Source: Desulfosudaceae bacterium
GTDB taxonomy: Bacteria > Desulfobacterota > Desulfobacteria > Desulfobacterales > Desulfosudaceae
Assembly (NCBI GenBank): GCA_963674745.2
Contig: CAXXDV010000003.1
Coordinates: 1 to 64,000 of the forward strand
Direction: 5' to 3'
Length of the DNA: 64,000 nucleotides
The notes under the pieces: model-generated
The model's database searches: none
Seen by the model: the letters and a program-made list of their open reading frames with translations, nothing else
What the model was told of the DNA's origin: nothing
Part shown: positions 1 to 64,000 of the stretch, piece after piece
How the letters are laid out: each line of letters starts with the position of its first letter
Numbering within the stretch: position 1 is the first letter of the stretch
Translations under genes and position numbers: made by a program

Positions 1-1
1 T

Positions 2-106
2 AATGAACACTGGGCGTACAGTACGGAAGAGTCATACTGGCTGGGATTTGCTGATGGCGTTGTCTTTCTATGGGAAAAGATAAACGCGGATATCAAAGAA
101 AAATAA
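2..106 (+). CDS. 3' end of a hypothetical protein (partial)
   Basis: Open frame from the window edge (NEHWAYSTEESYWLGFADGVVFLWEKINADIKEK*), followed by a hairpin at 119-155. Confidence 0.45.
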   Translation, partial: NEHWAYSTEESYWLGFADGVVFLWEKINADIKEK

Positions 107-211
107 AACAATCATGCAGATAAGGCTTCCTGGTTATCCGGTCAGGGAGCCTTATCAACTTGGTGGTCGTGCCCGCAGGACAAAAAAAGTGGAATGGGTA
201 TTTTTTCTGGC

Positions 212-240
212 TTGACAATGACCCAGACCGGCAATATTTT
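212..240 (+). promoter_or_regulatory. sigma70-type promoter upstream of the replication ATPase
   Basis: TTGACA (212-217), 17 bp spacer, TATTTT (235-240). Confidence 0.55.
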
Positions 241-613
241 TAAATAAGTTTCGAGAGCAGCCCCGTAAACCATAAGAATCGGCTTACAACTCGTTCTTGA
301 GACACTATTCTGAAAGGAGTGGTGTGCTCATGGCGTGTAAGTCGATTTTTTGTTTTTATTCAGCGGGTTGTATCTTTCTCGTCTGGTTTCAGGCAGAGCA
401 GAAGATAGCCCACCCCCATGTCTTCAGTAAAACATTTCTGATTTTCCCCAAACGCAGCCTCATCTGCTGTCGCCGTGGATCTATCCAAAATCAGCTTGCC
501 GACCTGCGTACACCGCCTGGGAAAGGGGGTGGATTAGGCTGATCAACGGAAAGAATTGTCATTTAACAAATTGAATCCAACAACTTATGAAATTTTGAAG
601 AGGGAGAGAAACT

Positions 614-2536
614 ATGTATAATGAACAACCGCCTAATAATAATGAAGAACATCAAGGAAAAGAAATAATCCATTACAACCCACCCGATGAAAAACCAGAT
701 GAACCGGAAACCGATGATCAGCAGGAGGGATGGGAATACGACGAACTTCAAGCCCAAATCGATGCGTTACCGGATAATTTTCCAGATGCCGTAAGGGAGC
801 TGCAGGATTCAATCGCCCCGAAAATTGCTGTTATGTCACCGGCGTTACAGGACTATTATATTGATATGATAAAGAAAAAGTTCAGAATCGGTAAGCTGAC
901 GATAAAAAAACTGATAGAAGATGTTATAAGAATGATGGAAAAACTGATGGCCGCCGATTATGAAGAAGAAGAGGAGGAGTTGCCGTTGGACGATGAAGGA
1001 ATCGGCGAACTGGTCCATCAGTTATGTCAGGATCCGCAGCTTTTTAAAGAGCAGATGGATATGGTTAACCAGTTGGGCGTCATTAATGAGCGTTTGAATA
1101 TCGGATTGACGGCACTGGCCATAAACAGTTGCAAGTTACCCATGAGACTTAGCGGATCTGACGCTCTCGGACTTATGAATTGTGGCCTCCAAGGCGCAGG
1201 GAAATCGGTCGTTTTAAACAAAAGCCTGCCGCTGTATCCCAAGGCTATGTATTTTAAATTCAGTTCCGGATCACCCATGTCCATTGTCTACATGAAAGAT
1301 AAACTGCAACACCGGGCATTAATCCTGGAAGAAGCCTATTCGGTTCAGAAAAAGACGGCGGCAGACAACCGATTCGTCTATTCTTTGCGTTCACTTCTTT
1401 CTGAAGGCGTTTTCCGGCATCAGGTAACCAAAACGGATGAGGATGGGGTACGAGTCCCAGTAGAGATTGTCGTCAAGGGACCCATGTCGTTTGTCACCAC
1501 CAGCATTCATTCTGAAAATGAAATTCAACTGGATGACCGGATGTTTTTCACCCATCCGGATTCGTCAACGGAGCAGACCCGAAACGTTCTGAAGAGGCAG
1601 ACGGAGTTGGCAACCGGCCAGATCGATGAGGTGGATGAGAAGGAATTACTTGTCTGGAAAATATTTTATTATCGTCTGGAGCCTTGTAAGGTGATCATCC
1701 CTTTTGCCGACAAGATACTGAATTTCTTGCTGATCAACGATAAGCTCCCACATCCCGCCAGACGAGCCTATGAACGCGTTCTTTCATCGATCAAGACCAT
1801 AACCTTAACGTACCAGTATCAACGTGTCAGGGACGAAAAGGGACGGGTTAAAGCCGAAATGCAAGACTACGCCATGGCTTGGCAGCTAATTGATAAATCC
1901 TTCCGGGAATGTCTTGGCGACAGGCGGCATAAAGATTCTCGGGTGAAGCTGGTCGAAGTCCATGGACCGATAACGCCGAAGAAACTGGCTGAAATGGATG
2001 ACGTGTCAGTCCCGGCGATAACCCCTTGGGCGAAACAGTGGCTTGAAAAAGGCGTTATTCGCTGGGTCGATGCAAAAGGAAACGATCTGGCCGGAAATGA
2101 ACTGCGAAAAGCAAAAAGCCGGGGGCACGCATATCTGGCAATGACAAAAGCGATTCGCCTGCCCACGCCCTTCCAACTGACCGAAGATCCCAGGTGGTAT
2201 GTCGGCGGCGATCTGTATGAGCTGTATGATCTGGGTGTGATGGATGACGTGGCCGGCGCAGGTGACCTGGAGGAAGACGACGAAGAAATTCCGGATGCGG
2301 AGATTGTAGACGAAGAGGAGCAGGATCATGGCGCCCCAGGCGACTTGACCGATGAGAACGGAGACCAAAACTCCCCGGGAGACTCGACCGAGGATACCGA
2401 ACAGGCTGAAGCCGAAACCGTAAATGCCGAAAATGAGGACAGTGTTAAAGCGTTAAACGGAAATGCGGATGAAAAAATAAAAACTGATGATACGGACTTC
2501 GATCTGGGTATTGACTTGAGAGTGCCGCCGGAGTGA
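614..2536 (+). CDS. P-loop ATPase of the primase-associated/replicative helicase-like type, with long acidic C-terminal tail
   Basis: Walker A GLQGAGKS, Walker B-like LILEE, SLLSEG and LDDR motifs, wHTH-like segment; SD GAGGGAG upstream. Confidence 0.7.
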   Translation: MYNEQPPNNNEEHQGKEIIHYNPPDEKPDEPETDDQQEGWEYDELQAQIDALPDNFPDAVRELQDSIAPKIAVMSPALQDYYIDMIKKKFRIGKLTIKKLIEDVIRMMEKLMAADYEEEEEELPLDDEGIGELVHQLCQDPQLFKEQMDMVNQLGVINERLNIGLTALAINSCKLPMRLSGSDALGLMNCGLQGAGKSVVLNKSLPLYPKAMYFKFSSGSPMSIVYMKDKLQHRALILEEAYSVQKKTAADNRFVYSLRSLLSEGVFRHQVTKTDEDGVRVPVEIVVKGPMSFVTTSIHSENEIQLDDRMFFTHPDSSTEQTRNVLKRQTELATGQIDEVDEKELLVWKIFYYRLEPCKVIIPFADKILNFLLINDKLPHPARRAYERVLSSIKTITLTYQYQRVRDEKGRVKAEMQDYAMAWQLIDKSFRECLGDRRHKDSRVKLVEVHGPITPKKLAEMDDVSVPAITPWAKQWLEKGVIRWVDAKGNDLAGNELRKAKSRGHAYLAMTKAIRLPTPFQLTEDPRWYVGGDLYELYDLGVMDDVAGAGDLEEDDEEIPDAEIVDEEEQDHGAPGDLTDENGDQNSPGDSTEDTEQAEAETVNAENEDSVKALNGNADEKIKTDDTDFDLGIDLRVPPE

Positions 2537-2807
2537 TTTTGCACTCATGCTGAAAAAAGGGGGCCTGACTGATATCGGGTCCCCCATTTTTTTTTGCGTT
2601 GCGGCGGGATTTTGTTTAACGCTTTAACGCCTGGGGTAAAACGAGTCGTTTTGGGTTGCAAAATAACGGCATAAGGGGTTCCAAGGGGTGTTAAGGCTGG
2701 TGTTTAACGGCTTAATATCAATTGTCAGGTACTGCTTACTGCCGCCGGCACCTGACGTTAAATTCCGGCTTCGCACGTTTAAATGACTGGGCGTTAAAGC
2801 GTTAAAC
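2444..2807. repeat. Iteron-like 15-bp repeats (GTTAAAGCGTTAAAC)
   Basis: Exact copies at 2444-2458 (+), 2614-2628 (inverted) and 2793-2807 (+); degenerate inverted copy at 2702-2716. Confidence 0.75.
2553..2595. terminator. Rho-independent terminator, potentially bidirectional
   Basis: A-tract, GC-rich stem GGGGGCCTGA/TCGGGTCCCCC, T9 tract. Confidence 0.75.
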
Positions 2808-2921
2808 GAGTTTGAGGGGGAAAAAATAAAATTTGATGTTTTGGTGCCGGGCACTCGTCAAGGTTTCTCCAGAAATATATTTCTGATATATTGAAGCCAT
2901 AGCCCCAAAGGACATCCCAAC

Positions 2922-3263
2922 ATGATAAACAGGTCATCCATTATCCTAAAAGCTAAAGAGCCATTCGTGCAATGGGTCAATGCTGCTGATCCTTATTATG
3001 AAAACCCTGGCATAACCCTGGAGAGCGTTAACAGCGATAGAACAGTTTATCTGATATCTGAAGAAGACGCAGAAAATCTGGAACAATGGTTATCTGTCAA
3101 TTTCAGCACCCTTTTCGAAAATGAACTGGAAGGCTGGTATGTGGACGAATCTTTGTGGCCAGAAAACCGGGACAGGGCTACCTTTGATAAATGGTTCTCT
3201 GTTGAGTGTCATTCCGTGGTAATTGACACTGTGGGTGGGGTTATTGAGGATGATGGGGACTAA
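2922..3263 (+). CDS. Conserved acidic hypothetical protein
   Basis: 113 aa ORF with SD; conserved-looking INRS..K.PF..W..WP..R..F..WF pattern. Confidence 0.75.
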   Translation: MINRSSIILKAKEPFVQWVNAADPYYENPGITLESVNSDRTVYLISEEDAENLEQWLSVNFSTLFENELEGWYVDESLWPENRDRATFDKWFSVECHSVVIDTVGGVIEDDGD

Positions 3264-3293
3264 AACATACTTTCTAAAAAAAATGGCAGTCCT

Positions 3294-4133
3294 ATGATTA
3301 CAATTTTTAAAATATTGGAAATTTACGGCATTGAGCCCAGCAAGATAAAGCTGGTTCGACATGGGAACAAAGAAATCCCTGTTCGTGAAACGTTTTTGAA
3401 TAATATAAAAAAATTTGAAGCCTATCAATCCTTTCAAAAGCCTAACAGATTTGGCAAGGCAAAATCAGTCGTTGTTTTCGCTCCATATTTCAAGACGACC
3501 GCCATTCTTTTAGGTGTTTGGGATATAGTCGGGTATGTTGAGAGCAAAAATTTTCCTAATGAGACTAAAAAGCTGCTAAAACAATTTGGTTTTCCAGAAA
3601 ACTGGCTAAAACATAATGTAATGTATCGGCTAAAAAGAAACAGAATCCTTGATGACCTGTCTGAACGCCTAGTTATTGAATGGGGAGCCGCTACCGTTTC
3701 TTGGGTTCAATCAAAAGATAAAGAGGTCGTTGAGATTAAGGGGAAGAAGTCTGTCGGTGATTTCCAGTCTTTCAGTTTAGTTGACTTTGAATTTCAAGAC
3801 CTCAAAAATATAATTCAGTATCCAGACACTAATCTCACTTGGGTAAAAGCATTGTCTTCTGTTAATGGCGTATATTTAATAAAAGATAAGCTCTCAGGAA
3901 AATTATATGTGGGCTCAGCATACGGAGATCAAGGAATTTATGGAAGATGGTCAACATATGCAAAAAATGGCCACGGCGGGAATAAAGAGTTAAAAGGGCT
4001 AAACCCTGTTAATTTCCAGTTCTCTATTCTTGAGATTGTTCCCGCAACAGCAACAGCAGAAGCTGTAATTGAATGTGAAAACAGATGGAAAGAGAAGCTT
4101 GGTACCCGTCAATTTGGCCTTAATATTAACTGA
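3294..4133 (+). CDS. GIY-YIG nuclease family protein
   Basis: C-terminal GVYLI...LYVGSA...RW...E..WK..L..N motif set. Confidence 0.85.
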   Translation: MITIFKILEIYGIEPSKIKLVRHGNKEIPVRETFLNNIKKFEAYQSFQKPNRFGKAKSVVVFAPYFKTTAILLGVWDIVGYVESKNFPNETKKLLKQFGFPENWLKHNVMYRLKRNRILDDLSERLVIEWGAATVSWVQSKDKEVVEIKGKKSVGDFQSFSLVDFEFQDLKNIIQYPDTNLTWVKALSSVNGVYLIKDKLSGKLYVGSAYGDQGIYGRWSTYAKNGHGGNKELKGLNPVNFQFSILEIVPATATAEAVIECENRWKEKLGTRQFGLNIN

Positions 4134-4175
4134 AGTGTAACATTGAAGGATTTTTTCGAATTACGTACGCTCCAA

Positions 4176-4625
4176 TCATTTAATTCTTTTTCCTTCACCT
4201 TTACCTTCATCAAACTCCCAGATCTCAACATCAGAGGGGATCAAATGTGTTTTTGTCCGAAGATAATATTCAGCTAATGTTTCATTTCTTTTGGGGCTGA
4301 AAGACCTTAACACAAAGAATATCTTTCGGAATCCGTGTGGAGTTGCATGAAAATAGTACATAGCTTGATCCCAGGTGGTAATCTTGGCGCTTGGGACATT
4401 TTCCCCTTCAGTCCAGGTATGTGATTTACATTCCACCAAAATCTTTTTTTCTCGATTGCCCAAATCAAAACGATGAGCCTTTTTTCCGTTAATTCCGATA
4501 TCGACGGAAATATTCTTTTCAAACATCAACCCTCGGGTTTTGAAAAATTCACAAACTACTTTTTCAAATTCACTCCCGACATGACTATTACTTTTTGAGC
4601 CTTTACGTTGAAATGGTTTGTTCAT
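4176..4625 (-). CDS. PD-(D/E)XK (restriction endonuclease-like) nuclease
   Basis: G..FE, FD and VECKS motifs; start chosen at ATG 4625 (ORF is open to 4649). Confidence 0.7.
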   Translation of the reverse strand: MNKPFQRKGSKSNSHVGSEFEKVVCEFFKTRGLMFEKNISVDIGINGKKAHRFDLGNREKKILVECKSHTWTEGENVPSAKITTWDQAMYYFHATPHGFRKIFFVLRSFSPKRNETLAEYYLRTKTHLIPSDVEIWEFDEGKGEGKRIK

Positions 4626-4649
4626 TATATATCCGTGGGATTTACCCAA

Positions 4650-5768
4650 TTAATTAAAAGCAACTCTACCCAGAAGTTTACGAAACGCTCTTAAAAACAA
4701 TCCAAAATCCTTTGCATCATCAGTCCCACCTGGATATTTATTAGATCCGCTAGATTCAATACTTCTGTTCCCATATTGGATACAAACTCTCCAGCTTGTT
4801 CCATCCATTACACCCGGATCTTCATAGCGGGTTTCCCATTCCCAAATATTGATCTTGTTTATAGCGGTCCAAAATGTCAGCCATTGGTCCTCTGTCGGGT
4901 TTATTTCTTGTGTATTTAAAAGTTTATATCTGTCACCATATGTCTTGTATATGAGCCTTTTACCGTCAATTTCCGCACCGTATGAAGTACCCAAGTAACC
5001 ACCAATTCCGACTTCAAACTTTTCGGGTAGATAATCGATTTCCCTGGCATCAAGATTCTCAGATCCAACAAAGGTGCATTTATCAATAATTCTTGGTATG
5101 GGTACTTTTTGTCTGCTTGAAAATCTTTTAAAAGAAGTATCAAGGTTCTGTAGTTTTTTAAAGTTCTTATCTTTCTTTTCACTTGTCCAGTTTTGAAGCT
5201 CGTTTTGATAAAGCCTCATAACTTCGAGATAAAGATCGCCGTCAAGCTCACGGTTCTTCTTGATTCCATAAAAATATGATAGTTCTTTACGAGCGTTGCT
5301 ATCTATAATGATAAACAAATCAGGGATAAGAAAGTGTAGTATTTTTGATGCACCAACCGGAAAACGTCTATTGCCAATCAAGTTCAAACCTTTTGGTCCT
5401 GATTGAGACAGGTTTTCAAAAAGACGAATGATTTTATTGCAGATAGCTTGGTTTGATAGGTCAATCTCAGGCAATGTATATGGACGTAAATCCTGTAAAA
5501 CTTTTTTATTTTTATCGAGAAGTTTCTTTAATCTTGCCGCCCAGGATTTATCTCCATCACGGAGATATTTAACATTCCCCATCATCCTTTGCATATCAAA
5601 AGAAATCAGACCGGCAACAATATCATCGATATAATCATCTGTGTAGATTTCGTCGGTTTTATTCCGCCTGTTGATTACATAGTGATATACGGCTTCGTAA
5701 TGTATGCCAATGGCATTAAAATAGGAGATCTTTTCTTTTGCTTGATTCAGGATATTCAAGGCAGTCAC
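4650..5768 (-). CDS. Two-domain hypothetical protein; N-terminal helical domain with an HhH-glycosylase-like motif
   Basis: 372 aa; ASKILHF..P.LF.I.DS motif; separate C-terminal domain (GIGGYLG...DGTSW...GSN.YP). Confidence 0.55.
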   Translation of the reverse strand: MTALNILNQAKEKISYFNAIGIHYEAVYHYVINRRNKTDEIYTDDYIDDIVAGLISFDMQRMMGNVKYLRDGDKSWAARLKKLLDKNKKVLQDLRPYTLPEIDLSNQAICNKIIRLFENLSQSGPKGLNLIGNRRFPVGASKILHFLIPDLFIIIDSNARKELSYFYGIKKNRELDGDLYLEVMRLYQNELQNWTSEKKDKNFKKLQNLDTSFKRFSSRQKVPIPRIIDKCTFVGSENLDAREIDYLPEKFEVGIGGYLGTSYGAEIDGKRLIYKTYGDRYKLLNTQEINPTEDQWLTFWTAINKINIWEWETRYEDPGVMDGTSWRVCIQYGNRSIESSGSNKYPGGTDDAKDFGLFLRAFRKLLGRVAFN

Positions 5769-5776
5769 AATATTAA

Positions 5777-6202
5777 TTAGGCACCCACATACGTTCCCCG
5801 TCTCACTCGCTTTATCTTTCCCTGCTTATACAGTCGGTGAACGATATTCCGCAGCTTTTTATCCTCAAATCCGGTCTTCGCCTTAAGCGATTCGACATCA
5901 ACGCCCTTTTTGCTGCGTTTTATTGCTGCCAGGACAACATCGGTTGCAGTACCAGAACGTTTGGCGCCGGCTAATTTTTTCGTGGGTGTGGTGGCTCTGG
6001 TTTTCTGAGTAACATTTTTTTCATTCTGTTTTGCCAGCTTTTCTAATTCGGAGAAATGCTTCAAAAGTTTCTCAGCGATGGGCATAATCTTTAGAATATT
6101 GTCGATAGACTCTTTGAGTTTTATTCGTTTGGAATTATCCAAGCTGCGCAAAGCAGAAAGAAGGGCTTCTTCTTTTGATACATTTTTCGGTTTTTTTGGC
6201 AT
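5777..6202 (-). CDS. Basic winged-helix DNA-binding protein
   Basis: Lys-rich; C-terminal wHTH pattern LKAKTGF..KKLRNIVHRLYKQGKIKRV.RGTY; SD AGGAGG. Confidence 0.75.
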   Translation of the reverse strand: MPKKPKNVSKEEALLSALRSLDNSKRIKLKESIDNILKIMPIAEKLLKHFSELEKLAKQNEKNVTQKTRATTPTKKLAGAKRSGTATDVVLAAIKRSKKGVDVESLKAKTGFEDKKLRNIVHRLYKQGKIKRVRRGTYVGA

Positions 6203-6233
6203 GATGTGTCCTCCTGGGAATTATTGTTAACGG

Positions 6234-6497
6234 TTATTTCAAAAATGCTCGGATCTTTTCTTCCAAGTCCTCTGCAAAAACATTACATGCTGTTTGTATC
6301 TGGAGTTCCAGTTCTGCCGGATCGTTTCCATATTCTCTGTGGAGTCCGGAAGCCATAATACTGGCAATAAAGACCGTAACGGTATTATAAATCTGCTGCT
6401 CATCAGTTCCATCTATACCCATGTTTTTAAATAGTTGGCCATAGGCGTTAAACAGTTGATCAAGGTCAATTTCAAAACCGTCCATGTCGATTATCAT
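6234..6497 (-). CDS. Hypothetical protein
   Basis: 87 aa acidic ORF with SD AAGGA. Confidence 0.6.
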   Translation of the reverse strand: MIIDMDGFEIDLDQLFNAYGQLFKNMGIDGTDEQQIYNTVTVFIASIMASGLHREYGNDPAELELQIQTACNVFAEDLEEKIRAFLK

Positions 6498-6737
6498 AGG
6501 GAAGTCCTTTTGGTGGTTTGGGTTAGGATAGATTCAGAAAAACACATTTTAAAAAGAAATTCAAGGATATAAAGTGAAATCATAGTTGACACCTTGCCTA
6601 TAATCATCTAAAAATTTGTAGAAGAAGAAAAAACTGGGGGGATTGTGGCCAAGAAGTAGTATGGTGGCATGGAATCAATCCGGCTATAAAATGGTTAATA
6701 TATATAAGAATAAGAATATTAGATTGAGGTCTTTAAA

Positions 6738-9077
6738 ATGACAACCAACAAAATATTCGTTCCCTATTCATCGTTTCCAGATCAAATTGGTATAGTAATT
6801 GAGGCGGCAGCACAACAATTAAGACGTTCAAATAAAGATATAAAAATAAATACATGGAAACAAATAGATATACCGGGAAGGTTTATAATTGAAGGGATAT
6901 TTGATAAGATAGAATCTTCTGATATTGTTTTGGCTGACCTTACCCAACTAAATTTTAATGTAATTTTTGAAACTGGATATGCGATTGGGAAATCAAAGAG
7001 AGTTTTTTTAATAGTAAACGCATCGCTGTCTCCTCCCAAAAAAGAATTTTCACAACTGGGTATTTTCGATACTCTTGGGTATCAAGAGTATTCAAATTCA
7101 ATAGAATTGTCGGATTATGTTTCTAAGATAATTGATATTTCCCCACTTAGCTTCCCTGATTTCTCAACGGACAAGACCTCTCCCATTTACGTACTTGATA
7201 CTTTATATAAAACCGATGCATCCATTAGAATTGTCTCAAAAATTAAAAAAGCTAGAATTAATTTCAGAAGTCATGATCCCAATGAACAACCAAGGCTATC
7301 TTTGCTAGATGCCTACAAGAACGTAAAAAAATCTATCGCCGTTGTTATCAATCTTCTATCCTCTCGTGCTACAGATTATCAGCTCAACAATCTCCGGGGA
7401 GCATTTATTGCAGGCTTATCTTATGCGCTGGATAAGGAAACACTCATACTACAAGAGGGCTACGAGCCTGTACCATTAGATTACAGGGACTTTGTTGAAG
7501 TTTATAAACACCCTCAAGATGTCGACTCCTATATCAACGAGCTTGCACCTAAAGTAATGGAACAAGTTCAGAAAGAGGAAATAGAGAAGGATTCAATGTT
7601 AAACGGTGTTCTTCCTAATCTAGAATTAGGGGCGCCGGCAGCGGAAAATGAAATGACGAGCCTGGGTAACTATTATTTTGAAACTGATGAATACAAAAGG
7701 GCTTTACAAGGGGTCGTGCGATTAGCTGTTGGCCGTAAGGGAACTGGTAAAACGGCGCTTTTCTTTCAGGTTCGGGATCGGGTAAGACAACACAAACAAA
7801 ACGTAGTATTAGACCTAAAACCAGAAGGCCATCAGTTAAAAAGATTTCGAGACGTGATTCAGCGTCTTGGCGAATCTGTGCAGGAGCATGTTGCTACTGC
7901 TTTTTGGGAGTATGTACTACTACTTGAGATCTGCCATAAAATATTACAAAAGGACAGGGTCCTACACACAAGAGACCATAATCTCTTTGATCAATACAAA
8001 AAACTTGAAGAACTATATTCAAATGATGAATTGATTGAAGAGGCAGATTTTTCAGAAAGGATTCTTAACTTAGTTCATAGGATTAACAGTGAATTTGAGG
8101 AAAATTATGGTTCTAGTGATAAGCCATATTTGAAAGTTGGAGATGTTAATCAACTTATATATAAACATAGTATACCTGAATTGCGCGATGAACTTGTTAA
8201 GTACTTAAAAAATAAAGGCTCTGTGTGGATTTTATTTGATAATATTGATAAGGGGTGGCCCACAAGGGGTGTTAATAAAACAGATATTATAATTCTACGA
8301 GCTCTACTCGATTCGACAAGAAAAATAGAAAGATTGTTACAAAAAGATAACATAGAAATAGTGACAATGATTTTTTTAAGAAATGACGTTTATGAGTTAC
8401 TTGTCGATGAATCTCCAGATAGAGGGAAGGAATCACGAGTTTCTTTGGATTGGAGTGATTCAGAGCGATTAAGAGAATTTATTAGGTTGCGTTTCATATC
8501 GAATGCTTTGCAAAAAGATACAAATTTTCAATCTATTTGGAACTCAATTTGTGTTTCTCATATCAATGGAGAGGATACAGCAGAATATTTGATACAGAGA
8601 TCTTTAATGAGGCCGAGATATTTTCTTACTCTTGTAAATCATTGTAAAAGTAATGCCGTTAATTTTCGGCACGATAAAATACTAGAAAAGGATATCGAAA
8701 AAGCTTGTGAAACATATTCTGCAGATTTGGTCAATGAAATTGGATTAGAGATAAGGGATGTCTTTCCCAATGCGGAAGATATCCTCTATTATTTTATTGC
8801 CAAACCATCATTCTTATCTCTTTCCGAGGTGAAAGAGGTATTGAAGGAATGTGTTGAGAATGATCGTGATATTGACAGATTAATTGAAATTCTATTTTGG
8901 TTCGGATTTCTTGGTGTGCGACTCAAAAAAAATAATGAAATTAAGGATTCATATATTTATGATGTATTATACGATATGAAAAAAATGAAACGGCTATGTA
9001 ATAATTTTCAGGATGGATCACTTATAGTAACAATCCATTCTGCTTTCTGGCCTTTTTTGGAGATTGAACAAGCCTAA
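6738..9077 (+). CDS. P-loop ATPase (FunZ/Sll1717-like) with two N-terminal NDT/TIR-like Rossmann domains
   Basis: ADLT..NFNV.FETGYAIG motif; second degenerate repeat (AFIAGLSYALDK); AENE motif; Walker A GRKGTGKT; Walker B WILFDNID. Confidence 0.75.
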   Translation: MTTNKIFVPYSSFPDQIGIVIEAAAQQLRRSNKDIKINTWKQIDIPGRFIIEGIFDKIESSDIVLADLTQLNFNVIFETGYAIGKSKRVFLIVNASLSPPKKEFSQLGIFDTLGYQEYSNSIELSDYVSKIIDISPLSFPDFSTDKTSPIYVLDTLYKTDASIRIVSKIKKARINFRSHDPNEQPRLSLLDAYKNVKKSIAVVINLLSSRATDYQLNNLRGAFIAGLSYALDKETLILQEGYEPVPLDYRDFVEVYKHPQDVDSYINELAPKVMEQVQKEEIEKDSMLNGVLPNLELGAPAAENEMTSLGNYYFETDEYKRALQGVVRLAVGRKGTGKTALFFQVRDRVRQHKQNVVLDLKPEGHQLKRFRDVIQRLGESVQEHVATAFWEYVLLLEICHKILQKDRVLHTRDHNLFDQYKKLEELYSNDELIEEADFSERILNLVHRINSEFEENYGSSDKPYLKVGDVNQLIYKHSIPELRDELVKYLKNKGSVWILFDNIDKGWPTRGVNKTDIIILRALLDSTRKIERLLQKDNIEIVTMIFLRNDVYELLVDESPDRGKESRVSLDWSDSERLREFIRLRFISNALQKDTNFQSIWNSICVSHINGEDTAEYLIQRSLMRPRYFLTLVNHCKSNAVNFRHDKILEKDIEKACETYSADLVNEIGLEIRDVFPNAEDILYYFIAKPSFLSLSEVKEVLKECVENDRDIDRLIEILFWFGFLGVRLKKNNEIKDSYIYDVLYDMKKMKRLCNNFQDGSLIVTIHSAFWPFLEIEQA

Positions 9078-9235
9078 AAAGCCATCTTTAGATTATTCAT
9101 TCTCTGGTGCTAAGGCATAAGAGGACACTGCCAATTAGAAACGTTCATATTGGGTCAGTGATAAATCAAACCTCAAAATTTTGCTCCCCCCTATGGCGCG
9201 ATTTTTAGAGCCATATAAAGAAAAAGGATGGATTC

Positions 9236-10549
9236 ATGCCTAACTTATCAATGGACTTATTAAAGCCACTGATTCAAGATTTAGTTGGTGGAAGTGTTTT
9301 TTCTTTCAAAGAAAGCGATGAAAAAATTCAGAATGACACCCCTGCTAAACATTCAATAAGATTGAAGCTAGGCAAAAGGAATTATCTTTGTTCAGTCTCG
9401 AGAGTCAAGTTAGAGATATTACCGATTGAAAAAAGGATTTTTAACCATACCCTTTCGTGCTTTCAAGCGCTTTATAATTCTTTGTCAGACGCAAAAAATC
9501 AATATATTCGTGATGGTGTCATATTCTCTGTAATCGATTTAGGGGTTGTAAACTATTTAAAAAATTTTACTCAACAGGAAGGGCAAATATGGTCTATCCA
9601 AAACTTGCTATATGTTTTAAAAAAACTGTCATTTGAACGTTACGAAGGCGAACCAGCCACAACCGGTTTTTATGTTTACAGAAAAAAAAGTTTATTACAT
9701 TTAAAACAACAAATTGATGAGAATCAAAATTTAAAAGAACAGAATTTTATTTTTTATGATCTGAAAAAACCCATTAAATTAAATGACAATTTTTTTTACG
9801 GTCCTTTAGCCTACAGATATATTGATGGATCAAATTGTCTATACTGTTCTGATATTCAAATGAGAATCAATTCGATTTTAAGACTTGATAATTCTATAGG
9901 ATTTGATGCGATTGATAAATTAAACAATTTACCTTTTCAGTTAATCTTGGATGTATTTAGGAAGGATAATTCTTTTCAAGCCGATTTAAATAAGAATTCT
10001 GAAATTGAAATATCCTTATCAAACTTCAGAAAACTTATTTGGCGCAAAGGAAGGTGGATTATATTTAATCCCCATTTATTTAGAACTTTTATTGGGGAAG
10101 ATTTCCCAAGAAAGAATTTACATGCTTTATATAAGGCTGTTTATGCGTTATCAAAAATCAGGCATGGAGCGTTAATATTAATACTAGACAAGAATAATGA
10201 AAATAGGTATTTAGAAATTAAACAAGGTTCAGTTGCTGGTGACCATGATTTAAGCAAGGAACTAATTAATAGCAATAAAAACAAACACATCAATGATCTA
10301 AAAGAAGACAATTCGCTTATAAGAATGTTAAGTTCTGATGGTTTAACTGTGATTGATAGTATGGGTAAACTCATTGATGCAAATGTGGTTATTGACACCT
10401 CAGAAATTCCTGAAAAGAAGGAAAAATTTGGAGGGGGTAGAACGATTGCTGCATATGCAGCTTCACAACTTGGAAAGGTCATTAAAGTTTCAGAAGATGG
10501 ACCTATTGATTTCTTTGAAAAAGACGAAAAAATTTATAGATTTGGTTAA
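9236..10549 (+). CDS. DisA_N / diadenylate-cyclase (DAC) domain protein with N-terminal extension
   Basis: HGALIL, SSDGLTVID, GGGRTIAA and KVSEDG motifs; N-terminal LS..RYEG motif. Confidence 0.75.
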   Translation: MPNLSMDLLKPLIQDLVGGSVFSFKESDEKIQNDTPAKHSIRLKLGKRNYLCSVSRVKLEILPIEKRIFNHTLSCFQALYNSLSDAKNQYIRDGVIFSVIDLGVVNYLKNFTQQEGQIWSIQNLLYVLKKLSFERYEGEPATTGFYVYRKKSLLHLKQQIDENQNLKEQNFIFYDLKKPIKLNDNFFYGPLAYRYIDGSNCLYCSDIQMRINSILRLDNSIGFDAIDKLNNLPFQLILDVFRKDNSFQADLNKNSEIEISLSNFRKLIWRKGRWIIFNPHLFRTFIGEDFPRKNLHALYKAVYALSKIRHGALILILDKNNENRYLEIKQGSVAGDHDLSKELINSNKNKHINDLKEDNSLIRMLSSDGLTVIDSMGKLIDANVVIDTSEIPEKKEKFGGGRTIAAYAASQLGKVIKVSEDGPIDFFEKDEKIYRFG

Positions 10550-10632
10550 TATCTTATCTAAAATTCATTAATTATTTCATGAGAAAGAAGTAAAAAAAGT
10601 TGGTTTAAATCATAAACCCAAATAACAGAAAT

Positions 10633-11089
10633 TTGCCAAACAATCTTGGCAATCAGAAATCATCCAAGGGACAAAAGCGTAAGACTGCTCCAAGCAAGGG
10701 CACTAAAAAACAAACCAAAGATATCCCTCCGTATCTGAAAGCCCTTTTTGACGATCTGGCACCAGTTATCAAGAACTATTTAAACCAGGCTGCGGAAAAC
10801 AAGATGCGGGTTGCTAAAGCCAAGGAAAAGAACGCCGAATCCCTGGCTAAACTGATAGAATCTCTGCCGGAAATCACTCGGCTGACCAACCCTAAAAAGG
10901 GTCCACGAAAAAGAAAGATATCTCCTCAAAAACAGGAGCTACTTGATCTCATAAACAAGTGCGTGATGAAGATAACATGACCTATGCACAAGTGGCGGAC
11001 TATCTTACAAAAAACAATATCCCCACTTTTTCCGGTCGGGGACGCTGGCACCAACAGACCATTCATCGGTTGTATATGTATGATTCTTG
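10633..11089 (+). pseudogene. Frameshifted gene with C-terminal recombinase-type HTH domain
   Basis: ORF 10633-10980 continues in another frame from ~10960 as RDEDNMTYAQVADYLTKNNIPTFSGRGRWHQQTIHRLY. Confidence 0.6.
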
Positions 11090-11098
11090 ATCCCGGTT

Positions 11099-11284
11099 TT
11101 AGTCCCTCAAAAAGGAAATGGATTCAAGCTGACTTTTTTTGCCGGTTTCCTTCCTGGTGACACTGACATTATCCGGCGCTTCAATACCGAGCTTTACCTG
11201 ACCTTTGTTGATTGAAACAACAGTAACGATAATGTTTTCACCGATCTGGAGCTTTTCATTGAGTTTTCTTGATAATACCAGCAT
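11099..11284 (-). CDS. csrA: Carbon storage regulator CsrA/RsmA family RNA-binding protein
   Basis: MLVLSRK..E.LQIG..I.VTV......QVKLGIEAP..VSV.RKE; SD AAGGAGG. Confidence 0.9.
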   Translation of the reverse strand: MLVLSRKLNEKLQIGENIIVTVVSINKGQVKLGIEAPDNVSVTRKETGKKSQLESISFLRD

Positions 11285-11495
11285 GTTACCCTCCTTGGTT
11301 TTTGTGGTTAAGATGAGTTAAACTTTAGAATATTTATAAATGATGATTTATTTTGTGTCAAATGGGAAAAATTACGGCAAGTGTGACCGGATCTGTCACA
11401 GGGGTATGGTATTGTTTTCTTGAAGGCTGAGCCAGGGCTTATTTGACAAAAAAAAGAGATGGATCATATGAACGATGATGTAATAACGGCAAAGA

Positions 11496-12575
11496 TTGAA
11501 GTCACTGGAGGGAAAAATGCACCAATCGTGGAAGCCGGGTGATCCTATTCCGAGGTTTAAACCAGTTAAGGATATGGATAGCCTGTTACGTGATGTATTA
11601 AAAGATAATGAAATAATATCGAAAGACTCAAGAGATTTCCCATCACCGTCACGCTTAGAAACAGAAGCGCAAAAGATATTATCAGATTTTTACGAAAAGC
11701 AAGCCGCCAAAGCGAAAACATGGCAAAGCTATAATCAAGATATTACGATCGACGAAAACAACATCCTTCCAGTCGGATTTGTCAAAGGATATGATGCAGG
11801 AAAAAACAGTGAGATAATCCAGACGCTTGATCAAACTACAATTTTTCCCCATTTTTGCTGTTCATTATATGGTCCACCGGGGAATGATTCTAATGATAGT
11901 TCAGGAGTTGAAACACCAGCAATCTATTATTCAAGTCAGTATAATAATATCGGTACAGATTGTTTCGTAAAATCCTGGGATAACTTCATGATGTTTTTGG
12001 GGCGGTCCACCAAGATTATGGACGATCTCCAAATGCTGGTTACTTCGGCAAAAAAAGAAGGGTTACGGACTGGGAACGATATGATTACCGACCTTTTTTA
12101 TTTAGCCGTCGATGGTTTAAAAAATGTAAAAGAGGACTATATCCAAGGGACAGAGAAAATTCGTTCTATCTATGCAGATCTTGGAGATAGGCGCGACTTC
12201 CCCTCTTTTGTATTAAAATCAGCTGAGATCATAACGTCAATCTTACTTTCACCCGAAACACAAAAGAGAATCCAGGCTTCAAATAAACGGGGATTAGTTC
12301 CGGTCTGTCAGATGCATTTTGGTCTTGGGGGGTACCATCGTATGCTAAAAAGGGATTACGGGTGGAATGAAAGCACTTGTCCAAAAGCAAAATATATGGG
12401 TTTAAAGCATCCCATATTCGCAGTAACACCACCTATCTATGCGCATGAGGGCGGCGCTTTTTACGATTCCCAAACCAATATGATTATCGGGAAACGGAAA
12501 CAGATTGTTGAATTTCTTATGTTTTTGAATAAGTTGTGGGTACTTGATGAGAATGATTTAAAGTATCTTGTATAA
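11496..12575 (+). CDS. Hypothetical protein
   Basis: 359 aa ORF, no recognised motif; start uncertain. Confidence 0.65.
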   Translation: MKSLEGKMHQSWKPGDPIPRFKPVKDMDSLLRDVLKDNEIISKDSRDFPSPSRLETEAQKILSDFYEKQAAKAKTWQSYNQDITIDENNILPVGFVKGYDAGKNSEIIQTLDQTTIFPHFCCSLYGPPGNDSNDSSGVETPAIYYSSQYNNIGTDCFVKSWDNFMMFLGRSTKIMDDLQMLVTSAKKEGLRTGNDMITDLFYLAVDGLKNVKEDYIQGTEKIRSIYADLGDRRDFPSFVLKSAEIITSILLSPETQKRIQASNKRGLVPVCQMHFGLGGYHRMLKRDYGWNESTCPKAKYMGLKHPIFAVTPPIYAHEGGAFYDSQTNMIIGKRKQIVEFLMFLNKLWVLDENDLKYLV

Positions 12576-12614
12576 AGGGGCGTTAATCTATTAATTCAGG
12601 CAACGAATAAATGA

Positions 12615-12884
12615 GTGGAGAGTATGGATAATCCAATCACCAAAGAACAGGCGTTAAAAAGTATTGAAGACTATTTTATCGAGGAGGCTAAACGGGAAGT
12701 CAGCCATTGTAAAATCTCCAATGAACCACCTACATTCTGTGGAATTTACAGAACCTGGCCAGAGGATGAAGATGTTTGGTATGTTTATCCACCTCCAAGG
12801 GAGTTTAAATTGGGCGGTTCTCGGGTAATTGTTGTTTCAAAAAAGACCGGAAAAATATTGTTTGATAGAGAGGTCGGGGAATAA
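12615..12884 (+). CDS. Hypothetical protein (small, immunity-protein-like composition)
   Basis: 89 aa; ITKEQA...W.V...GG...IVVSKKTG.I pattern. Confidence 0.6.
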   Translation: MESMDNPITKEQALKSIEDYFIEEAKREVSHCKISNEPPTFCGIYRTWPEDEDVWYVYPPPREFKLGGSRVIVVSKKTGKILFDREVGE

Positions 12885-12911
12885 ATTTAGGGACCAAACG
12901 GATTAGCGATC

Positions 12912-13523
12912 ATGAAATGTCCGAAATGTGATTTTACAAATCCTGACGATTTAAAGGAATGTCAAAAATGCGGGGTTGTTTTTGACAAAATCATTCCAGC
13001 AAAATCACAGGATTCTCAGCAAGAGGGCGTTAGCGAAAAAGAATCTCCCCGAAAAACATTCGAAGAAATGTACCAGGATGATGCTGAGGAAGCTTATGGC
13101 GATATGCTTCTCCGCTATGTTTTAAGCGCTATACTATTTATCATTCCTGTGTATTTATGGATAAGCAACGGTTTTGATATTAAATGGTATTATATCGTAC
13201 TGGTTGTGTTGTCTGTTTGTGCTTTCTTTCTTGGAGAATATATTAGACTTGGTCTTGAGGATTACGATGAAAAACGGAAAATTAGAGAAAAGGAAGAGGC
13301 AGAACGCTATGTTAAATTGTCCCCCAATGGCCGAGTTCAATGTTCAAAATGTGACAGCTTTTCAATAATTACCATACCCGAAGCAAAGGACTACGGTTTT
13401 ATCGGAGGATTATTGTTAGCGCCTATACTGCTTTTAACCGGTGGTTTTGATCCGTATTTGATAAACCTTTGTCAAAACTGTGGTCACAAGATGCAGTTTC
13501 GAGAAAACGAAAAGAAGAAATAG
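12912..13523 (+). CDS. Zinc-ribbon membrane protein
   Basis: CPKC...CQKC N-terminus, two TM segments, CSKC...CQNC C-terminus. Confidence 0.75.
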   Translation: MKCPKCDFTNPDDLKECQKCGVVFDKIIPAKSQDSQQEGVSEKESPRKTFEEMYQDDAEEAYGDMLLRYVLSAILFIIPVYLWISNGFDIKWYYIVLVVLSVCAFFLGEYIRLGLEDYDEKRKIREKEEAERYVKLSPNGRVQCSKCDSFSIITIPEAKDYGFIGGLLLAPILLLTGGFDPYLINLCQNCGHKMQFRENEKKK

Positions 13524-13532
13524 AGTAACGGT

Positions 13533-13606
13533 CCGTTACGTACGGTTTTTCAATAATATATCGAAAATACACGATTTGCGCCTTCCCTGTACATACAGAA
13601 AACAAA
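13533..13606 (+). repeat. res-like repeat, copy A
   Basis: CCGTTACGTACG...CAATAATATATCG...TGTACATA, similar to 27873 and 38288. Confidence 0.6.
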
Positions 13607-13610
13607 AAAA

Positions 13611-14312
13611 ATGATCCTATATAAGCTGAAAATATCCCTCACCCTGATAATTGTACTTCTTTTTCTCTCTGTGGCCGGCGCCCAAGCTGATACCATAATC
13701 TCCGGTAAAGTCGTCGGTATTGCAGACGGCGATACCATTACCGTTCTCCAGAATAAAACCCAGTATAAAATTCGCCTATACGGAATAGATTGTCCTGAAT
13801 CGCATCAAGATTTTGGGACCAAAGCAAAGAAATTCACCTCAGATTTGGTTTTTAAAAAAGACATCCGGGTAGTCCAGAAAGACCAGGATCGCTATGGTCG
13901 GATTGTCGGAATCGTCTATGTGGGGGATACCTGTGTTAACGAAGAAATTATCCGGTCCGGTTTTGCATGGGTTTATGGTCAGTATTGCCGAGAGGCGTTC
14001 TGTAATACGTGGAAATCTTTTGAGCAACAGGCACGGGAAAATCGGATAGGTCTCTGGAGTCATCCGGATCCCATACCGCCCTGGGATTTCCGGAGAGGCG
14101 TTAGGGAAGCTGCGAAGAATGTGATCCCTGAGAACCCCGGAGAAATCGTGTATCATGGCAATACCAATTCCATGGTGTTCCACCAGCCATCATGTAAACA
14201 TTACAACTGTAAAAACTGTACCGCTGTTTTTAAGACCCGGGAAGATGCCATTAAGGCGGGGTATAGACCGTGCGGGGGATGTAAACCGTTAGATTTGGAG
14301 GAGAATTTATGA
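13611..14312 (+). CDS. Secreted thermonuclease (SNase) with C-terminal Ada-type metal-binding domain
   Basis: Signal peptide; DGDT, IRLYGIDCPE, DRYGR motifs; FH...C...A..AGYRPC..C.P. Confidence 0.9.
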   Translation: MILYKLKISLTLIIVLLFLSVAGAQADTIISGKVVGIADGDTITVLQNKTQYKIRLYGIDCPESHQDFGTKAKKFTSDLVFKKDIRVVQKDQDRYGRIVGIVYVGDTCVNEEIIRSGFAWVYGQYCREAFCNTWKSFEQQARENRIGLWSHPDPIPPWDFRRGVREAAKNVIPENPGEIVYHGNTNSMVFHQPSCKHYNCKNCTAVFKTREDAIKAGYRPCGGCKPLDLEENL

Positions 14313-15247
14313 AATTATCAAAACTTGAAAAGGTTGATTTAAGGGAAGTTTGGAAGCATGAGGCTCTAGATTTTACGAGCTGGCTTGCAATGCCAGAAAA
14401 TCTTGAATTACTGAGTGATGAAATAGGGATCGACATATCACTTATCCAAACTGAAGCAAGTGTTGGAAACTTCAATGTTGATATATTGGCGGAAGAAGAT
14501 AACACAGGGAGAAAAATAATAATCGAGAATCAACTTGAATCTACAGATCATGATCACTTGGGGAAAATTATTACATATGCCTCTGGATTTGATGCAGAAA
14601 TTCTTGTTTGGATTGTTAAGAACGTTCGTGATGAACATAAACAAGCCATAGATTGGCTAAATGAACATACTGATTCAAATATAAATATTTTTGTTATTCA
14701 AATGGAGGTCTGGAAAATATCTGATTCTCCATATGCTCCAAAATTTCATGTAGTTGCACAACCCAATGACTGGGCAAAAGCGATTAAAACAGTAACACAT
14801 AGTGAATTGTCAGATACAAAGATAATGCAATTAGACTACTGGAAGAAATTCAAAGAATTCGTACAGGATAATAATGGAAATATCAAATTGCGAAAGGCAT
14901 ATCCCCAACATTGGTATGATATTAGCTTCGGATTTTCAAAGGCTCACATTGCTTTGACAATCAATACTCAATCAGAGCAAATAGCATGTGAGGTATATAT
15001 CCCTGACTCAAAGCAATTATTTTTCGCTCTACATGAGAATAAAGAAACAATTGAAAATGAGTTGACCGAACAACTGGAGTGGGAAGAATTACCCGAAAAA
15101 AAGGCAAGCAGAATCAAGTTGATTAGCAAGGGGCTCCTGTCAAATCAGGAGGAATGGGAGGAGTACCATTCATGGATGCTTGAAAAGGCAACTTTATTCC
15201 AGAAAGTGTTTGGGAAATATATCAAAAAATATACAAACCAAACGTAA
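14309..15247 (+). CDS. DUF4268-domain protein with NucS-like N-terminal nuclease fold
   Basis: LREVWKHEA.DFT.WL, VDILA, IIENQL, DHDHLGK motifs; C-terminal LEWEEL..KKASRI. Confidence 0.8.
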   Translation: MKLSKLEKVDLREVWKHEALDFTSWLAMPENLELLSDEIGIDISLIQTEASVGNFNVDILAEEDNTGRKIIIENQLESTDHDHLGKIITYASGFDAEILVWIVKNVRDEHKQAIDWLNEHTDSNINIFVIQMEVWKISDSPYAPKFHVVAQPNDWAKAIKTVTHSELSDTKIMQLDYWKKFKEFVQDNNGNIKLRKAYPQHWYDISFGFSKAHIALTINTQSEQIACEVYIPDSKQLFFALHENKETIENELTEQLEWEELPEKKASRIKLISKGLLSNQEEWEEYHSWMLEKATLFQKVFGKYIKKYTNQT

Positions 15248-15479
15248 TATTTTGATTGTTTTACAGTGTCCCTGTAAACATCATCCAAGTTCAATATGTA
15301 GTGAGGATAAAATACTGAGTTTAAGGATTTTTCCGTCGAGAGTGTCTGAGTATATGTCGGCAAATCGACCAAATCCCAATGGAAAAATATTTGGCCTTAT
15401 TATTGATTTTTTGATACCTTTTCACGAAAGGGGACAGGCTACCGCATCCTTTAAATAATGAGTTAATATTTATTTTGGG

Positions 15480-17003
15480 ATGAGTCCAAAAGGAGAAACA
15501 GTCTTGTTATCAGAAGTTGAAAAAATTAGGCTGGCCGTTTCAAAAGCAGCAGATCGTAAAAGGAAATCTCTATTAGGTCAGTTTTTCACCCCCGAGCCAA
15601 TCGCTCGTTTCATGGCTGAATTGTTTGATATAAATGATGATATTAATTGCCATTTGCTTGATGCAGGTGCTGGTATTGGTTCTCTTTCCGCTGCCTTTAT
15701 AGATAGATGGATTTCTTACAATTACAGTTTTAAAAACATTGAACTTGATGCTTTTGAAATTGACAAGTATTTGCATCCCTATTTAATTCAAACTTTAGAA
15801 AAATATAAAAAACATTTCAAGTTTGTCCCTATAATTAGAGATACAGATTTTATACATACTGCTGCTGATTATCTGTCCGGTAGTCTTTTTATTCAAACGC
15901 TTCCAAAATATTCCCATGCAATTTTGAATCCACCTTACAAAAAGATACGCAGCAACTCAGCTCACCGTAAAGCGTTAAGACAGGTTGGAATTGAGACGGT
16001 GAATTTGTATTCAGCTTTTGTCGCATTAGCGTTGGCATTGCTTGATAAACAAGGACAGCTTGTTGCAATCATTCCTCGAAGTTTTTGTAATGGTCTGTAT
16101 TATCGTCCATTCCGGAATTTTATACTAGAAAGGGCAGCAATTAAACGGATACACTTATTTAATTCTCGGAGTAAGGCATTTAAGGATGATGACGTGTTAC
16201 AAGAGAATATCATTATTCGACTAGACCGGGGTGGTAAACAGGGACCTGTTGTGATTTCAACGTCAACAGATGAAACCTTTAATGATTTGACCATCCAGAA
16301 ATTTCCGTTTAATAGAATCGTGTTTCCTGAGGATGCAGAAAGATTCATCCATATCCCAACATCATTTGGCCTGAATGGACTTGAATCGTGTCCATCGATT
16401 AAATATTCATTATCAGAACTTAACATTAGCGTTTCCACTGGACCAGTAGTAGATTTCAGAGTTAAAGAACATCTTCGTGAAATCCCAGAAGAGGATACAG
16501 TCCCGCTACTGTACCCCACCCACTTTAAAAACAGTGAAATTGATTGGCCAAAAAGTGGCATAAAAAAACCTAATGCGATCAAAATTAATAGCGAAACGAA
16601 AAAATGGCTATATCCGAGTGGCTATTACTGTGTTGTACGCAGGTTCTCATCAAAAGAAGAAAAACGACGGGTTGTTGCAAATGTCGTTAATCCTTTAAAA
16701 TTTAACGGTGCGCCTCTGCTAGGATTTGAAAATCATCTCAATGTTTTTCATGAAAACAAACAAGGTTTACCAAAAACGCTATCTTTTGGAATAGCATTAT
16801 TTCTTAACTCTACTATTGTCGATGAATGTTTTCGGACATTCAATGGACATACACAGGTTAACGCGACTGATCTAAAACAAATAAAGTATCCGAGTCGTAA
16901 AAGACTAATAGAACTTGGTAAATGGGGTTTGCGCCAGGCACGGATTACACAGGAAATGATAGATAAAAAGTTGGAGCACTTATTTAATGAAAGACAAAAA
17001 TGA
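15480..17003 (+). CDS. Type II m6A DNA methyltransferase, BsuBI/PstI type
   Basis: GQFFTP, LDAGAGIG, NPPY, STGPVVDFR, GFENHLN, GHTQVNATDL motifs. Confidence 0.92.
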   Translation: MSPKGETVLLSEVEKIRLAVSKAADRKRKSLLGQFFTPEPIARFMAELFDINDDINCHLLDAGAGIGSLSAAFIDRWISYNYSFKNIELDAFEIDKYLHPYLIQTLEKYKKHFKFVPIIRDTDFIHTAADYLSGSLFIQTLPKYSHAILNPPYKKIRSNSAHRKALRQVGIETVNLYSAFVALALALLDKQGQLVAIIPRSFCNGLYYRPFRNFILERAAIKRIHLFNSRSKAFKDDDVLQENIIIRLDRGGKQGPVVISTSTDETFNDLTIQKFPFNRIVFPEDAERFIHIPTSFGLNGLESCPSIKYSLSELNISVSTGPVVDFRVKEHLREIPEEDTVPLLYPTHFKNSEIDWPKSGIKKPNAIKINSETKKWLYPSGYYCVVRRFSSKEEKRRVVANVVNPLKFNGAPLLGFENHLNVFHENKQGLPKTLSFGIALFLNSTIVDECFRTFNGHTQVNATDLKQIKYPSRKRLIELGKWGLRQARITQEMIDKKLEHLFNERQK

Positions 17004-17931
17004 TCATGTCAAGGCTGCCATTGATATTCTTATTTCGTTAGGTCTCCCAAGGGCACAACAAAACGAGCGTTCGGCACTTTGCCTACTAGCGTTATTAAAT
17101 CTTTCGCCAAAAAAGTCTTGGTTGGAATCTGAAGATCCCTTAATGGGTATCACTCCAATCATGAATTGGGCTCGTCGACATTATCAAAAAAAATATGCAC
17201 CTAATACACGGGAAACTGTGCGTCGACAGACTATGCATCAGTTTGTAGATGCAGGAATTGCACTATATAATCCAGATAAACCCGACCGACCTGTAAATAG
17301 TCCAAAGGCGGTTTATCAAATAGAACCGACTACACTGTCCTTGCTTCGTAGCTTTGGTACAAATGAGTGGCATGACAATCTAACGAACTATTTATCTAAA
17401 AGAGAAACGCTTGCAGCACGTTATGCAAAGGATCGTAAACAAACCCTTGTGCCGGTTCGAATTGGCAAAAAAAAGAAGATTTCTCTCAGTCCCGGAGAAC
17501 ACAGTGAATTAATAAAAGCCATAATTGAAGATTTTGCACCTCGTTTCGCCCCTGGGAGTGTATTGATTTACGCCGGTGATACAGGGGATAAATGGGGCTA
17601 TTTTGATTCCGAATTACTTGCCAAATTGGGCGTTGATGTTGATTCTCACGGTAAAATGCCAGATGTAGTATTGCATTACGCAAAGAAAAGTTGGTTGCTA
17701 CTAATTGAAGCAGTGACCAGTCACGGACCGGTAGATGGGAAAAGACATGCCGAATTAACTCAATTATTTTTAGAAGCAAATACAGGTCTTGTTTATGTAA
17801 CTGCTTTCCCAAATCGCACCACTTTGGCTCGTTATCTTGCAGATATAGCATGGGAAACGGAGGTTTGGGTTGCTGATGCTCCTTCACATTTAATTCATTT
17901 TGATGGCGAACGATTTCTAGGACCGTATTAA
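16987..17931 (+). CDS. BsuBI/PstI family type II restriction endonuclease
   Basis: YAPNTRETVRRQT.HQF, SPGEH, HGKMPDVV, EAVTSHGP, IAWETEVW motifs; overlaps the MTase. Confidence 0.92.
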   Translation: MKDKNDHVKAAIDILISLGLPRAQQNERSALCLLALLNLSPKKSWLESEDPLMGITPIMNWARRHYQKKYAPNTRETVRRQTMHQFVDAGIALYNPDKPDRPVNSPKAVYQIEPTTLSLLRSFGTNEWHDNLTNYLSKRETLAARYAKDRKQTLVPVRIGKKKKISLSPGEHSELIKAIIEDFAPRFAPGSVLIYAGDTGDKWGYFDSELLAKLGVDVDSHGKMPDVVLHYAKKSWLLLIEAVTSHGPVDGKRHAELTQLFLEANTGLVYVTAFPNRTTLARYLADIAWETEVWVADAPSHLIHFDGERFLGPY

Positions 17932-17997
17932 ACGCCTTAAAATAACAATTAATCAAATTTACAAATACTCTGTGAGATTCAAGAAGAGGAGGGGGAA

Positions 17998-18483
17998 ATG
18001 GAACTTTTAGAGATCAAGGAGCATTTTCAAGTGCAAGATGAATCATTAACTTTTCAGGAGTTAGTTGATGAGGCACCGAAAATAGCCGATAGCATAAAAA
18101 ACAAAAATGTAATTATTTTACCGTCTCATGGATCAACTGACGCGTTTTATTCAGGAAGTCTGGATACTCTAGACTATTTGAACGAAAATAATGTTAATAC
18201 GGATATTTACTCCTCTGACGATGACTACAAAGAACTAGGACTTCATAGTGCGGATATTTGGCTCGGCACTTTTTTTATTAAAAATATTATTATTCCAGTT
18301 TTTTGTGGCGTAATAGCTTCCTACATTTATGAAAAAATAAAAGCGAAAGCTGGTGACAGAATCTCTTTAAAGTTTATTGTGGAAAAAAAGGATGGGAAAT
18401 CGGCATCTGTCAGTTTTGGTGGAAAAGTTGAGGAACTTCATAAAGCTCTGGATGCAGTCAAGGAATTCAGTGATGAAGGTTAA
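17998..18483 (+). CDS. Hypothetical protein with a single hydrophobic helix
   Basis: 161 aa, strong SD, overlaps the next gene. Confidence 0.7.
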   Translation: MELLEIKEHFQVQDESLTFQELVDEAPKIADSIKNKNVIILPSHGSTDAFYSGSLDTLDYLNENNVNTDIYSSDDDYKELGLHSADIWLGTFFIKNIIIPVFCGVIASYIYEKIKAKAGDRISLKFIVEKKDGKSASVSFGGKVEELHKALDAVKEFSDEG

Positions 18484-19285
18484 TCTAGTGACCCTGCAAG
18501 ATGCTCAGCATCCTCAAATCCAAGCCCAACTAACCTCTTTACTTAAAACAAAAAAAATAGCTGCATTAAACGGAGATGAAGAACTTGCAAACAGTTGTTG
18601 GAGAGAGATTGAAGCTCTCGAATTAAACATTCAATTCATTAGTGCGTTTGATAAGATCAAAAACAGACAATATAGAGAAGCATGGTGTGAATTGGAAAAA
18701 TGTGAAATTAAATGCCTATCTCTAGAAGAAAATTCTGATGATTTATTTTTGAAACGGTCAAGAACTAGTTTTATCAAAGATAAAGTGGCAAAGTGGCAAT
18801 CGATTTATCCATACTGTGTTTTTGCTAGTCCTGGATTTACTGTGGGTTATTATTCATGCAGCATATGTGGTCATAAAATTCGACCTAGATCTAGATGCGA
18901 GCATAAAAAAGGTAAAGTTTATAATGGTAAATTATGTGTGCATGTGGCGCATGACATGGAGTTTAGGGAATTATCAATTGTGACGAATCCAGTACAGAAA
19001 TATTCTGTTTTTCACAATGATGAAACTTTAGATTTCTCTCTTGTAGAACATTTAGCTTCCCTGTTAGAAAATGCATTCGAGAACTGGGATCTCAATTGGA
19101 CAAGAAAGAAATTTCCCATGGATCGTTTTTCAAATGTTGCACCTAGTGACGATTGCCCTTGTAAAAGTGGAGGTAAATTTGAAAATTGCTGTATTAAAAA
19201 AGAGGCGATAGACATACCACATGTTGACTTCATCTTGAGTAAAAAGATTCCGGACGAAAAAATGAAGGTAAGGTTTCCCTATTAA
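18473..19285 (+). CDS. SEC-C motif protein with a central Cys/His zinc site
   Basis: CPCKSGGKFENCC; CSICG...CEH..G..Y.G..C; start at ATG 18473. Confidence 0.75.
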   Translation: MKVNLVTLQDAQHPQIQAQLTSLLKTKKIAALNGDEELANSCWREIEALELNIQFISAFDKIKNRQYREAWCELEKCEIKCLSLEENSDDLFLKRSRTSFIKDKVAKWQSIYPYCVFASPGFTVGYYSCSICGHKIRPRSRCEHKKGKVYNGKLCVHVAHDMEFRELSIVTNPVQKYSVFHNDETLDFSLVEHLASLLENAFENWDLNWTRKKFPMDRFSNVAPSDDCPCKSGGKFENCCIKKEAIDIPHVDFILSKKIPDEKMKVRFPY

Positions 19286-19456
19286 AACAGCTGAAAAACG
19301 TTAGAGTAATAGGATAAATCCTTCGTATAATCTATCAAACTACAAAGCACATCATATTAGTACATATATAGAAGTGAAAGACATTATTGTAAAAAATCCA
19401 TTATAAACCCCTACTACTATATATATTAATTAACGTGAGGACTCATTCTTTAACGC

Positions 19457-19500
19457 ATTCCGCCAAAATTCCGCCAAAATCACGCCAAAATCCAGTCAAA
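19457..19500 (+). repeat. Four tandem 11-bp repeats (ATTCCGCCAAA consensus)
   Basis: ATTCCGCCAAA, ATTCCGCCAAA, ATCACGCCAAA, ATCCAGTCAAA directly before the SD of 19512. Confidence 0.8.
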
Positions 19501-19511
19501 AAGGGGGTATA

Positions 19512-19865
19512 ATGTCAGAAAAAATATTCCTTCACGAAACAAAGTCAGCCAAATTCGTATTCGATAAGTCCAGCATCCCAGCCGACCAAAAAGAACCAGT
19601 TTATATCGTAATCACCGCTTTAGAATCCGGGTCCGGATCAGTTCTCTGTAAAGCATGCAACCAAGAATACCCGGCGGACCAACTTGTAAAAGAACCTATC
19701 GGTCATGGAACAAGTCCGCTTAAAACCAATCTAACCCAAAAGAAAGGAGGATTTTTCAAAAACCTGTTCGGTCGCAAGCAAAAGCTTCCCGGCATGTATG
19801 GAGGCGTCTGTTTTCGTTGTCCCGAAGGTCATGAACTTATATCAGCCAGAACCTGGATGACCTAA
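19512..19865 (+). CDS. Zinc-finger hypothetical protein
   Basis: CKAC...CPEGH. Confidence 0.7.
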   Translation: MSEKIFLHETKSAKFVFDKSSIPADQKEPVYIVITALESGSGSVLCKACNQEYPADQLVKEPIGHGTSPLKTNLTQKKGGFFKNLFGRKQKLPGMYGGVCFRCPEGHELISARTWMT

Positions 19866-20031
19866 TCTCAGTTCGTTTCGATTTCCCCACCAGCAGCAAA
19901 TCCGTAGTACCCATCCCAACCAGCTCAACAATTAATCCCGTAGCACCCACCCCAACAGTTTAACAATAAACCCATAACAAAACAGCTATATCCAATTAAC
20001 CCTTATCAACTAAGAAAGGAGAGGCATTCTT

Positions 20032-20367
20032 ATGTCCAATCAACTCATTTTAACCGGCAATCTCGGCGCAGACCCGGAGACATTCTTTTCCGGAGACGGG
20101 GACCCTGTGACCAGCTTTAACCTGGCTTTTAAAGTCGGCAAAGACAAAACCGGCTGGATCAGGTGCGTGGGTTTCAACAAACAGGCAGAAGTCGTCGAGA
20201 AGTATCTCCACAAAGGCGCCAGGATAATCGTCTTTGGTCGTTTGGATCCGCAGGAATGGGAAACCGAAGACAACCAGAAGCGAAAATCGTTCCAGGTCAT
20301 AATCCATTCCATCGAATTCGTCAAAACGGATGGTCGTGGCTTCGGTGAAGATGACACACCATTTTAA
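20032..20367 (+). CDS. ssb: Single-stranded DNA-binding protein (short)
   Basis: N..IL.GNLGADPE, YLHKG, GRL, acidic DDTPF tail. Confidence 0.93.
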   Translation: MSNQLILTGNLGADPETFFSGDGDPVTSFNLAFKVGKDKTGWIRCVGFNKQAEVVEKYLHKGARIIVFGRLDPQEWETEDNQKRKSFQVIIHSIEFVKTDGRGFGEDDTPF

Positions 20368-20401
20368 CCAACAACCAAAACGTAACAGGAGGTAAAAATC
20401 T

Positions 20402-21391
20402 ATGGTAACAACCGAAATTCAGAAGCGGAACAAAAAAGCGGAGAAACTCCAAGTTCTTGAAACCGACGATGGACAGTATTTCGTGGAAAGCTCAGACGGA
20501 AAAATCCTTTACCGGGTCAACCTGAGTGACGAACAGGTCAGCTGCATGTGCGGGGATTTTGCCAAGAGATCAAAGGGCGATCCGGATTTTAAATGCAAAC
20601 ACATCCTGGCGGTCTTTAATGCGCTGGCCACCGGAGAAGTTTCCAACGGGTCCTTTATCGAAAAGGTAAAACCCAAGCTGGATGACCGTTTTATCAAAAA
20701 GATAAAGGGTCGTGAATTCTGTCTCTATGCCGGATTGCTTGATATGGCGCATCAGAAAGGACTCATGAAGGTCGAAGTCACCCCGGTCCAGTACCCGACC
20801 AAAGAAAACGGTAATGAGGCGATCTGTCTGGCATGCGTGGAATCCAAATCCGGTGAAGTCTTCGTCGAGGTAGGTGATGCTTCCCCTGCAAATGTTTCTC
20901 AGATGATTGCAGAGCATATTATACGAATGGCGGCTACCAGGGCGAAAGCTCGTGCATTGAGAGATATGACCAATATCGGTATGACCTGCATGGAAGAGCT
21001 GTCTGACCCGGAGAAAGTTATTCCCAATGATCTTCCGCCTGCTCAACCCAACAAGAAAAGAACCCAGAAAAAAGCGCCGGCTAAATCTGCAGCCAAACCG
21101 GAAGCAAAAACGCAGAATACTGCGCTTTCTGACCAGAAACAAACCGAACCGGAGAAAAAATCCACCCCTGCCACCGACAAGAAGGACCAGGCGGCCGGGA
21201 AACAAACTGATTCAACGCCGGCGGTATTCTCCGAGGCTCAGAAACGGGCTATATACAATTTGTCCCGGCGCCGTGGCATATCCGTTGAGCAGCTTAACGA
21301 AATGTGCCAGGAAAATTACGGCGTAGAAGTTGAGCAGCTTACCGGGGATGATGCCTCAAAGTTTATCAGAACGCTCCAGACCGCCGCTTAA
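20402..21391 (+). CDS. SWIM zinc finger fused to a Rad52/ERF-like single-strand annealing domain
   Basis: CMC.DF...CKHI; GDA...IRMA.TRAKARALR..TNIG; C-terminal SEAQ...LT..DAS.FI. Confidence 0.7.
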   Translation: MVTTEIQKRNKKAEKLQVLETDDGQYFVESSDGKILYRVNLSDEQVSCMCGDFAKRSKGDPDFKCKHILAVFNALATGEVSNGSFIEKVKPKLDDRFIKKIKGREFCLYAGLLDMAHQKGLMKVEVTPVQYPTKENGNEAICLACVESKSGEVFVEVGDASPANVSQMIAEHIIRMAATRAKARALRDMTNIGMTCMEELSDPEKVIPNDLPPAQPNKKRTQKKAPAKSAAKPEAKTQNTALSDQKQTEPEKKSTPATDKKDQAAGKQTDSTPAVFSEAQKRAIYNLSRRRGISVEQLNEMCQENYGVEVEQLTGDDASKFIRTLQTAA

Positions 21392-21484
21392 ATCCCAGTA
21401 ACACGCAATATAATATTAACCCAAAGGGTAAAGGACCCCTAACGCTAAGGTACGTCCTTTACCCTTTATCTTTTGGAGGGTCAA

Positions 21485-22327
21485 ATGACATCATTACGTG
21501 ATCAACCACACTTATCTGCAAGCGCTATAACATCTTATATTGATTGCGGATTAAACTATAAGTTCGGCAAAATCGACCGCCTGGTTCCCGAGTTCACCCC
21601 TGATGCAATGGTATTTGGTACCGTTCTCCACTTGGTTTTAGAAAGCTTTTACATATTAAAGAAGGACGGCCAAGCACCGACGGTCAAACAAATCCATGAG
21701 CTTTTTGAGAACTACTGGGAATATAACGCCAAGGACCGGGATGATATCAAATACGCCGAAGGAAAGGACTACCAGACATATCTGACCATGGGAAAAGAAC
21801 TGCTGACCGTCTGGCACGACAAACTACCGGATGATAATTTCAAAGTCATTGCCACGGAAGTCGAATTTGCTCTTAATATCCCGGAAGTCCCCGTGCCTGT
21901 CATTGGATATATGGACCTCATCGAAGAGGACAACGCCGGCACGATTATTATCACGGATTTTAAATCAACCGGTCGCTCCTATTCTCATGACGAAATCGAC
22001 AAAAATATCCAGTTGCTCATTTATCAGATGGGAGCCAAAGCAAACTGGTATCCTGACCGATTAATCCTTCTTCGCTTTGACTGCCTGATCAAAACCAAAA
22101 CCCCGAAATTTGAGCAGTATTACACAACCCGGGGAGAGGCTGACGAGCGAAGGGTAATCAAAAAGATCCAGAGTGTATGGAAAGGAATTCAAAGCGGCGT
22201 ATTTTTACCCAACGATACATCCTGGAAATGCAAGGGATGCGCTTATAAACAGGTCTGTGACGAATACATGGAAGGAGGTGACTACATTGAAACTCAATCC
22301 GAATCAAGAGAAAGCTGCGCAGTTTAA
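21485..22327 (+). CDS. RecB/Cas4-like PD-(D/E)XK exonuclease with probable Fe-S cysteines
   Basis: LSAS.I..Y..C, FGT.LH, GYMDL, ITDFKS, QL.IY, C..C.Y...C; SD GGAGG. Confidence 0.85.
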   Translation: MTSLRDQPHLSASAITSYIDCGLNYKFGKIDRLVPEFTPDAMVFGTVLHLVLESFYILKKDGQAPTVKQIHELFENYWEYNAKDRDDIKYAEGKDYQTYLTMGKELLTVWHDKLPDDNFKVIATEVEFALNIPEVPVPVIGYMDLIEEDNAGTIIITDFKSTGRSYSHDEIDKNIQLLIYQMGAKANWYPDRLILLRFDCLIKTKTPKFEQYYTTRGEADERRVIKKIQSVWKGIQSGVFLPNDTSWKCKGCAYKQVCDEYMEGGDYIETQSESRESCAV

Positions 22328-24158
22328 AGACGGTATATGCGCGGTAATAGCCGTTCCAGGATCAGGCAAGACGATGACCATGATGGAGCGGATCGGTATT
22401 CTGGTGAACAATTATCGGATACCCCCGGAAAACATCCTGGGACTGACCTTTACCAAGAATGCTGCTGATGAAATGCGCAATCGCCTGGTACCTATACTGG
22501 GTGACCGGGCATCACGGGTCCATTTATCCACGATTCATTCTTTCGCATTCTGGATATTGCGCAATGAAGGATTTCGCTTTGATATCCTCAGCGGAAAGGA
22601 CCAGTTGATTTTCGTTAAAGATATTATGAAGAAACTCCGGGTCAATGATGTATCGGTTGGCGTGGTCTTGCGGGAAATCAGCTTATCGAAAAATAATATG
22701 ATAACGGTGGAAGATTTCTATGACCTGTATGCCGGCGATGCTGTTATGAAAAAGCTCGGGGATATTTACAAGCGGTATGATGAAGAAAAAGCTGACCGGA
22801 TGCTAAAGGATTTTGATGACCTGTTGATCGACACCTATGAATTGTTGAAGAATGACCGGGACGTTAGAATAAAATACCGGGAAATCTTCAAGCACTTGCT
22901 GGTCGATGAATATCAGGACACAAATCCAATCCAGCTTGAAATCATCAAACTATTAATCGGCGAAGGTGATGGGACAAGCTACTTTATCGTGGGAGATGAT
23001 CATCAGGCGATATTCAGCTTCACCGGCGCATCGGTTGGGAACATTCTGAATTTTAAATCCATGTTCCCGAGCTCAGAAATGTTTATCCTGAATCTCAATT
23101 ACCGGAGCACGCCGGAAATCCTGCGTGCCTGCCAGAACCTGATCCGTCATAACACCAGGCAAATCGAAAAGGAACTAATGACGGAGAATGAGAATGGCGA
23201 TGATGTGATAGTGCTCGAATCGTCCAATGAAGAAACGGAAAGCACAGCCATTTTGACAGAAATCCAGGACCTGGTTGAGCGTAAAGGGTATAAGTATGCT
23301 GACATTGCCGTTTTGTATCGGGCGAATTTCCAATCCCGCGTTATTGAGGAGACCCTTTTATCCCATCGCATCCCTTACCATATCCAGAACGGGATGACCT
23401 TTTATGACCGGTTCGAGGTTAGGGTATTGCTGGATTATCTCCGGTTTATCAATAACCCTTTATCAGTCGAAGGCGATGAATCGTTAGCCAGGATTTTGAA
23501 TGTGCCCAATCGGTATATTAGCCGGCAATTTGTAAGCGATCTGGAAAAACAGGCAGACTCGGAAGGCAAGCATCTTTACGAGGTCTTAAAATCCATGCAC
23601 ATCGGTCTTCCGTATATCCGCAAAAATGTGAAGAATTTTATAGCGCTTATGGATCCTTTAATTGGGGATGCAGGGGAAAGAAACCCGTCTGGCTTGCTTC
23701 AATTCTTACGCATTGAATTGGATTATGACCGTGCTGTGACTGACGAGGATATCCCTTCGCCAGATGATGCTAAAATCCAGAATATCGAGCAACTGGTATT
23801 CTCCGCTTCCCGGTTTACAACGATTCAGACATTCATCCAGTATTGCGATTCATTCGAAGATGTTGAAACCGTTAATAACAAAGACGGGGTATCTTTGATG
23901 ACGGTGCATAAGGCTAAAGGACTTGAGTTCCCGGTGGTCATGGTAATCGGTATGGTCGAAGGCATTCTGCCTAGCAAGAAAGGCGATATCGAAGAGGAAC
24001 GCCGGATTTGTTTTGTAGCGATATCCCGAGCGATGAAGCTTTTGTACCTGTCCTATTCACATACCTACCTGGGTCAGCCCTGCAAGAAGAGCATATTCTT
24101 GGATGAAATCCTGGCCGATGAATCACAGGCTGACGACCAGGATAAAATCGCCTCCTAA
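22287..24158 (+). CDS. UvrD/PcrA-family SF1 DNA helicase
   Basis: LNPNQ, GSGKT, LVDEYQD, VGDDHQAI, NYRS, TVHKAKGLEF, EERR; TTG start after SD GGAGG. Confidence 0.93.
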   Translation: MKLNPNQEKAAQFKDGICAVIAVPGSGKTMTMMERIGILVNNYRIPPENILGLTFTKNAADEMRNRLVPILGDRASRVHLSTIHSFAFWILRNEGFRFDILSGKDQLIFVKDIMKKLRVNDVSVGVVLREISLSKNNMITVEDFYDLYAGDAVMKKLGDIYKRYDEEKADRMLKDFDDLLIDTYELLKNDRDVRIKYREIFKHLLVDEYQDTNPIQLEIIKLLIGEGDGTSYFIVGDDHQAIFSFTGASVGNILNFKSMFPSSEMFILNLNYRSTPEILRACQNLIRHNTRQIEKELMTENENGDDVIVLESSNEETESTAILTEIQDLVERKGYKYADIAVLYRANFQSRVIEETLLSHRIPYHIQNGMTFYDRFEVRVLLDYLRFINNPLSVEGDESLARILNVPNRYISRQFVSDLEKQADSEGKHLYEVLKSMHIGLPYIRKNVKNFIALMDPLIGDAGERNPSGLLQFLRIELDYDRAVTDEDIPSPDDAKIQNIEQLVFSASRFTTIQTFIQYCDSFEDVETVNNKDGVSLMTVHKAKGLEFPVVMVIGMVEGILPSKKGDIEEERRICFVAISRAMKLLYLSYSHTYLGQPCKKSIFLDEILADESQADDQDKIAS

Positions 24159-24259
24159 CCCTTCCCAGACCTTCACCAGCACTCGTTCTATTCTGTCCTA
24201 ACCCATAGGGTATAAAATAATTAAACCCGCGTATAACCAACATGAGAAAGGAGAATCGT

Positions 24260-24766
24260 ATGTCATTTGAGATGTTGTATTTTAACGATGCAGAGAAAGT
24301 GTTTACCAAGAAAAAGTTAACCAAAGACATCCAGTTGACCATGGAGTACATTGACGAGATGCTTGCCGGTCGGTCTTATCGCGGAGAGCTTTTGCGTCAG
24401 GCGCTTTCGGATATGGACTGGCGAAATGGTGACTTGAGCATCATAAGTGGTCGAAAATATTACTACAAAGGCTATAAGAGCGGTGTCGCCCTTGATGGTA
24501 GCTTCAATTCATATGAGTATATTTTGACCGGATTGTTTCGACTGCAGATTGGATTTGTCAAAGGGACTGTGGATGCTGGTATTCTGATGCTTCCCTCCAA
24601 TCGGGGAGAAAAATCGCCTTTGGGAACGACTGCTCAGATCGTTTCGACCGAGATCAAAATGATCAACAAAAGTATTACTGTGCCTGTTGCAATCTGTTTG
24701 TTTGACTTTGGCATTCCCATCATATCAGAAGAAAACCAGGTCGAAGAAGAAACCATCCCATCATAA
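24260..24766 (+). CDS. Hypothetical protein resembling the BglII/BstYI restriction fold, apparently degenerate
   Basis: YK.GVAL, L..LQ..F..G.VDAGI and VPV patterns; SD AAGGAG. Confidence 0.5.
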   Translation: MSFEMLYFNDAEKVFTKKKLTKDIQLTMEYIDEMLAGRSYRGELLRQALSDMDWRNGDLSIISGRKYYYKGYKSGVALDGSFNSYEYILTGLFRLQIGFVKGTVDAGILMLPSNRGEKSPLGTTAQIVSTEIKMINKSITVPVAICLFDFGIPIISEENQVEEETIPS

Positions 24767-25020
24767 CAAATCCCGCCTGTTACAATCATTTCCCTCGCAT
24801 AGATAGAGAAACAAACCGAAAAATCCATTCGAAACAATCGTATCCCGGCCAGTTCACTACTGAACAGCAGGATCGGGAGAGAAACGTACTATCTCAACCC
24901 AATTGAAACAAACCGGGGATTATGGCGATGGACCAGTTTGTAACCCGGTCCGGTTTTACGTCGTAATGCCCGGTTTTAAATCACAAGAATCAAACTATTA
25001 TTTATGAAAGGAAAACACTT

Positions 25021-25956
25021 ATGAAAAACATGACAACCCTTGGACAGGTCGCCGACCAGATTGATTCCATGAGCAGAAATTGCCATGACAAAGTTGTAAG
25101 CACTGCGGACATCGCGTTTATGGATCTTGAGCATGTTTCTATTGCCGGCGAAACATTCCCCATAACCCCGCTTGCCCAACGTTCGTTTGCCTATAGATTG
25201 GCCATCCCTTACCAGTATTTGGCGAGATGCCCTGCAGAAATCCAGGCGTATAACATGAATCACTGGATCAAAGAAGAACCAAACCCTGAACTGTTTTTCC
25301 GATTCGATGGCGATGAAGTTCGAGCGCTTTTTACCACCAAATACCAGCCGGTGGACAACTTTGAAGTGCTTGAGCGCCTTGATTCCTTTGGCTATGGACC
25401 TGAAACCCCGGTTCAATGCAACCTGGATCCGGATTTTATGAGCCTGTCCATACCGGATAAGGAATACGCTTTTAAGGTTAACAAAAAGGATGAGCATATA
25501 CCGGGCATTTCCATCTCCAATTCTGAAGTGGGTCTGGCCTCATTGTCCATTGCAGCTTTCGTTTTGCGCCTGGTCTGCACCAATGGAATGGTCAGGCGGA
25601 CAGAGATCTCCGGCAAATCCTATCGCCATGTATCCGCAAAGGTTCTGGAAGACTTACCCCAGACCATCGATATGGTTCGGGTGGACCTGGATAAGCAAAA
25701 GAGCCAGTTCCAGATATCCCTTCAATCGCCGGTTGAGCATCCCCAAGCATTTGTCGATCATACCAACCGTCAATACCAGTTGAGTCAGCCTGAGAAACAA
25801 GCGGTGGACTGGTCAATACCCATGGAACTGGGAAACACCATGTTTCACGTGATCAATACCTACACCAAGGCGTCCCAGCATCCCGAGCTTTCGGCTGAAT
25901 CAAGCTACAAACTCCAGCGGATCGGCGGAAACATTCTCGATGCAGTCAGAAACTAA
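25021..25956 (+). CDS. DUF932-family protein
   Basis: ISNSEVG..S, RLVCTNGM, RH motifs. Confidence 0.8.
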   Translation: MKNMTTLGQVADQIDSMSRNCHDKVVSTADIAFMDLEHVSIAGETFPITPLAQRSFAYRLAIPYQYLARCPAEIQAYNMNHWIKEEPNPELFFRFDGDEVRALFTTKYQPVDNFEVLERLDSFGYGPETPVQCNLDPDFMSLSIPDKEYAFKVNKKDEHIPGISISNSEVGLASLSIAAFVLRLVCTNGMVRRTEISGKSYRHVSAKVLEDLPQTIDMVRVDLDKQKSQFQISLQSPVEHPQAFVDHTNRQYQLSQPEKQAVDWSIPMELGNTMFHVINTYTKASQHPELSAESSYKLQRIGGNILDAVRN

Positions 25957-25974
25957 CCAGCAAGGGGGTGTTTT

Positions 25975-26184
25975 ATGCCGATTATCGTTTGGTGGATGGT
26001 GGCAATAGCCATAGGGATATTAGCAGCCAGGGTCGCCATAGATGAGCAGACGCCGGTGGAACAGGTGACCACTCCCATTACCCATATCTTTGGCGGAAGC
26101 ATAGAGATCATCGGCTATGGCGTGGTCATCGCCCTGATAATACTTGCTCTCGGGTATGCGTTTAAATCCAACAGAAAGGGGTGA
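25975..26184 (+). CDS. Small membrane protein
   Basis: Two hydrophobic segments, SD. Confidence 0.65.
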   Translation: MPIIVWWMVAIAIGILAARVAIDEQTPVEQVTTPITHIFGGSIEIIGYGVVIALIILALGYAFKSNRKG

Positions 26185-26187
26185 TCT

Positions 26188-26757
26188 GTGAAACAAACTG
26201 TTTTAATGGCGGTATTGATTATCACCATGCTCCTGCTGGTTGGTATGGGAAAACACCCGTCTGATGATTATATCAGTGGATACCAGGATGCCATGGATTT
26301 CGTTGAGAATGAATCCAGAGAATTTCGAAACGATCTCAAATCCGGTCTTGAAACCCAGCTGCTCTGGTACGCCATTATCATTGTCGGCGTAACCCTTTGG
26401 GGATCGGAACTTGGCGAATTAATCAGGACCAGAATAAAAAACTGGTTTCACCTGACCACAGAGACCCAGGTTGCCCTTGCGTTGATGATTTACGGGCTGA
26501 TTGTTTCCGGTATCCTTGTCTGTTTCTTTAGCACAGCCGGTATTTCAGAAAAGATGATCATGCCCGTATTGATTCTGTTGGCAGCCAGTCTCATCCCCTT
26601 TATCCGCTATGTTCGAAATCTTGGGAATAATAACGCCGGCGAGCTCAAGATGAATTTGGTCAAGATAAAACAATTTCTCATCATGACGCTGGTTATTTTG
26701 ATTTTGTATCAGGTTTTATCGGACAGCGGATTTCTGGGGATAAAGATCGGCGGGTAA
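26188..26757 (+). CDS. Membrane protein
   Basis: About five hydrophobic segments, in operon. Confidence 0.7.
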   Translation: MKQTVLMAVLIITMLLLVGMGKHPSDDYISGYQDAMDFVENESREFRNDLKSGLETQLLWYAIIIVGVTLWGSELGELIRTRIKNWFHLTTETQVALALMIYGLIVSGILVCFFSTAGISEKMIMPVLILLAASLIPFIRYVRNLGNNNAGELKMNLVKIKQFLIMTLVILILYQVLSDSGFLGIKIGG

Positions 26758-26775
26758 ATATAAGGAGGTGATGTT

Positions 26776-27279
26776 GTGAAAGAAGAAGCCAAATTCTGGC
26801 GGGATTTAAAGTCCGGCAAATTCGCTTCCATGGTCAAAGAATCCTCCCGTGGCCAGCAGGTCAACAATCCCCAGGATGTCTATAACGTGATGAAGCCTGT
26901 GTTTGCTGAAAACGACGATGTGGAAACGATCTACTGTATATTCATGGATACAAAGAACCGGATAATCGCCACGGAGAAAATGTTTTCTGGAACCATTGGT
27001 CAGTCAGCTGTTTTCCCCAGAGAGATTGTCAAACGGGTCATTGCCTTAAAAGCGTCTGCAATCATTATGGTCCATAATCATCCCAGTGGAGATCAAGCAC
27101 CATCAAAAGAAGATATGGCCATCACGGGAAAATTATGGGTTGCCTTACGAAGCATGCAGGTGAGCTTTCATGACCATATCATCGTGGGAGACGGGTTCTA
27201 TAGCTTTAGCGATGAAGGATTTTTTGAATCCCTGGACAGCGAGTTTATGACATTTACGAAAAAGGTGACAATCAAATAA
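26776..27279 (+). CDS. radC: RadC-like JAB domain protein
   Basis: GTI...V.PREI, HNHPSG, PSKED, DHIIVG. Confidence 0.92.
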   Translation: MKEEAKFWRDLKSGKFASMVKESSRGQQVNNPQDVYNVMKPVFAENDDVETIYCIFMDTKNRIIATEKMFSGTIGQSAVFPREIVKRVIALKASAIIMVHNHPSGDQAPSKEDMAITGKLWVALRSMQVSFHDHIIVGDGFYSFSDEGFFESLDSEFMTFTKKVTIK

Positions 27280-27290
27280 GAAAGGAAAAT

Positions 27291-27497
27291 TTGCCTATGA
27301 TAGAGCCAAAAGAAAAACCAGTTGTACAGCTTGTCGGCCATGATGGTAATGCCTTTGCCATCATGGGACGTGTGAAGCAGGCGTTAAAACGTGCCGGCGC
27401 GGACAAAGAATATATTGACCGGTATATGAAAGAAGCCATGTCCGGAGACTATAACCATCTTTTAGCGGTCAGCATGGAATATGCCAACGTGGAATAA
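27291..27497 (+). CDS. Conserved small phage/MGE protein
   Basis: LVG.DGNAFAIMG.V..ALK.AG...SGDY.HLL. Confidence 0.75.
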   Translation: MPMIEPKEKPVVQLVGHDGNAFAIMGRVKQALKRAGADKEYIDRYMKEAMSGDYNHLLAVSMEYANVE

Positions 27498-27512
27498 ACA
27501 GGAGGATACAGT

Positions 27513-27788
27513 ATGAATAACGATCGTGTTGAGAATTGGCGCCGCTTTTCTGCGCATATGGAAAAATATATTGCAGAGCGGACCATCGAAAAATATCAGG
27601 TTGATGAGAGCAAAGGTCTTGACCTGATGAGCCTGTCAAACTCGGAAATCTGCGTCTGGAATATCCTGCGGTATGCTTTGCGTATGTGGAAAGGGAAAAA
27701 GAAACAGCATGACCTGGAGAAAGTTGCTCATTATGCTGAGATGGCGTGGACGCTGAACGGTGCAAAGCCGGCCGCTGATAACAAGTAA
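27513..27788 (+). CDS. Hypothetical MGE protein
   Basis: NILRY..R...K..DLEK..HY pattern; SD AGGAGG. Confidence 0.7.
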   Translation: MNNDRVENWRRFSAHMEKYIAERTIEKYQVDESKGLDLMSLSNSEICVWNILRYALRMWKGKKKQHDLEKVAHYAEMAWTLNGAKPAADNK

Positions 27789-27817
27789 GTTGGCTGCTAT
27801 TGGCTTGCAAGTATATC

Positions 27818-27850
27818 AAAATGCTCTTCATCCTTGGGGAGCATTTTTTT
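27818..27850. terminator. Rho-independent terminator
   Basis: AAAATGCTCTTCA/TGGGGAGCATTTT stem followed by T tract. Confidence 0.75.
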
Positions 27851-27872
27851 GTTTGATGAAAGTGGACCGTTT

Positions 27873-27960
27873 CGTTACGTACGAAATTTATATTATATAA
27901 CGTAGATTCGCTGTTTGCGCCAGTCCGCGTTGTACATAAATTTGCAAAATCAGCCCTATA
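27873..27960 (+). repeat. res-like repeat, copy B
   Basis: CGTTACGTACGAAATT...TATATAACGTAGA, 24 bp, TGTACATAAAT...CTATA. Confidence 0.65.
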
Positions 27961-29134
27961 AGGATTCTGTATTTTGTAGAGAATCAAGTGGGCTTCGCAC
28001 TCCAAGACTATTTATTTTGGCGACATGCGTATAGATCATGGTTGTCTTTAAGCTGGAATGGCCGAGCAGTTCCTGGACAGTTCGGATATCAGATCCATCT
28101 TCAACCAGGTGAGTGGCAAATGAGTGTCTGAGCGTATGCGTGGTTACCCGTTTGGAGATGCCAGCTTTTACCGCAGCCCTTTTTAAATGCTTCTGTAAAG
28201 TGGACGGATATATATGCCACCTGCGAATAATACCTGTTTTAGGGTCCGTTGATAATGAGCTTGCCGGAAACAGCCATTGCCAGATCCACTCCTTACCGGC
28301 ATTCGGGTATTTTCTTTCAAGCGCAAAAGGCAGTTCAACACCGGGCACGTTATTTTTTCTGTCGTTTTCAAATATCAATCGAACTTTATCAATATGCTTT
28401 TTTAAATCATCCCGTAGGCTTTGAGGCAACACGGTTTGCCGGTCCTTATCGCCTTTTCCGCCAAAGATAGTAATCGTGCCTTTTTCAAGACCCACATCTT
28501 TGATCCTTAAATTCAGGCATTCAGTTAATCGCAAGCCTCCGCCATACATGATCTTTGCCATTAAACGATAAACACCATCCATATGATCAAACAAACGCAA
28601 TACCTCTGATTTGGTTAAGACAACCGGAATATTGCGCCGACTTTTTGACCTGACCACATCATTTAGATCTTCGATATCTTTTTCCAGAACATGCCGGAAG
28701 AAAAACAGCAGTGCGTTAAAAGCCTGGTTCTGGGTGGATCGGCTGAATTTTTTATCGACAGCCAAATGGGATAGAAAATTTCTTACGTGAGTGCTGTCAA
28801 GCTTGAAGGGCGAGGAGCTTCTATTAAACAGATAAAAGCACCTTAACCAATACATATACGTCTGTTCAGTGGCCAGGGCACGGCGCTTTAATCGCAGTAT
28901 GTTTTTCATCTCATTGGCTGCAAAACGCCATTGGTCATCACTGTTAACAGCTTCTGTATTGGCCGGCTTGATTTTTGTTTTGACAAAAAATTGGTATAAG
29001 TTGATGGCTTCGGCAGCCTGTTCGATCTGCCAGTCCTCGTGTTTTCTCCCCAGCTTTTGTAAATAGGTCTGAATCTCTGCGCTGGAAAGCTCATCACCAA
29101 ATTGCTTTTGGCTGGCCGACAGGCACTTTTTCAC
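27956..29134 (-). CDS. intI: Integron integrase (tyrosine recombinase); reading frame is open to 29224
   Basis: STQNQAFNAL, GGLRL.E, GKGDKDR, integron-specific insert LP.ALERKYPNA..EW.WQWLFP, HTLRHSFATH, LLGH, TMIYTH. Confidence 0.96.
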   Translation of the reverse strand: MKKCLSASQKQFGDELSSAEIQTYLQKLGRKHEDWQIEQAAEAINLYQFFVKTKIKPANTEAVNSDDQWRFAANEMKNILRLKRRALATEQTYMYWLRCFYLFNRSSSPFKLDSTHVRNFLSHLAVDKKFSRSTQNQAFNALLFFFRHVLEKDIEDLNDVVRSKSRRNIPVVLTKSEVLRLFDHMDGVYRLMAKIMYGGGLRLTECLNLRIKDVGLEKGTITIFGGKGDKDRQTVLPQSLRDDLKKHIDKVRLIFENDRKNNVPGVELPFALERKYPNAGKEWIWQWLFPASSLSTDPKTGIIRRWHIYPSTLQKHLKRAAVKAGISKRVTTHTLRHSFATHLVEDGSDIRTVQELLGHSSLKTTMIYTHVAKINSLGVRSPLDSLQNTESL

Positions 29135-29222
29135 CCAGATTGTATAAAAAGGCGCACTTTTGGGGGTAACAAGCTGTTTTGATTTGATATATGTTTCAAA
29201 GTCATTGAAAGCGACCTCCTGA

Positions 29223-29269
29223 AATCAATATATTGTATTTTTCCAATTAATAAGCACCATATATTGTGT
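29223..29269. promoter_or_regulatory. Tandem NrdR-box-like operators upstream of intI
   Basis: AATCAATATATTGTAT (29223-29238) and GCACCATATATTGTGT (29254-29269), 31 bp apart; match acaCwAtATaTwGtgt. Confidence 0.6.
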
Positions 29270-29484
29270 GTAAAGAGGGGCGCATAATAAAAAACCGGAA
29301 TTAAAGAGTCGGTCTGTATAACATGCCAAATAGGGACAAAACACAGACCGGTTGAACAATGCTCAGCATGTCAAATGACGTTACATTTCTTATAATGGTT
29401 TGATAACAAAAGATATCGTTGATTTCTTCGAAATGATGTGATTTTATTTAATAACAACTTCAAATCTTCACAAAATCAGAAAAC

Positions 29485-29526
29485 GGGACAAAAGGCAGAC
29501 CGACTACATAATTACTAATGTTAAGT
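29485..29526 (+). other. Putative attI site
   Basis: G|TTAAGT at 29520-29526 is complementary to the inverse core ACTTAAC of the first attC; no attC palindrome upstream. Confidence 0.75.
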
Positions 29527-29806
29527 GCACTGATTCTGTACGGGAAAAAAATAAAAAAAAGAATTCTGGCGGAAAACGACATTCGTTGCCAAAATGGTAA
29601 TTGTCACCAAGTTGAATTTTTCGGCCAGTAAAGATAAATTGTAATTATGAACTGGCGCGGCCAGATGATTTTGCGCCTTTATTTGTCCGGATGAAAAGAG
29701 ACCTACCCGTTTTCATAAGTTCATGATGGACAAGGCGTAAAAAGAAAAAAATCATTTTAATTGATTTGCTCATGCTGTCGTTAAAGTCTTTCTGAATAAT
29801 GCGGGC
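29521..29806 (+). other. Cassette 1: gene-less cassette with putative promoter and long hairpin
   Basis: No + strand ORF of gene size; TTGAAT-17-TAAATT at 29612-29640; inverted repeats at 29665-29755. Confidence 0.65.
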
Positions 29807-29932
29807 ACTTAACCAAGCAGCCCAAATGACAGCCAGGGCATTCGGGTTTTGGATATACCGGGGGAATTGAACAGTAAACAACTTTAATAAAGGCAGTGGA
29901 AGCCCTGGCTGCTTTGGCTGCCGACGTTATGT
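29807..29932 (+). repeat. attC 1 (family A)
   Basis: ACTTAAC...CAGCCAGGGC/GCCCTGGCTG...GTTATGT. Confidence 0.9.
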
Positions 29933-29953
29933 GCCTCACGAAGCTAAAATTTT

Positions 29954-30298
29954 ATGCCTTTTAATGAACTTGAACTAAAAAGAATTGATAAATTTATCGG
30001 AGAAAGCTTCAGGAATCTGGTTCCGCTCGAAATTCAAAACAAATTGCGAAACGAAATTCGTATTGAAGGACAAAATGTCATAATTTCAGAGGTTCGCCCA
30101 CGATGGGATAACCCTGAAGAGTGGATTGTTTCAGATTTTGCAAAGCTTCGATATATAAGAAGTCAAAACGTTTGGAAACTTTATTGTAAGCGGGCAAGCG
30201 GTAAATGGATCTTTTACGAACCAAAAGGAGAAGCCAAAGATTTAAAAATTTTAGCGGATGAAATAGAAAAAGATAGATTCCACTATTTTTTTGGATAG
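29954..30298 (+). CDS. Cassette 2: DUF3024-family protein
   Basis: I.EVRPRW...AKL.Y.....WKLY..RA.GKW..Y.P...D....FFG. Confidence 0.85.
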   Translation: MPFNELELKRIDKFIGESFRNLVPLEIQNKLRNEIRIEGQNVIISEVRPRWDNPEEWIVSDFAKLRYIRSQNVWKLYCKRASGKWIFYEPKGEAKDLKILADEIEKDRFHYFFG

Positions 30299-30303
30299 TT
30301 GGC

Positions 30304-30430
30304 ACATAACCAACAAGCTCAAGTGGACAGCCAGGGCACTCGGGTTTTGAAATTTCGAGGGAATTGAACAACCATAATCTTTAACTAAGCTGGTGGAAAC
30401 CCTGGCTGCCATTGGCTTGAGACGTTCGAT
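30304..30430 (+). repeat. attC 2 (family A)
   Basis: ACATAAC...GTTCGAT palindrome. Confidence 0.9.
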
Positions 30431-30438
30431 GCATAAAA

Positions 30439-30831
30439 ATGTCATACAAAATGAATCAAAAACAATTTGATCAGGTTGTCTCATTATCATCGGAAAAACG
30501 ATATGCCCACTTTATATCGAAAACCACTGATTGGGAGGAGATCTGGACGCTAAAAGGCCCTGATGGTTTTGTATTATTTGGCGATCCATCTGGTCATGAG
30601 TGCGTTCCTCTATGGCCACATCCTGATTATGCGACAGCCTTCACAAATGGCGAATGGTCAAACTGTGCCGCAGAACGACTTGAATTAAGCGTTTTTTTAG
30701 AACGGTGGATACCAGGCATGATAAAAGATAAACGAATGGTAGCGGTATTCCCAACTCCGGATGAAAAAGGAATCGTTATTGACCCTCAGAAATTAAATGA
30801 AGATTTATCTGCGGAATCAGAAAAGTATTAA
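30439..30831 (+). CDS. Cassette 3: DUF2750-family protein
   Basis: RY.HFI....DWEEIW.L...G...P.WP..YA...W...FLE.WIPG. Confidence 0.85.
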   Translation: MSYKMNQKQFDQVVSLSSEKRYAHFISKTTDWEEIWTLKGPDGFVLFGDPSGHECVPLWPHPDYATAFTNGEWSNCAAERLELSVFLERWIPGMIKDKRMVAVFPTPDEKGIVIDPQKLNEDLSAESEKY

Positions 30832-30839
30832 TATGCGGC

Positions 30840-30966
30840 ATCGAACAATTCAGCGCAAGAGGATCGCCAGGGCACTCGGGTTTTGACTTCTGTGCTGAAT
30901 TGAATATGAACCGACTTTAAGACAGTCAGAGAAAGCCCTGGCGCCCTTTGGCTGAAGACGTTGAGT
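30840..30966 (+). repeat. attC 3 (family A)
   Basis: ATCGAAC...GTTGAGT palindrome. Confidence 0.9.
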
Positions 30967-30971
30967 GTAGA

Positions 30972-31337
30972 GTGAATATTTTCATTAAATTAGTACCGGT
31001 TATTTTTTTGATAATTTTTGGCTGCACTGATCCGTTCGATTTTGATGACCCGCAAAATTTTTGCGTAAGAGTTTTCAATGATACAGACAGAGAAGTAAGT
31101 ATATACTATGCTGTAGAAGATAATGATTATCATAACGAAGATGTAATAGTTAATCAGGAAAAAGAAACAATCCATGTCGGAGATCACGTGTTAATCGAAA
31201 TTCAAGCTATCTTTTGGGATGGTGAACTCACTGCTGAATATGGTGGTATATTAAATATATACGAAGTAGATGAGGAATTCCTTGGTTGCCGGGATATTCA
31301 TATTGAAGTTGATGATTTTATAGAACCAAACAAATAA
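30972..31337 (+). CDS. Cassette 4: acidic lipoprotein
   Basis: GTG start inside the cassette; lipobox-like IIFGC. Confidence 0.7.
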   Translation: MNIFIKLVPVIFLIIFGCTDPFDFDDPQNFCVRVFNDTDREVSIYYAVEDNDYHNEDVIVNQEKETIHVGDHVLIEIQAIFWDGELTAEYGGILNIYEVDEEFLGCRDIHIEVDDFIEPNK

Positions 31338-31344
31338 AATTTAC

Positions 31345-31472
31345 ACTCAACAATTCAGCGCAAAAGGATCGCCAGGGCATTCGGCTTTTGAACATTCGGG
31401 GGAAACTGAACATTAACCATTTTTAAGTCAGCTAGAGGAAGCCCTGGCGCCCTTTGGCTGAAGACGTTATAC
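31345..31472 (+). repeat. attC 4 (family A)
   Basis: ACTCAAC...GTTATAC palindrome. Confidence 0.9.
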
Positions 31473-31489
31473 ATCCGAGAGATAATGCT

Positions 31490-31888
31490 ATGCCTTTAAG
31501 CCATTTCGTTGAATCATATAAATTTTGGGACGTAGTTACGCTATGGGCAAAAGAGAAACTTGAACATGAAGACATCGTTGCAAGAGCTCTTGCCCGTGGA
31601 ATAATTCGAGATGGATTATTATTCCAAAGCATTGATACACGATGGACAAAAGGAAAAGAATTAGAATTCGATGGTGATCCATATGTTGGTTTCATCGCGA
31701 AACCAGAAGGTTTAATTATAGTGCTTCGGGCGGAAGTATTGGAACATTTATTGTCAATAGTCAGAACTGCAAAAAAACCTTCAAGGGATATAATCAAGGA
31801 CGAGTTTGTGTTGAGGGATGATTTTCATAATTGGATAATAGAAACAAAACAAACGCTCCCTCATTTTTGGTTTTCAGATAATCAATAA
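31490..31888 (+). CDS. Cassette 5: hypothetical protein
   Basis: ATG 31490; fills the cassette; ends LPHFWF. Confidence 0.75.
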   Translation: MPLSHFVESYKFWDVVTLWAKEKLEHEDIVARALARGIIRDGLLFQSIDTRWTKGKELEFDGDPYVGFIAKPEGLIIVLRAEVLEHLLSIVRTAKKPSRDIIKDEFVLRDDFHNWIIETKQTLPHFWFSDNQ

Positions 31889-31897
31889 ATAAAGGAT

Positions 31898-32020
31898 GTA
31901 TAACAACACCATGCACTTGACTCGCAGGGGCGAGCTGCTTTGAAAGTATCGTAGTTCGGTGTTAACGTGGCTTTGCAAAAGTCACCTTTCCCTGCTCCCA
32001 AGTGACGGTGGACGTTCGGC
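31898..32020 (+). repeat. attC 5 (family B, divergent)
   Basis: GTATAAC...GACTCGCAGGGG/CCCTGC...GTTCGGC. Confidence 0.85.
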
Positions 32021-32036
32021 ATCAAATGAAAATATA

Positions 32037-32444
32037 ATGGAGCAAATTAAAACAGAAAACCAGATCGCAATCGAGAAAATTTCTGCTGGATTAAAAGATT
32101 TATCCCTATCGGTATTTTTGATGACAATTGCCCTTGGAGTCTTATTCTATATCATTTATCATAATGATTTAGATACTCGTAAGGGAGAATATTTGTTATT
32201 TTATTCTCTTGTTCCATTTGGTGCGACATTGATACTATCGATAATATCAATCTACAAAATTGGAAAAACTTTACAGAAGAATGTTGATGTTTGGTTTTTG
32301 GCCAGTATTATCTTTCCGATAGTTATTTTTATTGCGATACTTTATTTCTTTATCATCGCAGTTTTCCAAATAATAAAATTAAAATTAAGCAAGGATGCCG
32401 AACAAGGCAGCGCAAAAAGACAACCAGGGCAGGTGCGTTTCTGA
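32037..32444 (+). CDS. Cassette 6: membrane protein (reads into attC)
   Basis: Three hydrophobic segments; ATG 32037. Confidence 0.7.
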   Translation: MEQIKTENQIAIEKISAGLKDLSLSVFLMTIALGVLFYIIYHNDLDTRKGEYLLFYSLVPFGATLILSIISIYKIGKTLQKNVDVWFLASIIFPIVIFIAILYFFIIAVFQIIKLKLSKDAEQGSAKRQPGQVRF

Positions 32445-32524
32445 ACATTCGGGGGAATTGAATATCAAACAACTTTAAGGAAGGCGGAGGACGCCCTGGC
32501 TGCTTTTGGCTGCCGCCGTTATAT
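32397..32524 (+). repeat. attC 6 (family A)
   Basis: GCCGAAC...GTTATAT palindrome. Confidence 0.88.
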
Positions 32525-32546
32525 TTTAAAGGGTAAATAAATTATT

Positions 32547-32996
32547 ATGGCCTTGAGCCTTTCCGAAAGAATGGACTTGTTCCAAAGATTTAAGGATAAG
32601 GACATTGATAAGTTGCTCAAATTATCAGTAACTTTTAAGGCCAACAAAAATTATGATAAGGCCCACCTTACTGATTTGCTGATAAAAATTAAAACCCAGG
32701 ATATTGATGGCTTAAAACGGCTAACCAAAGAATTATCACGTTCTGGAGCTTTGATGGAATCAGTTTATGCTGATTCTCTGTTACAAGAAAAATTATCGAG
32801 AAAAACAGAAGAAAGAAAACAAGCGAAAAAACAGAAAAAGATGGCCAAGCGCGAGAAGAAAGAAGAACCCGAAGAAGATAAGTCTATACCGCCATTTGGG
32901 CTAACAGATGAGGTTTATGAGGCTATGTCGAAAAGAATTGCACTTAACTCACAAAGACATAAGGACAGGATAAAAGGAGCCTCAGAGACAGAATAA
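32547..32996 (+). CDS. Cassette 7: basic, coiled-coil-like hypothetical protein
   Basis: 149 aa, Lys/Glu rich, fills the cassette. Confidence 0.75.
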   Translation: MALSLSERMDLFQRFKDKDIDKLLKLSVTFKANKNYDKAHLTDLLIKIKTQDIDGLKRLTKELSRSGALMESVYADSLLQEKLSRKTEERKQAKKQKKMAKREKKEEPEEDKSIPPFGLTDEVYEAMSKRIALNSQRHKDRIKGASETE

Positions 32997-32997
32997 A

Positions 32998-33121
32998 ATA
33001 TAACAACGCCACTCACACAGACTCGCAGGGGCGCCCTGCCTTAGTTTTTGCATAGTGTGGTGTTGAACTAACATTTAAGAAGTCCGCAAACCCTGCTCGC
33101 CGGTGGTGGCGGACGTTATAT
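32998..33121 (+). repeat. attC 7 (family B)
   Basis: ATATAAC AACGCCAC...GTGGCGGAC GTTATAT. Confidence 0.92.
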
Positions 33122-33178
33122 GCTTTAATTGATTTTCTTTAAAGAAATTCTGCTCTTGTGGATATATAATGACAAAGT

Positions 33179-33436
33179 ATGATTGAGACTAAATCAGACT
33201 TTCGGGAACAAAAGGGATTTAAATCCGACGATCTTGTGTGCCATTGCTTTGGGTACACGAAAAAAGATATTGAATTTGACCTGAAGGAAAATGGCAAATC
33301 CCTTATCCTTGAGAGAATAGCTCTTGAGAAAAAAGCTGGCGGATGTAATTGCGTTTCGAAAAACCCATGTGGCGAATGATGTTTAGCTGATGTCCGCCAG
33401 GTGGTGGAATCATTTAAAAAGAAAAACAGCATATAA
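33179..33436 (+). CDS. Cassette 8: BFD-like/CopZ-associated Fe-S/metal-binding probable selenoprotein (UGA 33377-33379 read as Sec)
   Basis: VCHCFGYT...CNC...NPCGE(UGA)CLADV; SECIS-like hairpin at 33388-33412; next stop TAA lies in the attC inverse core. Confidence 0.8.
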
Positions 33437-33554
33437 CAACACGTTGGTGAGGGACCGCAAGGGGCGGTCGGTTTTGGCACTTATCAAATAATTCAAAAAC
33501 GTGTCTTCGGCGGCGGCCCGTTTCCCTTGCGGCCCCACACCGTGGACGTTAGGA
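33431..33554 (+). repeat. attC 8 (family B-related, divergent)
   Basis: ATATAAC...CCGCAAGGG/CCCTTGCGG...GTTAGGA. Confidence 0.85.
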
Positions 33555-33566
33555 ATATAATATTTT

Positions 33567-34031
33567 ATGAAGCTACCCGACATGTTGATGGCTTTAATCC
33601 TTATTGCGCTTGGCTCTTTCCTTTTTATGGTTTCATATCATCATCTAAATAATTCAAAAGCCACAGAAAAATGGGTAAAACATAAAGGAGTTGTTTTAAA
33701 TATTGATTACGAGCGTACCTCAATGGGACGTAGAATTAGCAATAGTCCTGTTGTTAAATACAAGTACGAAGTAGATGGAAAAACTTTTCGATCAAATGAC
33801 AGGGAGTTCCCGGATGGGCTAGAAGATGAGGATATATTTGGGCTATATAAAAAGGATAATATAATTGCAATCTACTATAATCCGAATAAACATGCTGAAT
33901 CCTCGCTATTTATTGGCACTAATACAATGAATTATATTTTTCTGTGTTTTTCAGCAATTATTGCTATTGTCGGATTGTTGTTTTTATTTTTTATAGCCAT
34001 TAAAGCAAAAATACAGAGTATGAATTCCTAA
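33567..34031 (+). CDS. Cassette 9: DUF3592-like membrane protein
   Basis: TM, W...G.V, Y.Y.VDG, YYNP..H.ES.L, TM; stop in the attC core. Confidence 0.8.
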   Translation: MKLPDMLMALILIALGSFLFMVSYHHLNNSKATEKWVKHKGVVLNIDYERTSMGRRISNSPVVKYKYEVDGKTFRSNDREFPDGLEDEDIFGLYKKDNIIAIYYNPNKHAESSLFIGTNTMNYIFLCFSAIIAIVGLLFLFFIAIKAKIQSMNS

Positions 34032-34153
34032 CAAGGCATCGCAAGAGGATCGCCAGGGCACTCGGGTTTTGAACATTCGAAGAAAATTGGCCATAATACA
34101 ACTTTAAGTCAGTCGGAGTAAGCCCTGGCGCCCTTTGGCTGCCGACGTTATAT
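34026..34153 (+). repeat. attC 9 (family A)
   Basis: TCCTAAC...GTTATAT palindrome. Confidence 0.9.
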
Positions 34154-34158
34154 GCAAT

Positions 34159-34458
34159 ATGAATGATACAAATATCAAAAATTTGAAAGAAGCTGTTGGC
34201 TTGGCATGTGACGCATCGTACACGCCAAATATTTTGAAGGGGAGAGATATTATTCTCTCAATGCCAAAAAAATGGGTTCTTGAAAATATCGAAAATGTTG
34301 CGGCGGAAACGCTGAACTTATCCGACGAATGGCATTTTAGGCGGCTTCTGGAAGTTTACGAAACCCTTGATCAAGATTTGGTTACAAAATTAGTTGAGTT
34401 TGGTCTTAAAAGCACAAACGAAGAAATCGTTGAAGCCGCAACTGATTTTAAGAAATAA
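34159..34458 (+). CDS. Cassette 10: small helical hypothetical protein
   Basis: ATG 34159; DEW.FRRLLE...EI.EAA.DF. Confidence 0.75.
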   Translation: MNDTNIKNLKEAVGLACDASYTPNILKGRDIILSMPKKWVLENIENVAAETLNLSDEWHFRRLLEVYETLDQDLVTKLVEFGLKSTNEEIVEAATDFKK

Positions 34459-34467
34459 TATTTTTGC

Positions 34468-34591
34468 ATATAACAACGCCACCCACACGGACTCGCAGGG
34501 GCGGGCCGCCTTGGCTTTGGCGTATTTTGGAGTTAAACTCACTTTAGCGAAGTCCGCAAGCCCTGCTCGCCGGTGGTGGCGGACGTTAGAC
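34468..34591 (+). repeat. attC 10 (family B)
   Basis: ATATAAC...GTTAGAC; body identical by eye to attC 14. Confidence 0.92.
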
Positions 34592-34592
34592 C

Positions 34593-34949
34593 TTGAAAAT
34601 TATTTTTATGGGCATCCACCTCCTTACCCGATATCGACGAAAACTATATTTTGTTCTGGGTTTTTTTCTTATTGTTTATGCACTTAATATTTTTGTTTTT
34701 GCAAAAAATCTCAGAGAATTTACATATATGTCATTTTGGTTGTTCATGTTCCCTGGTTATATTACAGGATATCTGTTACTGCTGGTCGCTTTAGAATTTA
34801 CATTGAGAGGAAAAAGAGGAAAATATTTACGAACGGTCGAGAATATTTTTTTAGGAGTATTTTTTTGTGCATTAACAATAATCTTTTTACTCTCTGCATG
34901 GCACTTCGGTGGCGTAGGATATGTTTGGAATATAATAATGCCGGTCTAA
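34593..34949 (+). CDS. Cassette 11: membrane protein
   Basis: Three hydrophobic segments; stop in the attC core; start uncertain. Confidence 0.7.
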   Translation: MKIIFMGIHLLTRYRRKLYFVLGFFLIVYALNIFVFAKNLREFTYMSFWLFMFPGYITGYLLLLVALEFTLRGKRGKYLRTVENIFLGVFFCALTIIFLLSAWHFGGVGYVWNIIMPV

Positions 34950-35067
34950 CAACGCCACTCACGCAGACTCGCAGGGGCGGGCCGCCTTGGATTTGGCGTA
35001 ATTTTGAGTTAAACTCACTTTAAAGAAGTCCGCAAACCCTGCTCGCCGGTGGTGGCGGACGTTGTGC
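34944..35067 (+). repeat. attC 11 (family B)
   Basis: GTCTAAC...GTTGTGC palindrome. Confidence 0.92.
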
Positions 35068-35085
35068 AGCATAAAACGGTATTCT

Positions 35086-35673
35086 ATGCGAAAAATATTA
35101 TTAATCTTAATTCCGTGCTTAACTCTTTATGCTTGTGGGTCAGGTTCACCGGTTTACACTGTGATGGAAGGTAGTGAAGCTATCATTACTCAAAAGGGAG
35201 AAATAGTTAGAGGCCCTGTTAAACCCGGGCTTCATTTTAAATTACCTTTTGCCGAAAACGTTCATGAATTTAAAGTATGCAGAATTGAACAAATACCGAT
35301 AAAATTAAACAGTTTTCCTGAATATACTGCTTCTATTCTCTGGAAAATCCAAGAGCCAAAGGCTTTTTATTATGCCACTCGAGATAAAGACATAAAAATA
35401 GTTTTAGATAGTCTCTCAGATAAATTTCAAAAGGCGCTAAAGAACATTGAAACTGATAAGATTGCACAAATCGCTGAGGGACAGGAAAGCGATTGCAACT
35501 ATTCAAATCATATGTACGAAAATATTAAAGAGAGCATACAAAGCCAAGCCAAATCGATTGGTATAGAAATCTATAGTATAATTTTTAAAAAAGTTAATGC
35601 GGCTGCACAACAACGCCACTCACACGGACTCGCAGGGGCGGCCTGCCTTAGTTTTAGCATAGTGTGGTGTTGA
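35086..35673 (+). CDS. Cassette 12: SPFH/HflC-like lipoprotein (reads into attC)
   Basis: Lipobox LYAC; V.EG..AIIT..G...PGLHFKLPF; WKI..P..FY; GIEI. Confidence 0.75.
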   Translation: MRKILLILIPCLTLYACGSGSPVYTVMEGSEAIITQKGEIVRGPVKPGLHFKLPFAENVHEFKVCRIEQIPIKLNSFPEYTASILWKIQEPKAFYYATRDKDIKIVLDSLSDKFQKALKNIETDKIAQIAEGQESDCNYSNHMYENIKESIQSQAKSIGIEIYSIIFKKVNAAAQQRHSHGLAGAACLSFSIVWC

Positions 35674-35728
35674 ACTAACCCTTAAAAAGTCCGCAAACCC
35701 TGCTCGCCGGTGGTGGCGGACGTTATAT
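35605..35728 (+). repeat. attC 12 (family B)
   Basis: GCACAAC...GTTATAT palindrome. Confidence 0.92.
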
Positions 35729-35761
35729 GCTTTGAACTTAAATGCACAAAAATAATTTCAC

Positions 35762-36142
35762 ATGTTCAAAAAAAGATTACTAAACATTCAATGTCCAGAT
35801 TGTAGTGGAGAATTCGATCTGAACTCCGAAGCGATGAAGCAAAGAAAAAACCGTCGTAATTTTTTTTATTTATCTGAAATTGAATGTCCATTATGCAATT
35901 CTATTTTAATTCCAAATATAAATGCCAGAAGAAGAGCCATTTTCATGTTATCACTTTTTGTTCTTGCTTTTATATGGATTATTTTGGGAGTTATTTCCGA
36001 TCTGACAAGCTTTGGGATCAATTATAATTTATATAAATACGTATCAATTTCTCTTTTGGGTTTATTTGGTTTTGCTACCATATATATTAGATTTAAATAT
36101 TCTACATATGAACTAATAAGTAGAAAGAATAATGGCATATAA
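35762..36142 (+). CDS. Cassette 13: zinc-ribbon, 2-TM protein
   Basis: CPDC...CPLC followed by two TM segments; stop in the attC core. Confidence 0.75.
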   Translation: MFKKRLLNIQCPDCSGEFDLNSEAMKQRKNRRNFFYLSEIECPLCNSILIPNINARRRAIFMLSLFVLAFIWIILGVISDLTSFGINYNLYKYVSISLLGLFGFATIYIRFKYSTYELISRKNNGI

Positions 36143-36261
36143 CAACGCCACTCACCCGGACTCGCAGGGGCGGTCGGTTTTGGGTTTTAGCATAGTGTGG
36201 TGTTAAACGAACATTTAAGAAGTCCGCATCCCCTGCTCGCCGGTGGTGGCGGACGTTATAT
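36137..36261 (+). repeat. attC 13 (family B)
   Basis: ATATAAC...GTTATAT palindrome. Confidence 0.92.
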
Positions 36262-36345
36262 TTTTTATAAAGATGAAATTGATGAGATAGTACTGATTTT
36301 TTGGCTATTGATATTTAAAACTAAAAGCGAATTGGAACAATTGTT

Positions 36346-36609
36346 TTGATAGCCGAATACAAATCCAAAGCAAATATTGGTGTAGGAGTAGGTTTTCTCC
36401 TTCAAGCGTTGAGCATTGTAATGCCCCGTTTCGGAAATGCCGGGGAGTTGATCGGCACTATATTTGCCGCGGTAGGAGGAATTCTCTTCCTATGGGGCTG
36501 TTGTATGTATGCGAAAGGCAAGGGACATCACAGCGCATGGGGTTTGCTTGCATTTTTGTCGCTTCCTGGATTATTGGTCTTGGTTCTTTTTAAAGACGAG
36601 CATAAGTAA
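36346..36609 (+). CDS. Cassette 14: small membrane protein
   Basis: WGC..YAKGKGH...WGLL...GLLVL...D. Confidence 0.75.
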   Translation: MIAEYKSKANIGVGVGFLLQALSIVMPRFGNAGELIGTIFAAVGGILFLWGCCMYAKGKGHHSAWGLLAFLSLPGLLVLVLFKDEHK

Positions 36610-36622
36610 ATTATTCCGAAAA

Positions 36623-36746
36623 ATATAACAACGCCACCCACACGGACTCGCAGGGGCGGGCCGCCTTGGCTTTGGCGTATTTTGGAGTTAAACTCACTTT
36701 AGCGAAGTCCGCAAGCCCTGCTCGCCGGTGGTGGCGGACGTTAGCT
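36623..36746 (+). repeat. attC 14 (family B)
   Basis: ATATAAC...GTTAGCT palindrome. Confidence 0.92.
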
Positions 36747-36757
36747 TTATAAAGTCG

Positions 36758-37201
36758 ATGATAAAAAAATATTTCATATCTGCTTTTTGGGGGCTATTCG
36801 CAGTACTGATACCTTATTCCGTTTTGGTTTTCATTGTTGGAAAGTACACCCCGTCAAATATTTATGGATTAGTTGCCAGTATTTTAGCCCTGATGATAGG
36901 TTTCATTCTCTTGTTTTGTGGGGGGTATATTTCCGGAAGTCTGCTTGGAAACGAAAAAAATGAACGAATTGAAATTTTGAAATTATTACTGGTGACACCT
37001 GGTTTATACATAAGCATTTTTGCCTTTGTGTATATTTCTTTTTGTGATCGTCATAATGTTTTTCAATTTTTTATGATGCTCTTTTTGATATTTTTTTCAA
37101 CGATGGGATCATTTTTGGGATATAAAAACAAATCAAAAGCTAACAAGGCATCGCAAGAGGATCGCCAGGGCACTCGGGTTTTGGACAATTTTGGGGATTG
37201 A
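36758..37201 (+). CDS. Cassette 15: 4-TM membrane protein (reads into attC)
   Basis: ATG 36758; four hydrophobic segments. Confidence 0.7.
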   Translation: MIKKYFISAFWGLFAVLIPYSVLVFIVGKYTPSNIYGLVASILALMIGFILLFCGGYISGSLLGNEKNERIEILKLLLVTPGLYISIFAFVYISFCDRHNVFQFFMMLFLIFFSTMGSFLGYKNKSKANKASQEDRQGTRVLDNFGD

Positions 37202-37264
37202 ACTTAAAACACCTTTAAGGCAGTCAGAGAAAGCCCTGGCGCCCTTTGGCTGCCGCCGTTGTGC
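37138..37264 (+). repeat. attC 15 (family A)
   Basis: AGCTAAC...GTTGTGC palindrome. Confidence 0.9.
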
Positions 37265-37531
37265 GTATAAAACGCTTTTTGGAAAATCGAGCTACTCGAT
37301 AATTTTTGGCAGGATGAATTTGAAACAAAGGGGGAAAAAGATATAATTTTCATCTTTGCGAATGAACCACCGGCATCGATCAGATCATGCGTTTCTGATC
37401 AGCCGGAAATTGGATTTTTTGAATTCGCCAGTCAATCCGGAAAAGATGAAAAACGGTTTCTGTAATTTTTTGCAAAACTTTGTAACGAAAAGCCCTGCAA
37501 ATTTTTGTGAATCACTATAAAATATATTTTC
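37259..37531 (+). other. Cassette 16: gene-less cassette with promoter and branched secondary structure
   Basis: No ORF of 60 aa or more on either strand; TTGAAA-16-TATAAT at 37320-37347; nested inverted repeats at 37347-37452. Confidence 0.7.
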
Positions 37532-37656
37532 GCACAACAATGCAGCCCAAATGACAGCCAGGGCACTCGGGTTCGAAAATTCGGGGAAAATTGAACTTTA
37601 ACCATCTTTAAGGCAGTCGGAGAAAGCCCTGGCTACTTTGGCTGCAGACGTTATAA
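37532..37656 (+). repeat. attC 16 (family A)
   Basis: GCACAAC...GTTATAA palindrome. Confidence 0.9.
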
Positions 37657-37683
37657 GACAAATCAGAAATAGAAAAAATCGAA

Positions 37684-38013
37684 TTGGTTGACCATAAAAA
37701 GAAAAATAGATTTTATAATATCCAATTAATCCTAATAATCCCGAGCATGTTTATTTCGTTTTATGTGATTTGGCAATACAAGCAAGGTTTTTTGAGCAAA
37801 GATACAGTAACTTTGTGGTTCGCAGTCTTGTTTTGCCTAATATCATTTTTGAGCGCTTTCTTTTCAGTTGTCTCTGGAAGAGCCTGGGCGTCAGGAGTTG
37901 CTATCGATAAAGAAAAAATGCCTAAACTGTTCAATGTTCTGGTGTCTTTCTACTTTCTATTTTCAGCTTTATGTTTTGTAACTGTCTTATATTATATAAA
38001 CATAATCTTATAA
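37684..38013 (+). CDS. Cassette 17: membrane protein
   Basis: Three TM segments; stop in the attC core. Confidence 0.7.
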   Translation: MVDHKKKNRFYNIQLILIIPSMFISFYVIWQYKQGFLSKDTVTLWFAVLFCLISFLSAFFSVVSGRAWASGVAIDKEKMPKLFNVLVSFYFLFSALCFVTVLYYINIIL

Positions 38014-38086
38014 CCATTCAGCGCAAAGGATCGCCAGGGCATTCGGGTTTTGAACATTCGGGGGAAATTGAACAATTAAAATCTTT
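38008..38086 (+). repeat. attC 17, truncated (right arm missing)
   Basis: TTATAAC...GATCGCCAGGGC...; no GCCCTGG...GTT arm follows. Confidence 0.85.
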
Positions 38087-38117
38087 ATCCCGGAAAGATT
38101 ATGATTTGGGTCTTTCT

Positions 38118-38205
38118 GGCAACCCAAACCGGCGCGGCTATTAAAATCAAAGCCAAGAATGTTGTCAAATTCAATGCTGGGAAGAAGTTGAGCGACGCTG
38201 TATAA
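38118..38205 (+). pseudogene. hup: 3' remnant of an HU (histone-like protein) gene
   Basis: Translates QTGAAIKIKAKNVVKFNAGKKLSDAV*, the HU C-terminus. Confidence 0.8.
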
Positions 38206-38242
38206 ACTGTCTTGGCTCTTATTCCTGTTGTTGCTTAAAGAT

Positions 38243-38276
38243 AAAAAGGCTTCCTAGATGTTGGGGGAGCCTTTTT
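38243..38276. terminator. Rho-independent terminator
   Basis: AAAAAGGCTTCCT/GGGGAGCCTTTTT. Confidence 0.75.
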
Positions 38277-38287
38277 CCGTTACGTGC

Positions 38288-38375
38288 CGTTACGTACGAA
38301 ATTACAATAATATATCGTATCGACCCTGTTCGCCCCTCCTCTGTTCATACATAAATCTGGGAAATGGGTCTATAT
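38288..38375 (+). repeat. res-like repeat, copy C
   Basis: CGTTACGTACGAAATTACAATAATATATCGTATC, 24 bp, CATACATAAAT...CTATA. Confidence 0.65.
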
Positions 38376-38589
38376 AGCGAACGGAATTTTAGGGCGGATA
38401 TGGGTACTGGAAGTCAGGTCTTTGCCATAGTTAATGGTTAAAATTTGGTATGACATAATTCTGACATAGTTTGCGCAAATCTATTGAATTTTTTGCTGCT
38501 GATTGAATGTATTGAATGAAAGTTTTTTCAGCCTAACTGCTGGTAATCAAAAGAGAAGCCATGTATTCCGGCTAATTAGAAAATTTTTG

Positions 38590-38621
38590 GGACAGCGGTT
38601 CAACTCCCGCCGCCTCCACCA
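38590..38621 (+). other. tmRNA (ssrA) 3'-end fragment, probable att site
   Basis: GGACAGCGGTTCAACTCCCGCCGCCTCCACCA: T-loop plus Ala acceptor 3' strand, with no 5' part of the gene upstream. Confidence 0.75.
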
Positions 38622-38819
38622 ATTTACCCATAATTTCAATTATTTATAAATAATAGGCGCAAAATTGTGTCTATTATTCTTTTTCCTGTTTTTTCTGTCG
38701 GTATTTCTGCTATTTGTTGTATCGTTCCCATGATCAATTCCATATGCTACGAAAACGGGTTTTGCTTGATTAAAATAAATTACTTGACAAATTTTGCAAG
38801 TTAATATATTTAAGCAAGT

Positions 38820-39875
38820 ATGAAGGCTTTAATTGAAAAACAGGCTATAGCGGAGTTGCCCGGCATTCTGGCAAATTTGCTCGAGATTCCGGAAAGCAAA
38901 GTGACTGTCAGGCGCCCAAAGGGTAAGAATGTACCTGACTTTATCTTGAAGGCACCCGGCTACGAGTTGCTGGCGGAGTTTAAAAGTACGTCTGCGCGTG
39001 CGCCATTGCTGATGGCCCGACAAAAAATTTCAGAGTTTAAAAAAGCATTAAAGAAGTATGCGATTCCTCTGATCGTGGTGCCCTATATGGGAAAATCAGG
39101 AATCGATTTTTGCCGGGATCATAACCTGTCATGGATCGATCTTTCGGGAAATGTTTACATGAAGGCACCGGGACTCTTGCTTCATGTTGAGGGGAGACCC
39201 AACCGGTTTAAAAGTGCCGGTCGACCGGCCAATGTCTTTGCACCCAAAAGTTCACGTATTGTGCGGCAACTGCTCATCGAACCTGGAAAAAGGTACAGTC
39301 AGCGTGAGCTTTCTCAAATCACCGGTCTGGATGAAGGCCAGACCAGCCGTATTGTCCGCAGACTGGAATCCCAAGGCCTGATCGAGAGGGATGATCGAGG
39401 GGGTTTGAGCCCCTCAGCTCCGGATCAGTTTCTCGACGCATGGCATGAAGTTTACGATTTTTCCAGGCATCAGATCATCAAAGGACACATTGCCGCGAGA
39501 ACGGGCGAAGAGCTCCTTAAACGGGTATCCAAATCTTTGTATGAAAAAAACATCAATTATGCAGCCACGGGTTTGGGAGGGGCCTGGCAATACACCCATT
39601 TCGCCAAATTCCGTCTGGCCACCTTTTATTTGGCCGAACCGCCCCAAAAGAATTTGTTTGACCTGCTTCATTTCCGGGAAGATGACAGCGGTGCCAACAC
39701 CTGGCTTGTTATCCCGAATGACCAAGGCGTTTTTCATGGGACCTCGACAAAAGATAATATAATATGTGTACACCCGGTACAGATATACCTTGATCTCAAA
39801 GGACATCCGGAAAGGGCGAAAGAGGCCGCCGCTATGCTTCGCAAAGATATTCTAAAATGGAGGCAGAATGCCTGA
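38820..39875 (+). CDS. AbiEi-like (type IV TA) antitoxin / HTH regulator
   Basis: P...VPY, WIDLSGN, HTH (SQRELS..TGL..GQTSRIV..L), LDAW, YA.TG, HPVQIYLDL...ERA.EAA. Confidence 0.75.
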   Translation: MKALIEKQAIAELPGILANLLEIPESKVTVRRPKGKNVPDFILKAPGYELLAEFKSTSARAPLLMARQKISEFKKALKKYAIPLIVVPYMGKSGIDFCRDHNLSWIDLSGNVYMKAPGLLLHVEGRPNRFKSAGRPANVFAPKSSRIVRQLLIEPGKRYSQRELSQITGLDEGQTSRIVRRLESQGLIERDDRGGLSPSAPDQFLDAWHEVYDFSRHQIIKGHIAARTGEELLKRVSKSLYEKNINYAATGLGGAWQYTHFAKFRLATFYLAEPPQKNLFDLLHFREDDSGANTWLVIPNDQGVFHGTSTKDNIICVHPVQIYLDLKGHPERAKEAAAMLRKDILKWRQNA

Positions 39876-40722
39876 AAAACCCATATTCGCTTCTGATTAT
39901 ACAAAAGAAAATGTCGAGCTGGTGCGGCAGACCGCCCTGTACGTCGCCACAAAGATTGGTGACCTTCTGGATCATTGCGTCATTGTCGGAGGGCTGGTGC
40001 CGTCGCTGTTGATTCCGGATGAATCGTTGCCGGCGGATGAAGATGTCCATATCGGAACCATGGATCTGGATCTGGGCCTTTCATTGGCCTTACTCGATAC
40101 GAAACGATATGAAGATCTCAAGATAAGGCTTGTAAGAGCCGGCTTTAAACCGGATGAAAATGAAGACGGGAACCCCACTTTACAAAGGTGGCAAATTTCA
40201 CCGGCCTCAGGCTTGAAGGTGACTGTTGATTTCTTGATCCCTCCAAGCCTTGATGATGACAGAGGAGGGGAGTTGCGTCATATAGAGCAGGACCTTGCTG
40301 CAGTCATAACACCAGGTCTTCATCTGGCTTTTAAGGATAAGCAGGAAGTGCCCTTGGAAGGGGCCACACTGCTTGGTGAAAAAGCGAGCCGTCATATCTG
40401 GATATGCGGTCCGGGAGCGTTTGTCGTGTTGAAAGCCCTGGCCTTTGATCAGCGGGGTGAAAACAAGGATGCATATGATCTTTATTTTGTGATTCGAAAT
40501 TATGGAAGTGGCGTCAATGATGTCTACAGCCACCTTGCTCCATTACTTAACAAGGTGGAAACAAAAAAGGCTCTTGAAATCCTGAGCCGTGATTTTTCGG
40601 AGCCGGATCTGATCGGTCCAAGTCGAGTTGCTCAATTCCTATATCAGAGCCCGCAAGCAAATCTCCAGGCCGATGTTGTAGGCTTTGTTCGAGAACTGTT
40701 AATAAAATGTGGCCAAATATAG
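39868..40722 (+). CDS. AbiEii-like nucleotidyltransferase
   Basis: IVGGL, H.GTMDLD, VDFL, LKA.A...R...KDAYDL; overlaps the upstream gene. Confidence 0.78.
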   Translation: MPEKPIFASDYTKENVELVRQTALYVATKIGDLLDHCVIVGGLVPSLLIPDESLPADEDVHIGTMDLDLGLSLALLDTKRYEDLKIRLVRAGFKPDENEDGNPTLQRWQISPASGLKVTVDFLIPPSLDDDRGGELRHIEQDLAAVITPGLHLAFKDKQEVPLEGATLLGEKASRHIWICGPGAFVVLKALAFDQRGENKDAYDLYFVIRNYGSGVNDVYSHLAPLLNKVETKKALEILSRDFSEPDLIGPSRVAQFLYQSPQANLQADVVGFVRELLIKCGQI

Positions 40723-40842
40723 TGACACAAAATTATTCATGATGATGAATAATGACAAAAGGCAGAATGAGACGCTGCTTAAAATTATTTATAAATTACT
40801 GTTATTGTGGGAAAAAATATCAATGTGCCTTGGTGGAAAAAC

Positions 40843-40867
40843 CGGGGTTCAACTCCCGCCGCCCCCA
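40843..40867 (+). other. Second, degenerate tmRNA 3'-end repeat
   Basis: CGGGGTTCAACTCCCGCCGCCCCCA; followed by arm-like repeats TTGTGACCAAA x2 at ~40925-40958. Confidence 0.65.
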
Positions 40868-40996
40868 ATAATTCTTTAATTATTTCAATTTGTTATAAAA
40901 CAAATTGAAGCCATTTTTGCCGATTGTGACCAAATTGTGACCAAATTGTGGTCACAATTTTTTTTGCCCTGCATTCTCATTCTTCTCCCTGTAAAC

Positions 40997-41056
40997 CCGG
41001 GCAATGACAGAGGTGGGCGTCAGGCAATGACATCAAAGGCAAGTCGGGCAATGACG
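40997..41056. repeat. REP-like GGCAATGAC tandem half-palindromes
   Basis: Three GGCAATGAC copies; same family as 49184-49397. Confidence 0.65.
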
Positions 41057-41074
41057 TGGAGGTAAAGGCTGCTA

Positions 41075-42151
41075 TCAGGCAGCCTTTTTTACGTAGTAAT
41101 GATTAAGCAGTCCGCCGAGAAGAGGCTGACAGCGGATGTCTTCGGGATCGGCGGGTTTGTCGGGAAAATCAAACCCGTCTGGTATGCGATTGTTTATACC
41201 CTGGTGAGGTCGTTGTTGATTGTGATGCGTTTCAATGCATTTAAGAACATGCCGAAAATGCCTTTCCCCCAAAGGGATGATATCGTTCAGAGTCTCTCTG
41301 GCTTCCCGGACAAATCGTTCGGCATAGGCATTACACATAGGCGTTTTGGGTGGTGTCTTGACGATTTTGATGCCGTCGGTTTTGATGATTTGATCAAACG
41401 GTATAAAACTTGAATCCCGATCATGAATAATATACCTGCAGGGCGCCTGGTCATCGGCAAGTTTCATGGACAGGTTTCTGGCCTGCTGTTTCATCCAGGC
41501 AGCATTCGGGTGAGGCGTGCAGCCGGCGATATGCACGCTACGGGTGCCAAGGTGAATGAAAAACAGCACGTAGAACGTAACCAAGCCTCTTGTTGTCCAG
41601 ACTTCCTCGGTAAAAAAGTCGGTGGCCCAGATAACGTTTAAATGAGACTTAATGAAGGTTGCCCAGGGCAGGCCTTTGCGTTGAGGTGAGGGCGGCAGGC
41701 CGTGCTTTTTTAAGATGTTGGCCACAGTAGTGGGTGAAAGGCAGTGGCCCAGTTTCATCAGCTCACCGGCGATACGGATATAGCCAATATTGTTTTCATG
41801 GGCGATCTTCAAGGCCAGGATTTCCGTCTGTTCCGGCGTCTTTGGCCGCCCTGGTTTTTTACGGGTATTGTCATACGTCCATTTGGATTTTTTCATGCGC
41901 CGGTGCCAGGCCAGCAAAGTCTCGGGTTTTACAATAGAGATGATCTGGGCCAGCCGATCCTTTATGGGCATACCAACGCTGACCAGAATCCGGCGTTCCG
42001 CGTCTGTCAATGGAACGCGCTTGCCGATTTTGCTGCGCAGGATTTTATTCTCCTGCCGCAGGTAAGCATTCTCAAGAGCGATGCGGGATTTGAACAATCG
42101 GCCGATAGCCGCTAAAAACTGTGTTGCCTGAAGCGATAACTTGCCTTCCAT
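41075..42151 (-). CDS. rve (integrase core) DDE transposase-like protein
   Basis: KPETLLAWHR, WATDFF, IHDRD, NAYAERFV, RPHQG, LGGLLNHY. Confidence 0.85.
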   Translation of the reverse strand: MEGKLSLQATQFLAAIGRLFKSRIALENAYLRQENKILRSKIGKRVPLTDAERRILVSVGMPIKDRLAQIISIVKPETLLAWHRRMKKSKWTYDNTRKKPGRPKTPEQTEILALKIAHENNIGYIRIAGELMKLGHCLSPTTVANILKKHGLPPSPQRKGLPWATFIKSHLNVIWATDFFTEEVWTTRGLVTFYVLFFIHLGTRSVHIAGCTPHPNAAWMKQQARNLSMKLADDQAPCRYIIHDRDSSFIPFDQIIKTDGIKIVKTPPKTPMCNAYAERFVREARETLNDIIPLGERHFRHVLKCIETHHNQQRPHQGINNRIPDGFDFPDKPADPEDIRCQPLLGGLLNHYYVKKAA

Positions 42152-42232
42152 GGCTTTCTTTCATATGAGAAGGTTTTGATGTTTTAGGGTTCGTTATTGA
42201 CTGTGGTTCGGCATTATCATGGTAGAGAAAGT

Positions 42233-42301
42233 CATGTCAATATCTCTGATTTGAAAAAGATCCGCAGTAAATGCCATCCACGGGAGAGGGACCCAGTTTG
42301 A
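42233..42301 (+). pseudogene. C-terminal remnant of a XerC/D-like recombinase
   Basis: HVNISDLKKIRSKCHPRE; near-identical to 48359-48427. Confidence 0.6.
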
Positions 42302-42448
42302 TTCGGGAAACAAAAAATACTTTTGATTATCGAGAAAATATGATTTATTAAAATCATAATTAAATTAACTGGTTGGCATATTTTATGGGTTTGGTATGTA
42401 TGGCCGACTTTTCTTGACAAGAAGTTTAGCGGGGCTTATTCTTAATGC

Positions 42449-42512
42449 TGTTAATTACCCCTACGGTTTCGACCTAGGGCGCGGGGCTGCTTCGGCAGCC
42501 CCTGCTTTTTTT
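42449..42512 (+). ncRNA. Putative ~60-nt small RNA
   Basis: TTGACA-17-TATTCT promoter (42414-42442); two UUCG-capped hairpins, the second an intrinsic terminator with T tract. Confidence 0.55.
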
Positions 42513-42759
42513 TGGCCTTCCATGAAAATATAGATTTATGCTGAAAGAGATCCTGTCTGATTCGGTAGAAGGTTGTACTTTTTAGGTGATTTTAGCAGGA
42601 AGCGGAAGCCACGCCAATAAAGATAATAAGCGTGGCTGAAGCCCGAGCACGGAGACCTACCTTTCTGATGATAAAATGTTGGTTATCTGTAAAAGATTGA
42701 CGCCGTGATTTTATGGGTATATATGGGTAATATTACGGGTATGAAAAAGGGGGCAAATC

Positions 42760-43809
42760 ATGAAAGAACCTTCTGTAACTATCACAAAAGAGATATTGAG
42801 TTTGATTACCGGGATAGACGAGTTCAAGGGTGAGTGGAAGGCCCTTGGTAATCTGGCTCCCGACCGGCTCAATGCTTTAAAAAGAGTTGCCACAATAGAA
42901 TCCATTGGATCGTCAACGAGAATTGAAGGTGTAAGATTGACGGACCAGGAAATAGAACAACTCTTATCCGGGCTTGATAAAAAATCTTTCAGCTCAAGAG
43001 ATGAAGAAGAAGTCGCCGGGTATGCCGAAGTAATGAACATTGTTTTTGAATCGTTTGAAGATATTCCGCTGACGGAAAATTATATTAAGCAGCTGCATAA
43101 AATTTTGTTGAAATACAGTTCAAAGGACACACGCCATCGAGGACAATATAAGAAAATGCCGAATCATGTGGAGGCGTTTGATAATACCGGCAAAAGCCTG
43201 GGGATTATTTTTGAGACCTCGACGCCTTTTGATACGCCGAAGGATATGACCGCGTTGTTCAAGTGGACAAACAGCAAACTTGAAGACAAAGAACTTCATC
43301 CATTGCTGATTATTGCGATATTTGTCGTTCATTTTTTGGCCATACATCCCTTCCAGGACGGCAATGGGAGATTGTCCAGAATACTGACGACACTGCTGCT
43401 TTTAAAAAGCGGCTATGCGTATGTGCCTTACAGTTCCCTGGAAAGTGTTATTGAGCGAAACAAGGAAAATTACTATCTGGCATTACGGAGAACCCAGAAA
43501 ACTTTCAAATCAAAGAACGTCAAACACGACGCGTGGATACTGTTCTTTTTGAAATCGCTTAAAGCCCAGAAAGACATGCTTGCCCAAAAAATCGAACGAG
43601 AAAAAATAATTACAAAACTTCCAAAGATATCAAAACAGATCATTGGACTGATAAAAGAACATGGAGAATTGTCAATATCTGAAATTGAAACCATGACAAA
43701 AGCCAACAGGAATACAATAAAAGTAAGGTTGCGTGAACTTGTAGCAGATGGGTATTTAGTCCAGCAGGGAAAAGGAAAAGGAACCAGATATACAATCGGC
43801 ATCAGATAA
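42760..43809 (+). CDS. Fic family protein with C-terminal winged helix
   Basis: HPFQDGNGRLSR catalytic motif; N-terminal inhibitory STRIEG motif. Confidence 0.92.
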   Translation: MKEPSVTITKEILSLITGIDEFKGEWKALGNLAPDRLNALKRVATIESIGSSTRIEGVRLTDQEIEQLLSGLDKKSFSSRDEEEVAGYAEVMNIVFESFEDIPLTENYIKQLHKILLKYSSKDTRHRGQYKKMPNHVEAFDNTGKSLGIIFETSTPFDTPKDMTALFKWTNSKLEDKELHPLLIIAIFVVHFLAIHPFQDGNGRLSRILTTLLLLKSGYAYVPYSSLESVIERNKENYYLALRRTQKTFKSKNVKHDAWILFFLKSLKAQKDMLAQKIEREKIITKLPKISKQIIGLIKEHGELSISEIETMTKANRNTIKVRLRELVADGYLVQQGKGKGTRYTIGIR

Positions 43810-44175
43810 CCTGCGTGGGCGGACAGCTTCCGCAATTATTCTTTACCCGAGTTTCTTCTTTAGCAGTACGTTTTCTATAAACGTATCAATCGTTTTGAGG
43901 AAGGGCTTTTGTCGGCCTGCCGGTAGTCTCTCGATCTTTTTCTTTCTGATGAAAAATGTTGGAGATCTGCAAAGGATTGACACCGTGATTTTATGGGTAT
44001 ATATGGGTAGTGTTGTGGGTGTGAAAAAGGGCGCTGGCTTTTTTTTTCGACCACCTACACCTATGAATCAACAAGAATTTTTGAAAAGCAGCTCTTTGAC
44101 AATCAGAAAAATTTTAATAAACAATCGATACCATTAGAAGAATTCGGTTGGTCAAAAACGACCAAGGCAATTCTC

Positions 44176-44964
44176 AACGCCGAAAACCGCCATACCTCGG
44201 TTGCTCCGCAGACGCCTGCCTCGGGTGATACCAAGGTCGAATTTTTGTATGACTACATGGGCCGGCGGGTTAAGAAATCCCTGTCATCATACAACGGCAC
44301 CGACTGGTCAGAAACTTCCATTACGCTGTTTGTCTACGACGGCTGGAATCTAATCCAGGAACTTGACGGCACGCAGACTACCCCGACCGTTCAGAAATCC
44401 TATGCCTGGGGGCTTGACCTTTCTCAGAGTCTGCAAGGCGCGGGCGGAGTCGGGGGCCTGTTAGCCATGACCGACGGCACAAGCACCTATCTCTACTGCT
44501 ACGACGGCAACGGAAACGTCGGCCAGATGATTGATACTTCCGGTTCCCTGGTTGCCAATTATCAATACGATCCGTTCGGAAAGATGATTTATTCCGATGG
44601 CCTTCTAAAAGACAACAATCCTTTTGGGTTCTCGACTAAATATGCAGATCCTGAAACTGGACTGTATTACTACGGTTACAGATATTACTCAAGTGAGTTG
44701 GGGAGGTGGTTGAGAAGAGATCCAATAGGAGGGATTGGTGAGTTTGATTTATATTTATTTAATTTGAACAACGCCATCGGCCACATTGATGTTTTAGGGC
44801 TCAAACGGAGAGATAGGTTACCACCTAATTATGACTGGCGATATGGTAATCCTTACTATAATAGACTCGGCCAATCTATGAAACTGAGCATGACAAAGCC
44901 TTCATCGGGAAAATCTATTCAATGGTCTCTTATTAAAAATTTTATGGCTCTTCCGGCATTCTAA
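44176..44964 (+). pseudogene. Orphan Rhs-core fragment with truncated C-terminal tip
   Basis: YDYMGRR, YDGWN, YDPFG, TGLYYYGYRYY..LGRW..RDP, IDVLGL; no N-terminus; ISL3 end at 44946. Confidence 0.8.
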
Positions 44965-45450
44965 TGGGTCTATATAACATATTGTGTTTCAGCTATAAAG
45001 AATTCCATGGATGATAAAACATTATATACAAAGATATTAGGGTTAAAGCCACCCTGGTTCATCACAGAGGTGGCAGTTAAAGAAAAACAAAATCGTATTG
45101 ACATCTGGGTAAACCATGAGCCTGGCATACGCGTACGGTGTCCTGTGTGCGAGAAGTTTTATGGCGTATATGACCACGGTCCTGAACGCGTATTTCGTCA
45201 TTTGGACACATGCCAGATGAGCACGTTTATTCACGTAAGATTGCCGCGGGTCAACTGTCCGGATCACGGGGTTAAGCGTATAGACTCCGAATTTGGAGAA
45301 AATGGTTCGGATATGACCTTTGCCTTTGAAAGCTTTGTTATTCGTGTGGTTCAAGAATGCAGTATGGAGGCAAGTTCGCGCCTTTGCGGATTGAGCTGGG
45401 ATCGATGCTGGAATGTGGTGACCAGAGCAGTCAATCGAGGCCTCAAGCTT
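44946..45450 (+). mobile_element. ISL3-family element, left end plus truncated transposase (ORF 45007-45522)
   Basis: GGCTCTTC IR-like start; LGL..PW, CPVC, RHLD, PRV.C..HG motifs; DDE domain absent. Confidence 0.8.
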
Positions 45451-45713
45451 AAGGGGGAAAAAATGGGGACGTCTATGCTTTTATGCGTTTCTCACAGCGT
45501 TTTCATGTGTGTTAGTGGGTGACGGTTTTTTTGCCCAACGGCCATAGGGAATGTTATCAATCTTATGGTCAAAAAAACTCAAAAACCCTGGAATGTACAA
45601 TGTGGGAGGTCAATTTGTATATTCCAGGGTAAGCGTCAAGTTAACCCCATCTTCACAAGCTGGGCGAGCCGTGTCAAGATAGCGCCAAAAATTTAATTCG
45701 GAAAGGCGCTATT

Positions 45714-46043
45714 ATGAAAAACAAGAAAATTAACCGCGAACAGGAACGAGCGGAGAAACGACGGTTCTGGGAACGGCATATTCAGATGTGGCGGGCCAGT
45801 GGCCTGAGCCAGACGGAATATCAGCGAAAAAACAATTTGTCTAAATGGCAATTTGTGTACTGGAAGAAAAAGTTCGAACAACCGGTTTCATCAGATGTCT
45901 CCCTGGTTCCGATTTCCTTGCCGCAAGCCATGCCGTCCGCACCGTTAAGCCTGGTCGTTAATAACCGATACCGGATAGAAGTATCCGAAGGATTTCAGCC
46001 GTTGGTTCTGGAGCAGGTTCTGGAAGTAGTGGACCGGCGATGA
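45714..46043 (+). CDS. tnpA: IS66 accessory protein TnpA
   Basis: W..HI..W..SGLS...Y...F.YW. Confidence 0.9.
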   Translation: MKNKKINREQERAEKRRFWERHIQMWRASGLSQTEYQRKNNLSKWQFVYWKKKFEQPVSSDVSLVPISLPQAMPSAPLSLVVNNRYRIEVSEGFQPLVLEQVLEVVDRR

Positions 46044-46393
46044 TGTTCTTTCCCAGCCAAACGCGGGCTTTTCTGGTGATGGGTCATACGGATATGAGAA
46101 AATCCATCAATGGCCTGTCCATTATGGTGGAAGGCCAGATTGAACTTGACCCGTTTTCCGGCCATTTATTTGTTTTTTGCAATCGGCGTCAAACGATCCT
46201 CAAAATATTATACTGGCATCGGAACGGTTTTTGTCTATGGCACAAGCGTCTGGAGAAAGAAAAATTTCGCTGGCCAGAGTCGTATGATGAGGTTATGGAG
46301 ATCGGTTCCCGGCGTTTGGGGTGGTTGCTGGACGGGCTTGAGATTACCCAGGTTCGGGGACATGATAGGCTTCAATATTCCACAGTCATTTAA
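46040..46393 (+). CDS. tnpB: IS66 accessory protein TnpB
   Basis: TDMRKSINGL, LFVFCNRR, KRLE..F.WP. Confidence 0.93.
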   Translation: MMFFPSQTRAFLVMGHTDMRKSINGLSIMVEGQIELDPFSGHLFVFCNRRQTILKILYWHRNGFCLWHKRLEKEKFRWPESYDEVMEIGSRRLGWLLDGLEITQVRGHDRLQYSTVI

Positions 46394-46461
46394 GTAAAAA
46401 ATTACTACATAATCATAAAACAGGCTTGACATTGCATGATGGTTTTGTTATGTAAACCATT

Positions 46462-48054
46462 ATGAACAGTGAGTCTGCACAACTTCAGAATACCATAAAA
46501 GATCTCAATAAAGTCATTCAGTCAGACAATGAATTGATTCAATTTCAGCATACCCGTATTGAGCATTTAGAAAAACAGAATCGTCTTCTAAGAGCCAAGC
46601 TGTTCGGCAAAAAATCAGAAAAGCACATATTTGACACCGATGACAAGCAGATGACCCTGTTTGACGAGGCCGAGGATATTGCTGAAGATGCCGACGAAAA
46701 AGAAGAAAAGATAGCGGTTACCGGGCATTCCAGGAAAAAAGGCGGTCGCAAGCCCCTGCCTGATGACCTGCCGCGCATAGACGTTATTCACGATATTCCG
46801 GAAGAAGAAAAGATGTGCGCCTGCGGCTGTGAAATGAGCCGTATCGGCAAAGACATTTCCGAGAAACTGGATGTTATTCCGGCCAAAGTACAGGTTATTC
46901 GCCATATTCGATACAAATACGCTTGCAAACAATGTGAAGGCGTAGAATCCGAACAAGGAGCAGTCAAGACAGCGCCGCTACCGCCGCAACTTATTCCGCA
47001 AAGCATCGCCACACCGGGCCTGCTAGCCCATATCCTGACAGCCAAGTTTGCCGACAGCCTGCCGTTTTACCGCCAGGAAAAGCAGTTTACCCGGATCGGG
47101 GTCGATCTTCCCCGGGCTACCATGGCCAACTGGACCATTCAGGCGGCAAAAAGGTGTCAGCCCTTGATTGACGGCCTATGCCAAGAGATCCGATCCGGTC
47201 CATTGATCGGCATGGATGAAACCACGGTTCAGGTTTTGAATGAACCCGGCCGGAATAATACCAGCAAATCCTATATGTGGGTTTTCCGCGGAGGTGATCC
47301 GGATAAACCGGCGCTGATCTATCAATATCACCCCACGCGATCCGGAGAGGTTCCTAAGAATTTCATAAACGGCTACGAGGGCTATATCCAGACTGATGGT
47401 TATAAAGGTTATAACAGCCTGGAGCAAGCCTCCAATATTATTCACATCGGCTGCTGGGCGCACGCACGCCGTAAGTTTCATGAAGTGATTAAGGCCCGTC
47501 AGCCGGTAAAAAAAGGGAAGCCGCAGAAACCCGGCAGCGCGGAAAAGGCCATGAGTTTCATCGGCAAACTGTACCAAGTGGAAAGCCGAGCCGATAAAGC
47601 GGAACTTTCCCCGGATCAACGGCGCGAGCTTCGACAGGCTGAGGTCTTGCCAATCTTGGAATCTTTTAAAAAGTGGCTGGACAAACGCAGTCAACAGACA
47701 CCGCCTCAAGGACTGCTGGGAAAAGCTATCAATTACACTCTGGACCAATGGGACCGGCTGACCGGCTATGTTCAGGACGGACGTCTGCGACCCGATAACA
47801 ACCTGGTGGAGAACGCCATTCGGCCCTTTGTTTTGGGACGAAAAAACTGGTTATTTTCCGGGCATCCCCGGGGTGCGGCCGCCAGCGCCGCCATCTTCAG
47901 CCTGATCGAAACGGCCAAGGCGAACGGGCTGGAACCTTATGCGTACTTGCGATATATTTTTGAGCAGATTCCACTGATCGACGGCACCCCGGAAGAATAC
48001 AAAAAATTACTGCCGCAACACCTCGATCCAGCCGCTCTGAGTTCCCCGACCTGA
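46462..48054 (+). CDS. tnpC: IS66 transposase TnpC
   Basis: FGKKSE, LPFYRQ, DET, TDGY, CWAHARR, DNN..E.AIRP. Confidence 0.95.
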   Translation: MNSESAQLQNTIKDLNKVIQSDNELIQFQHTRIEHLEKQNRLLRAKLFGKKSEKHIFDTDDKQMTLFDEAEDIAEDADEKEEKIAVTGHSRKKGGRKPLPDDLPRIDVIHDIPEEEKMCACGCEMSRIGKDISEKLDVIPAKVQVIRHIRYKYACKQCEGVESEQGAVKTAPLPPQLIPQSIATPGLLAHILTAKFADSLPFYRQEKQFTRIGVDLPRATMANWTIQAAKRCQPLIDGLCQEIRSGPLIGMDETTVQVLNEPGRNNTSKSYMWVFRGGDPDKPALIYQYHPTRSGEVPKNFINGYEGYIQTDGYKGYNSLEQASNIIHIGCWAHARRKFHEVIKARQPVKKGKPQKPGSAEKAMSFIGKLYQVESRADKAELSPDQRRELRQAEVLPILESFKKWLDKRSQQTPPQGLLGKAINYTLDQWDRLTGYVQDGRLRPDNNLVENAIRPFVLGRKNWLFSGHPRGAAASAAIFSLIETAKANGLEPYAYLRYIFEQIPLIDGTPEEYKKLLPQHLDPAALSSPT

Positions 48055-48264
48055 TGGGGTGGGGTTAACTTGACGCTTACATTCCAGGGTTTTTGCCTTT
48101 TTGCGCCACGCCCGCAAAAAGCGCACCCATTCTGCCGGCCGTCCTCGCCTGTTGCCGTGCGGGTAAGCGTTTCTTTCATATGAGAAGGTTTTGATTTCGG
48201 GATTTGTTAATGACTGTGGTTCGGCATTATCATGTGAGTGCAAGTCATGTCAATGGAAGAGATC

Positions 48265-48427
48265 TGCGCTACAGGCATGCTAAAGAATAATGCGAACATC
48301 CGGGCTGTCCAGGAGCTTTTAGACCATGCTATTTCTTGACGCCACGCAGACCTACACGCATGTCAATATCTCTGATATGAAAAAGATCCACAGTCAATGC
48401 CATCCACGGGAGAGGGCCCCTGTATAA
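48265..48427 (+). pseudogene. Frameshifted C-terminal remnant of a XerC/D-like tyrosine recombinase
   Basis: CATGML.NNANIRAVQELLDH / LDATQTYTHV.ISDMKKIH..CHPRE. Confidence 0.75.
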
Positions 48428-48479
48428 GAGAAAATTATTCTGTTGGGAAGAAGGGTAAGATAGTTTTTTGATGTGATGA

Positions 48480-48707
48480 TTATGTTGAATTGTCGTTGAA
48501 GTCCTTTTCAGGTATATCAGCCTGTTTTAAGATAGTCTTAAGCGTCCAGCGATCTATCTCTTTATGATCGGGGACAATTAGGACCTGCCCTGTAGTGTAG
48601 TTTTTTATTTTGATGTGGCTTCCCTTTTGAGAAACTTTTTCATACCCAAGCTTTTGCAATACCTTGATCAGTCTGCGCCCGGATATCAGGTGCGGCTTGG
48701 GACTCAT
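48480..48707 (-). CDS. hicA: HicA-family toxin
   Basis: L.KLGY....QKGSH...VPDH.E...TL..IL.QA. Confidence 0.9.
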   Translation of the reverse strand: MSPKPHLISGRRLIKVLQKLGYEKVSQKGSHIKIKNYTTGQVLIVPDHKEIDRWTLKTILKQADIPEKDFNDNST

Positions 48708-48910
48708 ACAGAAAGCTCACTGACTTTATACTGGTCTTTGGGAAGCGGAAAGTCCACCGGGTCTACTTCGAGGTAAAGCTCTATGGCTTCTTTGAGGTTT
48801 TTGAGTGCTTCTTCTTCTGTTCGTCCCTGAGTCACACATCCTTTAAGGGCGGGACAATAGGCCGTAATGTAACCGTCCATTCCTTGCTCTAAAACAATTT
48901 TAAGCTTCAT
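48704..48910 (-). CDS. hicB: Short HicB-family antitoxin
   Basis: P.L.GCVTQG.T.EEAL.NL.EAI.LYLE; ATG 48910 with SD AGGAG. Confidence 0.88.
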   Translation of the reverse strand: MKLKIVLEQGMDGYITAYCPALKGCVTQGRTEEEALKNLKEAIELYLEVDPVDFPLPKDQYKVSELSV

Positions 48911-49183
48911 TTTGTTGCTCCTACAAATCACTTTGCCTGAAGTGCTGTGTTCTCATCAGGTAAAGGGCTCACCTTAAATCACTGTTTAACATCTACAATC
49001 AATTATTATTGATAATAGCAGGCATGTCAAAGAATATTTGTCGATTTTGATTGTGGAGAGGGAAACCAGCCTTATACTATGCAAAAATTCGTACGGAGAG
49101 AGAAATAGCCATACTAAGGGCTCAAAAAGAAAAAGGCAGAAATATTTCATCCGTTTTTGTGCTTTGCTTGACCTGTTTGATGA

Positions 49184-49397
49184 CTGGATTAGTCGGTCAA
49201 GCCGAGTAATGACTCCTTTGCACGTCATCATCCGGCTCGACCGGATGATCCAGAGTATAATTGGCTGTATTCAGAATAACTGGCCTGTCGGATTTGCTGG
49301 ATTGCCCGGTCAAGCCGGGCAATGACATCAAAGGTAAACCGGGCAATGACAATAAGGTTGTCGGGCAATGACATCAAAGGCAAGTCGGGCAATGACG
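49184..49397. repeat. REP-like palindromic repeat cluster
   Basis: GTCATCATCCGGCTCGACCGGATGATCCAG ... CTGGATTGCCCGGTCAAGCCGGGCAATGAC plus tandem GGGCAATGAC copies. Confidence 0.75.
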
Positions 49398-49415
49398 TGA
49401 AGGTAAAGGCCGCTA

Positions 49416-49966
49416 TCAGGCAGCCCTTTTTACGTAGTAGTGATTAAGCAGGCCGCGAGCAGGGATTGACAATGTACTTCTTCGGGATTGGCGGGTTTTT
49501 CCGGATAATCAAATCCGTCTGGTATGCGATTATTTATACCCTGGTGAGGGCGTTGAGTATTATGATGGGTTTCAATGCAGCGCAGGACATGCCGAAAATG
49601 TTTTTCTCTCAGAGGGATGATCTTGTCCAGCGTCTCCCTGGCTTCCCGGACAAACCGTTCGGCATAGGCATTACACATGGGTGTCTGAGGTGGGGTTTTT
49701 ACGATTTTAATGCCATCGGTTTTAATAATGTGATCCAACGGTATAAAACTTGAGTCCCGGCCATGAATAATATACCTGCAGGGAACCTGGTCGTCGGCAA
49801 GTTTCATGGACAGGTTTCTGGCTTGTTGTTTCATCTTGGCGGAGTTCGGGTGGGGCGTGCAGCCGGCGATATGAATGCTGCGGGTTCCCAGATTAATAAA
49901 AAATAACACGTAGAACGTAACGAGCCCTCTTGACGTCCAGACTTCTTCAGTAAAAAAGTCAGTCAC
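49416..49966 (-). pseudogene. 5'-truncated, frameshifted copy of the rve transposase-like gene
   Basis: Closely similar to the 3' half of 41075-42151; HDRD changed to HGRD; frameshift near the 3' end. Confidence 0.85.
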
Positions 49967-50177
49967 CCGTCCAACCGGCTCGTTTCTAGTTGACGGCTTT
50001 TTGACGGCCCGTTATGTCATTATATGGTCTGGTAGAATATTGGCAGAATTGAAAGGAATTCATTGAATTCTGTGGCATCTATTGAACGTATTGAATTAAT
50101 GTTTTGTCTGTTTAAATGCTGGTAATCAAAAGAGAAACAATGTATTTCGGCTACTTGGTAGAAAGGGCAGTTAAATA

Positions 50178-50197
50178 TTCGACTCCCGCCACCACCA
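50178..50197 (+). other. Third, degenerate tmRNA 3'-end repeat
   Basis: TTCGACTCCCGCCACCACCA, preceded by a ~40-bp segment (50117-50156) similar to 38538-38577. Confidence 0.6.
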
Positions 50198-50477
50198 TGT
50201 ATTACATCTATATTCTCCATATCTGCGCACGCAGGTGGTTGACACGACCAGATGATGAGCGGCCTGTAAACTTTGTGTCTTTTGTCAACAACGCCTCTAA
50301 TTCCTCGATAACGAACCTTTCCCTCAAATTTATTGGGGTTAAAACGACCAGCAGTTGACTGAAAAGGTTCCAATGTCGTACCATCTCTTATTTTCCTTGA
50401 GGTTTGGGGGCTTTTTATTCTGTTTTAGAAAAAGACATTTTATAAGATGATGACACCCAAAAAAGACAGCCGCATAC

Positions 50478-52949
50478 ATGGCACGAACAAAAAGTAAAGC
50501 GCCCTTGACTGAATTGGCAGGGATTTTTTTTATATCTGCAGCCCTTTTAGCCCTTGAAATCTGTCTGACACGTATCTTTGCCGTAATGATATGGTTCCAT
50601 TTTTCTTTCCTGGCCCTCGGCATTGTCATGCTGGGATTTGCCTTTGCAGGGATTGTGCTGGTCCTTTTTCAGAAAATCGAAAAAACGCGAGCGACTGCCG
50701 CTATTGCCGGGTTGGGTTTCGCTTTGGCCTCGGGGCTAGGCGTAGCCTTGATGATATGCCAATCGATGATTTTCGACCATTTCTACAAACTGAAGGCGAT
50801 ACATTACTTTCTCGTGCTTTCTACTCCGGTTTATATGATCCCTCTGTTCCTTTTTGCCCTTCTTATGGTTGTCGTATTTACCTCAGGCTTCACCTGTGCC
50901 GGTGTGGCGGTTGCGGTAATGTTTGCCGGAAGGCCGCGGGATGTCGGTCGCCTGTATTTTGCCAACCTGGTCGGCGGAGGGCTGGGAAGCCTTTTAATCC
51001 TTCCTCTTCTTGCACGGGTAGGCGCCCTGGATGCCATACTGGCCATCATCCTGATTATCCTTTTAGGGACTTTTTGTTTCATTGGCTCCAATCTCCGACG
51101 TTCCGGCTGGAAGTTCGCAGCCTGCATTGCATTTGCGGCAACTGTCATTGCCGTCATGGGAATAACCGACAGCAACACACCGTTTGCCGAAAGCCTTCTG
51201 GTCCGTCAGGATGTTACGAAAGAAAACCGGCTTTTTCGAAAATGGAATTCATTCTCCTGTGTGGATTTCTATCTAGTGGACAAAAAGGATCCGCTTTATC
51301 GTGAATCATTGTGGGGGTTGAGCAGAACTTATCAGGGAGATACCCCGGAACTGGTCAAAATGATCATAGATTCATGGGCTGTTACGGCCGCCTATCGAAT
51401 GAATGATAATACCCTTGACCTTCCTTTTTACGAATACCTGCCGACAAATCTGGCTTACAATATTCTTTCCCGTCCTTCGGTTCTGGTGCTTGGTGCGGGC
51501 GGCGGTGTTGATATCCTCTCTGCTCTTCATTACCGGGCATCCTCGGTGACCGGGGTGGAAATCAATCCATCTATTGTCGAAGCCATGAGAAATGAACTGG
51601 CCGGCTTTTCCGGAGACCTATACAACCGATCCGATATCGCGGTCCATGTTGCCGAGGGGCGCCATTGGCTGAGTCGGGACCGAAACACCTATGATTTGAT
51701 TCACCTGTCCGGCGTGGACTCACTTTCCGGTGCCCTGTCATCCGCTTACTGTTTTTCGGAGAGCTACCTCTATACGATTGATGCCTTCAGCGATTACCTG
51801 GCGCATTTAACTGATGACGGTATCGTTTCTCTACTCAGGGCCGCTTTTACCCCGCGCATGGAGATGGAGATGCTTCGACTTCTCACTACTGCCTCAGAGG
51901 CCCTCAATCGCAGTGGCATCAAGTCTCCGGAACGTCATCTGATGATTGTCCATTCCAATGTGAACCTTTTTGCGGTGTTATTGGTGAAAAAGAAACCTTT
52001 AACCCCGGCACAGATGCATGCTATTGATATCGCTTGTAAAAATAAAGGTTTTTCAGTCCTTTACAGCCCTGACCGTCGGCTGGAAAACGCTTTTTATTCT
52101 TTTTTCAGGGCCTCCGATAAGAGACATTTTTATGACCGCTATCCTTTCAAGGTTACGCCGGTCACAGAAGACAAACCCTTCTTTTTTAATTTTGCAAAGG
52201 TTTCCAATGTTTTCAGGCCGCCCGATATGGTCTATTTGCTTTACTTCATAGGCGAGATGGTGCTTTGGGGCGGAACTTTTCTGGCTTTGATCCTTTTACC
52301 CGTTTTTGTCGTATGGCCGGTTAAGTATTTTCGAAAACGAAAAATCCCTGTTCGCCGTCCCTGGGTATTGATGACATATTTTATGGGTATTGGAATCGCG
52401 TTCATGATGGTGGAGAATATTTTTATCCAAAGGTTTACCATCTTTCTCGGTCAACCGGTCTACTCCCTGTCACTGGTGCTTTTCTGCATGATGGTGTTCG
52501 CGGGGATGGGGAGTTACTGGTCGGGGTTGTCCCGGGAAAAAAGATGTCAGCGGATACTCGTGGCATGCGGGATACCGGCGTTATTGCTGGTCACCTTCCT
52601 GATCGCAGAAATCGTTTTTTCGGTTTTGTTACATGCCGGCCTGTTCACACGCCTGATGGCCTCGGCGGTTATGCTGGCGCCCTGCTGTTTTCTTATGGGG
52701 CTACCTTTCCCGTATGGAATTCGACGTCTTGAAATAAATGAGACTCGTGCTATTCCCTGGGCCTGGGCATTAAACAGCTATGCCTCGGTGCTCGGTGCTT
52801 TTCTCGCCGTTATCGGGAACATTAACCTGGGATTCACCGCCACATGTACTATTGCGGCTGTCATTTATGCTGCCTGCGGGGCTCTTTTGTTCCAATGGCG
52901 GCCCCTGAAGAACGGCCATTCTTTTTCCGGGTCAAACCCTCCGTTATAA
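50478..52949 (+). CDS. Multi-TM membrane protein with spermidine-synthase-like SAM-binding domain
   Basis: LYFANLVG, VLVLGAGGG.D, GVEINP, EGR, ESYLYT, TEDKPFFF, WAWALN. Confidence 0.85.
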   Translation: MARTKSKAPLTELAGIFFISAALLALEICLTRIFAVMIWFHFSFLALGIVMLGFAFAGIVLVLFQKIEKTRATAAIAGLGFALASGLGVALMICQSMIFDHFYKLKAIHYFLVLSTPVYMIPLFLFALLMVVVFTSGFTCAGVAVAVMFAGRPRDVGRLYFANLVGGGLGSLLILPLLARVGALDAILAIILIILLGTFCFIGSNLRRSGWKFAACIAFAATVIAVMGITDSNTPFAESLLVRQDVTKENRLFRKWNSFSCVDFYLVDKKDPLYRESLWGLSRTYQGDTPELVKMIIDSWAVTAAYRMNDNTLDLPFYEYLPTNLAYNILSRPSVLVLGAGGGVDILSALHYRASSVTGVEINPSIVEAMRNELAGFSGDLYNRSDIAVHVAEGRHWLSRDRNTYDLIHLSGVDSLSGALSSAYCFSESYLYTIDAFSDYLAHLTDDGIVSLLRAAFTPRMEMEMLRLLTTASEALNRSGIKSPERHLMIVHSNVNLFAVLLVKKKPLTPAQMHAIDIACKNKGFSVLYSPDRRLENAFYSFFRASDKRHFYDRYPFKVTPVTEDKPFFFNFAKVSNVFRPPDMVYLLYFIGEMVLWGGTFLALILLPVFVVWPVKYFRKRKIPVRRPWVLMTYFMGIGIAFMMVENIFIQRFTIFLGQPVYSLSLVLFCMMVFAGMGSYWSGLSREKRCQRILVACGIPALLLVTFLIAEIVFSVLLHAGLFTRLMASAVMLAPCCFLMGLPFPYGIRRLEINETRAIPWAWALNSYASVLGAFLAVIGNINLGFTATCTIAAVIYAACGALLFQWRPLKNGHSFSGSNPPL

Positions 52950-53274
52950 AAAACAATACATCAACTAAGCGGCTTTTACGCCTTGCCAATCATAGATTTG
53001 TCGTGTTAAAAAAAATACGACAAACGGCAAGAAGTTTTTTTATTATAATATAACTAATTGATCTGTTGAGAAATTAAATGAATTTTGTCGCACTTATCCG
53101 TGGCTTTCGTAAAACATAACGGGTAAAAAATATTTAAATTTGTGGATATACATCTGCTGTGTCGATTCAATCATATTGCAAGAAAATCCCAGGCGTGGAT
53201 TTACCACCGGGCTACCTGAAAAGCATAAACAAGACGAAAACCGGATATTCAACCTGACTTCGAGAGGAACTCTA

Positions 53275-55110
53275 ATGACCAGACTGAAATTCATGCTGAT
53301 ATGGATTGTCTTCATGCTGCCCCTGATACAGACCGCCGCCTTCGCTAATGCTGCGGAAACCGCTGATGACGGTTACCGGTTCGATGAAATCGTGGTCACC
53401 GCCACCCGCCGGGAAATCCCCAGACAGGATGTGGCGGCGAATATTACGGTCATCGACCGTGAGGCCATCGATCGCGTGCCCGCGAGCACGGCCGGGGAAG
53501 TGCTTCAGTATATTCCCGGTGTATACGTAGAGTTCAACGGGGGGCCGGGGGCCATGGCCACGGCCCGGATCCAGGGGGCTGAAACCCGGCATGTGGCGGT
53601 CTATGTGGACGGCGTGCCTCACAACATCCTGGCCAACCCCCTGACGGATCTCACCGGACTGCCGGTCGAGGCCATTGAGCGTATCGAGGTTTACAAAGGC
53701 GCGGCCTCCTCGGCCTGGGGGTCATCCCTGGGCGGGGTCATCAACATCATCACCCGGACGCCGGACCCGGACAAGGCCATCGGGGCGTCTGCCCGCGCCT
53801 CCTTTGGCAAGGCCGACACCACCAGAAACTGGGTCCAGCTCACCGGCACAAAGAACCGGTTGGGGTATTTTTTGTCCGCCAGCTACAATGAGAGCGATGG
53901 CTTTACGGACAATTCCGCCTATGACCAGACCGCTTTCTACGGCAAGCTCAATTATGATATCACGGATGCCACCCAGGTGAATTTCGTCTGGAGCGATGAT
54001 GACGGACACAATGAAGATCCGCTCTTCAGTTTTCCGGAATTCTGGGACGACATCTACCGGGACCGGTCCTACCAGCGGCTGCTTTTTGAAACCTTTTTAA
54101 CCGACCGGCTCGGCTTCTCCGTGGAAGGCCGCCATCACTATTTTGATGCCCTCATCGAAGATGTTTACGCCGACCGCCGGGAAATCTTCAATGATTACGA
54201 GGAAACCACCTGGGGCGGGAGCGCCAGGCTCCTGTGGACCCCGAATCCGGCCCATGACGTCAACCTGGGAGTCGACGGCGACCGGGGGCGGTTCGACTGG
54301 ATTTACTACACCCGAAAATATGACACACGGAACTGGGCGGTCTATGCCAACGACACCTTCACCCGGGACAGATTCACCGTCAATGCCGGGCTGCGCTACG
54401 ACGACAACCGGGATTTCGGGTCCGCCGTGAGCCCTTCGGCGGGCGTTGTCTATCGCCTGTTTGACGATCAGGCCCTGGTGCGGGCCCAGGTGGCCAAAGG
54501 GTTTTCCGCGCCGCCCGCCGCCTGGGTCAAGGATCCTGTTTACGGCACCGAAGACCTGGACCCGGAAACCGCCGTGAACTACCAGGTGGGCACGGAACTA
54601 CGCTTCTGCCGAATCCTGCGGCTGGAAATCAACGCCTTTTACGCGGATGTGGAGGACCTCATCCGCTATGATGCGGACACCCGCAAATACGAGAATATCG
54701 ACGAGATCACCCGCAAGGGCCTGGAAGGCACCTTTGCTGCGGCCTTTGACTTCGGCCTGGACCTTTCCGTTTCCGGAAGTTTCACCGACGTGAAAGATGG
54801 AACCACCCGCCAGGAGGTAAAGGACATTCCCAGGCAACAGTACCAGGTATCCGCGATTTACAACCGGCGCTGGATGACCCATTCCCTGCTGGGAAAATAC
54901 ACGGATTACAACTCCACCTTTCCGGAAACCAAAGACAAAAAATTCGTGTTCGACTATCTGTTCAAGGCCCGGCTGCCGGAAATCCGGTACCTGGACCAGG
55001 CCGAGGTGTTCTGCGCCGTCTATAACCTGTTCAACTCAAACACCGTCTACCGCATCGACTGGCCCCAGCCGGGCCGGTGGATGGAGGCGGGGATCGAACT
55101 GGTTTTTTAA
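53275..55110 (+). CDS. TonB-dependent receptor
   Basis: Signal peptide; EIVVTATR, IERIEV.KG.AS..WG...GGVINIIT; terminal Phe. Confidence 0.92.
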   Translation: MTRLKFMLIWIVFMLPLIQTAAFANAAETADDGYRFDEIVVTATRREIPRQDVAANITVIDREAIDRVPASTAGEVLQYIPGVYVEFNGGPGAMATARIQGAETRHVAVYVDGVPHNILANPLTDLTGLPVEAIERIEVYKGAASSAWGSSLGGVINIITRTPDPDKAIGASARASFGKADTTRNWVQLTGTKNRLGYFLSASYNESDGFTDNSAYDQTAFYGKLNYDITDATQVNFVWSDDDGHNEDPLFSFPEFWDDIYRDRSYQRLLFETFLTDRLGFSVEGRHHYFDALIEDVYADRREIFNDYEETTWGGSARLLWTPNPAHDVNLGVDGDRGRFDWIYYTRKYDTRNWAVYANDTFTRDRFTVNAGLRYDDNRDFGSAVSPSAGVVYRLFDDQALVRAQVAKGFSAPPAAWVKDPVYGTEDLDPETAVNYQVGTELRFCRILRLEINAFYADVEDLIRYDADTRKYENIDEITRKGLEGTFAAAFDFGLDLSVSGSFTDVKDGTTRQEVKDIPRQQYQVSAIYNRRWMTHSLLGKYTDYNSTFPETKDKKFVFDYLFKARLPEIRYLDQAEVFCAVYNLFNSNTVYRIDWPQPGRWMEAGIELVF

Positions 55111-56766
55111 TCGTGCTTGAGTAATACGATAAAGACCGGGGTAGCCAAAAGAAAAAGGGCCGTTCATTACGAACCGTCTGGACATGGCATCGATATAGGT
55201 TTTTTGAAACAAAAAGCTGCCCGGCGCCAGATCGGCGATCAGGCGGTCAAACTGCTGAAAATATATTTGCCGGGTCTCCGGGTCTTTTGCGTTCAAGGCC
55301 AGGTGCGCCAGGCGGGCGGCCTCCGGCGAGTCAAAGCCGCCGGCTATGGATCGTGTTTCTTCCGTCTTGACCCACAAGTTGAGGACTTGTTCCGGTCGAC
55401 GACCGTGAGTGGACAGGCTGGTCAGCACGGCCTGAAAGGCCGTGTTTTGAAAATAGCGGGCAAGGAGTTCATCAATCGTCAAAGACCTCAGATGGACCCG
55501 AATGCCCACATCATTCAGGCAGAGTTGAATATACCGGGCGATTTTAAGGTCGGTTTCGTTGCCGGAAGGCAGCAGCAGCTCAAATTCAAAACATTTCCCG
55601 TTTTTCATCAGGCATCGGGTTTGCGGGTCCAGGGTCCAGCCAGCCTTTTCAAGCAGTGCCAGAGCATGGGACGGATTATAGGGAAGGGGTTTAAGATTTG
55701 GATCATGCCCGGCAGACTTGTTGCCCATGGGACCCGCAGTTACCTCGGCCATGCCGTCCAGCATGCATTGGACCATATAGTCCCGGTCAATGGCTTGGGT
55801 CAGGGCCCGTCGGACCTGTGGATTTTCAAACAAAGGATGGTGGGTATTATACAGCAGTATCTTGTAATACGGGTAAAGGCCTATTGAAAAGTAAAACCGG
55901 TCGCTATATTGTTTAATGATTTTATAGTCTTTCAATGTCAAATCATCGGCAATATCGGTATCCCCTTTGATCAGGCGGAGCCAGGATGCCTCCCGGTCTT
56001 GAATATAATAAAAAATCACCTGGTCAATAGCCGGTCGGCCGTTGTAATAATTCTCATTGGCCGCAAGGATCACCTGTCCGTCAGCCGTGTGCTCGACAAA
56101 CTTAAAATGGCCGGAGCCGATGGGTGACTCGTCCGTATTCAGGTATGCCTGACAAGCCGGAGAAGGAATAATTTCCATATCCCATATATTATCCAGTAAC
56201 TCAGGAACATCCTGTTTCATGCGGATTTCCAGCTCATGGGTATCGATTGCCTTCAGGCTTGCGATGATATTACCCAGGCTTTTATTCCTGTTTTCAGTAG
56301 TCGATCGGATTGAAAATAGTACATCATCGGCCGTTAGCGGATCCCCGTTGTGAAAAAGAGCATCCCTTCTTAAGCGGATCCGCCAGGTAAATATTTTTGG
56401 ATCATAATTCCAGGCTGTTGCCAGATCCGGTTCGAGGCCCCCTTCCGTGTTCGGCATGAAAAGATAGCTGTAAATAAACGGGAACACATAGGTTGAACCC
56501 GAACAGTCCACCTTATGCGGGTTAAAGGAACCAAAATCGTAGTCCACATCGAATCGTAGGATATTGCCGGGAGCATCGGTGGCAGGAGGGGCATCATGAT
56601 CTTTGTCCAGGGAGCAGGCGGGCAGCAGAAGGAAAAGTGCCATAAACCATGCAACATAAAATATCCGCTGTGAGAATGTCCGCACTATCAATCCGGATTC
56701 GTAATTAGTATTCGAGATTTTCTTAAAGCAGGTGCCATGATAGCTCAAATTAATCGCTATCGTCAA
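55036..56766 (-). CDS. ABC transporter substrate-binding protein, family 5 (lipoprotein; start uncertain)
   Basis: Lipobox LPAC; PDLA..W, FHNG.PLTADDV.FS, VRRAL..AIDR. Confidence 0.85.
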   Translation of the reverse strand: MTIAINLSYHGTCFKKISNTNYESGLIVRTFSQRIFYVAWFMALFLLLPACSLDKDHDAPPATDAPGNILRFDVDYDFGSFNPHKVDCSGSTYVFPFIYSYLFMPNTEGGLEPDLATAWNYDPKIFTWRIRLRRDALFHNGDPLTADDVLFSIRSTTENRNKSLGNIIASLKAIDTHELEIRMKQDVPELLDNIWDMEIIPSPACQAYLNTDESPIGSGHFKFVEHTADGQVILAANENYYNGRPAIDQVIFYYIQDREASWLRLIKGDTDIADDLTLKDYKIIKQYSDRFYFSIGLYPYYKILLYNTHHPLFENPQVRRALTQAIDRDYMVQCMLDGMAEVTAGPMGNKSAGHDPNLKPLPYNPSHALALLEKAGWTLDPQTRCLMKNGKCFEFELLLPSGNETDLKIARYIQLCLNDVGIRVHLRSLTIDELLARYFQNTAFQAVLTSLSTHGRRPEQVLNLWVKTEETRSIAGGFDSPEAARLAHLALNAKDPETRQIYFQQFDRLIADLAPGSFLFQKTYIDAMSRRFVMNGPFSFGYPGLYRITQARLKNQFDPRLHPPARLGPVDAVDGV

Positions 56767-56904
56767 TTCGTGAACTCTGCTTGCGTCTCCTGTCTTAAAT
56801 ACGATATTAATATATTTTTATGGTTTGTACCCGACAACATTCCCGGCCGGCAGAAAGCCGGGGCGGCTGAAAAGCCGATGTATAAGATCCGGGGAGAAAA
56901 CAAT

Positions 56905-59664
56905 ATGTCCGATATTCAATGGCACCGCCTGACAATAGAAGCCATTACCGCGGAACTGGGTGTGGATGTGCGCAACGGCCTGGACAGCGCCGAAGCAGAA
57001 AACCGGCTGGCCGAATACGGCCCCAACGAACTGGAAGACCGGGGTGGCAAACACCCGCTTAAAATCCTGCTGGAGCAGGTGACCAGCACCATGGTCCTGA
57101 TCCTGATCGTGGCGGCGGTGATTTCCGGTTTTCTGGGCAAGCCCACCGAAACCATCGCCATCGCTGCCATTGTCGTACTCTTCGCCCTGCTGGGATTCAT
57201 CCAGGAATACCGGGCGGAAAAAGCCATGGCCGCCTTGAAAAAAATGACCGTTCCGACCGTGCGCGTGCGGCGCAACGGGGAGGCTCTGGAAATTTCGGCC
57301 CGTGACCTGGTGCCGGGAGATGTGGTGGAACTGGAGGCCGGCGACCTGCTGCCGGCGGACTTGCGCCTGGTGGAAAGCGCCAACCTTCGTATCCAGGAAG
57401 CGGCACTGACCGGGGAATCGGAACCCGTGGACAAGCACGCCGATCCACTTGACCGGGATGACATTGCCCTGGCCGACCGGCGAAATTGCGCCTATATGGG
57501 CACGGTTCTGGCCTATGGCCGCGGCGCCGGTATTGTTACGGCCACGGGTATGCGGACCGAACTGGGCCGCATCGCAGAAATGATTACCGGGGTGACCGAC
57601 CCGCCCACACTGCTTCAGAAACAGCTGGACGCTGTCGGCAATTATCTGGCCCTGGCCGGCAGTGTGGTGGCCGCCGTTGTGATGGGCATCGGCCTGTTAA
57701 AGGGTGAATCCCTGAGTGACATGTTCCTCATCGCGGTCAGCGTGGCCGTGGCCGTGGTGCCCGAAGGCCTGCCGGCGGTGGTGACGATTACCCTCGCCCT
57801 GGGCGCCCAGCGCATGCTCCGGCGCAATGCCCTGATCCGGAAACTGTCGGCGGTGGAGACCCTGGGGTCGGTGACCGTTATCTGCTCGGACAAAACCGGA
57901 ACACTGACGGAAAACCGGATGACCGTGACGCTTCTCGATGTGGACGAGCATCGCCTTGATCTGGGCGATATGGAACAGCCTGTGCCCGGATCGGCCGCGG
58001 AAGAAGAACAGGAAGCGGTTTTATGCGGGCAGTCGCCGGCCATCTGTCTGCTTTTGGGGTGCGGTGCCCTGTGTAACGATGCCTACCTGCTGCCCGACCC
58101 GGATACGGGCGGTTACGCGGTAACCGGTGACCCCACGGAAGGGGCCCTGCTGGTGGCGGCCGCCCGGGCCGGACTCACCCGTAGAACACTTGAAAAAAGC
58201 CTGCCGCGTAGCGATGAAATCCCTTTTGATGCCGAGCGCCGTTTGATGACCACCGTGCACGATTTGCCCCGTAATATTCAGGATGTTCCACCGAACATGA
58301 ACGCATTGTCACGACTGGACACATCCCGGGTGGTCATTACCAAAGGGGCGGTGGACAGCCTGCTGCCGGTTTGTGACCGGATCTGGTCGGTTGACGGGCC
58401 GGTGGCAATGGATGAAGCCGGCCGCAAGCGAATCGAGGCGGCCAATGTCCGCATGGCGAAAAACGGCATGCGCGTTCTGGGCCTGGCCGTCAAGGGCAAA
58501 TCTGAAAAAGAAAGCGATGTTGAAGAGATGCCCCTTGAAGCAGGCCTGGTCTTTCTGGGCCTGTTCGGCATGATCGATCCGCCCCGGCCGGAAGTCAAAT
58601 CCGCGGTTCAGACCTGCCGGACAGCAGGCATCCGGCCGGTCATGATTACCGGTGACCATCCCCTGACCGCCCGTTTTATCGCCTACGAGCTGGGCATCAG
58701 CCCGGACGGCGAGGTGCGCACCGGGGCTGAGCTTGATAAGATGACCCCGGCGGAACTGGCCGCAGCTGTGGACCGGGTTTCGGTTTTTGCACGGGTTTCG
58801 CCCGAACACAAGCTTCGCATCGTGGACGCCCTGCAGGCCAAAGGCCACGTGACGGCCATGACCGGTGACGGTGTAAACGATGCGCCGGCCCTGAAAAAGG
58901 CGGACATCGGTGTGGCCATGGGCATCACCGGCACGGATGTCTCACGTGAGGCCGCCCGTATGGTGCTGCTGGATGATAATTTCGCCACCATTTTGGCGGC
59001 CGTGGAAGAGGGCCGGACCATTTACGGTAATATCCGCAAGTTCGTTAAGTTCAGTGTGGCCGGGAACCTGGGCAAAGTCCTGGTTATGCTGCTGGCGCCC
59101 CTGACGGGGATTTCCGTGGCCCTGCTGCCCCTTCAGCTGTTGTGGCTGAACCTGCTCACGGACGGCCTGCTGGGACTTGGTCTGGGGCTGGAGCCGGCCG
59201 AACCGGGTATCATGGAAGATCCGCCGCGTTCTCCCCGGGAAGGTTTTTTCAGCGGGGGCATGACAGGGCAGATTCTGCGTATCGGCACGGTCATCGGCCT
59301 GACCGCCCTGGTCCTGGGGGTGGTGTATTACGATCCTGCCGATTCCGCGAACAATGTCTGGCAGACCATGATGTTTACCTCTCTGGCCTTTCTGCAGGTC
59401 GGTCAGGCCCTGGCTTCCCGATCGACACGGGCAAGCTTTTTCTCTCGAAAACTTGAACCGAATCATGTTCTGACGGCGCTCAGCCTGGTCGTTGTGCTGC
59501 TGCAGCTGGCGGCCGTGTATCTTCCATACGTCAACGGTTTTTTCGGCGCTCAGCCACTCACCGTCCGACAACTTCTTCTGTGTGCGGCATCAGGAACGGC
59601 TGCCTTTATCCTGATCGAGGTGGAAAAATATGTCCGTTTTCAACGTTTCAAGAGAACCACCTGA
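56905..59664 (+). CDS. P-type ATPase, P2A (Ca2+-type)
   Basis: TGES, PEGL, DKTGT, KGA, GDGVND motifs; ATG 56905 with SD GGAG. Confidence 0.93.
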   Translation: MSDIQWHRLTIEAITAELGVDVRNGLDSAEAENRLAEYGPNELEDRGGKHPLKILLEQVTSTMVLILIVAAVISGFLGKPTETIAIAAIVVLFALLGFIQEYRAEKAMAALKKMTVPTVRVRRNGEALEISARDLVPGDVVELEAGDLLPADLRLVESANLRIQEAALTGESEPVDKHADPLDRDDIALADRRNCAYMGTVLAYGRGAGIVTATGMRTELGRIAEMITGVTDPPTLLQKQLDAVGNYLALAGSVVAAVVMGIGLLKGESLSDMFLIAVSVAVAVVPEGLPAVVTITLALGAQRMLRRNALIRKLSAVETLGSVTVICSDKTGTLTENRMTVTLLDVDEHRLDLGDMEQPVPGSAAEEEQEAVLCGQSPAICLLLGCGALCNDAYLLPDPDTGGYAVTGDPTEGALLVAAARAGLTRRTLEKSLPRSDEIPFDAERRLMTTVHDLPRNIQDVPPNMNALSRLDTSRVVITKGAVDSLLPVCDRIWSVDGPVAMDEAGRKRIEAANVRMAKNGMRVLGLAVKGKSEKESDVEEMPLEAGLVFLGLFGMIDPPRPEVKSAVQTCRTAGIRPVMITGDHPLTARFIAYELGISPDGEVRTGAELDKMTPAELAAAVDRVSVFARVSPEHKLRIVDALQAKGHVTAMTGDGVNDAPALKKADIGVAMGITGTDVSREAARMVLLDDNFATILAAVEEGRTIYGNIRKFVKFSVAGNLGKVLVMLLAPLTGISVALLPLQLLWLNLLTDGLLGLGLGLEPAEPGIMEDPPRSPREGFFSGGMTGQILRIGTVIGLTALVLGVVYYDPADSANNVWQTMMFTSLAFLQVGQALASRSTRASFFSRKLEPNHVLTALSLVVVLLQLAAVYLPYVNGFFGAQPLTVRQLLLCAASGTAAFILIEVEKYVRFQRFKRTT

Positions 59665-59675
59665 AACCGGATTGT

Positions 59676-60767
59676 TCATGGTTGGCAGGTCACATGACAG
59701 ACGCCGGTCGGTGTCTGTACGGCGTGAGGAAAATATTTTCGTTTAAAGAACAGCGCCACGTTGACCAAACCGATTAATACGGGGACTTCCACCAGCGGCC
59801 CGATGACCGCGGCAAAAGCCTGCCCCGAATCAAGACCGAAAACCGCCACGGCTACGGCAATGGCCAGCTCGAAGTTGTTTGAGGCGGCCGTAAACGACAG
59901 GGTGGTGGTCTGTTCATACGTTGCGCGGGCCTTTGTGGAAAGCCAGAAAGAAACAAAGAACATGATCACAAAATAAACGCACAGGGGAATGGCCACTCGG
60001 ACCACGTCAAGGGGCAGCTCGACGATATATTCGCCTTTTAAGGAAAACATGACCAGGATGGTGAACAGCAGGGCAATCAGCGTGATGGGGCTGATTTTAG
60101 GGATAAAGTTTTTTTCGTACCGCTCGGCGCCCACGGTTTTCAAGCCGATCAGGCGGGAAAGCACGCCCGCAATAAAAGGGATGCCCAGGTAGATAAACAC
60201 ACTTTGGGCGATCTGCCCCATGGAAATATCCACCGCCATGCCTTCCAGTCCCAGCCATGCCGGCAGGATAGTGATGAAAACATAGGCGTAAACCGGGAAA
60301 AAAAGAACCTGGAAGATGGAGTTGAAGGCCACCAGCCCGGCACAGTATTCGCGGTCGCCCGATGCCAGGTCGTTCCAGACGATGACCATGGCGATACAGC
60401 GGGCCAGGCCGATCAGGATCAGGCCGACCATATATTCCTGGTGACCGGATAAAAACGAGATGGCCAGCAGAAACATCAGGATCGGGCCGATGATCCAGTT
60501 CTGCACCAGGGAAAGGGCCAGGACTTTTACATCGCGAAACACAAATCCCAGCTTTTCGTATTTCACCTTGGCCAGGGGCGGATACATCATCAATATCAGG
60601 CCGATGGCGATGGGGATATTGGTGGTACCCACTGAAAAACGGTTGATGAAATTCTTTATTTCAGGGTACAGATAACCACCGCCCACGCCCACGGCCATGG
60701 CCAGAAATATCCACAGGGTCAAAAATCTGTCCAGAACACTTAATCTTTTTATGGCGGTATCGTTCAT
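59676..60767 (-). CDS. acr3: Acr3 arsenite efflux transporter
   Basis: [34 protein letters not shown]. Confidence 0.96.
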
Positions 60768-60780
60768 ATTACCTCTTTCT

Positions 60781-61488
60781 TCAGGTTGTAAACAGGTTGA
60801 CGCCGAACAGATAGGTGATCATAAAATATATGCCGATGCCGATAAAAACAATTGCCGTCAAACGACGCAGATATCGCTCAACCAGTGTCAGCCCGTTGAT
60901 GAACCGGGACGCGAAACGTGCACCGAAGGCCATCAGCAAGGCAAACCCGATGACCGGCAGGGCCGTACCGATGCCGAACCATAAGGGCAGCCAGATACTG
61001 GACTTGAATTTTAAAGCCAGGGGAATGACACTTCCGAAAAACAGGGCGGCTGAAACCGGGCAGAACGAAAGCGCGAAAACAAACCCCAGAAAAACCGCAC
61101 CCGGTATGCCGCCCTTGCCCAATCGCTGAATGAAATTCGAATTCCCGTTACCGATTGCCGGCAGGCGCAGGGGAATGAGATCCAGGATAAGAATACCGGC
61201 CATAACCAGTACCGGACCCAGCAGTTTGTTCATGTACTGCTGCAGAAACATGGACACACCGGGTATGGAGAACAGTCCGGCCACAACCGCAAAACAGATC
61301 AGGATATAGGCCGCTGACCGGCCGGTGGTATAGGCGGTTCCGGCCACAAGGCTGCCGTAGCGGGTGTTGATCTGTTTGCCGATAAAGGTGGTGGCCGCGA
61401 TATTGGTGGCCAGGGGGCAGGGCGAAATCGATGTCAAAATGCCGAACCACAGGGCTGAGATCATGGGTAGAGCAGATATGTCCATCAA
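60781..61488 (-). CDS. ArsG-like / DsbD-CcdA family membrane protein
   Basis: [23 protein letters not shown]. Confidence 0.8.
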
Positions 61489-61940
61489 TTATTCTCCATG
61501 AATTTTCGGGTTTTTCCGGCCACATAATCGATAAATTGATTCTGGTCGTGGGCGAGCTTCCAGATGTCCGGGAGGTTCATCCAGCGGACCAGTTTGCCGT
61601 CTTTATATTCGGTGACAATCACGGACTTGGTGTAAAGCTGGAAATCTTTTACAAAGTGTTTATTCTCCGGTTCGTCGATGTCCAATGCCTGCCATTTCAG
61701 GCGGCCGGCTTCTACATGTTCTCTTAAATCATCCTTTACGGCCATCGCCGACCATTCTTCGATTCTCAAACAGGTGCTGCACCGCTTGCCCATGAAAAAA
61801 TAATAAACGATGTATTCAGCAGAAATTTCTGCTATTGGGGCGTCCGTTTGGCTGCAACGTCCTGCCGAAGACCAGGCAAGCGACAGGAACGTGATGGCGA
61901 GGGATACAACAATCAATCTGAGTAAGCGGCATTTTTTCAT
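61485..61940 (-). CDS. ArsF-like exported thioredoxin-fold protein
   Basis: Signal peptide; VYYF...RCSTC..IE; ATG 61940. Confidence 0.75.
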   Translation of the reverse strand: MKKCRLLRLIVVSLAITFLSLAWSSAGRCSQTDAPIAEISAEYIVYYFFMGKRCSTCLRIEEWSAMAVKDDLREHVEAGRLKWQALDIDEPENKHFVKDFQLYTKSVIVTEYKDGKLVRWMNLPDIWKLAHDQNQFIDYVAGKTRKFMENN

Positions 61941-62185
61941 TTGGTCTCCTTTTCCCTGATCCAGGATATGACCTCCTCTTTTTTGGGGCTTTTGCCCGCG
62001 CATTTCACATCACCGTCAAGGATGACCGCCGGTGTGGCGAACACGCCGTAGCCCGCGATTTTCATCAGATCGTGAACCATTTCAACCTCTGCAGGCACAT
62101 CCGCTTCTTCCACGGCTGCTCGGACGATTTTTTCCGCCTGTCGGCATTTGGCACAGCCGGGGCCCAGTACTTTGATTTCAATCAT
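61937..62185 (-). CDS. Small redox-active disulfide protein (MTH895/ArsE-like)
   Basis: IKVLGPGCAKC, YGV..TPAV..DG. Confidence 0.88.
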   Translation of the reverse strand: MIEIKVLGPGCAKCRQAEKIVRAAVEEADVPAEVEMVHDLMKIAGYGVFATPAVILDGDVKCAGKSPKKEEVISWIREKETK

Positions 62186-63039
62186 GATTTTTCCTGTTTA
62201 ACGGCTGTGATATCCAGGCTGGTGATGTAGTCACCCGGTCCGGCATTTGCCGGAAGGCCGTTGGTGATCTCCTGATAAAAGGGTTCAGCCCATTTGGTCA
62301 TCTGGTTGATATAGTCGGATTTCATTTTGAGATCGGTCTCAACCAGTCCGACCGATCGGATCATTTCCCGGGTTTCCGCCACCGGTACGGCGCCGGCGAT
62401 GCAGCTGACCAGTGCCTGTACGGAATTTTTGACCGCTTCGGGCAGGGGCTTTAAAAGCGCCAGGTCGGAAACCGATACCCGGCCGCCGGGCATTAACACC
62501 CGGGCGATCTCTTTCCATACCTGGTTTTTATCCGGCGAAAGATTGATGACACAGTTGGAAATGATGACATCCACGCTGGCATCGGCCACCGGCAGGTGCT
62601 CGATTTCTCCCAGGCGGAATTCAACATTGTCAAGGCCGCTTGATTCAAGGAAGACTTTTGCGTTTTGTCTGACTTTGTCGATCATGTCCGGTGTCATGTC
62701 GACACCGATGACACGACCTGTGGGGCCGACTTTACGGGCCGCCATAAAAGCGTCAAAACCGCCACCCGCGCCGAGGTCAAGCACCGTTTCTCCGGGCTTC
62801 AGTGATGCCATGGCGGTCGGATTCCCGCATGACAGCCCCATGTTGGCGCCGTCAGGGAGGGCGGCCAGATCATCGTCGCTATATCCCACAATCTCGGCAA
62901 CCGAACCGGCGATCGTCATTCCGTTGTTCAAGTCCGGTCCGCAGCATAGTGCTCCCTGACGTGCAATCTTACCGTATTCTTCACGGACGGTTCCGCGGAC
63001 ATCCATATTTTCTTCATGGTTTGAATTATGATGCATCAT
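62182..63039 (-). CDS. arsM: Arsenite S-adenosylmethionine methyltransferase
   Basis: CC, GLSCGNP, LDLGAGGG, GVDMT, ISNCVINL, SCIAGA. Confidence 0.93.
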   Translation of the reverse strand: MMHHNSNHEENMDVRGTVREEYGKIARQGALCCGPDLNNGMTIAGSVAEIVGYSDDDLAALPDGANMGLSCGNPTAMASLKPGETVLDLGAGGGFDAFMAARKVGPTGRVIGVDMTPDMIDKVRQNAKVFLESSGLDNVEFRLGEIEHLPVADASVDVIISNCVINLSPDKNQVWKEIARVLMPGGRVSVSDLALLKPLPEAVKNSVQALVSCIAGAVPVAETREMIRSVGLVETDLKMKSDYINQMTKWAEPFYQEITNGLPANAGPGDYITSLDITAVKQEKS

Positions 63040-63048
63040 TGGTTTCCT

Positions 63049-63423
63049 TTACCGTTGGCATTTTCCTGTTATTCTCCTGCATATATCCTCCGGATCGCAT
63101 GACAAGATTTCCCGTAATTTTGTTTTATCCTGCAAGGCCGTCGGCGAGGCACCGGCGGTTTCAAATGCCCATTGAAGGGCTGTTCTGACTGCTTCCGGCG
63201 CATTTTCTCCGGCCACACGATAATAAGCCCAGCGTCCTTCTTTGCGCATATCGACCAGGCCGGCATGTTTTAAAATGGACATATGCTTTGATACGGTCGA
63301 CGGCGCCAGTCCGAGCAGTTCAATGAGTTGACAGACACACAGCTCTCCTTTTTCAAGTGACAATAAAAGGCGAACGCGGCTTTCATCGGCAAGTGCCTTT
63401 GTGATGGTAATGAATTCTTTCAT
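63049..63423 (-). CDS. arsR: ArsR/SmtB family repressor
   Basis: KALAD..R, ELCVC, STVSKH..IL. Confidence 0.92.
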   Translation of the reverse strand: MKEFITITKALADESRVRLLLSLEKGELCVCQLIELLGLAPSTVSKHMSILKHAGLVDMRKEGRWAYYRVAGENAPEAVRTALQWAFETAGASPTALQDKTKLREILSCDPEDICRRITGKCQR

Positions 63424-63695
63424 GCCAATCCCCATTTCGTTATATGGCGAATTATAGAAATGAAATCTGTTCCTGTCAAGCCTGTTTTACACCAAAACAG
63501 AAAATTTTATTTCAACCCGTTGCCTTGCAAAGGCCGGGTCGAACTGATATCACCCCATGAAACGCCTGATGATCTTAAAACAGAGGTGTTTCACATGACA
63601 CCGGACAAATTGATATATAAATGCGGCTTTGCTATGGGCAAAGGCCTTAACCTTCAACAGAACAATCAATTTCAGCTTTTCTGGATCACACGGTC

Positions 63696-64000
63696 ATGAA
63701 GAACCCGACTGATATACGTTTTCACCGCTACGGCATCTGGAACAGGAACCTTTATCTCTGGTGGGATTACTATAACGACCTTTATCTTAAAGGCGGTCTG
63801 AAGCGGCCGGTGATCCGGCTGTCTTCGTTTAAAGGCGCTTTGGGAAAATGGGAGGCGGCCACAAGGGCCATTACATTGTCCATCGCTCACATCGAGACGG
63901 ATGACTGGCTCTGCGTTATGGAAACCCTGCGGCATGAGATGGCCCACCAGTACGTGGACGAAGTCCTTCGTCCGGTGAATGAAACCGCTCATGGACGGGC
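63696..64000 (+). CDS. SprT-like zinc metalloprotease (partial, runs off the window)
   Basis: LGKW...I.LS...ETLRHEMAHQ...HG in the frame starting at ATG 63696. Confidence 0.8.
   Translation, partial: MKNPTDIRFHRYGIWNRNLYLWWDYYNDLYLKGGLKRPVIRLSSFKGALGKWEAATRAITLSIAHIETDDWLCVMETLRHEMAHQYVDEVLRPVNETAHGR

Follow-up and report, generated by a model that had tools for sequence, protein, structure and literature searches.

Twin predicted NrdR sites on an integron integrase promoter suggest that a shortage of DNA precursors turns on cassette shuffling

Integron integrases are a textbook case of stress-switched recombination via LexA. An integron of a Desulfosudaceae bacterium raises the question of which other signal could govern such an integrase. 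It lies in a stretch of 64,000 nucleotides (the window, whose numbering is used below unless a contig is named), equal to C3:1–64000 of a host genome of 5,546,839 bases in three contigs that is 99.96% complete. An earlier note on the letters of the window proposed that the integrase gene answers to the dNTP pool through NrdR, and not to the SOS response. To our knowledge, NrdR is generally seen as a regulator of ribonucleotide reductase genes and of hardly any others.

The question is a general one. Many environmental integrons reside in hosts without a usable LexA, and the available text of Cambray et al. (PMC3108266) treats the restraint of integrases there as open. On intI promoters that text describes only E. 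coli-type LexA motifs. The delta-proteobacteria are placed among the groups in which LexA control has been lost, and what else restrains the integrases there is the question raised.

Two boxes on the predicted integrase promoter

The integron integrase gene, intI, occupies 27956–29221 on the minus strand. It was assigned by the profile TIGR02249 (424.2 bits against a cut-off of 265) and by the Pfam domains Phage_int_SAM_4 and Phage_integrase. Upstream of it the two 16-bp palindromes described in the earlier note were found 31 bp apart, start to start. The predicted proximal NrdR box covers 29223–29238 (AATCAATATATTGTAT on the plus strand) and the predicted distal box 29254–29269 (GCACCATATATTGTGT on the plus strand), with a linker of 15 bp (29239–29253) between them. 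Each box is self-complementary at 12 of its 16 positions.

The requirements for an NrdR site are known from mutagenesis. According to the available text of PMC13584703, a site consists of two boxes with a linker of 15–16 bp, the need for both boxes having been assessed there, as was the binding of NrdRs to heterologous sites; the critical bases are C4 and G13, which enclose 8 bp, and at least 63% A/T is needed between C4 and G13. All six NrdR-box positions (C4, A6, A8, T9, T11 and G13) are present in both intI boxes. The stretch between C4 and G13 is A/T at 8/8 positions (100%) in one box and at 7/8 (87.5%) in the other, and the linker falls within the 15–16 bp range. Both boxes agree with every sequence feature of the rule as that text gives it. 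The sole departure among the sequence tests is the adjoining gene, which is an integron integrase and no ribonucleotide reductase operon.

The boxes lie on a predicted promoter of the minus strand. TTTACA (29274–29269) is the predicted −35 element, and TATTAA(T) (29252–29246), inside the linker, is the predicted −10 element. They flank the distal box, which fills the spacer of 16–17 nt. On the predicted transcript the proximal box would run from about +2 to +17, and its end is 1 nt away from the conserved intI start. The TTTACA/TATTAA pair was not listed by a consensus promoter scan, since its second hexamer lacks T at position 6. We infer from these elements a weak intI promoter and its start site. 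The earlier view of one box beside the Shine-Dalgarno sequence and one in a promoter spacer holds in part. GGAGG (29219–29215) does lie 3 nt below the proximal box, and the distal box is flanked by TTTACA and TATTAAT; however, the hexamers escape the consensus scan, and the ATG that GGAGG would serve (29205–29203) is one base out of the integrase frame.

Rarity of the box pair, and the NrdR and LexA of the host

The six-position rule was written as a regular expression (C.A.AT.T.G-N21/22-C.A.AT.T.G, after the available text of PMC13584703). It matches the host genome at exactly two sites, the nrdD promoter (C1:2132541) and the intI promoter. To score the boxes, nrdD upstream regions were gathered from 29 relatives and the host, and 20 of these 30 contain a box pair under a loose consensus filter. 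A symmetrised matrix was built from 36 boxes in the nrdD promoters of 18 relatives, leaving out the host's own sites, one duplicate and promoters without a pair at 30–32 bp. The boxes were chosen with a general consensus for NrdR sites, so that the matrix depends in part on the motif of the earlier note; neither the six-position rule nor the host nrdD site depends on it.

With this matrix the intI pair scores 40.6 bits and outranks every other tandem pair in the genome, as the first of 11 pairs of at least 12 bits. The host nrdD pair follows at 37.7 bits, and the next pair in the whole genome reaches 23.8 bits. The proximal box (21.1 bits) is the second-best single site in the genome, and the distal box scores 19.4 bits. 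In 20 whole-genome shuffles the top pair was at most 27.9 bits, and no pair reached 30 bits. The comparison with nrd promoters that the earlier note had proposed was made here with those of relatives, and its outcome is the first rank of the intI pair. As the top pair of the genome and one of its two rule sites, at a score of which the shuffles came well short, the intI pair is far beyond chance. As a sequence feature, a genuine tandem NrdR operator at intI is well supported.

The regular expression was also run over 60 relatives. In 12 other genomes of the same family it found 13 sites, of which 11 lie just upstream of nrdD by their coordinates, one at a class II reductase gene (in the genome G002) and one at G006:C145. 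A control with the reversed pattern gave no match in the 12 genomes. In the family the tandem motif is nearly exclusive to reductase promoters, and against this the intI site stands out. High-scoring single boxes also occur elsewhere in the host genome, one of them within a gyrB-like reading frame; that one excepted, they show no obvious tie to replication genes.

The host encodes one NrdR (TIGR00244, 186.6 bits against a cut-off of 124.65), with the Pfam domains Zn_ribbon_NrdR and ATP-cone. The earlier note had made its reading depend on nrdR being present, and the gene is intact. The protein retains the sequence VIDSR with Asp15 and Arg17, the residues said in the available text of PMC13584703 to contact C4 and G13.

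The only ribonucleotide reductase found in the host is a class III NrdD (PF13597, one match), encoded on another contig than intI. PF02867 and PF00268 gave no match in the genome, and neither did a tblastn search with the NrdJ of a relative. At the nrdD promoter, too, two boxes stand 31 bp apart; TTGACA lies in the linker between them, and the −35/−10 spacer contains the second box. One box in the spacer is thus common to the two promoters. They differ in the place of the other box: at nrdD it lies upstream of the −35 element, whereas at intI it lies in the initial transcribed region. The intI pair therefore sits one box further downstream.

A genome of the same genus, G002 (locus L225), carries a gene for a class II, NrdJ-like reductase that is preceded by tandem NrdR boxes (G002:C1:603799–603839); the host lacks this gene. 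An origin of the intI operator from a lost nrdJ promoter was considered and rejected. Neither Pfam nor tblastn detects nrdJ in the host (G000), the genes flanking nrdJ in G002 map elsewhere in G000, and the two promoters display no extended similarity.

Canonical LexA was searched for in the 99.96% complete host genome, and its DNA-binding domain PF01726 gave no match. TIGR00498 matched three proteins, all below the cut-off and only in the S24 peptidase part; two are XRE-type HTH/S24 proteins and one is UmuD-like. The sole SOS-like element noticed earlier, a weak CTGT-N8-CCAA, is present at 29314–29329. SOS control of intI via LexA is unlikely because no canonical LexA was found in the host, in line with what the earlier note had supposed. 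The XRE-type HTH/S24 genes lie at G000:C3:743112–744163 and G000:C1:1023186–1023893. One of them is directly upstream of the UmuD-like gene, and its promoter contains the palindrome TGTTTATATAAATAAACA. These XRE/S24 proteins might conceivably act on intI.

Related integrases, the integrase start and the attI region

The matrix was applied to 213 intI loci beyond the window copy, in four sets. No pair next to intI was found at 29 loci in the 60 relatives, at 80 loci in all species-representative genomes (at most 55% identical to the window integrase) or at 24 further long-form loci in 400 genomes of the order. Among 80 metagenome loci there was one pair, on a contig designated L142. Fewer than 150 nt precede the match in 7 of the 80 species-representative loci and 13 of the 80 metagenome loci, too little to judge these. 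The 212 loci without a pair include a paralogue in the same genome (C1:2117116–2118351, 55% identical) and the locus of a same-genus relative (58%). With 212 of 213 loci lacking it, the feature is confined to a narrow sub-clade. Viral contigs were searched for the proximal box together with the start-region motif, with no match.

L142 is the closest of the scanned intI loci, 61% identical over 414 aa without gaps. Its proximal box, ATACCATATATTGATT, agrees with the window's minus-strand ATACAATATATTGATT at 15 of 16 positions. The distal box lies exactly 31 bp upstream and is 10/16 identical; it keeps C4, A6, A8, T11 and G13, and T9 is replaced by G. The first 10 bases of the linker, with the predicted −10 element, are TTATTAATTG in the window and TTATAAATTG in L142 (9/10 identical). 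The register is the same throughout, in the order TTTGAA (TTTGAA/TTGAAT at the place of TTTACA), distal box, TATAAA (at the place of TATTAA) and proximal box.

Overall, the operator is identical between the window and L142 at 34 of 47 positions, and its proximal box at 15 of 16, against 41% of the third codon positions (P about 1e-5 at the third-position rate). Identity above that of near-saturated third positions is the pattern expected from selection on a working operator and promoter. This evidence of conservation is one further contig, which begins 15 nt above the distal box. For the pair and spacing that the earlier note expected in related intI promoters, L142 has both at the same place, but the other 212 loci have neither. 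The NrdR operator on intI has so far been seen in two loci. A protein search returned closer relatives, P0002–P0016, at 60–71% identity.

One more locus was considered as a further intI operator and rejected. L114, in an Anaerolineales MAG, has three weak box-like 19-nt repeats of the GGTAGCTAYATATAGTGAC type at L114:644–711, spaced 31 and 21 bp. The repeats directly precede a divergent hydrolase-like ORF, about 450 nt upstream of intI.

The integrase frame is open from 29224, with the upstream TGA inside the proximal box, and reads FQEVAFNDFETY; its 421 codons contain no stop or frameshift. The conserved N-terminus EVAF(N/D)(D/K)F starts at 29218, so that GGAGG forms part of the codons for E and V. 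The conserved start position, 29221–29219, is CAG in the window, and a TGA stands two codons further upstream. The out-of-frame ATG follows GGAGG by 9 nt. L142 has TTG at the start position, directly before GAG GTT, and has the out-of-frame AT(G/A) geometry in common with the window. N-termini in the sub-clade are MEVAFDDF or MEIAFDEF (M-E-(V/I)-A-F-D in P0007 and P0011), and in other relatives within it EVAF, EEAF or ELAF follows a longer called N-terminus. Outside the sub-clade, relatives start with M(D/E/K)..F..Y at a position that is TTC in the window and L142.

The first canonical start in frame is GTG 29134, the start of the gene caller's 392-aa model P0001. The ATG past GGAGG opens an out-of-frame ORF of 24 codons (29131–29205, minus strand), whose TGA overlaps GTG 29134 as GTGA; by this overlap its translation could be coupled to that of the integrase. 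Five relatives (P0009, P0010, P0012, P0015 and P0016) are also called at 390–393 aa, with starts within 3 residues of the GTG 29134 position, and the contigs of two of these are 120 kb and 1.06 Mb long. The shorter form of IntI may therefore be normal. In the present host the protein may be made poorly or in the shorter form. The anomalous start lowers our confidence in an effect at the protein level and leaves that in the operator unchanged.

Two other explanations of the start were rejected. A sequencing error is opposed by the contigs of other sequencing runs, which were compared as Logan contigs; those of runs X1, X2 and X3, possibly from the same source sample, display no difference and no gap over 29083–29313, and L142 has the same geometry. 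For a programmed −1 frameshift from the out-of-frame ATG, a C-CCA-AAA heptamer is present in the window copy, but the counterpart frame in L142 stops after 6 codons and the conserved N-terminus is in the integrase frame.

The host has other intI genes. The long-form paralogue at G000:C1:2117116–2118351 has no NrdR boxes, and neither does a second one at C3:2348267–2349220, which is 44% identical and contains an in-frame TAA. A palindrome, CGTGCC-N6-GGCA, lies between −35-like and −10-like elements in the intI promoters of the paralogue (C1, about 2117030) and of two relatives, L004 and L007. It may be the operator of another regulator, for example a clade-specific LexA-like one; a genome-wide regular expression for it was too loose to inform.

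The attI region lies on the plus strand at 29270–29525, beyond the distal box, and contains repeats and promoter-like sites before a GTTAAGT core at 29519–29525. A perfect 8-bp inverted repeat, CGGTCTGT...ACAGACCG, spans 29310–29352 upstream of the core, and two 19-nt direct repeats (GGGACAAAA..CAGACCG) occupy 29333–29351 and 29485–29503. These repeats may be integrase-binding sites. The consensus scan placed plus-strand promoter-like sites near the core at 29368–29396 and 29485–29512. No Rfam family was found in 27500–31000 at E up to 1.

Where the window has GTTAAGT, contigs of other runs carry an attC end just before 29520, which places the probable attI crossover about 250 bp from the boxes. 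A break at 29313 is seen in contigs of other runs, which include two variants of 29295–29405 that differ at 7 positions. Runs X1 and X2 contain a joint that skips 107 nt (29558 to 29666). It seems that the sampled population is variable in the region of attI and the first cassette. Runs X4–X23, whose shares are small, yield no evidence on habitat or expression; contigs of X4 cover just stretches of attC and cassettes and one conserved segment of intI.

The cassette array, divergent from intI, extends over 29824–38133 on the plus strand with about 15 attC sites in two families, each ending in GACGTTA. Sites of one family include CCAGGGC...GCCCTGG, those of the other CGCAGGGGCG...CCCTGCTCGCC. 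As repeats, the attC sequences fall into families D1–D9, of 82–123 nt and 5–8 copies each. Just past the array a 59-nt repeat, which starts GGTTCAACTCCCGCCGCC, occurs at 38592–38650 and 40841–40899, its first copy continuing to CTCCACCA. It resembles the 3′ terminus of a tRNA gene, a possible sign of an insertion site. A direct repeat of 82 nt, 87% identical, lies at 42673–42754 and 43953–44034, 1280 bp apart.

Proposed control of the integrase

According to the available text of 10.1101/2024.05.27.596032, NrdR tetramers bind DNA when they carry both ATP and dATP but fail to do so with only ATP, and NrdR sites overlap the binding sites of sigma factor and RNA polymerase, as the text at hand of PMC13584703 states. 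Judged from sequence, it is probable that a tandem NrdR operator has been recruited to the intI promoter and that NrdR represses intI and releases it when dATP falls. Host NrdR loaded with ATP and dATP would occupy the two boxes in tetrameric form, blocking RNA polymerase, and it might also repress the divergent cassette promoter. When dATP falls, NrdR with ATP alone could not bind DNA, and intI would be transcribed together with nrdD. We infer this binding, the direction of its effect and its physiological trigger from the site and the known behaviour of NrdR.

Low dATP could arise from replication stress, or from loss of the single oxygen-sensitive class III reductase in this anaerobe. The class III reductase is a glycyl-radical enzyme that oxygen inactivates. 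Since it is the only reductase of the host, exposure to oxygen is a plausible natural trigger. Slowed replication raises the supply of folded single-stranded attC substrate, and a coupling of intI to dATP would therefore be sensible.

A wider scenario can be offered only tentatively, as falling somewhat short of what we would expect to hold. In it NrdR took over the role of LexA in an anaerobe with no canonical LexA and only a class III reductase, and falling dATP frees both nrdD and intI. A drop in dATP from oxygen exposure, replication stress or a drain on precursors would then lead to the capture and shuffling of cassettes when replication stalls and single-stranded attC is most available. 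The NrdR reading of the earlier note is supported in part: the intact nrdR, the rank of the pair under the matrix, the pair in L142 and the lack of a canonical LexA speak for it; against it stand the restriction to a narrow sub-clade and the wrong frame of the Shine-Dalgarno sequence and ATG. Phage infection, which that note gave as an example of a trigger, gained no support.

The operator could be real and yet have the rightward cassette promoter as its main target, alone or with the integrase promoter PintI, so that NrdR would tune cassette expression over recombination. The consensus scan does place a plus-strand promoter-like site, TTGAAA-18-TATATT (10/12), at 29205–29234, with its −10 element inside the proximal box, and a transcript from it would cross the distal box toward attI; a single CRP site is shared by PintIA and Pc in V. 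cholerae (PMC8876359, available text). TATATT is the core of the NrdR box, however, so that the match is expected with or without a promoter and has no independent weight. The −35 element lies within the integrase reading frame, and the two other plus-strand promoter-like sites at 29368–29396 and 29485–29512 are nearer to the attI core. The L142 contig, which stops 15 nt above the distal box, does not bear on this reading. We regard this target as unlikely.

It is also doubtful that the site works, or did so recently, on an intI copy that is translationally crippled, which would make the control vestigial in this genome. This would fit the CAG at a position where relatives of the sub-clade start with M-E-(V/I)-A-F-D and L142 has TTG, and the out-of-frame ATG served by GGAGG. 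The identity of three runs over 29083–29313, though perhaps of one source, argues against an assembly slip, and intI genes are often inactivated in the available text of Cambray et al. (PMC3108266). On the other side, the frame of 421 codons is intact and gap-free to L142, models of 390–393 aa recur in relatives, and the 24-codon ORF ending as GTGA on GTG 29134 could couple translation. That the boxes are AT-rich palindromes present by chance or for another DNA-binding protein, for example as part of attI, with no role of NrdR, is very improbable despite the single high-scoring boxes elsewhere in the genome (the one in the gyrB-like frame among them), as there is a negligible chance that two such sites would stand exactly a 15-bp linker apart, the rule matches the genome twice and the shuffles gave no pair of at least 30 bits, while the attI core at 29519 is about 250 bp off, variation among the contigs starts only at about 29295–29313, and 27500–31000 holds no Rfam family.

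Repression of intI by NrdR, the reading we prefer, can be compared with known systems. The NrdR operators of E. coli nrdAB, nrdHIEF and nrdDG and of S. coelicolor nrdAB and nrdRJ have the same box positions and a linker of 15–16 bp. They too overlap the RNA polymerase region, as is predicted at intI, and have a cognate repressor with Zn ribbon and ATP cone in the genome. The difference is the gene downstream, which here is an integron integrase. NrdR can act outside nrd operons, as the available text of PMC4409342 reports for topA of P. aeruginosa, the one tested non-reductase target that the literature searches brought up. That target has one box only, and NrdR activates it, whereas the full tandem operator at intI is predicted to be placed for repression.

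In the LexA-repressed intI genes of class 1 integrons and Vibrio intIA (PMC3108266, text at hand), the operator of a stress-sensing repressor likewise overlaps the integrase promoter, so that stress on replication or DNA permits recombination. The sensor there is RecA-ssDNA and here would be the dATP/ATP balance, and the operator sequences differ. A 2022 review of integrase regulation (PMC8876359) covers, in its available text, LexA and the inputs of cAMP-CRP, the stringent response/Lon, RpoS, FIS, H-NS and IHF, by which host physiology reaches intI through sites between intI and attI. None of the inputs from cAMP-CRP to IHF senses dNTP pools, and the words "ribonucleotide" and "dNTP" are absent from that text. 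A full-text literature search for NrdR with integron returned, by titles and abstract openings, nothing on integrase regulation.

The twin NrdR sites suggest, as far as a genome sequence can, that a lack of DNA precursors sets off the shuffling of cassettes. A conserved tandem NrdR operator on intI would tie the shuffling of cassettes to the dNTP pool. If this is true, integron biology would gain a novel regulatory input, and the targets of NrdR a new class. If NrdR has moreover taken over the role of LexA, as in the wider scenario, it would be a second, independently evolved stress switch of integrons, and the NrdR regulon would extend to a recombinase of mobile DNA.

Follow-up and report, generated by a model that had tools for sequence, protein, structure and literature searches.

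Can an integron cassette carry a gene that is read correctly only if one of its stop codons is recoded? The question is raised by an open reading frame at positions 33179 to 33379 of the window, by which we mean the whole 64-kb stretch of a Desulfosudaceae genome analyzed here. The frame encodes 66 amino acids and ends at a TGA (33377-33379). When this TGA is translated as selenocysteine (Sec, U), the frame continues to a TAA at 33434-33436 and the product grows to 85 amino acids, MIETKSDFREQKGFKSDDLVCHCFGYTKKDIEFDLKENGKSLILERIALEKKAGGCNCVSKNPCGE-U-CLADVRQVVESFKKKNSI, with the Sec context NPCGE-U-CLADVRQVVESFKKKNSI. The initial annotation had proposed a cassette-borne selenoprotein from this stop and the in-frame read-through, both of which translation reproduces. 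We conclude that 33179-33436 is very probably an intact selenoprotein gene, forming one promoterless cassette (33116-33548) of a chromosomal integron and read via UGA-67.

Cassette array and position of the gene

The features on which the argument rests are as follows.

27956..29134, minus strand: intI, integron integrase of 392 amino acids (NCBIfam TIGR02249, 415.7 bits against a cutoff of 265), divergent from the array
29377..29386, plus strand: probable attI crossover GACGTTAC, with its G at 29380, and start of cassette 1; a candidate recognized by its motif only
29381..38124, plus strand: cassette array with 16 complete attC sites, cassettes of 392-661 bp and a truncated 17th attC at 38028-38124
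32998..33121, plus strand: attC of cassette 7 (114.6 bits with covariance model R1), whose GTT (G at 33115, T at 33116) is the left boundary of cassette 8
33116..33548, plus strand: cassette 8, 433 bp, a single gene plus attC, with the crossover G at 33115 and 33548
33179..33436, plus strand: putative selenoprotein gene, 85 amino acids including U67 by translation, with a CopZ-N-terminal or BFD-like [2Fe-2S] domain and a GxUC motif
33377..33379, plus strand: UGA as putative selenocysteine codon (U67), with TGA in related loci and Cys in distant representatives
33382..33418, plus strand: SECIS-type stem-loop, with core stem 33393-33398 / 33403-33408 and apical loop AGGU at 33399-33402
33431..33554, plus strand: attC of cassette 8 (86.5 bits with R1, of whose training set it is a member), of a sequence type unique in the array

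Going from intI toward the first attC, the attI candidate is the first ..CGTTA.. motif encountered, and it lies 546 bp before the next crossover. It is followed on the plus strand by 16 repeats of 120-128 nt, each ending in ..CGTT.. and spaced 392-661 bp apart. These fall into three sequence types that can still be aligned, and RNAalifold on this alignment (A3) recovered 21 pairs, 13 of them compensatory, with many of the compensatory pair changes contributed by the attC of cassette 8. Conservation of structure with compensatory changes across three types is attC behavior, and the sites have paired R''/R' and L''/L' boxes. Model R1 was built from the 16 complete attC sites, which are therefore its own training set; over the window it returned, at E ≤ 0.1, these 16 sites plus the truncated 17th and nothing else.

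Cassette 8 is delimited by crossovers at 33115/33116 and 33548/33549. The TAA of its gene falls within the 5' core ATATAAC (33431-33437) of its attC, and stops also lie inside the attC core in cassettes 9 (34029-31), 11 (34947-49), 13 (36140-42), and 17 (38011-13), so that the parallel drawn with these four cassettes in the initial annotation holds when ORF ends are set against attC starts. The assignment to an integron cassette is likewise borne out: the gene has an attC site on either side and is the eighth cassette of an array that adjoins an integron integrase, and its identification as cassette 8 of a chromosomal integron is supported. Cargo of the other cassettes includes DUF3024, DUF2750, DUF3592, and an SPFH protein, and several have no family assignment.

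The arrangement is like that of the sedentary chromosomal integrons of Vibrio (PMC1382264) in having one short same-strand ORF per cassette, attC sites of 120-128 nt with paired R/L boxes, a divergent intI, and DUF-type neighbors. It is different in that the cargo described here needs stop-codon recoding; in the portion of PMC1382264 consulted, only a "selenocysteine lyase" annotation appears among Vibrio cassettes.

Proposed decoding of the UGA

Related loci were collected by searching DNA collections for patterns derived from the N-terminal portion of the protein. The patterns lie upstream of the TGA, so the TGA was not selected for by the search. The resulting 112 loci (32 on genome contigs, together with the best 80 of 310 metagenome loci) represent 87 distinct proteins. 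A TGA stands at the aligned column in 110 of the 112, i.e., in all 110 whose alignment covers the column. One further locus (L041), inspected by eye, has the TGA 1 nt before its contig end, which brings the total to 111 of 112; the other (L043) is a 3'-truncated copy, cut after residue 53, that lacks the UGA region. Beyond the TGA the residues are conserved across the related loci, reading C-L-A-D-V-R/H-Q-V-V almost everywhere.

Protein collections give the complementary view. Three relatives recovered by a word-indexed search are all annotated as ending one residue before the UGA. An exhaustive HMMER search returned 975 proteins at E ≤ 0.001, and the best 150 were examined. Cys-Cys (NPxGxCC) occupies columns 67-68 in 76 of these 150 representatives, 63 stop short of the Sec column (59 of them exactly there), 7 have W and 3 have R at that position, and 1 is an unrelated protein. 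The initial annotation's statement that the family has NP.G.CC here, and its expectation of Cys/UGA pairing in an alignment, thus agree with the 76 of 150, alongside the minority with W or R. The coding DNA of the 7 W and 3 R representatives was not found among the related loci. Cys homologues run through the column as ...CCLGDV.... The window protein has its own peculiarities at C64 and E66, where relatives carry K/S and R/K/N, respectively. A selenoprotein gene is typically recognized by Sec/Cys pairing, a conserved in-frame UGA, and conservation downstream of it, and all three are seen here.

Just 3' of the UGA lies a hairpin with the core TCCGCC-AGGT-GGTGGA (33393-33408), extended by TGAT/ATCA plus an outer stem. 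The core begins 13 nt downstream of the UGA and the G-containing loop starts 19 nt after it. The hairpin is the minimum-free-energy (MFE) fold of 33377-33424 (48 nt from the TGA), at -13.6 kcal/mol, which reproduces the fold described in the initial annotation. Taken alone, this single hairpin is only modestly unusual (z = -2.89; 2 of 200 shuffles fold as well). What makes it convincing is its conservation across relatives. In a gap-free alignment of 80 distinct 42-nt segments starting from the UGA, 91.1% of pair cells maintain the seven-pair stem, compared with 30-68% in slid controls, and the stem shows compensatory variation (CG 63 / UG 10 / UA 5 at one pair; GU 48 / AU 26 / GC 5 at another). 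Covariation is modest, because the sequence is highly conserved and also encodes conserved residues.

Since the stem encodes conserved residues, synonymous sites were examined. For codons +5 to +9 (V R Q V V), the entropies are 0.78, 0.22, 0, 0.54, and 0.17 bits, compared with 1.4-2.1 bits at the four- and six-fold degenerate codons on either side. Arg +6 is CGC in 54 of 56 sequences and Arg -1 uses six codons (2.13 bits), while Val +8 and Val +9 are GTG in 66/72 and 75/77 sequences, respectively. This synonymous collapse argues for selection on the RNA and not on the protein alone. For bacterial SECIS elements, section 5 and the Fig. 2 legend of PMC13188914 specify a 3- to 9-nt loop with a G in its first two positions, a 4- to 16-bp stem, a spacing of 16-37 nt, and an MFE of -7.5 or lower. 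The hairpin agrees with all four, having a 6-bp core stem, the 4-nt loop AGGU, a spacing of 19 nt, and an MFE of -13.6. The conserved hairpin, the synonymous constraint, and the agreement with published criteria together uphold the claim of a SECIS-type element at this position; a scan of the whole 64-kb window with Rfam at gathering thresholds gave no match.

The initial annotation had made its reading hinge on a host with Sec machinery, and selA, selB, selC, and selD were all confirmed. The host genome (3 contigs, 5.55 Mb, 99.96% complete) has a tRNA-Sec gene (selC) at C3:1015585-1015682, detected by ARAGORN, and selA, selB, and selD score 607.9, 369.8, and 368.6 bits, all above curated cutoffs; the host selD carries an in-frame TGA of its own. 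Among the 48 host tRNAs listed by ARAGORN, there is no tRNA with anticodon UCA besides tRNA-Sec. The conservation of the UGA, its pairing with Cys, the SECIS-type hairpin, and the host Sec genes support TGA 33377 as a putative selenocysteine codon.

We envisage that a ribosome reaching UGA-67 would meet the stem-loop within the ORF, which would recruit SelB with Sec-tRNA(Sec). Sec would be inserted, and translation would proceed for 18 more codons to the TAA of the attC core. Because the stem-loop is part of the ORF and precedes attC, the cassette brings all needed cis elements. For the trans-acting part it would rely on the selA, selB, selC, and selD of its host, and the present host genome has all four. 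Sec insertion and expression of the gene are predictions of this model.

Two other readings of the TGA have to be weighed against Sec insertion. Were it a true stop, the 66-amino-acid product would be functional, and the frame downstream would be open by chance or kept as a DNA or RNA structure. Gene callers do end there (P0002-P0004 and the 59 shortened representatives among the best 150), and the downstream 57 nt adjoin attC. Yet that frame is open and conserved at the amino acid level in the 110 covering loci, many of which have no attC after the gene, and the Cys homologues continue past the column. The short product would also lose C68, which is invariant, and the final helix of the fold, and we regard termination at this codon as very improbable. 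Decoding of the codon as Trp, Gly, or Cys, whether through a suppressor tRNA or a variant genetic code, strikes us as extremely improbable. TGA reads as W under other code tables, and a W at the column in 7 of the best 150 public representatives would fit such decoding. It is opposed by the presence of tRNA-Sec as the sole UCA-anticodon tRNA among the 48, by the presence of selA, selB, and selD, by a hairpin with SECIS spacing and a G-containing loop, and by the absence of TGG from all 111 related loci that have the column.

A different kind of alternative accepts the Sec-type cassette as genuine and holds that it is silent or decaying cargo, a stored variant too far from the integron promoter. 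Cassette 8 lies about 3.7 kb from attI, and no sigma-70-like promoter was found on its strand between 32900 and 33700; given this distance and the lack of a promoter, the cassette may be poorly expressed. Position 8 in the array is thus in keeping with silence, as are the unusual C64 and E66 and the dispensability implied by a 99%-complete genome of the same genus that lacks the gene. Decay is at odds with the intactness of the ORF, the UGA, the hairpin, and all six Cys/Sec positions, and the end branch of the window protein in a family tree (0.23, against a median of 0.15) is not exceptional. Moreover, distal cassettes of chromosomal integrons can be transcribed or reshuffled to the front. 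We therefore consider silent or decaying cargo improbable and favor an intact gene read via UGA-67.

Protein family and predicted role

The best family match of the window protein is NF047645 (NCBIfam, CopZ_Nterm_CC, "putative iron-sulfur cluster-binding metallochaperone"), at 50.9 bits against a cutoff of 100 (E = 1.8e-13) and over positions 70-137 of 138. The two have the CC-pair region in common. They differ in that Sec replaces the first Cys in the window protein, which is also without the N-terminal ~70 residues, i.e., the zinc-binding part. The sole Pfam match is Fer2_BFD (PF04324), at 18.1 bits against a gathering threshold of 26 (E = 0.0035), and two relatives carry a precomputed PF04324 label. 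With NF045877 (CopZ_Nterm_CU) the score is 18.4 bits against a cutoff of 190, so the window protein is not a member of that family.

A profile of the family matched PDB chain 2hu9_A at E = 3.4e-5 over chain residues 66-119, aligning VCYC, C109, and C118-C119 of 2HU9 to C21/C23, C58, and U67/C68, respectively. Searching the PDB by phmmer with the single protein gave only chance-level rows, mostly beta-2-microglobulin at E of ~0.3-0.6, with 2hu9 at E = 0.52, and the match emerged only with the family profile. Foldseek against the PDB gave nothing at E ≤ 0.001, with Bfd at the top at E of ~1. The AlphaFold model has a pLDDT of 81, with residues 1-14 disordered, and its best structural match is Bfd (Z = 6.2), to which 53 of 57 residues align at an rmsd of 2.4 A and with 26% identity; because Z is below 8, fold similarity alone is weak. 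Six Cys/Sec positions are invariant or nearly so in the family: C21, C23, C56, C58, U67, and C68. Bfd (PDB 4E6K chain G, 6E6Q) has the pattern CxC...CxxC, and the window family has CxC...CxC...(U/C)C.

On these grounds, the product most likely binds a [2Fe-2S] cluster, with U67-C68 at or next to it; the six conserved positions would supply the four Cys/Sec ligands that such a cluster needs. The protein matched by the family profile, CopZ of Archaeoglobus fulgidus (2HU9), is reportedly a Zn and [2Fe-2S] copper chaperone whose N-terminal part, CopZ-NT, is said to reduce Cu(II). Compared with CopZ-NT, the window protein is without the zinc ribbon and the C-terminal HMA domain and has the extra conserved C56. 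Cys homologues occur on plasmids beside copper and mercury functions; they are annotated as CopZ-family copper chaperones, one of them under a merA annotation. Beyond the predicted cluster binding, the role of the product is probably electron transfer or the handling of metal (Cu/Hg).

The family itself is already on record. A GxUC "(2Fe-2S)-binding protein (CopZ family) form 1" is entered in the tables of PMC9312934 (2022) and PMC13188914 (2026). Both reviews cite Zhang and Gladyshev 2008 for form 1, and the motif "GxUC" is given by PMC13188914. In the main text of Zhang and Gladyshev 2008, the terms "2Fe-2S," "BFD," and "CopZ" are absent. The window protein carries this motif as G65-E66-U67-C68 in a CopZ-like, BFD-like domain. 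As far as the table entries describe form 1, whose BFD-like domain is cd10141, the two share the GxUC motif, the CopZ-like BFD-like 2Fe-2S domain, and Sec at the first Cys of CC; judged by motif and domain, the predicted protein is a member of the known form 1 GxUC family. The "form 2" of the review tables (PMC9312934, PMC13188914) is the Csac_0668 family, with the motif "CU." According to these entries, form 2 (NF045877) belongs to the same superfamily and has the same vicinal pair, with Sec second in form 2 and first in the window protein.

What is new would therefore be the integron context only. The word "mobile" is absent from PMC9312934 and PMC13188914, and "integron" from PMC13188914. 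In the accessible portions of the literature on selenoproteins and integrons or attC cassettes, no report of a selenoprotein cassette was found, and the papers that matched on attC cassettes concerned selenocysteine lyase annotations. A selenoprotein gene as an integron cassette thus seems unreported. Since the family and integron cassettes were each known beforehand, the step forward is modest; the finding adds context for a poorly understood selenoprotein family.

Distribution and possible mobility

Is the window an isolated case? Scanning the related loci with R1 placed an attC site immediately after the homologue in L014 (97.7 bits) and in L040 (27.1 bits), with further attC sites in L014 and L050. 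The genome that contains L014 belongs to the same family as the host (identical coordinates are obtained for G006 and G041), and the L014 protein is only 64-65% identical to that of the window. Shorter attC-like sites of 65-75 nt follow the stop codon in L045-L050, L015, L066, L084, and others. R1 was built from long sites and is therefore blind to these. An alignment of the short sites (A4) was dropped because of inconsistent ends.

Other ways of finding attC sites gave similar indications at limited sensitivity. In a duplex-energy test that only 9 of 16 known attC sites pass, attC-like arms after the stop (energy of -12 or lower) were present at 8 of 82 unique loci and in 1.3% of control windows. 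Another attC scanner scored 8 or more at 5 of 82 loci compared with 0.9% of controls, and 6 or more at 11 of 82 compared with 4.1%. Of the early home-made scanners, one found 4 of 16 known sites and another was unspecific. Most relatives are not visibly attC-adjacent, and since the scanners are insensitive, the cassette-borne share of the relatives is only roughly bounded. We infer that this known selenoprotein family has probably served as integron cargo more than once.

Integrase genes and the phylogeny of the family bear on the same point. Of 5 genomes whose relatives are attC-adjacent, 4 have an intI, in no case on the contig of the homologue, and tblastn of the window IntI against the loci gave a single weak match (L106). 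A second copy of the downstream element within the same locus was found in only 3 of 108 loci. In a tree of 94 short proteins, in which 6 of 91 inner branches are starred and attC labels were assigned partly by eye, the window protein groups with 20 rows (SH-aLRT 83), 9 of them labeled attC-adjacent. As the tree is poorly resolved, this apparent grouping with attC-adjacent copies is only a hint.

The gene is also patchily distributed around the host. Among 40 relatives of the host genome, 14 have strong matches, making 15 with the host, all with TGA. This distribution, together with the same-genus genome that lacks the gene, indicates that the gene is accessory. Farther afield, close relatives occur in metagenome-assembled genomes (MAGs) labeled Thermodesulfobacteriota, Nitrospirota, Planctomycetota, and Myxococcota. 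We tentatively raise the possibility, which we hold to be somewhat doubtful, that the GxUC CopZ-like clade circulates as integron cassettes among anaerobes of several phyla. If so, integrons would traffic in genes that are functional only where UGA can be recoded, and the almost invariant TCCRCC-AGGT-GGTGGA would be a broadly accepted SECIS, allowing one cassette to serve many SelB proteins.

A limit on host range by Sec decoding, as proposed in the initial annotation, would follow logically from how decoding works. Of 41 genomes sampled across the host's order, all 41 have selA. Among 10 genomes that carry relatives of the window protein, selA was found in 9, and the exception is a Phycisphaerae-labeled MAG whose copy of the relative lies on a 2.5-kb contig. 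The Sec requirement thus appears to be no barrier among likely exchange partners. If the cassette is read as we propose, an integron can hold a gene that is read correctly only with the help of a host trait, namely, the Sec machinery, with the recoding signal inside the cassette. Such cassettes would offer a natural system for asking whether cassette exchange is filtered by the decoding ability of the recipient and how readily SelB proteins accept a foreign SECIS. There is also a practical consequence. Standard gene calling cuts the frame at the UGA, so cassette surveys will miss the gene, and public protein sets contain at least 59 UGA-shortened versions among the best 150 matches.

Some Sec-containing relatives are joined to other domains: HMA-domain fusions occur in L065, L074, and L087, and a fusion to a CopZ zinc domain occurs in L044. 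The coding part of cassette 8 has no cover in metagenome runs X3 and X5. Copies of its attC that are ~90% identical adjoin other sequences in a sludge metagenome run (X5, records 25-28). Indirect indications of the putative IntI-mediated movement of cassette 8 come from neighboring cassette 7, of which a ~97% identical copy lies between different flanks on a metagenome contig, and from the relatives of the gene that adjoin attC sites elsewhere. In run X4, the coding part of cassette 8 is covered only at the 32-nt stretch comprising the UGA and the hairpin, on a contig with other flanks.

Cassette exchange around the selenoprotein cassette

The whole of cassette 7 (window 32519-33115), the left neighbor of the selenoprotein cassette, is also present on a contig of 916 nt from a marine metagenome (run X3, record 9); the two copies show 20 differences and are aligned with 3 gaps. 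Beyond both ends of the cassette, this contig runs into unrelated sequence, and the same cassette therefore lies in a different array elsewhere. We conclude that the contig directly demonstrates shuffling of cassette 7.

The attC site of cassette 8, the selenoprotein cassette (window 33434-33553), has matches in four contigs of a sludge metagenome run (X5). Record 28 differs at 2 positions over 117 nt, record 27 has 2 differences over 45 nt, and records 25 and 26 have 11 over about 110 nt. The loose ends of these contigs before window positions 33434-33437 hold unrelated sequence in place of the selenoprotein gene, and this attC type is therefore used by other cassettes as well.

Distal end of the array and the DNA beyond

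The array ends in a truncated 17th attC site, and the DNA past it contains repeats and a transposase gene, as follows.

38028-38124, truncated 17th attC, matching the attC covariance model at positions 22-107 only
38592-38650 and 40841-40899, two copies of a sequence like a tRNA 3' end, just past the array
41019-41415 and 49360-49755, pair of direct repeats of 300-400 nt, 8.3 kb apart
41075-42151, IS481/IS3-like transposase gene

The tRNA-like copies and the direct repeats belong to repeat families D18, D6, and D11. Together with the transposase gene, these repeats could represent another mobile element that adjoins the integron.

Relatives of the selenoprotein and the host Sec machinery

Some of the Sec-containing relatives are fusion proteins, as judged by domain matching of their loci. 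In three of these, the HMA domain scores 22.5 to 25.6 bits, around the cut-off of 24.8.

L065:195-629, L074:747-1184, and L087:1044-1487, fusions with an N-terminal HMA heavy-metal domain
L044:2698-3228, fusion with a CopZ zinc-binding domain (PF18423, 41 bits), in an Actinomycetes-labelled MAG

Homologues with Cys occur on plasmids. One, 35% identical, lies on a Planctomycetes plasmid (CP036351.1:38227-38439), where it falls under a gene annotated as merA, mercuric reductase; further homologues on plasmids carry the annotation CopZ-family copper chaperone. Separately, a few relatives (L073, L091/L092, L122, and L132) contain a second in-frame stop, either before the conserved UGA or close to it; these stops may be errors, marks of pseudogenes, or additional recoded codons.

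The clear selB of the host genome is at C1:1156265-1158157, and a second full-length selB-like gene, on another contig outside the window (C3:1795409-1797292), scores 239.9 bits, just below the cut-off of 242.25. The host selD, also outside the window (C1:326061-326981), is itself predicted to be a selenoprotein gene, since its frame is interrupted by a single TGA, which reads GAG-U-ASK with its neighbors.
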